Positions 1 to 32,000 are shown, numbered from the stretch's first letter. The stretch: DNA of 32,000 nucleotides from Puniceicoccaceae bacterium Marseille-Q1082 (GCA_904424815.1 CAJGBI010000001.1:899083-931082), one strand, 5' to 3'. Numbers and translations are program-made. The notes: generated by a model from the letters alone, not told the origin.

Positions 1-2
1 GC

Positions 3-446
3 AACCGCGCCGACGTCATAAGCTCGCCCGAAAAACTCGCGGACTTTCTGAAATCCAAGGGCTGCAAAAAGGGCGTCGTCGACGCGGCGCTCGGCACGGC
101 TTTCGGGCTCGAAAAGCATTTTGAAATATCGCGCGATTTCGACCGGAATGACCCCGACTCCTTCGATTTCGGGATAACCCGCGCCGCCTTTGCGATAGCC
201 GAAAGCGGGGCCGTCGTGCTGAAGGATTCTTCGACCTCCGACAGGCTCGCGAGCATCGCCCCGTGGGTGCACGTCGCAGTCGTCGAGGAAAAATCCATCG
301 TCAAAACAATTCCCGAGGGGCTTGCAAAAATGGCGGACTGCCCGTATGCGATAGCAATTTCCGGCCCGTCAAAAACCACGGACGTGGAGGGCGTGCTCGT
401 CGAGGGCGTCCACGGGCCTGGCGTGCAGGCCTGCCTCGTGGTCTGA
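3..446 (+). CDS. LUD-domain protein, LutC/YkgG-like, 5'-truncated by the window edge
   Basis: Frame 3 is open from the window start to TGA at 444-446. The C-terminus ...AIAISGPSKTTDVEGVLVEGVHGPG... matches the conserved end of LUD/DUF162 lactate-utilisation proteins. Confidence 0.7.
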   Translation, partial: NRADVISSPEKLADFLKSKGCKKGVVDAALGTAFGLEKHFEISRDFDRNDPDSFDFGITRAAFAIAESGAVVLKDSSTSDRLASIAPWVHVAVVEEKSIVKTIPEGLAKMADCPYAIAISGPSKTTDVEGVLVEGVHGPGVQACLVV

Positions 447-452
447 CCCCCC

Positions 453-488
453 CTCCGGCGCGCGGGAACGCCGGAGCTGCTTTGTGTT
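453..488 (+). terminator. Candidate intrinsic terminator after the LutC-like gene
   Basis: 8-bp GC-rich stem CTCCGGCG (453-460) / CGCCGGAG (469-476) with an 8-nt loop, followed by the T-rich tail CTGCTTTGTGTT. Confidence 0.4.
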
Positions 489-515
489 GACGCGCGGAAT
501 TTATTGTGGATTATT
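487..515 (+). promoter_or_regulatory. Sigma70-like promoter candidate for metF
   Basis: TTGACG (487-492), 17-nt spacer, ATTATT (510-515). The -10 box ends 6 nt before the metF ATG at 522, and no Shine-Dalgarno sequence lies between them. Confidence 0.3.
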
Positions 516-521
516 TTCCCA

Positions 522-1412
522 ATGCAAAACATCGGCAATACGATAGCGGAGAAGTTCGGAAAGGGCCGAACGGTGTTCTCCGTGGAGTTTTTCCCTCCGA
601 AAACCGAAGAGGGCGCGCGCCAAATTCTGAGGACCGCCAACAGGCTGAAAAAAGTCCGCCCAGACTTCGTATCAATAACCTACGGAGCGGGCGGCTCGAG
701 CCGCGAGCGCACGCTCGAGTACGGCGAACTGCTCGGGGAAATTTTCGGGTTCGAGGTGATGCCGCACCTCGCCTGCTACGGGCATTCCAAATCCGAAATA
801 GCCTCCATACTTGAAAGGTTTGACTCCGCGGGGTTCCGCAATGTCATGGCGCTGCGCGGCGACAAGCCCAAAGACGGCTCAGTGTCCGCCCATCCTGACG
901 GCTTCGCGCACGCGGACGAGCTGGTGGGGTTTGTCCGCGAAAAATTTCCGCATTTCGGGATAGGATGCGCGGGATACCCCGAGAAACACCCGGAAGCCCC
1001 CGACATGCGCGCGGACATCGCTAACTTAAAGCGCAAAGTGGACGCCGGAGCGGACTTCGTCACGACGCAGCTATTTTTCGACAACTCCCACTATTTCAGG
1101 TTTGTCGAAATGTGCCGCGGGGCGGGAATCGACAAGCCGATTGTAGCGGGGCTTCTGCCCGCGCTCTCCCTCAAACAGCTCGCCAACTTCAAGGCGATGT
1201 GTTCCACGGACGTTCCGCGCGCCCTCTCGGAACGGCTTGAAGCCGCCGGAGAAAGCCCCGACGCCCAAGCCGCCGCGGGCCTCGAATGGGCGCAGGAGCA
1301 AATAGACGAGCTTCTGGAGGCGAAAGTTCCGGGCATACACCTCTATATATTAAACCGCGCCGAATCCGCCCTCAAACTCTCCGAAAAATTCGGAGGGCGC
1401 GGGGAGAGGTAA
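522..1412 (+). CDS. metF: 5,10-methylenetetrahydrofolate reductase
   Basis: Family-typical motifs FSVEFFPPKT, SITYGAGGS, MPHL.C, ALRGD and TQLFFD. ATG at 522 preferred over the upstream TTG at 504 listed in the ORF track. Confidence 0.9.
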   Translation: MQNIGNTIAEKFGKGRTVFSVEFFPPKTEEGARQILRTANRLKKVRPDFVSITYGAGGSSRERTLEYGELLGEIFGFEVMPHLACYGHSKSEIASILERFDSAGFRNVMALRGDKPKDGSVSAHPDGFAHADELVGFVREKFPHFGIGCAGYPEKHPEAPDMRADIANLKRKVDAGADFVTTQLFFDNSHYFRFVEMCRGAGIDKPIVAGLLPALSLKQLANFKAMCSTDVPRALSERLEAAGESPDAQAAAGLEWAQEQIDELLEAKVPGIHLYILNRAESALKLSEKFGGRGER

Positions 1413-1466
1413 GGCGGAATATTTCGGCGCCCGCCGGAGCCGCAAACGCGCGCAAAATTCGCCCCC

Positions 1467-1491
1467 GCGCCGGCCATCCGGCGCTGTTTTT
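1467..1491 (+). terminator. Intrinsic terminator after metF
   Basis: 7-bp stem GCGCCGG (1467-1473) / CCGGCGC (1478-1484), loop CCAT, then TGTTTTT. Confidence 0.6.
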
Positions 1492-1498
1492 GCGGGCG

Positions 1499-2581
1499 TC
1501 ATTTGAACACGCGCCCGACCCTCTTGGGGATCGCAACCATGGTCTCCCACGGAATCCTGCGCGTCCAGCGGCTGTAATCGACGAGCGAAATTTCCAGCCC
1601 GTCCTGCTCGCCTATAAAAGTCACGGGATCCCCCACTTTGACGTCGCCCGCCCCGTCCACGCATATTGCCGTTTCGTCAAGGCCGACATTGCCGAGTATT
1701 GGGCATTTCGCGCCGCCCGCTATCGCCCGCGCCTTGTCCGTAAACCCCGACGGAACCCCGTCGGCGTATCCAGCGGCGACCGTCGCTATCCTCCTCGGCC
1801 CGCGCGACGAAACCGCGAGAATCCTCGACTTGAACGAAAGCACAGACTCCAGCCGTATCCCCGCGTATTCCCCATCCGGAAACGGGTTTATTCCGTACTG
1901 CAAGAGCCCCATCCTCACGGCGTTAAACGGAGGCTCTACTTTGACGTACCGCAGGGCCGCGCTGTTGTGCAGGTGCACGAGCATTCCCGAGAGATCGAAA
2001 TGCGAGACCGTCCGGCGGAAGATGTCGAACTGGCCGCGCGTATATTCCTCGTCCTCGTCCGCGCTCGAGAGGTGCGAAAATATGCCGGCCACCCTTATTC
2101 CGCCGAGCCCCAGAATCTTCCGGATCTCACCGACGGCGCGCTCATGCCATATTCCCGCGCGCCCCATTCCGGTGTCGAGCTTTATGTGGACGTCCAGAAC
2201 TTTTCCGCGCGCCAATGCGAGCTCCGAAAACGCCGCCGCCTCCGCAAAGGAAGACACGGCGGGAGTCGCGCCGTAGTCGAAAACCAGCTCCCTCTCCGCG
2301 GCGAGCACGGGGCTTAGCACCAAAACGGGCTTGTCGGGAATTATCTCCCTTACGCGCGAAGCCTCGTAGAGATTTGCCACGGCGAAAATGTCCGCTCCCC
2401 CGCGCGCGAAGCGCACGAGCGCGTGCGGCATACAGTGCCCGTAGGCGTCCGCCTTGACGACGCATACGTACTTGACGCCCGCCGGCAGCGCGGACTTGAT
2501 GTTGCGCACGTTCGACTCCAAACGCTGGAAGTCGATTTCTATCCATGATCTCAAAGGCAATTGGCGGTTCACCGCGGTCAA
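1499..2581 (-). CDS. alr: Alanine racemase
   Basis: PLP-lysine motif VVKADAYGH and the N-terminal W.EID...L..N pattern; length 360 aa. Start is TTG at 2581; GTG at 2572 is an alternative. Confidence 0.9.
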   Translation of the reverse strand: MTAVNRQLPLRSWIEIDFQRLESNVRNIKSALPAGVKYVCVVKADAYGHCMPHALVRFARGGADIFAVANLYEASRVREIIPDKPVLVLSPVLAAERELVFDYGATPAVSSFAEAAAFSELALARGKVLDVHIKLDTGMGRAGIWHERAVGEIRKILGLGGIRVAGIFSHLSSADEDEEYTRGQFDIFRRTVSHFDLSGMLVHLHNSAALRYVKVEPPFNAVRMGLLQYGINPFPDGEYAGIRLESVLSFKSRILAVSSRGPRRIATVAAGYADGVPSGFTDKARAIAGGAKCPILGNVGLDETAICVDGAGDVKVGDPVTFIGEQDGLEISLVDYSRWTRRIPWETMVAIPKRVGRVFK

Positions 2582-2671
2582 AATGGTTATTGCCGAAATT
2601 TCCGACGGGCGCGGGCAAAAGTCAAAGGTAAAATCCGCCCGCGCGCCGGAGCCTGAAAAACTTTTTAAGCC

Positions 2672-2701
2672 TTGACCTCCCCGAAGACGGCGCGCTATTA
2701 T
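2672..2701 (+). promoter_or_regulatory. Sigma70-like promoter candidate for yraN
   Basis: TTGACC (2672-2677), 18-nt spacer, TATTAT (2696-2701). ATG at 2708 follows after AAAAAA with no Shine-Dalgarno sequence. Confidence 0.35.
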
Positions 2702-2707
2702 AAAAAA

Positions 2708-3112
2708 ATGTTATTCGACGGCTTTTTCAGGGCCATATTCTCGGCCAAGCCTTTCGCAAAAGCCGCCGGCGACAGGGGCGAGGAGGCCGCGGTCCGGTTT
2801 CTGAAAAAGCGCGGAATGAAAATCGCAGCGCGCAACTTCAGGAGCGGGCGATACGAGGCCGACATCGTCGCATTCGACGGCGACTGCGCGGTTTTCGTGG
2901 AAGTCAAAACGCGCTCCGACAGCGCGCTCGTGGACGGATACTACGCCGCCGTTTCAAAAACCAAAAGGCGCGGTATACGCATCTGCGCCAACCGCTACCT
3001 CTCGCGGCTGCACCCCCGCCCTCCCTCATGGAGGTACGACGTTGTTGACGTGAGAATCGGCGGCGGCATGAAAATTTCGCAAATACGCCATTTTGAAAAC
3101 GTGCCGCTTTAA
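2708..3112 (+). CDS. yraN: YraN-family (UPF0102) endonuclease-like protein
   Basis: GEEAAVRFLKKRGMKIAARNFR...EADIVAFDGDCAVFVEVKTR matches the YraN/UPF0102 core. ATG at 2708 preferred; the ORF-track TTG at 2672 coincides with the putative -35 box. Confidence 0.8.
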   Translation: MLFDGFFRAIFSAKPFAKAAGDRGEEAAVRFLKKRGMKIAARNFRSGRYEADIVAFDGDCAVFVEVKTRSDSALVDGYYAAVSKTKRRGIRICANRYLSRLHPRPPSWRYDVVDVRIGGGMKISQIRHFENVPL

Positions 3113-3134
3113 CCGTTTAAATAAATAAAGAGCA

Positions 3135-6100
3135 ATGAAGAAAAAAATATCAACCATTCTGTCGGCGTTCGCGGCGGCATGCCTCTGCGCCCAGCAATTC
3201 GGAAACTTTGAAATCGACGACGGGGAGCTGTCCCTCGGGACGCAAGCCGTCAGATTCACATATTTCGACGCGAATTGGCACTCAAAATCTCTCAAAAATA
3301 CCGCCTCGCCCGCGGCGGGCTTTCCGAAGTCGGAAAAGGGCAAATCCTACACTGCGGAGGCTTCGATAACCGTAAACGGGAAAAACGCGGGAACCCTGTT
3401 TCAAAAGTTTTCCTTTGCATCTGCGAGCTCGTGCCGCTTGGAATCCTCCTTCAAGCCCTCGGGCGAGGAAAAGTTCAACGAGATCTCATACTCTTTTTCA
3501 TTTCCGATAAAGGGGTCGGAACTCTCCCTCAACGGCGCCGTCATAAACCTCGAAAGCTCCAAAAAAGTCCAAACGGTTTTTTATGTGGACAAAGTTTCGG
3601 TGACAACTCCGCAGGGGCTTGCGAAATTCACGGGAAATCTGGAAGTTCTGCTGCAAGACGGGCGGCTGTTCGGCTCGCAAACGTTTTCTTTGAGGTTCAA
3701 GCCGAAAAATTCCGGCGGCGTATTGAAGTGGAACATGGGAATATCCTACGAAAAAGTAAAGGGCATAACCGCCGCCCTGCCCGAATCCTCCGATCTGGAG
3801 ATTCCCGCGCTGCCGGCCGGCTGGATTAAGCTCGGCGGCGTGGATTTCAATTTCTCCCGCCCCGCCGGAAAAGGGCTGATAGCGGAGGGCGGCAAAGAGA
3901 AAAAAATCGCCCTCAAAGGCGGCGGAAAGCACCTTTACATAATAGGCGCCTTCGACTCCGGAAGCGCCCTTCCCGAAGGCGACTGCGCGGAAATCGAGGC
4001 GGTTTTTGCGGACGGGAAAACCCAGACGGTGAAAATACCGGCGGAAAACGCGGGGCCTATGCGCCACTCAAAAAGCTCCGACAGCCCCAACGCGGTTTGG
4101 ACGTCCAAAGTAGGCGCAAAAACCTACAATCTCTTCGCGACAAAAGTCGATTTCGACCGCCCGGACCTGAAATCCGTTACGATAAGAAACCTCTCCAAGC
4201 CCGACTGGAAAATTGCCGCCGCGTCTCTATCTCCGGTGTCCGTGCCGGTTGAAAGGCTCAAGGGGGCGTTCATAACGCAGTCCAGAGACTACGCGCCTTT
4301 CGTGCCCTCCAAAACGATAGCCAAAGGCAGCGCGCTCGACTTCTCCTGGCTGCTGGACGCGCCCGCGGGCAAATACGGCTTCGCATACGCCAAAGACGGG
4401 GAAATATTTTTTGAAAACAACCCCGGCAAGCCCGCGCGCTTTTACGGCAACAACCTGTGCTTCCAGGCCAATTATCCCGACAAGGAAAACGCTGAAAAGC
4501 TCGCCGACCTCTTTGCGGCGACCGGCTACAACATCCTGCGCATACACCATTACGACGACCCGCTTATCGACAAGTCCTCTCCCGACCGGCTGTCGTTCGA
4601 CGCCGAAAAGCTCGACAGGCTCGACTACCTCGTGGCGGCCATGAAAAAGCGCGGCATATACATAACCACCGACCTCTTCGTCTCGCGCAAGCTCGCCAAA
4701 GACGCCGTTGAGGAGGGGCTCGGTTGGGACGGGCAGATGAGGTCCAACAAGGCGGCGTTCTTCGTGTCCAAAAAGGCGTCCGACAATTTCCGCGCGTTCG
4801 CCAAAAAGCTGCTCGAACACGTAAACCCCTATACGGGACTCGCGTGGAAGGACGAGCCGGCCCTCGTCTCGCTGAGCCTCGTCAACGAAAACACGATATT
4901 CGGAACCTATTCGGCAATGCGCCCGCATTTCGAAAAGCTCTTCAACGAGTGGCTCGCAAAGAACTCGCTGTCGGCCGGCTCCGAAAATACCGAATCCCTC
5001 CGCAGGCGCTTCCTCGCGGAATTGTACGGAAAGTTTTTCGACGAACAGAAGGAATTTTTGCGTTCCCTCGGCGTGCGCGCGATGCTTACCGACCAAAACT
5101 TCTGGACGGGCTACTCCGTGACGCTCACGCGCAAAAATTACGACATAATAGACACCCACTCCTACTTCGGCCACCCGACTTTCATAGAAAAGCCGTGGCA
5201 GCTCCCCTCGAAGATGAGAACCGAGAGCGCGATATCCAAATACGGCGGCTGCATAGAGCTTAGCGACAGCCAGATGGCGGGCAAGCCCTTCTCCATAACG
5301 GAATGGAACTATGTCAACAACAACGACCATTCCGCCGAGGGGGCGTTCCTGATGGGCGCGTACGGCGCGCTGCACAAGTGGGATCTGCTATGCAGGTTCG
5401 CGTACTCGCACGGCGAGATCGATTTCGGCAAGCCCGTCGGGCTCGTCGGCTACTTCGACACCTCCACAAATCCGGTCGCCGCCATATCAGAGCGCGCGGG
5501 CGCGCTGTTCTTCCTGCGCGGCGACGTCAGGGCGTCGGACTTTTCCATACCCGTGCTGCTGCCCGAAGACTACCCGACGCGCAAAAACCGCCAGGACTAC
5601 GCCTCACTCTTGAAGCGCGCCGGCCTCTACGCCGCCACGGAAATCGAGCTGAACCCGACGCCCGCGGGCTTCAAAATCCCCGCCGAAGCGCCCTTTGCCA
5701 TAGCCGCGGAAAAAGCGGTGGCAGAGCAAAACAAATTCGACAAGCCCGTGGTGCTCGATTCCATCTCCGCCCTTCCGGAACTGCAAAAGCTCACCTCGGG
5801 CAAAATAGACGTCAAAAACGAAGTCTACGAATCCTCCACTTCCGAAATGGTTTTGGACAAGAAAAACGAGACGTGGAAGCTCGTCACGGCGCGCAGCGAG
5901 GCGTTCATCGCCCCCAAGGGGCATTCTTTCAAAGGGAATTTCGCCAATGTCAGAAATTCGCGCGGGTGGAGCTCTACGCTGATTGCGAGCATCGACAAAA
6001 ACCCGCTTAAAGAGAGCTCGCGCATTCTCATCCTCCACCTGAGCGACGTGAAGAACACCAACATGCGCTTCGACGACCCCGAGATGACGATACTGCGCTC

Positions 6101-6311
6101 TTACGGGACGCTTCCGCACCTCGCGCGCCGCGCCGAGAGCGTCGTCACCTTCAACGACTCCCTCGACGGCTGGAAGCTTTACGCGCTAAAACAGGACGGG
6201 TCGCGCGGCGAAGAAGTCGCTATCGAGCGCGCCGACGGCAAAGCCTCCGCAAAGCTCTCCACGATAAGGGGCAAATCGGCGGTATTCGCCTACGAGCTCG
6301 TAAAAGAATAG
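3135..6311 (+). CDS. Secreted 1058-aa protein with a central clan GH-A (beta/alpha)8 glycoside-hydrolase-like domain
   Basis: N-terminal signal peptide MKKKISTILSAFAAACLCAQ. Central region RFYGNNL...NILRIHHYD...LVNENT (Asn584-Glu585, nt 4884-4889) ...SITEWNY (Glu723, nt 5301-5303) resembles the GH5-type acid/base and nucleophile motifs. I do not recognise the N-terminal ~380 aa or the C-terminal ~300 aa. Confidence 0.6.
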   Translation: MKKKISTILSAFAAACLCAQQFGNFEIDDGELSLGTQAVRFTYFDANWHSKSLKNTASPAAGFPKSEKGKSYTAEASITVNGKNAGTLFQKFSFASASSCRLESSFKPSGEEKFNEISYSFSFPIKGSELSLNGAVINLESSKKVQTVFYVDKVSVTTPQGLAKFTGNLEVLLQDGRLFGSQTFSLRFKPKNSGGVLKWNMGISYEKVKGITAALPESSDLEIPALPAGWIKLGGVDFNFSRPAGKGLIAEGGKEKKIALKGGGKHLYIIGAFDSGSALPEGDCAEIEAVFADGKTQTVKIPAENAGPMRHSKSSDSPNAVWTSKVGAKTYNLFATKVDFDRPDLKSVTIRNLSKPDWKIAAASLSPVSVPVERLKGAFITQSRDYAPFVPSKTIAKGSALDFSWLLDAPAGKYGFAYAKDGEIFFENNPGKPARFYGNNLCFQANYPDKENAEKLADLFAATGYNILRIHHYDDPLIDKSSPDRLSFDAEKLDRLDYLVAAMKKRGIYITTDLFVSRKLAKDAVEEGLGWDGQMRSNKAAFFVSKKASDNFRAFAKKLLEHVNPYTGLAWKDEPALVSLSLVNENTIFGTYSAMRPHFEKLFNEWLAKNSLSAGSENTESLRRRFLAELYGKFFDEQKEFLRSLGVRAMLTDQNFWTGYSVTLTRKNYDIIDTHSYFGHPTFIEKPWQLPSKMRTESAISKYGGCIELSDSQMAGKPFSITEWNYVNNNDHSAEGAFLMGAYGALHKWDLLCRFAYSHGEIDFGKPVGLVGYFDTSTNPVAAISERAGALFFLRGDVRASDFSIPVLLPEDYPTRKNRQDYASLLKRAGLYAATEIELNPTPAGFKIPAEAPFAIAAEKAVAEQNKFDKPVVLDSISALPELQKLTSGKIDVKNEVYESSTSEMVLDKKNETWKLVTARSEAFIAPKGHSFKGNFANVRNSRGWSSTLIASIDKNPLKESSRILILHLSDVKNTNMRFDDPEMTILRSYGTLPHLARRAESVVTFNDSLDGWKLYALKQDGSRGEEVAIERADGKASAKLSTIRGKSAVFAYELVKE

Positions 6312-6350
6312 CCCGCGCGGGCATCAATATTGCGGAAAGCAGGCGCAAAA

Positions 6351-6390
6351 GGCGGGAGCCCGCAGAAAACGGGCTCCCGCCGCCGTTTTG
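6351..6390. terminator. Bidirectional intrinsic terminator between convergent genes
   Basis: Perfect 12-bp stem GGCGGGAGCCCG (6351-6362) / CGGGCTCCCGCC (6370-6381) with a 7-nt loop. It is flanked by CAAAA upstream and GCCGTTTTG downstream, giving a U-tract on both strands. Confidence 0.65.
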
Positions 6391-6411
6391 CGGCAAAAGT
6401 TCGCGCGCCCG

Positions 6412-8739
6412 CTACTCTATCTCAAACCTGAGCGGCGGAATTTTGTCCACCAGGAACATCCCGCGCCAATGCTTGCCGAGCAGGTTTACGACAAACGCCC
6501 CCCTGCGGGGCTTGGCGTCTTGGGCGCACGAGATTTCGAGGACAAGCCTGCCGTCGCGGAGAAAGAACCTCTTTATGGAGAGCCCGTCGGGCGCCTCCTG
6601 AAATTCGGCTTTCGGCATGTTTTTGAACTTCGAGGGCCCCTTTCCCAAATCTATTGAAACGCTCCCTCCCCTTTTGAATTTTATCGGGGATTCGAGTTTC
6701 GACACGTCGGGCCGGATGGCGTCGTACCCGCGCCCGAAAATATTCCACGAATTGACGCTGCCCCACATTCCGAGCGACGGGACGTAGTGGCGGTAATAAA
6801 ACGCCTGCATCATGTCCTCGCACGGGACGGATTTTTTTGCCATCGCACCTCCCGCAAATTCGGCGCGCCCCTCGACCGACATTTCAAACACTTTTTTCGG
6901 GGAATCTTTCGGAATCCAAACGCCCACGTCGGCGTAGGGCTCGCCCGCCGGAATTTCCGCCCCGAAAATTTTTGCGCCCTCCGGCAGCCCCGAGACTTTA
7001 AGGCGTATGGGGTAATCCTCGATTCCGTCGGCGCGGAACGCGTACACCCTGAAAACCGAAGTCCGCCCGGGCAGGAAGTTCAGCGAACTCGGGACGGTTC
7101 TGAGCTCGAACGACGGGCGCGGCCTGCGTATTTCGAGCCGGTAGGCGTGCGCGGGCGAAAACGCGCCTGTGAGCTCCTCCACGCGCGCGTAAAACGTGCC
7201 CGTAAACGGAGGCGTGAAGATCAGCCGCGAATCCGCATGCGCCGTGACGAAGCCGCAGGAGGGATCTTCGAAGTCGTCGGCTCGCGCGAGGACTTTGCCG
7301 GACGAGTCCGAAACCGTAATGTACGTGTCCGCCGGAGAGCCGAGCCTGCGCGCGAATGTCTCCAATACGACTTTCGCGCCCTGGGCGGCGTCGAAGCGGT
7401 ATGCGTCGCGCGAGCCCGCCGCCTCAAACCTGCCGTCGGCGGACTCGGGCGGCGTGAGCGGAACCGACGGCAAAATCTCCGCCGGCCTTCCCGACAATTT
7501 TACGGACTCCGCCGGCGAGAGTTTTGAATTTTCAGGCGAGGATTTTATTTTCAAATCGCAGGCGGCGGGAAACCCGAAGTCCGGAGCGAAATCCCCCTCC
7601 GCTTTCGGCGCGGAAATTTTCATTTTTTTTGACGGGAGGTTCGGTCCGCCTATCTCGAACTCCGCGTCGGTTCCGGAACGCGCGCCGAGCGGGAAAACAT
7701 ACTCGACAAACGGGCCGGCGGAAATCGACATCCTGTAAACGAAGTCCTCGCGGCTCCTGTAAATCGCGTCGAAAATCTCGGCGCGGTAAACTCCGCTCTC
7801 GGGGACCTTGAATGACAAATGCGGGTCGGGCCTGTGGAAGAAGTCGTCGCAATACGCCGCCTCGCGCCCGTCCGGGCCGGTCACGCGCACTACCGGCTGG
7901 AACCACCCCGGGACGGCGTCGGATATGTACGGAAGAAGCCTCCTGCCCGCCACGTCTATCACAACCGTCTCGCCCGCTTTCGCGTAAAACGAATAGGCGT
8001 CGGTCTTTGCCTCCACTATCTGGCCGTTTGCGATTATCGGGAGCTCGACAAAAAATTCGTTGCCGCCCTCAGGGTAAGCTATCGGATCCTTCCACGTCCT
8101 GATTCCCTCCCTTCCCCAGTTTTTCGGCAGCTTTATGCGCTCGCGCGCGGCGTCGCGCAGGGAGGGCTTGACAAATTCGTCCGTTCCCGAGACGAAAAAC
8201 CTCGCGGGGTTGGAAAGCCCCTTGCGCGACCTCACCAAAATGTTGCGCTCGCCCTTTGCGGCGTCCGGAGACAGGGTGAGCTCGAACTCGACGGTTTCCG
8301 CCATCGGGTCGGAGGAGACTTTCCGCAGATAGACCGAAGCGTCCGCGGCGGCGAGCTTCTTCATGATACCCTCGTCCGCGTTTACGAGCTTGCGCAGGTA
8401 CGCCTGCCCGCCGTCCTCGAACTTTTTCATCTCCTCGACTACCTCCGGATGCTCCTTGACGTATTGCTCCTCGAGCTTGTTTCTCAGCCCGAAATAATTT
8501 CCGGATTTCAGGGGAACCGTGACGGTACAGACACCCGCGCGCGCTCCGCCGCCGGTGATATAGACGTCAGCAACCCCGTCGAAATTCCGCCCGCCGAGAG
8601 TTATCTTGACGGTTTCGCCCGCCTTCGCGCCGGCGGGATAGACATAGGCGATGTTCGGGGCGTCGCTCTCCTGCGCGGCGGCGGAAAGCGCAAATAGGCA
8701 CGCGGCGCATGCCGAAAAAATCTTCGGGGCGTTCAGCAT
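6412..8739 (-). CDS. Secreted 775-aa protein with an IPT/TIG-like Ig domain and two pre-peptidase C-terminal (PPC)-like domains
   Basis: Signal peptide MLNAPKIFSACAACLFALSAAAQ at the internal ATG 8739, which is in frame with the 1156-aa track ORF. N-terminal Ig-like YPAGAKAGETVKITLGGRNF. Two PPC-like segments: DAYSFYAKAGETVVIDV...YRMSIS and DAYRFDAAQGAKVVLETFARRLGSPADTYITV...YRLEIR. The ATG overlaps the upstream stop (ATGCTGA), and GAGGGAG lies upstream. Confidence 0.8.
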   Translation of the reverse strand: MLNAPKIFSACAACLFALSAAAQESDAPNIAYVYPAGAKAGETVKITLGGRNFDGVADVYITGGGARAGVCTVTVPLKSGNYFGLRNKLEEQYVKEHPEVVEEMKKFEDGGQAYLRKLVNADEGIMKKLAAADASVYLRKVSSDPMAETVEFELTLSPDAAKGERNILVRSRKGLSNPARFFVSGTDEFVKPSLRDAARERIKLPKNWGREGIRTWKDPIAYPEGGNEFFVELPIIANGQIVEAKTDAYSFYAKAGETVVIDVAGRRLLPYISDAVPGWFQPVVRVTGPDGREAAYCDDFFHRPDPHLSFKVPESGVYRAEIFDAIYRSREDFVYRMSISAGPFVEYVFPLGARSGTDAEFEIGGPNLPSKKMKISAPKAEGDFAPDFGFPAACDLKIKSSPENSKLSPAESVKLSGRPAEILPSVPLTPPESADGRFEAAGSRDAYRFDAAQGAKVVLETFARRLGSPADTYITVSDSSGKVLARADDFEDPSCGFVTAHADSRLIFTPPFTGTFYARVEELTGAFSPAHAYRLEIRRPRPSFELRTVPSSLNFLPGRTSVFRVYAFRADGIEDYPIRLKVSGLPEGAKIFGAEIPAGEPYADVGVWIPKDSPKKVFEMSVEGRAEFAGGAMAKKSVPCEDMMQAFYYRHYVPSLGMWGSVNSWNIFGRGYDAIRPDVSKLESPIKFKRGGSVSIDLGKGPSKFKNMPKAEFQEAPDGLSIKRFFLRDGRLVLEISCAQDAKPRRGAFVVNLLGKHWRGMFLVDKIPPLRFEIE

Positions 8740-10064
8740 CCGAGCTCCCTCAGTATTCCGTCGCCCTTCATGTCGCCCTCGTTTTCCTCGAGCAACCCGA
8801 CGGTCTCGCCCTGCGGCGTCCGCAGCACGGCGTCGGAGGGTATGCCGAGGCGCGCGTATATCGAGCCGATGAGGTCGCAGGGCGACACCGGGCGCTCGAC
8901 GACCTTTTCCGCCCTTTCGTCGGTTTTTCCGACCACCTTGCCGCCCTCGAATCCGCCGCCCGAAAGCATCATGGAAAACGCGTCGCCCCAGTGCCCGCGC
9001 CCGCCCGAATACGGGGCCTCCCACTGTATGCGCGGAGTGCGCCCGAACTCGCCGCTCCACCAGATTATAGTGGAGTCGAACAGCCCGCGCTCGCGCAGGT
9101 CGGCGATGAGCGCCGACACCGCCCTGTCGGTCTGCGGCATCAGTTTGCGCATTTCCTGAAAATGGCTCTTGTGCGTGTCCCAGCCCGGGTAGTTTATGGT
9201 GACGTACGGGACTCCGCTCTCCACGAGCTTTCTGGCTACGAGGCACGAGCACCCGAATTTGTTGCGCCCGTAGGCGTCGCGTACTTTGTCGCTCTCCGTG
9301 GCGACGTCGAAGATTTTGCCCGCGTCGCCGAGAATCAAATTGTACGCCTGCTCTACCGCAAGCTCCGACTGTTTGAGGTACCCGCTGGAAGCAAGCGCCT
9401 TTTTGAACGTCCCGAGGTCTTCGAGCAGCGCGCGGCGGGACTCCTGCCGCGCGCGCGTTATGCCCCGCGCCACGATCCCCTCGACCTCGAACGGCACGGA
9501 CGCCGGATTGCCGCCGGTCGCAAACGGCTTGTATTTGGAGCCGAGAAACCCCGCCTCGGAAAACCTGCCCTGCGGCTCGGTCAGGACGATGTACGGAGGA
9601 ACCACGCCCTTGTAGCCAGCGTCCGCGCCCCTGAATTTGGAGACCACCGCCCCCGCGCAAGGAAAGACGTACCTGCCCGGCAGGCGGCCCGTCTGCACGA
9701 GGTACGAACCCGTCTCGTGCGCGTTTTGGAAATGGCGGACGGAGCGTATCACGGAATATGCGTCGGCGCATTTGGCGAGGTTTGGCATGAGCTCGCATAT
9801 TTTCAAGCCGTCCACGTTCGTGTCGATGGGCGCCGCGAGCTGCCCGCAGTAGTCGTACCCAGCCGCTGGCTTGGGATCCCACGTCTCAATCTGCGACGGG
9901 CCTCCCCAAAACCATATTTGTATCACCGATTTCGCAAACGGCTTTTTCGGGGCGGGCGCTGGCTTTGCCGCCTCCGCCGAAAATCCGCGCGCGCCGAACC
10001 CGAAGAGCGCCCCGAGCGCGCCCGCCGACTTCAAAAAATCCCTTCTTCCCAATGTCCCGTGCAT
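8733..10064 (-). CDS. DUF1501 family protein (sulfatase/alkaline-phosphatase-like fold) with a twin-arginine signal
   Basis: Start MHGTLGRRDFLKSAGALGALFG carries a Tat motif, followed by IWFWGGPSQIETWDPKP, the hallmark DUF1501 N-terminus. GGAGG sits 4 nt upstream of the ATG at 10064 and overlaps the preceding TAG stop. Confidence 0.9.
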   Translation of the reverse strand: MHGTLGRRDFLKSAGALGALFGFGARGFSAEAAKPAPAPKKPFAKSVIQIWFWGGPSQIETWDPKPAAGYDYCGQLAAPIDTNVDGLKICELMPNLAKCADAYSVIRSVRHFQNAHETGSYLVQTGRLPGRYVFPCAGAVVSKFRGADAGYKGVVPPYIVLTEPQGRFSEAGFLGSKYKPFATGGNPASVPFEVEGIVARGITRARQESRRALLEDLGTFKKALASSGYLKQSELAVEQAYNLILGDAGKIFDVATESDKVRDAYGRNKFGCSCLVARKLVESGVPYVTINYPGWDTHKSHFQEMRKLMPQTDRAVSALIADLRERGLFDSTIIWWSGEFGRTPRIQWEAPYSGGRGHWGDAFSMMLSGGGFEGGKVVGKTDERAEKVVERPVSPCDLIGSIYARLGIPSDAVLRTPQGETVGLLEENEGDMKGDGILRELGC

Positions 10065-10072
10065 AAACCCTC

Positions 10073-11779
10073 CTAATGCCTGTTGGAAAATTCGTCCGAG
10101 TTGAAAAGCGCCCACATCGCGTCCGTCATTGCATGCCACTGGTTGAACTTCCGGCCCCCGGGCTTGTACGCCTCGAACGCCTTGAGCTCGGCGCGCGTGG
10201 GGCGGCGCGAAAGTATTTTGACGTAAAGGCAATACAGCCCCCTGCGGTACGGCATTGTAAAAAACTTTCTGTTGAATTTCGACGACGATATCTTGCGCAG
10301 AATCTGCGACGAATTCAGCATGTGCAGCTTTTGCGACGAAGACGGCAGCCCCGCCCTCTCGTCGGCGTATCCCGTGTCGCGCGGGGGCTTTCCGAAGAGC
10401 TCGAGAAACGGGGTAGTCACGCTCCCGTCGGGCAAATCCACGGAGGCGGTGGAGTCCGGCATAGTGGTGTACGGCTCGGGGGTTGTGCTCGAATAGGTCT
10501 CCGAAGTGCCCGTCACGGAGCACACCGAATCTATCAGGATTTCGGCGTCGAGCCGCCGCACGGGGTAGACCGCGAAATTTTCGCGGGCGGAGGCGGGGTC
10601 GTTGGAGGGGTCGGGAATGAACGACTGCGAATACGCCGCGGAGGTTGCGATCAGGCGCGCGAGAGCCCTTATGTCGAAATTGGAGCGCTCGAAACGCGAA
10701 GCGAGAACGTCCAAAAGGCGCGCCGACACCGGAGGGTTTTGCGAAAAAAACATGTCGTCCACGGGCGAGACTATCGGGGAGCCGAAAAACCACGCCCACA
10801 TCCGGTTGGCGAACGCCTTTGCAAAATACGGATTGCCCTTGCGGGCGAGCCAGTCAGCAAAGGCCGCGCGCGGCGACACGCCCGCCGGAAAAGACGCCGC
10901 CGTCCCGTCCGGGAATACCCCCACAAAAGGCGCGCGGCGCGCGGGGTCGTCAAAAACTATCTCCTCTTTCCACTCCTTTGTCGGCTTGTACCCTACGCGC
11001 GAAAAGAACGACGTGAACGCCTTGCGACGCTCCTCCGGAATCTTGTCGAAGCGCGCGCACATGAACGTCAGGGCGGCGCACGAGGCGACGGACTCGGGAG
11101 TCCGCGACTGCATCGCGCGCATGAAATTCACCTCCCCCACGCGGAAATTGCTGCCGCTTGACGAGAGCATTTTTTTCGCCATATCGTCCCATCCAGAGCC
11201 GTCGGAGAGTGACTTTCTGACAAACCGCGTGTACGCCTGCGCCGCGTTGGGCCAGAGGTTTATCGGAAATTCCGCCTTTATCCTCAAAATGTCTCCGAGC
11301 CTAAGCGACATGTACTCGACGAAATCCTCCGACGCCAACAGAGAATCAACCAGAACCTCGCGCTTGCGGGGCGATTTGTCGTCGAGGAACTTTTCAACCT
11401 CCTCCGCCGTCGGGATTCTGCCGGCGATGTCGAGCGTTGCCCTGCGGATGAAAACGGCGTCCGAACACCTCTTTGCGGGCTTCAGCCCCCGAGATTTCAA
11501 ATGGTCGGCGACGGCGGCGTCTATCGGGTTTTTGGACGCCGAAAAATCCGTCTCACCGTCCTCGTATGGATTGGATGGGGAAAATTTTATGTCGGGGCGC
11601 GCCTTTTTTCGGGCGGGGGCGGATTTTTTTGCGGGAAGCGCGGGCTTTTGAACAGCCCTTTCATTTGCGGAGGACGGCTGCGCGGGAGCGGGCTTTTGCG
11701 CGGCGCCAAACGCCGGATGCGCGGCAAAAACCAGAAAAAAAACTCCGAAAACCCGAAAAAATATATTTCCAGCGTCCAT
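10073..11779 (-). CDS. DUF1549/DUF1553 (PSD1-type) domain protein, secreted, lacking an N-terminal cytochrome module
   Basis: Signal-like MDAGNIFFRVFGVFFLVFAAHPAFGAAQ at ATG 11779, then a Pro/Ala/Lys-rich linker. DUF1549-like FIRRATLDIAGRIPTAEEVEKFLDD...LVDSLLAS and DUF1553-like C-terminus LELFGKPPRDTG...LHMLNS...ALFNSDEF. Confidence 0.88.
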   Translation of the reverse strand: MDAGNIFFRVFGVFFLVFAAHPAFGAAQKPAPAQPSSANERAVQKPALPAKKSAPARKKARPDIKFSPSNPYEDGETDFSASKNPIDAAVADHLKSRGLKPAKRCSDAVFIRRATLDIAGRIPTAEEVEKFLDDKSPRKREVLVDSLLASEDFVEYMSLRLGDILRIKAEFPINLWPNAAQAYTRFVRKSLSDGSGWDDMAKKMLSSSGSNFRVGEVNFMRAMQSRTPESVASCAALTFMCARFDKIPEERRKAFTSFFSRVGYKPTKEWKEEIVFDDPARRAPFVGVFPDGTAASFPAGVSPRAAFADWLARKGNPYFAKAFANRMWAWFFGSPIVSPVDDMFFSQNPPVSARLLDVLASRFERSNFDIRALARLIATSAAYSQSFIPDPSNDPASARENFAVYPVRRLDAEILIDSVCSVTGTSETYSSTTPEPYTTMPDSTASVDLPDGSVTTPFLELFGKPPRDTGYADERAGLPSSSQKLHMLNSSQILRKISSSKFNRKFFTMPYRRGLYCLYVKILSRRPTRAELKAFEAYKPGGRKFNQWHAMTDAMWALFNSDEFSNRH

Positions 11780-11912
11780 ATGTTCCGATTGCGCCCTTAT
11801 GGTTAACCGAAAATTTTGGGCGCGGCAAGATTTTTTTGTGTCGCATTCGGGCGGATTTGCCGTATAGCGTTTTTGGTACAACCTTGCAATTAACCGCAAC
11901 AGACTCCAAAAA

Positions 11913-13175
11913 ATGAGCCTATTTGAAAGAGAACTTTTAAAGCGCCTCGACTCCTACAAAGCGGAGGGGCTGATAGACGCCCGCAGCGAATCCAACCTTA
12001 GAAAAGCCCTTGAAGCCAAGGCCGGAGCGTCCGCGCGCGCGTCGCGGGAGGCGCTCTACATCGTGGGGGCGATACTGGTTTTTACGGCGTTCGCCGTTTG
12101 GGTATGCCACAATTGGGCGGCGTTCGGGGAAAGGCTCCAAGAGGCCCTCGCGTTTGTTCCTCTGGCGATATCCGCGGTTCTGGGCGTGTTTGCAATAAAA
12201 AAAGATCTGCCGCAGGCGTGGAAGGAGGCCGCCGCATTCCTGAACGTCGCGGGAGTGGCGGCCATGATATACGCAATAAGCCGCATATACAACATTCAGG
12301 GGGATACCGCCCGCTTCTGCCTCGCCGTAATCTGCCTGTCCGCGCCGGCGGCTCTCATATTCCGCTCGGGCGCGGCAATTGCCGCCATATGCGTCCTAAA
12401 CGCCGCGTTTTCGGCCGCATGCCCCGAGCCGGAACTGGCGCTCGGAATCGGCATATACGCGGTGGCGGCGTTCATCGCGTATTCCCATCTGAAAACCGGC
12501 GGAGTTTTCAGAAATGCGGTAATGGTATTCGTCTGCCTGTGCTCGACGGTCTCGATTTCCTCCGCCGCCTCGTACGAGGGGCGCGGGACGGTTCTCGCGG
12601 CGGGATTTGCCGGAGTGTTCCTCGCGGCGTCGGCCACAAAGCGGCTTTCGCAATCGCCGCTTTCAGGCAACCCGTTCGCGCTTTCGGGATTCCTGATTTT
12701 GCTGTGGGCGGTGTACATGGGCGCGTCGAGATACGCTTTGGAAAGCCTCTCCGAGCCCGCGGCGGCGGAGGCGCCTGCGGCTTTTTATCCGGCATTCTGG
12801 ACGCTCTGCGCGCTCTACCTGTTTTCACTCTTCCGCGCGTTCCGCAACCAGCGCAGGGTGAACGCGCTGCTAGCGGCGAGCGCGGTCTTTCCGGCGTTTG
12901 CGGCCGCGATGTTTTCCGGAAGCTTTTGGATATCGGCAGCCGTCGTAAACGCCACCGCGTTCTTCGGGGCGGCCGCGATGTTCGCCGGCGGAATATCCGC
13001 CAACAGCCGCATTCTCTCCAACGCGGGCGTGGCGGTCATATTGCTTCAATGCGCGGCGAGGGCGTTTGAATCCCAAGCGGACGCCGGCATAAGGGCGGCC
13101 GCATTCGCCGCCGCGGGGCTGCTTTTGATGGCGTTTAATTTTTATCTGAACAGGAGGAAATCCGATGCGCGCTAA
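11913..13175 (+). CDS. Polytopic membrane protein, DUF2157-like
   Basis: Soluble N-terminal helix (LLKRLDSYKAEGLIDARSESNL) followed by about 10 hydrophobic segments. The architecture and the neighbouring GDYXXLXY-like gene fit the DUF2157 (possibly plus DUF4401) family; the family assignment comes from memory of that architecture only. Confidence 0.6.
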   Translation: MSLFERELLKRLDSYKAEGLIDARSESNLRKALEAKAGASARASREALYIVGAILVFTAFAVWVCHNWAAFGERLQEALAFVPLAISAVLGVFAIKKDLPQAWKEAAAFLNVAGVAAMIYAISRIYNIQGDTARFCLAVICLSAPAALIFRSGAAIAAICVLNAAFSAACPEPELALGIGIYAVAAFIAYSHLKTGGVFRNAVMVFVCLCSTVSISSAASYEGRGTVLAAGFAGVFLAASATKRLSQSPLSGNPFALSGFLILLWAVYMGASRYALESLSEPAAAEAPAAFYPAFWTLCALYLFSLFRAFRNQRRVNALLAASAVFPAFAAAMFSGSFWISAAVVNATAFFGAAAMFAGGISANSRILSNAGVAVILLQCAARAFESQADAGIRAAAFAAAGLLLMAFNFYLNRRKSDAR

Positions 13176-13887
13176 AAAAATTTTTCGCGACAGCGCGAAC
13201 CTGTGGTTCGTCGGGCTGTTGACCGTCCAATTCTGCGCGGGGCTCGTTTACGCGCTCGACGCCGAGAGAGTGCACGACTCCGGCGAGGAGATAAGGGTGA
13301 AAGCCGATTCGATCTGGGCCTTCCACCGTGACGATTCCGCCGTGCAAATAAACATGCCGGCGGTAAATTCGCCGCATTCGGAGGGCGCATGCCCCGAAGC
13401 CGACGCAGTATTCAAAAGCAAAAGCGAATACGTTCCATATTGGAAGAAGGCCGAATGCCCCGTGGAGTTCCGCAAAGGCGGCGACGGATTTTGGCGCGCC
13501 GCAGCCTACGGAAAAAACGCAAATCCGGAAACCGGATTCGTCCTCGACTTGAAGCTTCTCGGAGTGAACAAGACGCGCTACGACGAAACGCTGAAAAAGA
13601 GGGTTCCGCTCCAGCCCCCGCAGGCGGCTTTCAAATTTGAAATCCGCAAATATTATACGAGCAGGCACGACGGCAAAAAGCTCTCGGAATTTATAGAAAA
13701 GGCGCAAAAGGAGAAATTGCCGGTAACGGTAGTCCTGCGCCGCGCTCACGGGGTATTGGCAATCGGCGGGCTGTACATAGGCGAAAGCCCGATAGAGGAA
13801 ATCATCGAAAAACTTTCCACCCCACGCCCCCTCCGCAAGGCGCAACTTCAAACGGCAAAAATTCCGCAAAATAAAATTCCCGACTAA
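13165..13887 (+). CDS. Membrane-anchored protein, possible divergent GDYXXLXY-domain protein
   Basis: N-terminal anchor LWFVGLLTVQFCAGLVYAL. GEEIRVKADSIWAFHRDDSAVQINM occupies the position of the PvDPrdlfRGDYv.L.Y motif but is degenerate. The C-terminus LPVTVVLRRAHGVLAIGGLYIGESP resembles the family end. The start overlaps the upstream gene by 11 nt. Confidence 0.45.
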   Translation: MRAKKIFRDSANLWFVGLLTVQFCAGLVYALDAERVHDSGEEIRVKADSIWAFHRDDSAVQINMPAVNSPHSEGACPEADAVFKSKSEYVPYWKKAECPVEFRKGGDGFWRAAAYGKNANPETGFVLDLKLLGVNKTRYDETLKKRVPLQPPQAAFKFEIRKYYTSRHDGKKLSEFIEKAQKEKLPVTVVLRRAHGVLAIGGLYIGESPIEEIIEKLSTPRPLRKAQLQTAKIPQNKIPD

Positions 13888-13946
13888 GCGGCAGAACCAA
13901 AAAAACGCCCGGCCCGAAGCCGCCCTCCGCGAAGCCTGCGAGTTTT

Positions 13947-14549
13947 TCAGTCTTTGGAAGCTTTTGAGAGCCGCCTTTTAAGCGCAAAAAACGTTTTCAG
14001 AAGCTCCGCGCATTCGGCTTCGAGCGCGCCGCTTTCGACAGCGAGCGAGTGGTTGAGCGTCGGGAGGTCGTGGAACTTCATCGCCCCTCCCAAAAAGCCC
14101 ATCTTTGGGTCGGAGACGGCGTAAACTACGCGCTTCAGGCGGCTCATGACGCACGCGCCCGCGCACATGGGGCACGGCTCCTTGGTGGCGTAGAGAGTCG
14201 CGCCGGCAAGCCGCCAGTCGCCGAGTTTTGCGGCGGCCTGGGTTATCGCCAAAACCTCCGCGTGCGCCGTGGGGTCGCGCGAGCCCTCCACGGAGTTATG
14301 CGCCTGCGCTATGACCTCTCCGCCGAACTCTATCACCGCCCCCACCGGGACCTCCCCGCAATTCCACGCCTTCAACGCCTGGTTGTAGGCGAGCTTCATA
14401 AAAAACTCGTCCCCGCGCGAGAGATACGACGGATGCAGCGGGGAGAACGGGCACGGCGGAAAATCCTTGCGCGCCGAAAATCCGCCGCCCTCCCTTTCTG
14501 CGGGGAAGTCCGGACGGCCGCGCGCGCCTCTGTTTTCGCCGTGTTCCAT
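13947..14549 (-). CDS. tadA: tRNA-specific adenosine deaminase
   Basis: Zinc-binding motifs TAHAEVLAI and EPCPMCAGA, with the DEFFMKLAYNQALKA helix. ATG at 14549 is chosen because the conserved helix begins upstream of the internal Met, which leaves a ~45-aa N-terminal extension. Confidence 0.88.
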   Translation of the reverse strand: MEHGENRGARGRPDFPAEREGGGFSARKDFPPCPFSPLHPSYLSRGDEFFMKLAYNQALKAWNCGEVPVGAVIEFGGEVIAQAHNSVEGSRDPTAHAEVLAITQAAAKLGDWRLAGATLYATKEPCPMCAGACVMSRLKRVVYAVSDPKMGFLGGAMKFHDLPTLNHSLAVESGALEAECAELLKTFFALKRRLSKASKD

Positions 14550-14621
14550 TATTTTAATATTGACTAATAGAAACGTATAAGCAGAAATTGTCAACTTTCA
14601 TACAGCAAAAACAAACAAAGC

Positions 14622-14885
14622 ATGTCAGATTCCGTAGAAGTAGAGGGGAAAGTCGTAGCCGTACTGCCTGGGACAATGTTCCGGGTGGAAATACTCAACG
14701 GGCACCAGGTGCTCGCCCACATATCGGGCAAGCTCCGCAAGAACTTCATAAAGCTAACGGTGGGCGACAGGGTCAAGATGGAAATGACCCCGCAGGACAT
14801 CGAGAAGGCCCGCATAGTTTACAGGCTCAAAAACAACGACGCCCCAAGGCCGATCCCCAGAAGGAGCTTCGGCCCCCGCCGCTGA
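14622..14885 (+). CDS. infA: Translation initiation factor IF-1 with a short basic C-terminal extension
   Basis: GKVVAVLPGTMFRVEILNGHQVLAHISGKLRKNFIKLTVGDRVKMEMTPQDIEKARIVYR aligns closely with the IF-1 S1 domain. An extra ~15 aa (NNDAPRPIPRRSFGPRR) follows. Confidence 0.95.
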   Translation: MSDSVEVEGKVVAVLPGTMFRVEILNGHQVLAHISGKLRKNFIKLTVGDRVKMEMTPQDIEKARIVYRLKNNDAPRPIPRRSFGPRR

Positions 14886-14898
14886 GCGGCAAACCGCC

Positions 14899-15900
14899 AT
14901 GTCACCGAAAACCGGAAAAGTCGCGCTGATTTCGGCTTTTCTGGTTTTGTCGTTTTTGCTGTCGGCCGCAATTTCGCTCTCGTGCGGCGCGGGGGGAATA
15001 GACTTTGCCGGCCTGTGGGCGGCTGTCTCGGGAGGCGCGGACGAATCCGCGCGCCTGATAATCGGGCAAATCCGCCTGCCGCGCCTCGCCGCCGGAATAC
15101 TCGCCGGAGCGAGCCTGTCGCTCGCGGGAGGAGCGATGCAAAGCCTTTTCAGAAACCCCCTCGCCGACCCGTCCATACTCGGCGTCTCCTCCGGCGCCGC
15201 GCTCGGGGCGGTGGCCGCAATGACGGTTTTTGCCGGGGTATTCGCGACGGAAATTTGCGCGCTCGCCGGCGGGCTCGCCGCGGCGTTTGCGGTCTACAAG
15301 CTCGGGGCGTTCGGGGGGAGAGCCTCGGCGTTTTCGACGCTTCTTGCGGGAATAGCCGTAAACGCGTTTTGCGGGGCGCTCGTGGGATTTTTCATGTACT
15401 CGGCGCGCGACGTCGGCCTGCGCGGATACGTATTCTGGTCGCTCGGCTCGCTCGACAGATGCGGCTGGGCGGACATACTTGCCGCGGCCGCTGCGGCCGT
15501 CCCGTCGTGGATTGCGATACTGCTTTGCGCGCGCCCGCTCAACCTGATGCTCCTCGGGCGGCAGCAGGCGTTCCATTCGGGCGTAAACGTCGGGCTCGTA
15601 TGGGTTCTCGTAGGCTCCGCCGCGGCCCTCGCGACTTCCGCGAGCGTCGCGATATGCGGGATAATCGGCTTCGTCGGGCTCGTCGTGCCGCACATGGTCA
15701 GAACCGTCTCGGGGCCCGACAACCGCGTCCTTCTGCCGCTCTCCGCCGTAGGAGGCGCCACAATCCTCGCGCTCGCCGACGCCGCCGCCCGCCTATGGTC
15801 GCCGTCCGATCCCGTTCCGATAGGGGTTGTCACAGCGCTCCTGGGGGCTCCGTTTTTTCTCGCGCTCTTGAAGCGCGCGGGGGATTCCGCCGATGATTGA
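14899..15900 (+). CDS. FecCD-family ABC permease for iron-siderophore, haem or B12 (HmuU/BtuC-like)
   Basis: IRLPRLAAGILAGASLSLAGGAMQSLFRNPLADPSILGVSSGAALG is the canonical FecCD signature; about 9-10 TM segments. Confidence 0.9.
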   Translation: MSPKTGKVALISAFLVLSFLLSAAISLSCGAGGIDFAGLWAAVSGGADESARLIIGQIRLPRLAAGILAGASLSLAGGAMQSLFRNPLADPSILGVSSGAALGAVAAMTVFAGVFATEICALAGGLAAAFAVYKLGAFGGRASAFSTLLAGIAVNAFCGALVGFFMYSARDVGLRGYVFWSLGSLDRCGWADILAAAAAAVPSWIAILLCARPLNLMLLGRQQAFHSGVNVGLVWVLVGSAAALATSASVAICGIIGFVGLVVPHMVRTVSGPDNRVLLPLSAVGGATILALADAAARLWSPSDPVPIGVVTALLGAPFFLALLKRAGDSADD

Positions 15901-16681
15901 GGCGAGGGACATATCGTTCGGATACGGGCGGCGGAAAGTTCTGTCCGGCGTGTCGGCGAAATTTGAAGACGGGGTTTTTGCCGCGGTTCTCGGCGCGAAC
16001 GGCGCGGGCAAATCCACGCTGCTCAAAATTCTGAGCGGGTGGCTCAAACCGGACGGGGGAGAAGTCCTGTACGCGGGCGCGAATGCGGCGTCCCTCGGCG
16101 CGCGGGAGCTCGCTAAATCCCGCGCGGTTCTCGAGCAGGAGTGCAGGCTCGACTTCGCCTGCCCCGTCGGGCAGATAGTCAGAATGTCGGGATTCTCCGC
16201 GGGCGCGCTGGGCGCGGAGGCCGATGCGGATGAGGCGGAAGCCGCCCTCGCCGCCGCCGGGCTTTCAGGATTTTCCGGCAGGATTTACACGGAGCTCTCC
16301 GGCGGCGAAAAGCGCAGGGTACACCTCGCGCGCGCCCTGTGCCAGCTCGGGAAAAATCCGGAGGGGAAAGCCCTGCTGCTCGACGAGCCCGCCGCGTCGC
16401 TCGACCCCGCCGCCGCGCACGCCGCCATGAGTGCTGCAAAATCCGCGGCCCGAAACGGCGCGTGCGTCGTAGCCGTCCTACACGACCCGAATCTGGCCTT
16501 CGACTACTGCGACTTCTCCCTGCTGCTCAAAGGCGGAAAAATCGCCGCCCGCGGCAACACCCGCGAAACCCTCACGCGCGAAAACCTGTCTTTTGCGTAC
16601 TCCCACCCGTGCGGGGTATTCCCCTCCCCGTTCGGCGCGACAGCGCGCTTCCCCAAATCCGGCGGAGATTCAAACAGTTGA
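15893..16681 (+). CDS. ABC transporter ATP-binding protein, HmuV/FecE-like
   Basis: Walker A GANGAGKST, signature LSGGEKRRVHLARAL, Walker B LLLDEP, and an HmuV-like insertion ALCQLGKNPEGK. Overlaps the permease gene by 8 nt. Confidence 0.9.
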   Translation: MIEARDISFGYGRRKVLSGVSAKFEDGVFAAVLGANGAGKSTLLKILSGWLKPDGGEVLYAGANAASLGARELAKSRAVLEQECRLDFACPVGQIVRMSGFSAGALGAEADADEAEAALAAAGLSGFSGRIYTELSGGEKRRVHLARALCQLGKNPEGKALLLDEPAASLDPAAAHAAMSAAKSAARNGACVVAVLHDPNLAFDYCDFSLLLKGGKIAARGNTRETLTRENLSFAYSHPCGVFPSPFGATARFPKSGGDSNS

Positions 16682-16721
16682 CAAAGGCGGGCCGATGTGG
16701 TCTTTTTTGGGCGTGAATAAT

Positions 16722-17225
16722 ATGCAGAGGCTACACTCATATTGGCGCATGCCGTACATAGAAGCCCCGAAGCCGCGCGACGACTCGGGGGAAAAGGGCG
16801 GCAACCCATTTCTCGAAATGGCCGCATCCGACGATTTTGAAAAGTTCCATATCCTCTGGAAGGGGAAATACTCGTTCATAGTCATGAACAAGTTCCCGTA
16901 CAATTGCGGGCACCTTCTCGTCCTTCCCCTGCGCGAAATCGGAGACATCGAGCTGCTCGACGGCGGGGAAAAGATTGAATTTTTCGACGCCGTAATACGC
17001 GCCAAGAGGATTTTGCGCAGGGCGCTCAATCCCGACGCCTTCAACGTGGGCTTCAACCTCGGCTCGAAGGCGGGCGCGGGAATCCCCCGGCACCTGCACT
17101 GCCATGTCGTCCCCCGCTGGGACGGCGACACCAACTTCATGCCCGTAATATCCGACACCCGCGTGCTGCCCCAGTCGCTCGACGCGCTCTGGCAAAAGCT
17201 CGTAAAGTTCGCCGACGAAGAATAG
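16722..17225 (+). CDS. HIT-family nucleotide hydrolase/transferase
   Basis: Histidine triad HLHCHVVPRW and the N-terminal W.MPYI pattern. ATG at 16722 preferred over the longer track ORF that starts inside the upstream gene. Confidence 0.85.
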   Translation: MQRLHSYWRMPYIEAPKPRDDSGEKGGNPFLEMAASDDFEKFHILWKGKYSFIVMNKFPYNCGHLLVLPLREIGDIELLDGGEKIEFFDAVIRAKRILRRALNPDAFNVGFNLGSKAGAGIPRHLHCHVVPRWDGDTNFMPVISDTRVLPQSLDALWQKLVKFADEE

Positions 17226-17228
17226 CCC

Positions 17229-18209
17229 ATGCCGTCCGTCGAAAAAACCCTGACTTTTGAGAGCGCCCAGAGACTCGCCGAGACGTACGGCAACCGCCCC
17301 GAAAACCTCGAGCTCGCGGAGGAAAAGCTGTCGGTAAAAATAGTCTCGCGCGACGGCTGGATGAAAATAGAGGGGCCCGAGAAGCGCGTGGACGCCGCCT
17401 TTGAGTTTTTCAGAATCCTCGGCTCCGCGCGGGCGCAGGGAATAAGGATAAGCCCGTTCGATTTCAGAAACATGCTCGCGCGGGCGGCCGGCGGCAAACT
17501 CTCCGAAATAGCCGAAGTCTTTGAAAATCCGGTCGTGGTAAACCTCAAGCGCAAGAGCATAGTGCCCAAAAATGTAGCCCAAAAAAAATACCTCGACCTC
17601 TTCAAGCGCTCCGAAATCGTATTCGGCATAGGCCCTGCGGGCACGGGAAAGACGTATCTGGCGACCGCGCACGCGCTGAAAATGCTGCAAGACAAAAAAG
17701 TCGAGCGCATAGTCCTCACGCGGCCCGCGGTGGAGGCGGGAGAGGCCCTCGGGTTCCTGCCCGGCGACTTGCAGGAAAAACTCCTGCCCTATCTGCGCCC
17801 GCTCTACGACGCCATATACGACATGCTCGGCGCGGAGGAGGCGCAAAAGCTTACCGAGCGCGGCATAATAGAGATTGCGCCTCTCGCCTACATGCGCGGC
17901 AGGACTCTCCAGAACGCATTCGCGATTCTCGACGAGGCCCAAAACGCCACGCCGGAACAGATGATGATGTTCCTCACGCGCCTCGGAGAGGGCTCCAAGA
18001 TGGCGGTGACCGGCGACGTCACCCAGACCGACCTCCCCCGCCGCAAGAAATCCGGGCTGCGCGAGGCCGTCAAAATCCTGAGGGATATTCCGGGCATAGC
18101 GCATTTTCGCTTCGAGGCCTCCGACGTGGTGAGGCACCCGCTCGTGACAAAGATAGTCGACGCCTACGAGGCCGACCGAAGAGAGGCAGAAGATGTTCAA
18201 CCGCATTAA
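17229..18209 (+). CDS. phoH: PhoH-like ATPase (YbeZ family)
   Basis: Walker A GPAGTGKTYLA, IVLTRPAVEAGE.LGFLPGD and ILDEAQN motifs. Confidence 0.9.
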   Translation: MPSVEKTLTFESAQRLAETYGNRPENLELAEEKLSVKIVSRDGWMKIEGPEKRVDAAFEFFRILGSARAQGIRISPFDFRNMLARAAGGKLSEIAEVFENPVVVNLKRKSIVPKNVAQKKYLDLFKRSEIVFGIGPAGTGKTYLATAHALKMLQDKKVERIVLTRPAVEAGEALGFLPGDLQEKLLPYLRPLYDAIYDMLGAEEAQKLTERGIIEIAPLAYMRGRTLQNAFAILDEAQNATPEQMMMFLTRLGEGSKMAVTGDVTQTDLPRRKKSGLREAVKILRDIPGIAHFRFEASDVVRHPLVTKIVDAYEADRREAEDVQPH

Positions 18210-20517
18210 AAAATACAGAACCGAGCGCGCGAGGAGAAAGCTCGAAGAACCCGACAGGATCTCCGGCGGACGGAAGAAATGGAAGCTTGCGGCCACCGTT
18301 GCCGCGGTGTTTGCAATGTCGTTTGCCGTGTACGCGATATGCTTCGCATACAAGGCGCCCATAGTCCCGCAGGTGTTTTCCAACAAGGTAGCCCAGGTCC
18401 ATCTCGTCTCCCCCTTTGAATTTTCCTACACGAGCGACCTCCAGACGCAGGCAAAGCGCAACCAGATAGCGGAGAGAATACCGCCGCTCTACAAGATCGA
18501 CCCCGCGTCCGTGGAACAGTCGCAAGGCGCGGTGAAGATTCTCGCGTCGATGCTCTCCGAAAACCGCGCCGAGTACGACGGCGCGCCGGAATCGGAGCGC
18601 GCCGAAATCTGCGAGGACCTGTCCGCAAGGCTCAGAAACGCCGCGCGGCTGGCCGTAAACCCCGACGACATCGAAACGTTCTTCAAAAACACCGACGACA
18701 AAAACTGCGAAAACGTTTTCAACCATGTCGCGTTCGCCCTCAAAATAATACTGCGCCAGGGGGTCTACGCCGACGGCGACAAAATTTTCTCGGGGGGAAG
18801 CGGCGGCGACATGCCGCGCGCGGACATAGAGGGGGTCTCCGCCCTTCACGACGCCAAGGCGCTAAGCGAAACCGCGGCGCGGGCGGAGCTGCTTGACAAG
18901 CTCAAAAACATGGGCGTTTCGGAAGCTATGGCGCTGGCGATATACCGCTCCGTTGTCCAGGAGGTCCGCCCCAACATCGCATTCGACGAGCAGAAGACGA
19001 AAACCCTGCGCGAAAGGGCGCGGAATACGATTCCGCCCGTAGTCGTCAAAGTCCGCGAGGGCGAAACCCTCCTCGACGCCTCGTCGACGCCCACGCCAAT
19101 AATGCAGGAAAAGCTGCGCGCGTACAAAAACGAGCTCGCCAAGCGCCGCGAGCTCGGCAAATACACAAACGCCTTCCGGTACATCGACTATATAGTTTCC
19201 TTGCTGCTCGTCTCGGCGGCGGCGCTGTTTTTCGTAATCAGCAAGACGCAAAAAAACAAGAGGCCGCGCACGGTTCTCATATTCTCCGCCCTGCTCATTT
19301 TAAACCTCGCGATGGAGAGGTTCATAATACACCTGAGCAACGCCGAGTACTTTGACACCAACACGACGTTCCTCCAGATTTTCGCCTACGGCACGCCGAT
19401 TATGCTCGGGCCCATCATACAGGTTTTGCTTTTCGGCTCTTACACGGGGTTCGTGATGGCGATTCTAATCGCGGCCCTGACCACGATGATGATAGGCGAA
19501 AGCATCGTGATATTCGTGCTGTTCCTGGCGGCGGCGCTCGTGGCAATATATTTCTGCGACGGGGCAAGCAGCCGCTCCCGCGTGATACTCGGCGGCGTCA
19601 TATACGGAATGTTTTTGGCGTTCTTCTCCTTCGTGATTAGCACCGCCAGCGGAGTGCCGATAAGCATCGCGTGGAGGCAGTCGCTGCTCGCCGTCATAGC
19701 CGGCAGCCTGACGGGCATATTCGCAACGGTGATTCTGCCGATAGTCGAAAAGATTTTCGGCAGGTACTCCAATATCGCGCTGATAGAGTACACCGACTTC
19801 AACAACCCGCTATTGCGCAGGCTGCAAATCGAGGCGCCGGGCTCATACCACCACAGCGTGATGGTCTCCTTCCTCGCCGAGCATGCGGCGGTCGCCGTTT
19901 CCGCAAACCCGATGGTCTGCCGAATCGGCGCGCTCTACCACGACATAGGCAAAATCATCAAGCCGGAATTTTTCTCCGAAAACCAGGGCGGCGGCAAAAA
20001 CCCCCACGACGACCAAAACCCTTCGATGAGCGCGCTCATCATAAAAAACCACATAAAGGAGGGCGTTGAGCTCGCGAGAATCGCAAAAATGCCCGCGCAA
20101 GTGATAGACGCCATAAAACAGCACCACGGAACCGCCATAATATCGTATTTTTACAACAAGGCGGTGAAGCTCGCCGAGGCGCAAAACGCAAACGTCTCCG
20201 ACCCCATGCAGGCGCTGCGCGACGCGGGAATCGACGAGAGCACCTACCGCCACGAGGGCGTGAAGCCGCAGACGGTCGAAAACGCCATAATAATGCTGGC
20301 AGACTCCTGCGAGGCGGCGTCGAGATCGCTCAAAAAGGTAACGCAGCACGGGATAACGGAGCTCGTAAACGCAATCGTAAAAATCAAGGTGGACGACGGC
20401 CAGCTCGACGAGTGCCCCATAACCATAAAGCAGATTTCAAAAATCAAGCAGAGCTTCGTGTTCACCATGATGAACATGCTGCACACGAGGGTCGAGTACA
20501 ACAACGCAAAGAAATAG
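18193..20517 (+). CDS. 7TM receptor with intracellular HD hydrolase domain (PgpH/YqfF-like)
   Basis: N-terminal extracytoplasmic region, seven hydrophobic helices, then HD domain HHSVMV...YHDIGK...QHHG. Overlaps phoH by 17 nt; phoH followed by a 7TM-HD gene is a common gene order. Confidence 0.85.
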   Translation: MFNRIKKYRTERARRKLEEPDRISGGRKKWKLAATVAAVFAMSFAVYAICFAYKAPIVPQVFSNKVAQVHLVSPFEFSYTSDLQTQAKRNQIAERIPPLYKIDPASVEQSQGAVKILASMLSENRAEYDGAPESERAEICEDLSARLRNAARLAVNPDDIETFFKNTDDKNCENVFNHVAFALKIILRQGVYADGDKIFSGGSGGDMPRADIEGVSALHDAKALSETAARAELLDKLKNMGVSEAMALAIYRSVVQEVRPNIAFDEQKTKTLRERARNTIPPVVVKVREGETLLDASSTPTPIMQEKLRAYKNELAKRRELGKYTNAFRYIDYIVSLLLVSAAALFFVISKTQKNKRPRTVLIFSALLILNLAMERFIIHLSNAEYFDTNTTFLQIFAYGTPIMLGPIIQVLLFGSYTGFVMAILIAALTTMMIGESIVIFVLFLAAALVAIYFCDGASSRSRVILGGVIYGMFLAFFSFVISTASGVPISIAWRQSLLAVIAGSLTGIFATVILPIVEKIFGRYSNIALIEYTDFNNPLLRRLQIEAPGSYHHSVMVSFLAEHAAVAVSANPMVCRIGALYHDIGKIIKPEFFSENQGGGKNPHDDQNPSMSALIIKNHIKEGVELARIAKMPAQVIDAIKQHHGTAIISYFYNKAVKLAEAQNANVSDPMQALRDAGIDESTYRHEGVKPQTVENAIIMLADSCEAASRSLKKVTQHGITELVNAIVKIKVDDGQLDECPITIKQISKIKQSFVFTMMNMLHTRVEYNNAKK

Positions 20518-20518
20518 C

Positions 20519-21583
20519 ATGAAATATCCCCTTAAGGAAATCGTAAAACTTTTCGACAATCCGGAAGTTTCGGGCGACGACGGCGTAGAGCTCTCGGCGA
20601 TAGCCGCCATAGACCGCGCCAAGCCCTCCGACCTGACTTTTCTGGGCAACAAAAAATACGCCCACCTCGTGCCCTCAACGGGCGCCGGAGCCATTCTCCT
20701 GCCCCGCGACTACGCCGGAGAGCTCCCAAAAAATTCAACAGTAGTGAGGGTTGACAACCCGTCGGCGGAACTCGCAAAAATCGGCGCCATAATTGAAAAG
20801 GCACTGTGGCCCGAAATCAAGCCGTCGACGCACCCGACGGCGGCAATAGACCCCTCCGCGAAAATCGGCAAAAACGTGTTCATAGGCCCCAACGTCTCGG
20901 TTTGCGAGGGCGCGGAAATCGCCGACGGGGCTGTATTGCAGGGCAACAACTATGTTGGGAGGTTCGCAAGAATCGGCGAAAAGGCGTTTCTCATGCCCAA
21001 TTCGGTGGTGATGGACTATTGCGAGGTGGGCAAAAATTCGCGCCTCCAGCCCGGCGCCGTAATCGGCTCCGACGGGTACGGGTACGAATTTGTAAACGGC
21101 GTGCATGTCAAAATTCCGCAGGTCGGCAAAGTTGTTGTGGAAGACGATGTGGAAATTGGCGCCAACACCTGCATAGACAGGGCGCGCTTCGACAAAACCA
21201 TAGTCGGCGCGGGCACGAAAGTTGACAACCTCGTCCAAATAGCGCACAACGTGGAAATCGGCAAGGGGGCTCTGCTTGTATCGCAGGTGGGAATTTCCGG
21301 AAGCACAAAGATAGGCAACTACGCCGTTCTCGGCGGACAGGTCGGTGTCGCGGGGCACCTGCACATAGGCGACGGCGCGATGATAGGCGGCCAAAGCGGA
21401 GTAAACGGAGATATTCCGCCAAAATCCTACATGCGCGGCACCCCGCCCCGCCCCTACCTGAAAGCGCACAAGATAGAAATCCTAATAGGCCACCTCTCCG
21501 AGCTCTTTGACCGCGTAAAAGACTTGGAAAAGCGTCTTGGCATATCCAAAAAAACTTTCGGCTCAACCCGCGGCAGCCATTAG
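20519..21583 (+). CDS. lpxD: UDP-3-O-acylglucosamine N-acyltransferase
   Basis: LpxD N-terminal domain (ELSAIAAIDRAKPSDLTFLGNKKY), then left-handed beta-helix hexapeptide repeats and a C-terminal helix. Confidence 0.9.
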   Translation: MKYPLKEIVKLFDNPEVSGDDGVELSAIAAIDRAKPSDLTFLGNKKYAHLVPSTGAGAILLPRDYAGELPKNSTVVRVDNPSAELAKIGAIIEKALWPEIKPSTHPTAAIDPSAKIGKNVFIGPNVSVCEGAEIADGAVLQGNNYVGRFARIGEKAFLMPNSVVMDYCEVGKNSRLQPGAVIGSDGYGYEFVNGVHVKIPQVGKVVVEDDVEIGANTCIDRARFDKTIVGAGTKVDNLVQIAHNVEIGKGALLVSQVGISGSTKIGNYAVLGGQVGVAGHLHIGDGAMIGGQSGVNGDIPPKSYMRGTPPRPYLKAHKIEILIGHLSELFDRVKDLEKRLGISKKTFGSTRGSH

Positions 21584-21642
21584 GGGGGGGCAAAGCGCGT
21601 TAGACGGCAACGCCGCTTCCACAAAAAAAGGCGCACAGAAAT

Positions 21643-21723
21643 GGGGGCGGCGGTGCCGCTCCCATTGAAGGGGGCGGCAGTACCACTTCCATAGAAGGGG
21701 GCGGCGGTGCCGCTTCCATAGAA
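21643..21723. repeat. 27-bp hairpin module in three tandem copies
   Basis: Copies at 21643-21669, 21670-21696 and 21697-21723, consensus GGGGGCGGCGGTGCCGCTTCCATAGAA. Each folds as GGGGGCGGC-NNN-GCCGCYYCC. A partial copy lies at about 21604-21621. Confidence 0.9.
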
Positions 21724-21910
21724 GGGGGCTGACGCCCCTTACGGGCGCAAGGTGCGCCAGCCATTGAAGGGCTGCGCCCTTACGAAGATTGGCTTCGCCA
21801 ATGCTTCTATCCCCTCCCCGTTCCCCACAAAAAACGAACCTCCCATAAGAGGTTCGTCAGCACTTCCGGAGTTCGTTCCGAAAACCAAAGGTGCCCGATT
21901 TGGCGCAATG
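21698..21910. repeat. Diverged copy A of the long structured repeat unit
   Basis: Aligns to the 196-bp units from GCGGC..GCCGCTTCCATAGAAGGGG through GATTTGGCGCAATG. It carries a 41-bp internal insertion (21742-21782) that duplicates the CCAT(A/T)GAAGGG...CCCTTAC hairpin and adds a GGCGCA-AGG-TGCGCC hairpin. Confidence 0.85.
21829..21856 (-). terminator. Intrinsic terminator-like hairpin in copy A
   Basis: On the minus strand, CGAACCTC-TTATGG-GAGGTTCG is followed by TTTTTT (plus-strand A-run 21829-21834). Confidence 0.5.
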
Positions 21911-21917
21911 AAAACGA
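21829..21917 (-). ncRNA. Hypothetical ~90-nt sRNA (model only)
   Basis: A minus-strand TAAAAT box (21929-21924) within the AT-rich palindrome would place a TSS near 21917. The RNA would contain a CCAAA-N9-TTTGG hairpin and end at the terminator hairpin plus U6 at 21856-21829. No homology or expression evidence. Confidence 0.2.
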
Positions 21918-21965
21918 AAGCTTATTTTATCCGAAGCGCAGCGAGGCTATAAAATAAGGCTTTCG
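21915..21965. other. AT-rich long palindrome (16 bp with a 1-nt bulge), possible bidirectional promoter or MITE-like insert
   Basis: CGAAAGCTTATTTTAT (21915-21930) pairs with ATAAAATAAGGCTTTCG (21949-21965) across an 18-nt spacer. The plus strand reads TTATCC (21927-21932)-N17-TAAAAT (21950-21955), and a mirrored TAAAAT lies on the minus strand. Confidence 0.4.
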
Positions 21966-22159
21966 GGAAGGATAAAATGCGATAGCATTTTACCCCGCAG
22001 GGGTGAGAACAGCGCGGATTGCGCGCAGCGCAACCAAGCGAGCGAATCCATTTTGGATGAAGAGCGAGGGCGGGCGGCAGGGCCGCTTCCATAGAAGGGG
22101 CTGACGTCCCTTACGAAGATTGGCTTCGCCAATGCTTCTATCCCCTTCCCGTTCCCCTC

Positions 22160-22190
22160 AAAAAAACGAACCTCCCACATGAGAGGTTCG
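22160..22190 (-). terminator. Intrinsic terminator-like hairpin in unit B
   Basis: On the minus strand, CGAACCTC-TCATGTGG-GAGGTTCG is followed by TTTTTTT (plus-strand A7 at 22160-22166). Confidence 0.55.
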
Positions 22191-22355
22191 TACACACTTC
22201 CGGAGTTCGTTCCGAAAAACCCCAGTTCCCCGATTTGGCGTAATGCTTTTGGATGAAGAGCGAGGGCGGGCGGCAGTGCCGCTTCCATAGAAGGGGCTGA
22301 CGCCCCTTACGAAGATTGGCTTCGCCAATGCTTCTATCCCCTCCCCGTTCCCCTC

Positions 22356-22386
22356 AAAAAAACGAACCTCCCACATGAGAGGTTCG
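22356..22386 (-). terminator. Intrinsic terminator-like hairpin in unit C; first canonical terminator downstream of fabD
   Basis: Same 8-bp stem and T7 tract as unit B. It lies about 170 nt downstream of the fabD stop on the minus strand. Confidence 0.55.
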
Positions 22387-22462
22387 TACACACTTCCGGA
22401 GTTCGTTCCGAAAAACCCCAGTTCCCCGATTTGGCGTAATGCTTTTGGATGAAGAGCGAGTA

Positions 22463-22524
22463 TTCGGGGAAAGCCGCCGGTGGGAGCGTACATTAGTACG
22501 TGACCAGTGGCGGCTTTCCCCGAA
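22463..22524. other. Long perfect hairpin (16-bp stem) with a nested 5-bp hairpin in its loop
   Basis: TTCGGGGAAAGCCGCC (22463-22478) pairs with GGCGGCTTTCCCCGAA (22509-22524). The 30-nt loop contains CGTAC-ATTA-GTACG (22487-22500). No U-tract on either strand. It lies 31 nt beyond the fabD stop. Confidence 0.85.
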
Positions 22525-22555
22525 ACGGAGCTATTCGCCAAAATCATTCGCCAAA

Positions 22556-23458
22556 TCAGAGGTCGGAATATTCTGAGATGGATTTTACGTTTAGGGACTT
22601 GTCAATTCTGCGCACCATTCCGGCGAGCACTCCGCCGGGACCGCATTCGTAGAACTGGTCTATGCCGAGTTTTGCGGCGTTGCGAACGCAATCCTCCCAG
22701 CGGACAGTGCTTACGACCTGCTTTACAAGGTTCTTTTTGATTTCGGACGGGTCGAATACCGCGTCTCCCGTGACGTTCGTAAAGACGGGTATGCGCGGGC
22801 TCTTGAATTCGATTCCCTCGAGATATTCGGCGAACGCCTTGCGGGCGGGCTCCATGAGGCGGCTGTGGTACGCGCCGGCGACTTTAAGCGGGACGACCAT
22901 CTTGAACGCCTTGCGCTCCTTTGCAGCCTCGACGGCGGCGGCAACCTTCGCCTCTTCGCCCGATATGACGACCTGCCCCGGACAGTTGACGTTCGACATG
23001 TCCACGTCGAATTCCCTGCAATATGCGGCGACATCTTCGGGGCTTCCTCCGATAAAGCTCGCCATGGCGCCTTTTGAGGCGTCGCAGGCCTCCTGCATCA
23101 GCCTGCCGCGCTCTGCGACGATTTTGAGGCCCGTTTCAAAGCTGAACGTACCCGCGAATGCGTGGGCGGTGAGCTCGCCGAGCGAGAGGCCGAGAGCCGT
23201 GGAAGGCTCGCCGAGAATCCCCTTTTGGCGCATGGCCTCGACGGCGGCAAATCCGTGCAAAAAGAGCGCCGGCTGGCAGACGCTCGTTTTCGTCAATTCC
23301 GACGACGGCCCCTCGAAGCAATATTTGGATAGCTTCATAGAGAGGGCGTCGTCGGCTCTGTCGAAGAGCTCTCTTACCGCCCCGCAGTTTTCGTACAGCG
23401 ACTTTGCCATTCCGACGCTTTGCGCGCCCTGACCCGAGAATAGTAATCCTGTTTTCAT
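22556..23458 (-). CDS. fabD: Malonyl-CoA:ACP transacylase
   Basis: LLFSGQGAQSVGM and the active-site region ALGLSLGELTAH. ATG at 23458 (MKTGLLF...) preferred over the 40-aa longer track ORF. Confidence 0.9.
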   Translation of the reverse strand: MKTGLLFSGQGAQSVGMAKSLYENCGAVRELFDRADDALSMKLSKYCFEGPSSELTKTSVCQPALFLHGFAAVEAMRQKGILGEPSTALGLSLGELTAHAFAGTFSFETGLKIVAERGRLMQEACDASKGAMASFIGGSPEDVAAYCREFDVDMSNVNCPGQVVISGEEAKVAAAVEAAKERKAFKMVVPLKVAGAYHSRLMEPARKAFAEYLEGIEFKSPRIPVFTNVTGDAVFDPSEIKKNLVKQVVSTVRWEDCVRNAAKLGIDQFYECGPGGVLAGMVRRIDKSLNVKSISEYSDL

Positions 23459-23474
23459 ATTGTATAGTTGTGGG

Positions 23475-24071
23475 TTAAAGTCTGGAAAGTTCGGCGGATA
23501 TCTGCGCGGAAAGCCTGCCGACGAGTTCGTTGACAGCGCTTGCGTAGCCCGCGTATCCGTCTTTTGAGGAAACTTCAAAGTTGAAATTTTTTACGACGCT
23601 CTTCGCCCCCCCGGGGAGGTCTATCTGCCACTTGCCTTGGAGGCGGACTTTTCCGCCGATTTCTCCCAGACATTCGTAGACGAATATTTTTAGCGAACAA
23701 GCCTTTTCGGGATTGGGGGAAACCGCCGGATACACGAAAACCGACGCCGCTGCGGAGGACTCTATGTTGACCGCCACCGCGCGCTCGATCCCGCTGTCCG
23801 GAAGCTCCGCCCACCTGTCGAATTCGGATATTTCGAGCGCGCCTCCGGAGCCCGCCGAGACGATCTGCGCGCGCGACATATACTGAGGCAGCTGTATCGG
23901 GAGCAAATTGGCGTCTAACTTCCCCGCTGCGGCCTTTTGCATCGGAACGGGAGATATGATATGGAACACCGTCGGATCCGTCGAAGGCGCGAGGAGGTCG
24001 GAGATGCATCCCGAGAGCGAGGCGGCGAACGCGAGCGCGGAGGCCGCAAGAGCTGTTCTTAAAAGTTTCAT
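23475..24071 (-). CDS. ABC-transport auxiliary lipoprotein (PqiC/YmbA, DUF330-like)
   Basis: Lipobox LSGC after a signal peptide. A ~200-aa protein immediately downstream of an MCE-domain gene. Confidence 0.75.
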   Translation of the reverse strand: MKLLRTALAASALAFAASLSGCISDLLAPSTDPTVFHIISPVPMQKAAAGKLDANLLPIQLPQYMSRAQIVSAGSGGALEISEFDRWAELPDSGIERAVAVNIESSAAASVFVYPAVSPNPEKACSLKIFVYECLGEIGGKVRLQGKWQIDLPGGAKSVVKNFNFEVSSKDGYAGYASAVNELVGRLSAQISAELSRL

Positions 24072-24092
24072 GGCGTGTTTTCCCTAATTGTT

Positions 24093-25076
24093 TTATTTGC
24101 GTTTGGAGTTGTCCTTGCCCCTAAGCAGCGAGTTCGGGTTGCGCTGGAGATAGTCAGTAAAATTGGAGATATAGCTCATAGACTCGTTCATGGTCTTTAA
24201 GAGGACGGCGATCTGATATCTGAACGGCGACTGCGGCGCGACGACGGAGTTGACGTTGCGCAAAACCTCGTCGAGGCGCGCCATAATGGATGTTCCGGAG
24301 GCGGAAAACTTTTTGAGTTCCGCGCGGGCGTCGTTCACAAGGGCGTCGGAATCCGAAAGAAGCGCGTCGAGCTTCTTTATCGACTCCGCCACATCCTTGT
24401 TGCGCGCGAGCTCGTCCACGCCCTTTAATGCGGAGACCGCGCTGTCGCTTATCGCCTTGGCGTCGATGCCGTCGAGTTTTTCGTTGACCTTCACGATTGC
24501 CGAGTGGACGTTTTGCCCGATGGCGGCAAAGTCTATCTTTGCGACGTCCGCCATCGTCTTTTCAAACCCTTTGGCGAGCTCGGAAAGCCCCGACTTCGCG
24601 GCGGGAATTTCCTTGAAGCGCGTGCCGCCGTATTTGAGGTCGTACTTTTCCCCCTTGTCCGCGATGAAATCGAGCTCTATGTAGAGCATTCCGGTGACAA
24701 TGCTCTGGTAGTTGAGCTTGGCGCGCAGGCCCTCGGCGATCTGCTCGTCCATCCAGTCGCTGTAATCCTTGAAGTCGGTGCCGGTCTTGCGCCTGAGCTG
24801 GTCGATGTCTATGGAGTACACCACCGACACCGAGCTCTCCTTGATATTCTTGGAGGAGCTTATGAATATGCCCTCCACCTTGCCGATTTTCACGCCCTTG
24901 TATTTCAGTGGGGCGCCGACGTCGAGGCCGTTGACGCTCTCAGAAAAGAACGATATGAAGTTCTCCGTCCTCGAGAAAAACTTGGCCGCGCCGAAAACCA
25001 TTACTGCCGCGACCGCGATGATGGAGGCGGCCATCACGAACATTCCGATCGCCGCCGGGCTGATTTTATTTTTCAT
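24093..25076 (-). CDS. mlaD: MlaD/MCE-domain substrate-binding protein
   Basis: N-terminal TM helix, then MCE core F..SVNGLDVGAPLKYKGVKIGKVEGI and a long helical C-terminus. ATG at 25076 preferred (TTG at 25094 is an alternative); it overlaps the mlaF stop by 11 nt. Confidence 0.85.
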   Translation of the reverse strand: MKNKISPAAIGMFVMAASIIAVAAVMVFGAAKFFSRTENFISFFSESVNGLDVGAPLKYKGVKIGKVEGIFISSSKNIKESSVSVVYSIDIDQLRRKTGTDFKDYSDWMDEQIAEGLRAKLNYQSIVTGMLYIELDFIADKGEKYDLKYGGTRFKEIPAAKSGLSELAKGFEKTMADVAKIDFAAIGQNVHSAIVKVNEKLDGIDAKAISDSAVSALKGVDELARNKDVAESIKKLDALLSDSDALVNDARAELKKFSASGTSIMARLDEVLRNVNSVVAPQSPFRYQIAVLLKTMNESMSYISNFTDYLQRNPNSLLRGKDNSKRK

Positions 25077-25899
25077 AAGCGTCCTTATTTTCAAGCGGGT
25101 CGACGCCGCGGTTGAGGAACACGCGCACGTCTTTGGGGCCGCGTTCGAGAAGTTCGCGCGGGGAGCCTATCGCCCCCTGCGTCTTGGATTTCGCGTCGAG
25201 AAACACCGCGCGGTCGGCTATCGCGAAAATGCTCGCAAGCTCGTGCGAGACCACGACGACCGTCGCGCCGAGAGAGTCGCGCATTTGAAGTATCAGCCGG
25301 TCGAGTCGGTGCGAGGACACCGGGTCGAGCCCCGCGCTCGGCTCGTCGAAAAACAGCACGAGCGGGTCGAGGGCGATGGCGCGCGCGAGCCCCGCGCGCT
25401 TGGCCATGCCGCCGCTGATTTCCGACGGATAAAAGCCGCCGAAGCCGTTGAGCCCGACGAGCGCGAGCTTCAAATCCGCTATTTCAGCGGCCGCCCGCTC
25501 GGAGATTCCGGAAAATTCAGTCAGCGGAAGGGCGATGTTTTCGGAGAGCGTCATGCTGCTCCAAAGAGCGCCGCCCTGGTAGAGAATGCCGAACTCGCGC
25601 AGAATTTCGAGCCTTCGCTCCTCTGTCGCGCCGGAAAAGTCCTCGCCGCGGTAGAGAATCCTGCCCGCCGCCGGCTTGGCGAGCCCTATCATATGGCGCA
25701 AAAGGGTGCTCTTGCCGCAGCCGCTGCCGCCTATTATGAAAAATATCTCGCCGCGCTTTACGGAAAAGTCGAGGTCGCGCATTACGACGTAGTCGCCGTA
25801 CGCCATCGTCAAAGACTCTATCTTGAACACGTCGCTGCCGCCGTCGGGCGCGGGAGGGGTTCCGGCGTTTTTGGGAATGGCTGTTTCGCTGCGGCTCAT
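25066..25899 (-). CDS. mlaF: MlaF-like ABC ATPase
   Basis: Walker A GGSGCGKST, signature ISGGMAKRAGLARA, Walker B LFFDEPSAGLD. The ATG at 25899 overlaps the mlaE stop (ATGA). Confidence 0.9.
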   Translation of the reverse strand: MSRSETAIPKNAGTPPAPDGGSDVFKIESLTMAYGDYVVMRDLDFSVKRGEIFFIIGGSGCGKSTLLRHMIGLAKPAAGRILYRGEDFSGATEERRLEILREFGILYQGGALWSSMTLSENIALPLTEFSGISERAAAEIADLKLALVGLNGFGGFYPSEISGGMAKRAGLARAIALDPLVLFFDEPSAGLDPVSSHRLDRLILQMRDSLGATVVVVSHELASIFAIADRAVFLDAKSKTQGAIGSPRELLERGPKDVRVFLNRGVDPLENKDAYEK

Positions 25900-27080
25900 A
25901 TGTCGAAAATCGTGAATATTACGGCGAAAACCGCGTCGGCTACTATAATCCATGTCACGCTCTGCACGACCGCCGAAGTCGTTGCGAGCCCCACTCCGGA
26001 AGAGCTCTTCTCGCACGCGAGCCCCTGCCGGCATCCTATGACACCCACTATCAGGCCGAAAACTATGCTCTTGCCTATGCCCGTGGAAAGCTGGACGAGG
26101 TTGAGGGCGGCGACCGAGCGGTTGGCGTACTGCTCGTAGGATATGTCGAACATTCCCACGCCTATGGCGAGCCCGCCCATCATGCCTATGACGTCCGCGA
26201 ATATCGTGAGCAACGGAAACACGAGAACAAGCGCGAGTATGCGCGGAAACACGAGAAATTCCATCGGGGATATTCCGAAAGTCCTGAACGCGGAGATTTC
26301 CTCGTTCACTTTCATCGAGCCAAGCTCCGCCGCGAAAGCCGCCCCCGTGCGGCCGCTCATCACAATTCCGACCATTATCGCGCCCATTTCGCGCACCATT
26401 GCGATTCCCACGAGGTCTGCGACAAAGATTTCCGAGCCGTATTTGGCGAGCTGTATCGCGCCCACGAACGCGAGTATTAGCCCCACGAGAAAGCTTATGA
26501 GCGCCACTATCGGCAGCGCCTCGGGCCCCGAGCGCTGGACGAGCAGCGCGAGATCCTTGCCCCTGAACCGCGCGCGACCGGTCACGGCGAGCGCAAACGA
26601 TATTGCGACTTCGCCGACAAATTCCGAAATGGAGTTGAAAGAGCTCAAAACCCCTATCGCGCGAGATCCGACCTTCCCGAAAATCCCACCCTGCTTTGCC
26701 GCGGACTTTCTCGACGCCTCGTCGGCCTCCGGAACGGCGGTTGCGAGCCTCAAGAGAGCTCGCGGCCCCTCGGGAAGAGATTCGGCGTCGAAATTTATGG
26801 AGAGCTTTGAGCACAGCTCCCAGACGCGCAGGAGAAACGCCGAGAGCGCGGAGTCGTACTTTCCGAGCCCCCCCGCGTCGACTTTTAGCGAGGAAACATT
26901 CCCGCGCGACGAGAGCTCTCCCCCGATTTTTTCGAAGGGAGTGCGTCCGTTTTTCAAAAGCCAATCCCCCGAGACGCGCAACGCGAGAGCGTCTCCGTCG
27001 CCGGAAATGGAGGCTGTCGCCGGAATTCCCGTTTCCTCCGATTTCGGCTTTTTGAAAATATTTGAGAAAAATCCCGTCAC
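25896..27080 (-). CDS. mlaE: MlaE-family permease with an N-terminal STAS-like extension
   Basis: The C-terminal ~260 aa is the MlaE core (FVGEVA..., ...GAIMVGIVMSGRTGAAFAAELGSMKVNEEI...). The N-terminal ~120 aa (LALRVSGDWLL...SLKVDAGGLGKYDSALSAFLL) resembles a STAS/anti-sigma-antagonist fold. GTG start at 27080. Confidence 0.88.
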   Translation of the reverse strand: MTGFFSNIFKKPKSEETGIPATASISGDGDALALRVSGDWLLKNGRTPFEKIGGELSSRGNVSSLKVDAGGLGKYDSALSAFLLRVWELCSKLSINFDAESLPEGPRALLRLATAVPEADEASRKSAAKQGGIFGKVGSRAIGVLSSFNSISEFVGEVAISFALAVTGRARFRGKDLALLVQRSGPEALPIVALISFLVGLILAFVGAIQLAKYGSEIFVADLVGIAMVREMGAIMVGIVMSGRTGAAFAAELGSMKVNEEISAFRTFGISPMEFLVFPRILALVLVFPLLTIFADVIGMMGGLAIGVGMFDISYEQYANRSVAALNLVQLSTGIGKSIVFGLIVGVIGCRQGLACEKSSSGVGLATTSAVVQSVTWIIVADAVFAVIFTIFDI

Positions 27081-27084
27081 AATA

Positions 27085-27110
27085 TTTCTATTCAGAGGAC
27101 AAAATAGAAA
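27085..27110. promoter_or_regulatory. 8-bp AT-rich inverted repeat just upstream of the mlaE start
   Basis: TTTCTATT (27085-27092) and AATAGAAA (27103-27110) separated by 10 nt; the repeat ends 4 nt from the GTG start. Confidence 0.25.
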
Positions 27111-27154
27111 AACACCGGCATTTGTAAAGAGCTAATGAATGCGCGGATTTCGCG

Positions 27155-27184
27155 TTGACGCCCCGCGGCGGGGCGCTTTAATAT
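27155..27184 (+). promoter_or_regulatory. Sigma70-like promoter candidate for the beta-propeller/cytochrome gene
   Basis: TTGACG (27155-27160), 18-nt spacer, TAATAT (27179-27184), located 20 nt upstream of ATG 27205. Confidence 0.35.
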
Positions 27185-27204
27185 TTGCCAACTTCCGGCA
27201 TAAT

Positions 27205-29553
27205 ATGCGATTTAAAACCTTTTTTTTAATCCTGCCGCTGCTTGCGCTGCAGTTTACGGGGCGCCTCGCCGCCGGAGGGGAAGGACTGTCGGGATTTTCC
27301 GAATTGGCGTTCATAAAGCGCAACGCCTTCGACCCAAACCACTATTATACGGAGTTCATAAACAGCTCGTGGCGGCCGGGCGGCGGAATTTTCATTCTGA
27401 ATTTGAAAGACGGAAGCCAGCGCGAATTGTTTCCGACGATGTCCGGCGGCGTATTCGGGAGGTTCGACATCTCTTTCGACGCGAAACGCATAGTGTTTTC
27501 ATACAAAAAATCCGCCGGAGAGGGATTCAGGATTTACTCCGCAAAAATCGACGGTTCCGGCCTCAAACAGCTGACTTTTCCCGAGCCGAACGAAGCCGAA
27601 ACCGCAAAGAAGTTCAAGCGCGGCGGATACCACAGCGGAACCGACGACATGGATCCGTGCTGGCTGCCCGACGGCGGCATAGCGTTCGTGTCTACGCGCC
27701 CGAGATACGGCGTGCTATGCGACCCTTCCGACGACCTCACTGTCGCGACAATGTACAGAATGGAGGCGGACGGCTCGGGCATGAAGCGGCTGTCCTACGG
27801 CGCGCTCAGCGAGAACTCCCCGTGCGTCCTGCCGGACGGCAGAATAATGTACACGCGGTGGGAATACGTGGACAAAGGGGCGTCCGCCGTAAAATGCCTG
27901 TGGGCCATGCGCCCCGACGGGACGGGATCCGCGGAAATTTACGGCAACGACATCGCCCTGCCCGTCACAATGATATTCGGGCGGCCAATGCCCGGCGGAA
28001 GGGGAAAGTATGTTTTCATCGGCGCCCCGCACTATCCGCAGGGGCCGAACGGGACGGTGATAACAGCCGACACGTCAAAAGGAACCCGCTCGGAATCCGC
28101 GATGCGCCATATCACGCCCGACGTGGAAATACGCGACGAAAGCGGCTACCATTTTAAAAAGGGCGGAAACTGGAAATTCGACCCGTCGGGAAAGTCGGGC
28201 AGGCTCTTCCGCGACCCCTATCCTATTTCGGACGGAGAATTTCTCGTGGCGATGAAGCCCGAGGGATACGCGTGGAACGACGCTGGCGGATACGAACTCG
28301 CGCTCCTCTCCTCCGACGGCTCCGCGCGGAGAATATACAGGGACGAAAAGTATTCCGCCTTCCAGCCCGTCCCGATAGCCCCGCGCCCGCTTCCGCCGGT
28401 TCTTCCGTCCGCCCCCGACGAAGGACTTGAACGCAGAAACCTCGCCGCCCTTCTGATAACCGACGTCTACGCGGGCCTCGAAAACGTCCCGCGCGGCGCG
28501 GCCAAATACGTCCGCGTCCTCGAGCAAGTCGCGCGGCCGTGGGGCGCAAACAGAATAGCAATGGGCGGCGAAAAGACCGAAGACGCCCACGGGCAGCAGC
28601 ACGCCGCGGTAAGCCGGTATACGCACTTGGGGCTGAAAGTCCAGCGCGGCGTGGCGGAAATCGAGCCCGACGGCAGCGCGTATTTTTTGGTTCCCGCCAA
28701 CCGCAACATATTTTTGCAGGTTTTGGACGAAAATTACATGGCGCTGCAAACCGAGCGTACTTTTGTAAACTACATGCCCGGGGAAATCAGGGGCTGCATC
28801 GGGTGCCACGAGGGCTCCTCCGAAACCCCGCAGCTGGCGAAATCCGCGCGGGTTCTCGCGCTGCGCAAGCCGCCTCAAAAACTGAAACCCCAGCGCGGGG
28901 AGGCGTCTGCCGAAAAGCTTTTCGACTACGCCGCGCAAATACAGCCGATTTTCGACGGGCGCTGCGTCTCATGCCACGGGCAAAACCGGCGCGAAAAGGG
29001 GCTCGACCTGCGCGGAACCCCGACGAAATTTTTCAGCGTCTCGTACGAATCGCTCGTCCCCGACTACGTTTGGCACGCGGGACTTCCAAAGGAGTGCGCC
29101 TTTGAAAGGGAGCGCGTCGGAATGACAAACATGTCTAAAAAAGACTACGCGAGGCTCGACCGGAGGCTGCTCGGCAAAATCATATCCGAAATATTCCAAA
29201 AGGACAACAACGTCGAGTATCTGCCCGCTGGAAGCCTTGGGGCGCGGACGAGCGTTTTGATAGGCGCGTTCGCTCCCGAAGCCGCGGACATAAGGGACGC
29301 GCGCGACGCCGCGCGCGCGCGGGAGCTCGCAAAAATCCACAAAAACATAAGGCTTTCCGACGCCGAAATTCTCGCGCTATCCAACTGGATAGACGCCAAC
29401 TGCCAGTTCCATCCGTCCTATTGGGGCGCGAAAAATCTGAAATACAAAAACGCCCCGCAATTCAGGCCGAAACTCGGTTTCGACGAGGCTATTTCCGAAA
29501 CACCCCCGAAAGGGCTGGAATTTTCGCCCGCGCGAACCGTAAAACTTAAATAG
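27205..29553 (+). CDS. Secreted TolB/HzsA-like beta-propeller protein fused to two c-type haem sites, with a PSCyt1-like C-terminal module
   Basis: Signal peptide MRFKTFFLILPLLALQF at the internal ATG 27205. Propeller-like repeats: WLPDGGIAFVS, VLPDGRIMYTRWEYVDK and MRPDGTGSAEIYG. CxxCH motifs at nt 28795-28809 (CIGCH) and 28963-28977 (CVSCH). The second sits in IFDGRCVSCHG...KGLDLRG...LSDAEILALSNWID, which resembles the Planctomycete cytochrome c domain. Confidence 0.8.
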   Translation: MRFKTFFLILPLLALQFTGRLAAGGEGLSGFSELAFIKRNAFDPNHYYTEFINSSWRPGGGIFILNLKDGSQRELFPTMSGGVFGRFDISFDAKRIVFSYKKSAGEGFRIYSAKIDGSGLKQLTFPEPNEAETAKKFKRGGYHSGTDDMDPCWLPDGGIAFVSTRPRYGVLCDPSDDLTVATMYRMEADGSGMKRLSYGALSENSPCVLPDGRIMYTRWEYVDKGASAVKCLWAMRPDGTGSAEIYGNDIALPVTMIFGRPMPGGRGKYVFIGAPHYPQGPNGTVITADTSKGTRSESAMRHITPDVEIRDESGYHFKKGGNWKFDPSGKSGRLFRDPYPISDGEFLVAMKPEGYAWNDAGGYELALLSSDGSARRIYRDEKYSAFQPVPIAPRPLPPVLPSAPDEGLERRNLAALLITDVYAGLENVPRGAAKYVRVLEQVARPWGANRIAMGGEKTEDAHGQQHAAVSRYTHLGLKVQRGVAEIEPDGSAYFLVPANRNIFLQVLDENYMALQTERTFVNYMPGEIRGCIGCHEGSSETPQLAKSARVLALRKPPQKLKPQRGEASAEKLFDYAAQIQPIFDGRCVSCHGQNRREKGLDLRGTPTKFFSVSYESLVPDYVWHAGLPKECAFERERVGMTNMSKKDYARLDRRLLGKIISEIFQKDNNVEYLPAGSLGARTSVLIGAFAPEAADIRDARDAARARELAKIHKNIRLSDAEILALSNWIDANCQFHPSYWGAKNLKYKNAPQFRPKLGFDEAISETPPKGLEFSPARTVKLK

Positions 29554-29624
29554 GCCCGCGCGAAAAACGGCGCGGCGGCACGACGGGCGACGGGAAACCG
29601 GATTTCTACGCCGCGGAACGCCTG

Positions 29625-29649
29625 AAAAAAAGCCCCCTCCCTATGGGGC
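29625..29649 (-). terminator. Candidate intrinsic terminator for pdxH
   Basis: On the minus strand, GCCCC-N8-GGGGC spans the pdxH stop codon and is followed by TTTTTTT (plus-strand A7 at 29625-29631). Confidence 0.4.
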
Positions 29650-30291
29650 GAGGCGTGAAATTTCCCAAACCGCCGAGCCGTCGGGGGAGGACTTTTTCGC
29701 GTACTCGAACCTGTCGTGCAGGCGGTTTTTTCTGCCCTGCCAAAATTCAAAACTCTCGGGGACAATTCTGTACCCTCCCCAGAAATCGGGCAGCGGAACG
29801 TCGCCGTTTTTGAATTTCTCCTTCATCTTTTCAAACTGCATTTCGAGCAGGCCGCGCGACGAAATCACGCTGCTCTGGCGCGACACCCACGCCCCGAGAC
29901 GGCTCCCGAACGGCCGCGACAAAAAGTAGCGCAGCGACTCCGCCGCCGACACCTTCTCCGCCCTGCCTCCTATGCGCAGCTGCCGCTCCAGGTCAAGCCA
30001 CGCGAAAATCGCGCACACCTTGTCGTTGCCGGCGATTTCGCGCGCCTTGCGGCTCGAATAATTGGTGTAAAACACGAAGCCGTTTTCGTCCCACGACTTC
30101 AAAAGCACCACGCGCGACGACGGCGCGCCGTCCGCCCCCACCGTGGAAACCACCATGGCGTTGGGCTCCGCAACGTCGCATTCGCACGCGTGGTTAAACC
30201 ATTTTTCGAACTGCTTGAACGGGTTGGGATCCAGATCGGAGCGCGACAACCCGCCTTTAAGGTATTCGTTTCTGAACTCGAAAATATCCAT
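29641..30291 (-). CDS. pdxH: Pyridoxamine 5'-phosphate oxidase
   Basis: Full-length match to the PdxH pattern: PF.QF..W, RVVLLK, FYTNY.S.K, R..G....V, FWGGYR and EFWQGR..RLHDR. Confidence 0.92.
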   Translation of the reverse strand: MDIFEFRNEYLKGGLSRSDLDPNPFKQFEKWFNHACECDVAEPNAMVVSTVGADGAPSSRVVLLKSWDENGFVFYTNYSSRKAREIAGNDKVCAIFAWLDLERQLRIGGRAEKVSAAESLRYFLSRPFGSRLGAWVSRQSSVISSRGLLEMQFEKMKEKFKNGDVPLPDFWGGYRIVPESFEFWQGRKNRLHDRFEYAKKSSPDGSAVWEISRLAP

Positions 30292-31682
30292 TATATTATG
30301 TCCCTTATAGTCTTGGACGACGCCGGAAGGCGCGAATATTCGCCGAAAGATTCGACAGCCGCGGCAACCGCGGGCTCGTTGTGCGAAAGCAGCTCGGGCT
30401 TGTCGCCTTCGCTAAGGCCCAGCTGCTTGAAAAATTGCGCGAGCGTCACGGATTCCGGCGGAACGGCGGGCTTGAACCCTGCGGCGTCGCGGGAATCGCC
30501 GAGAAGCACGCCGCACACCAGCCCCTTTGAAACGAGGATATCGAGAGACGCCAATATGGCGCCGGCGGGAAGTTTGAGCTTGGCGGTGAGCGTCTCCGCC
30601 GTCGGCGTGCCGTCGCGCAGGCAAAACTCGCGCGAGACTTCGGCAAACGCCGCAAGAGCGCACAGCGCGCGCATTCCGGGCCCCATGAGGCCCCATGCGT
30701 CTTCGTCGGAGAGGAAGTCCATGTATTGGACGGCGTAGGTAATCTGGCTACCTATGAGTATCACCAGCCAGAATATGTAGAGGCTGAACATCGCCACCGC
30801 CACTATCGCCAAATACCCGTACAGGCTCTGCTGCTTAACGATATAGCCTATATATATGAACGAAAGCTTGTTGTTCAGCATCAGCAAAAGCATTATGATA
30901 AATCCCCCCGCAAACGCCGCTTTCCACTTCACGCGCGCGCACGGAAAAAATTTGTAGAAGCACGCCAGCACCGCCGTCATTACCCCCATGCCCACCAGAT
31001 ACGTTATCCACGAGGCGTAGTCGGAAATTATCGGAATCCCGCCTACGAACGCAGACAGCTGGGAGGTCGCCAGAAAAGTCATTCCGAAAATCGTGCCGAC
31101 CGACCCGAAGAAAATCATCGCAAAATAGAACACAATGCGGTCAACCCATTTGCGACCCTTGCGCGCTCCCCATATCAGGTTGATGGCGCTCTCCATATTT
31201 TTGCAAAGCAAGAGGCACGTGACGAGCATCGTCGCCACCCCTATCGCGCCTCCGGAGACGCTCGCCTTGGAGATTTTCGTGATGAATTTGAAGACGGCCG
31301 GGTTTATCTTCGCCTTCTCCCCTCCGTCCGCTCCGCCGGAAGCCGACATCATTTCGGAGACCGCCGGCATCACGAAAGTTGCGGCGTCCATTATTTTGCC
31401 GTATATGAACTGCTCGCCCTTGTCCCTGAAAAACATTCCCGAAAATAGTATTGTGATGGCGAGTATCGGGCCTATCGCAAGCAGCGTTGCGTACGAGAGC
31501 GACGACGCCTGGACGAACACACGGTTTTTGAGTATGCCGTTTGCCGTCGTAAGCAGTATTCTGAGCAGCAGTATGCCGACGCCCGCAAGCCCCCTTTTGC
31601 CCGAGTATTTCGGGTCCCAAATTCCGTTTGCGAGGAAGTTTTTAACCGCCGCCGCGGGCGAGATTTTTTTCTGAGAATCCAT
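30291..31682 (-). CDS. YihY/BrkB-family inner-membrane protein with a C-terminal soluble extension
   Basis: ATG at 31682 (MDSQKKIS...). Contains the ASSLSYATLLAIGPIL motif and six hydrophobic helices. The last ~130 aa are soluble and resemble a winged helix. The stop overlaps the pdxH start (TAATG). Confidence 0.82.
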   Translation of the reverse strand: MDSQKKISPAAAVKNFLANGIWDPKYSGKRGLAGVGILLLRILLTTANGILKNRVFVQASSLSYATLLAIGPILAITILFSGMFFRDKGEQFIYGKIMDAATFVMPAVSEMMSASGGADGGEKAKINPAVFKFITKISKASVSGGAIGVATMLVTCLLLCKNMESAINLIWGARKGRKWVDRIVFYFAMIFFGSVGTIFGMTFLATSQLSAFVGGIPIISDYASWITYLVGMGVMTAVLACFYKFFPCARVKWKAAFAGGFIIMLLLMLNNKLSFIYIGYIVKQQSLYGYLAIVAVAMFSLYIFWLVILIGSQITYAVQYMDFLSDEDAWGLMGPGMRALCALAAFAEVSREFCLRDGTPTAETLTAKLKLPAGAILASLDILVSKGLVCGVLLGDSRDAAGFKPAVPPESVTLAQFFKQLGLSEGDKPELLSHNEPAVAAAVESFGEYSRLPASSKTIRDII

Positions 31683-31696
31683 TTTATTAAAAAACG

Positions 31697-32000
31697 TTAA
31701 GAAAAGAAAACCGAGTAAAACCAAAGCGACGACGCAAGCGCCGCAGCCCCCGCCGCCGCCGACAGCGCGGGGCCGAGCCTGAGCGTGCACGCCCCGAGCG
31801 CGGTGGAGGCCGCGCAATACGCCCACGCCTGAGCAGAGGCGTCCGGAATGGAATAGGCGACGACCGCCGCGGCCCCCGCGCAAGCCCACGCCTTGAAGCG
31901 CAGGATTCCCCACACGGGAAGGCCGAACGCGAAAAACACGAGCATGAGCGCGTCTGCGGAAACCGAAACGCCCAGCGGAGTGTCCGAAAGCCTCCTCAAA
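31697..32000 (-). CDS. Hydrophobic membrane protein, 5'-truncated by the window edge; C-terminal ~100 aa only
   Basis: Open frame from the window end to the stop at 31697-31699. Ala/Leu-rich hydrophobic segments; family not recognised. Confidence 0.45.
   Translation of the reverse strand, partial: LRRLSDTPLGVSVSADALMLVFFAFGLPVWGILRFKAWACAGAAAVVAYSIPDASAQAWAYCAASTALGACTLRLGPALSAAAGAAALASSLWFYSVFFS

Follow-up and report, generated by a model that had tools for sequence, protein, structure and literature searches.

A dispersed mosaic repeat family with a predicted intrinsic terminator in the lpxD-fabD gap of a Puniceicoccaceae genome

What occupies the gap between lpxD and fabD in Puniceicoccaceae bacterium Marseille-Q1082, where two nearly identical, hairpin-rich units stand in tandem between convergent genes? 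An earlier note, made from the sequence alone, had proposed tandem structured-RNA genes or a terminator array, and had considered a gap of this length unusual for a compact housekeeping region. We analysed the whole 32,000-nucleotide stretch of DNA that contains the gap (hereafter the window; GCA_904424815.1 CAJGBI010000001.1:899083-931082, with positions counted from its first letter), together with matching loci in other assemblies. The gap very probably consists almost entirely of modules of a lineage-specific, dispersed mosaic repeat family, the 196-bp unit being one composite copy. The family is dispersed, its modules are shuffled, its hairpins are conserved through compensatory changes, its copies are oriented relative to the neighbouring genes, and its arrays vary between strains.

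Anatomy of the lpxD-fabD gap

The convergent flanks described earlier, lpxD on the plus strand and fabD on the minus strand, were confirmed by Pfam matches to LpxD and Acyl_transf_1, respectively. The features of the gap and its flanks are as follows, where bit scores refer to R1, a covariance model of the 58-nt core.

20519 to 21583, plus strand: lpxD, the left flank (Pfam LpxD and Hexapep).
End of lpxD, plus strand: TAG stop, read from the sequence within CCATTAG-GGGGGGG and abutting the repeat array.
21600 to 21729, plus strand: array of a 27-bp sub-repeat, one degenerate copy followed by 3.2 copies; each sub-repeat is an H0-type GC hairpin (GGCGGC-NNN-GCCGC) followed by TTCCATWGAA.
21714 to 21758, plus strand: partial core, H1 plus an extra GC hairpin (GGCGCAAGGTGCGCC); R1 19.6 bits, E = 0.0014.
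21759 to 21814, plus strand: core copy A, CCATTGAA-H1-TTACG-H2-CTATCCCC; R1 66.9 bits.
21833 to 21858, minus strand: putative terminator hairpin of unit A, then a T-run, from the terminator scan.
21897 to 21910, plus strand: junction motif GATTTGGCGCAATG, the joining point for alternative downstream modules.
21911 to 22050, plus strand: insert module (AAAACGAAAGCTTATTTTATCC...), an AT-rich hairpin module that recurs at about 20 other loci; it holds a sigma-70-like match at 21953-21924 on the minus strand, and other strains have a longer version of it.
22051 to 22246, plus strand: unit B (core 22087-22145, R1 74.7 bits), in the order palindrome left-arm fragment, H0, core, C-rich/A-run spacer, H3, tail, junction motif.
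22160 to 22191, minus strand: predicted intrinsic terminator of unit B, in which TTTTTT follows a hairpin with an 11-bp stem and a 4-nt loop.
22247 to 22442, plus strand: unit C, with the anatomy of unit B (core 22283-22341, R1 79.8 bits).
22356 to 22387, minus strand: predicted intrinsic terminator of unit C, the first that transcripts leaving fabD would reach.
22428 to 22558, no strand assigned: long palindrome module with 20-nt inverted ends, GATTTGGCGTAATGCTTTTGG and CCAAAATCATTCGCCAAATC.
22556 to 23458, minus strand: fabD-like acyltransferase, the right flank (300 aa, Pfam Acyl_transf_1); its stop (TCA, the reverse complement of TGA, 22556-22558) overlaps the last bases of the palindrome, and the exact FabD protein is present on 24 public contigs.

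The two tandem units and their four hairpins read exactly as first described. Tandem Repeats Finder reported a repeat at 22051-22460 with a period of 196, 2.1 copies, 98% matches and a score of 799. Units B (22051-22246) and C (22247-22442) are about 98% identical, with three differences, located in the H0 loop (22081), the H1 stem (22107, where G-C becomes G-T) and the C-rich tract. The hairpins of unit B lie at 22074-22086 (H0), 22095-22112 (H1), 22115-22138 (H2) and 22167-22190 (H3). The opening 18 nt of the unit (TTTTGGATGAAGAGCGAG) occur a third time at 22443-22460, which the earlier note had taken for the start of a third unit. The 18-nt repeat is indeed present, but it belongs to the left arm of a 130-nt imperfect palindrome (22428-22558) that reaches the fabD stop codon. 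Two further parts of the array had been overlooked: a diverged third unit, A, at 21699-21910, which is about 88% identical and carries an insertion, and the 27-bp sub-repeat array at 21643-21729 (Tandem Repeats Finder, period 27). No further copies were found elsewhere in the 32-kb window. The exact number of tandem units is taken from one assembly, as most public assemblies of the species break inside the gap.

The gap had been called non-coding, and the open reading frames across the units bear this out, having neither a Pfam match nor an excess of GC at third positions. Two of them, on the minus strand at 21947-22288 and 22158-22547, could on length alone encode small proteins of 113 and 129 aa, but their third-position GC of 0.58 falls short of the 0.66-0.79 of real genes, a 196-bp period puts successive units in different frames, and the sequence itself is a dispersed non-coding repeat; there is next to no chance that they are genes. 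An integron attC array and a CRISPR array were also considered and rejected: the sub-repeats are contiguous, without spacers, and the neighbourhood has no integrase or cas genes.

Dispersal, modular order and strain variation

Species-representative genomes were scanned once with the pattern CCATWRAAGGGG-N4-10-CCCCTTACG, which describes the H1 region and its linkers. The pattern matched at least 92 stretches, and nearly all of those listed came from a handful of Opitutales/'Candidatus Merdousia' MAGs; two among the matches listed, from MAGs of other phyla, are evidently due to chance. Core copies numbered at least 45 in MAG11642, at least 33 in HGM23550 and at least 19 in UBA6410. Within 1 kb of a contig end lay 74 of the 112 matches listed (66%, against 14.5% expected), a pattern characteristic of repeats at which short-read assemblies break. 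When the whole gap was compared with these loci by BLAST, every part of it from about 21640 to 22558 had 20-120 matches, and this holds also for the palindrome next to fabD and for the 140 bp that separate unit A from unit B. In the window, R1 detected three full copies and a single partial one, each of them on the plus strand. Run on the fetched loci (644 kb), it scored 191 core copies; five loci of relatives without the repeat gave none. With copies at dozens of other intergenic sites, the units are not structured-RNA genes specific to this locus, as had first been suggested.

Sequence comparisons place the source among the uncultured gut Opitutales (Verrucomicrobiota). LpxD is 77% identical to the LpxD of 'Coraliomargarita sp. 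CAG:312' and to proteins of Opitutales MAGs, the window DNA across lpxD is 92.6% identical to a contig of the Opitutales MAG HGM23550, and the repeat-bearing MAGs are labelled Candidatus Merdousia. A literature search found no publication on repeats in Merdousia. Three pattern matches fell on viral contigs; one (L108) is a core copy by its sequence, and R1 also matches the other two (L109 and L110). These three matches gave no evidence on a mobilising element.

Comparison of the copies revealed a modular order. The core spans 58 nt and contains two hairpins, CCATWGAA-H1-TTACG-H2-CTATCCCC, in which H1 has the form GGGGN...NCCCC. Similarity between copies stops at fixed junctions, and the same grammar holds across many of them. 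Read in the orientation of the window, it starts with (GC hairpin + CCATWGAA)n, H1, TTACG, H2 and CTATCCCC, and continues with the C-rich/A-run spacer, H3, a tail (...CTTCCGRAGTTCGTTC...) and the junction motif GATTTGGCGCAATG. What follows is one of two modules, the AT-rich insert or the long palindrome with CCAAAAGCATTCGCCAAATC at its far end. For the junction motif, 78 matches were listed in the loci and the window, with two substitutions allowed; about 60 take one or the other of these continuations, and the remainder are chance or degenerate matches. The 196-bp unit is a single pass through this order; it starts in the palindrome left arm, with the hairpin cluster following 'GAGCGAG', and this junction recurs at other loci. 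Arrays of two units followed by the palindrome are also found at two HGM23550 loci (L017 and L080). In more distant MAGs (UBA6410 and others), the core stands alone and is followed by different, lineage-specific sequence.

The locus varies between closely related strains. Assemblies with an identical LpxD have gaps of 438 to 972 bp, with one to three units, one to five sub-repeats, and the insert present or absent. At orthologous gene ends in different species, the element is kept and its internal modules differ, which points to recombination or gene conversion among copies. Arrays would grow, shrink and swap modules by unequal recombination or gene conversion, and units B and C most simply arose by a recent event of this kind between modules, as a local duplication or a homogenisation.

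The B/C duplication might instead be an assembly artefact, in which strain variants or other genomic copies were threaded into one path. The contigs give some cause for this: 9 of 10 with an identical FabD end 22-505 bp past its stop, 6 of 10 with an identical LpxD end inside the gap, one assembly links lpxD to rpsB through the palindrome, and only three bases distinguish B from C. At this locus, the longest of the FabD contigs has just one unit, and its palindrome is of another variant. However, an independent assembly (L002) has two tandem units at the same locus, two-unit arrays exist at other loci of the related MAG, and the junction GGCGTAATGC-TTTTGGATGAAGAGCGAG-GGCGG is of a recurrent type, so that an artefact is improbable.

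These observations bear on how such genomes are read. The 'empty' gaps of about 0.2-1 kb in Merdousia/Opitutales gut MAGs are repeat arrays and not missing or new RNA genes, and the arrays are the main reason why assemblies of these organisms fragment, with two-thirds of the matches listed at contig ends. Since arrays differ between strains that are identical in their flanking proteins, they could serve as strain markers; they may also mark rearrangement points.

Pairing in the hairpins and the RNA-gene reading

The hairpins of the core are conserved as structures. Across 89 distinct core copies, 98.4% of the cells at paired positions could pair, and 7 of 13 pairs were changed on both sides; 0 of 500 shuffles reached the observed values, and sliding the partners abolished the signal. 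Two-sided change was strong in the outer stem of H2, which lies outside the region constrained by the search pattern: one position alternates between AU (45), GC (24) and CG (19), and the next between AU (46) and CG (42). A model-based alignment of 150 hits gave the same picture. The covariation that the earlier note proposed to test is real for H2, with at least ten different H2 versions visible, although the independent events are fewer than the cell counts suggest. The core as a whole places unrelated hairpins between invariant single-stranded motifs, with compensatory changes across several Opitutales species.

About 98% of the core pairs are of the Watson-Crick type, with hardly any wobbles, as would suit palindromes under selection in the DNA itself or on both strands. 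Among 1155 paired cells, five wobbles were compatible with pairing on the plus strand and two with pairing on the minus strand. The G-T pair in H1 of one unit had been put forward as a sign of a plus-strand RNA, but it represents one recent mutation (22107), and the counts of five and two carry no strand signal. In our reading, variants of H3 have wobbles on either strand.

A helix between ATAGAAG and CTTCTAT, which would have closed an alternative three-way junction, was also evaluated. It was 74% paired, showed no two-sided changes and equalled shuffled controls; being broken in about half of the copies and free of covariation, it was discarded. The breaks come from uncompensated changes in two places, H2's outer stem and the polymorphic A/T site of CCATWGAA.

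The folding energies agree with a sequence full of hairpins. The unit folds better than shuffled sequence on both strands (z -3.5 and -3.2), as expected of any hairpin-rich sequence. The palindrome has a fold of -71.6 kcal/mol (z = -11) in the window, and three sequence variants of it form the same 130-nt hairpin at -69 to -74 kcal/mol (z -7 to -12). If transcribed, its long double-stranded RNA stem would be a candidate substrate for RNase III, by our inference.

Could the units be tandem, independent small-RNA genes with their own promoters, either ending at H3 on the minus strand or folding through H0-H2 on the plus strand? Better-than-shuffled folding on both strands (the z-scores just given), covariation in H2 and a terminator at the end of each unit would all suit such genes. 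Against them, there are hundreds of copies at unrelated gene ends, and no conserved promoter accompanies them, the sole sigma-70-like match lying in the insert module, outside the unit. The orientation of the copies tracks the neighbouring gene, whose stop codon sits inside the element, so that the element would be transcribed as a 3' UTR. Moreover, the scarcity of wobbles (7 of 1155 cells) is unlike typical structured RNAs, and no known RNA family matched the units in the Rfam check that had been proposed for them. No Rfam model reached its gathering score anywhere in the window; with permissive thresholds, the best result in the gap was a eukaryotic miRNA model at E 0.008 and 26.7 bits, against a gathering score of 98, which is noise. 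No tRNA or tmRNA genes were found in the window. Independent RNA genes are therefore very improbable here.

Gene-end position and comparison with known repeats

The position of the copies relative to genes was analysed with gene calls from a simple home-made caller, at loci some of which are orthologous between MAGs. Of 34 genes on the terminator and palindrome side, 30 are directed towards the element, a bias with a binomial p of ~3e-6 that is overstated because orthologous loci are not independent. On the side of the hairpin cluster, this is true of 53 genes out of 85. Among complete gaps, 14 are convergent, 10 tandem (co-directional) and 1 divergent, and of eight core-only copies, seven lie within 60 nt after a co-oriented gene.

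The conserved right end of the element, ...GCCAAATC(A), was found at at least 30 loci and adjoins coding sequence. In about 18 of 22 loci, the right-hand gene has its stop codon inside the element, among the final 46 nt. Stops recur at offsets of -2 (TCA), -27 (CTA) and -46 (TTA), indicating that the element supplies stops in all three frames. The arrays provide the stop codon, and also the predicted terminator, of many genes.

H3, a hairpin of 11 pairs with a 4-nt loop and T6-7 after it on the minus strand, is the strongest terminator-like site in the 32-kb window. Ordinary sites of hairpin plus T-run are present at some other gene ends in the window (for example 29649-29632), and the terminator scan overall found only slightly more sites than in shuffled sequence. 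The proposal of a terminator array was correct insofar as each unit carries a predicted minus-strand intrinsic terminator of textbook form, but the units are copies of a dispersed repeat. No U-run follows the hairpins on the plus strand.

Relatives lacking the repeat offer a view of the same gene end. In a species with an LpxD that is 89% identical, lpxR follows lpxD after about 120-160 bp, and that gap holds only a plain bidirectional terminator and no repeat; the cassette thus occupies the place of a simple terminator. CAG:312 likewise has no repeat at the orthologous gap, and gene order breaks exactly at this point. The length of the lpxD-fabD gap, which had seemed anomalous beside compact housekeeping genes, is accounted for by the accumulation of repeats, given 120-160 bp in relatives.

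Judged by sequence and position, the family most likely serves as a gene-end terminator cassette. Transcripts entering from the gene next to the palindrome, in this case fabD, would end at the terminator of the composite. On the other strand, the stable hairpins and the C-rich tract may buffer, stabilise or help to terminate the converging transcripts of the lpxD operon, although any effect of the plus-strand hairpins on lpxD transcripts is speculative. The orientation bias could also have come from selection against insertions that disrupt promoters, without a positive function.

A related alternative is that the family is a purely selfish mobile element of the REP/RAYT or MITE type that brings the host no benefit and is found where insertions were tolerated. 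This is compatible with a gene-end cassette and differs from it only on host benefit. The high copy number and restriction to one lineage, the palindrome module with its 20-nt inverted ends, tagged hairpins as in REPs (PMC3733652), insertions that overlap the last codons of genes, and variability at the strain level are all as expected of a selfish element. The flanking DNA, however, yielded no transposase among the multi-copy ORFs near copies, 476 clustered ORFs being housekeeping paralogues and orthologues only, and a loose HUH...Y motif had no ORF match in about 640 kb. No target-site duplication was seen at the junctions listed, where the left end almost never occurs without another module attached, and no IS with the palindrome ends was seen near copies. 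In addition, orthologous retention with differing modules fits recombination and maintenance better than ongoing transposition. We therefore regard a purely selfish origin and persistence as possible but rather unlikely. The palindrome module alone has terminal inverted repeats, GATTTGGCGYAATGMTTTTGG and CCAAAAKCATTCGCCAAATC, and the first spread of the family could have occurred by REP/RAYT-like single-strand transposition, by mobilisation based on these inverted repeats, or by recombination alone.

Taken as a gene-end cassette or otherwise, the family is a new REP/BIME/NIME-like mosaic of intergenic repeats with a built-in, predicted intrinsic terminator, and an ordinary kind of bacterial repeat. 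REPs are tagged palindromes, mostly located after genes and often arranged as head-to-head dimers of unlike hairpins (PMC3733652); they are sometimes inserted in longer palindromes, and Opitutus terrae is rich in REPs with a GTAG tag (Di Nocera et al. 2013, PMC3733652). The family described here shares with the REPs of Enterobacteria and Pseudomonas, and with their clusters, the BIMEs, the short, GC-rich imperfect palindromes with a conserved tetranucleotide tag beside the stem, the high copy number and the extragenic location; H1 and H2 are hairpins of 14-26 nt, comparable in size to REP palindromes of 20-40 nt. It also shares the placement after genes, between convergent or co-directional ORFs, the tag-outward dimers of often two different hairpins, the variation of cluster size between strains, and the roles proposed in termination and mRNA stabilisation. 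The core itself, with two different hairpins and outward-facing ATAG/ATTG tags, resembles a head-to-head dimer of REP-type palindromes. The tags of the Merdousia family are, however, ATAG/ATTG on the left and CTAT, which reads ATAG on the other strand, on the right, and its consensus has neither GTAG nor CGTC, which places it outside the GTAG and CGTC superfamilies of REPs as defined. There are further differences from REPs: H1 and H2 have unrelated sequences, the composite adds a terminator of canonical form and a 130-nt palindrome, and no RAYT gene was seen near any copy in the ~640 kb of flanks.

Neisserial intergenic mosaic elements (NIMEs) consist of RS modules separated by 20-bp dRS3 repeats, with alternative modules and strain-variable arrays (Bentley et al. 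2007, PMC1797815). As in NIMEs, alternative modules are joined here at short conserved junctions, length and content vary by strain, and arrays are found where recombination and rearrangement occur. The family has junction motifs of its own (CCATWGAA, TTACG, CTATCCCC and GATTTGGCGCAATG), its terminator is built in, and no link is shown here to surface-antigen genes or a phage recombinase. The palindrome module, in turn, is like a Correia element (CREE/NEMIS) of Neisseria, and like similar MITEs, in its length of ~130 bp, its inverted ends and its single long hairpin, and in that it adjoins genes and would be co-transcribed with them; it differs in showing no target-site duplication at the junctions listed, in the sequence of its inverted ends, which at 20 nt are unrelated to those of Correia elements, and in being almost always attached to other modules.

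It is doubtful, but conceivable, that the core is a specifically recognised element, with ATAG as a third tag class read by a dedicated protein, within a portable gene-end cassette. Such a protein could be a RAYT-like enzyme or an RNA- or DNA-binding factor. The lineage would then rely on the cassette instead of evolving a terminator for each gene, and strain-level recombination and breaks in gene order would be driven by it. In any case, the family adds a verrucomicrobial example for comparative work on the origin and maintenance of repeats, and no new kind of system.

BOX elements of Streptococcus pneumoniae reportedly have the modular structure boxA-boxB(n)-boxC. The present family is similarly modular and intergenic, and its 27-bp H0 unit is likewise a short internal sub-repeat whose number varies, but the family is unrelated in sequence, comes from a different phylum and includes a terminator. 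H3 for its part is like any intrinsic terminator in having a GC-containing stem and a T-run on the strand of the upstream gene, co-oriented at the 30 of 34 loci noted above; it differs in being part of a cassette copied to many gene ends, and not locally evolved.

Modules joined to the core

The insert module of the gap between lpxD and fabD (21911-22050) contains an AT-rich hairpin. The sole sigma-70-like match of the gap lies in this module (21953-21924, minus strand, TTTATA-18-TAAAAT), and the module was found at about 20 loci, in every case following GATTTGGCGCAATG. The module might therefore bear a promoter that faces outward.

Other modules adjoin the core, the 58-nt two-hairpin part of the repeat, elsewhere. 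A family of ORFs adjoins core copies (L025:749-2413 and seven related ORFs; loci L012, L019, L025, L060, L069, L076 and L087), with lengths of up to ~650 aa and the longest members spanning roughly 500-650 aa. The single member scanned gave no Pfam match. Three of these loci, L025, L060 and L069, have in common a conserved stretch of AT-rich sequence (…TATTTA…TTGGTTATATRCCAA) directly after the core. MAG UBA6410 (L020, L027, L037, L039, L057, L099 and L102) has another conserved module (...GTACGCACRCCATCGC...) after the core, and thus a second, lineage-specific repeat joined to the same core; runs of N often come next in these copies as well.

The covariance model also matched the core on all three of three IMG/VR contigs classified as viral (L108:8654-8711, L109 and L110), two of which belong to one UViG; the sequence of the core copy was read in one of the three. 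These contigs could be pieces of chromosome wrongly classified as viral, or a prophage from an Opitutales host.

Gene order at lpxD and at orthologous gene ends

In related species (L103-L107), synteny is lost precisely at the lpxD 3' end. The repeat was absent downstream of lpxD in these relatives, one of which has a plain bidirectional terminator there.

Gene following lpxD
Window: fabD, minus strand
Species with 89%-identical LpxD: lpxR, minus strand
CAG:312: unannotated gene, plus strand

In contig ERZ27265510 k113_127049 (L001:5066-5770), which encodes an identical LpxD, the array is followed by the palindrome module and then by rpsB-tsf, not fabD. Either the genome is truly rearranged at the repeat, or the assembly is chimeric.

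At other sites, the element is retained at orthologous gene ends of different species, and the internal palindrome variants differ between the orthologous ends (L067 vs L100, L071 vs L088, and L015 vs L079). This difference suggests gene conversion among dispersed copies.

Element-encoded gene ends and the fabD reading frame

The element itself often supplies the stop codon and last codons of the adjacent gene (L011, L067, L076, L078, L100 and others; window 22530-22558), and many proteins in these genomes therefore bear repeat-derived C-terminal tails. Stop-codon offsets of -2, -27 and -46 recur at the element right ends.

At its longest, the fabD ORF (22556-23578) begins with TTG, encodes 340 aa and shares ~100 nt with the upstream ABC_trans_aux gene. 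In public annotations, fabD is called as 300 aa (ATG at 23458) or 284 aa. Elsewhere in the window, a (CG)n-like tract of ~12 dinucleotide units lies within a coding region (29296-29321), where it has the potential to form Z-DNA or to undergo slippage.
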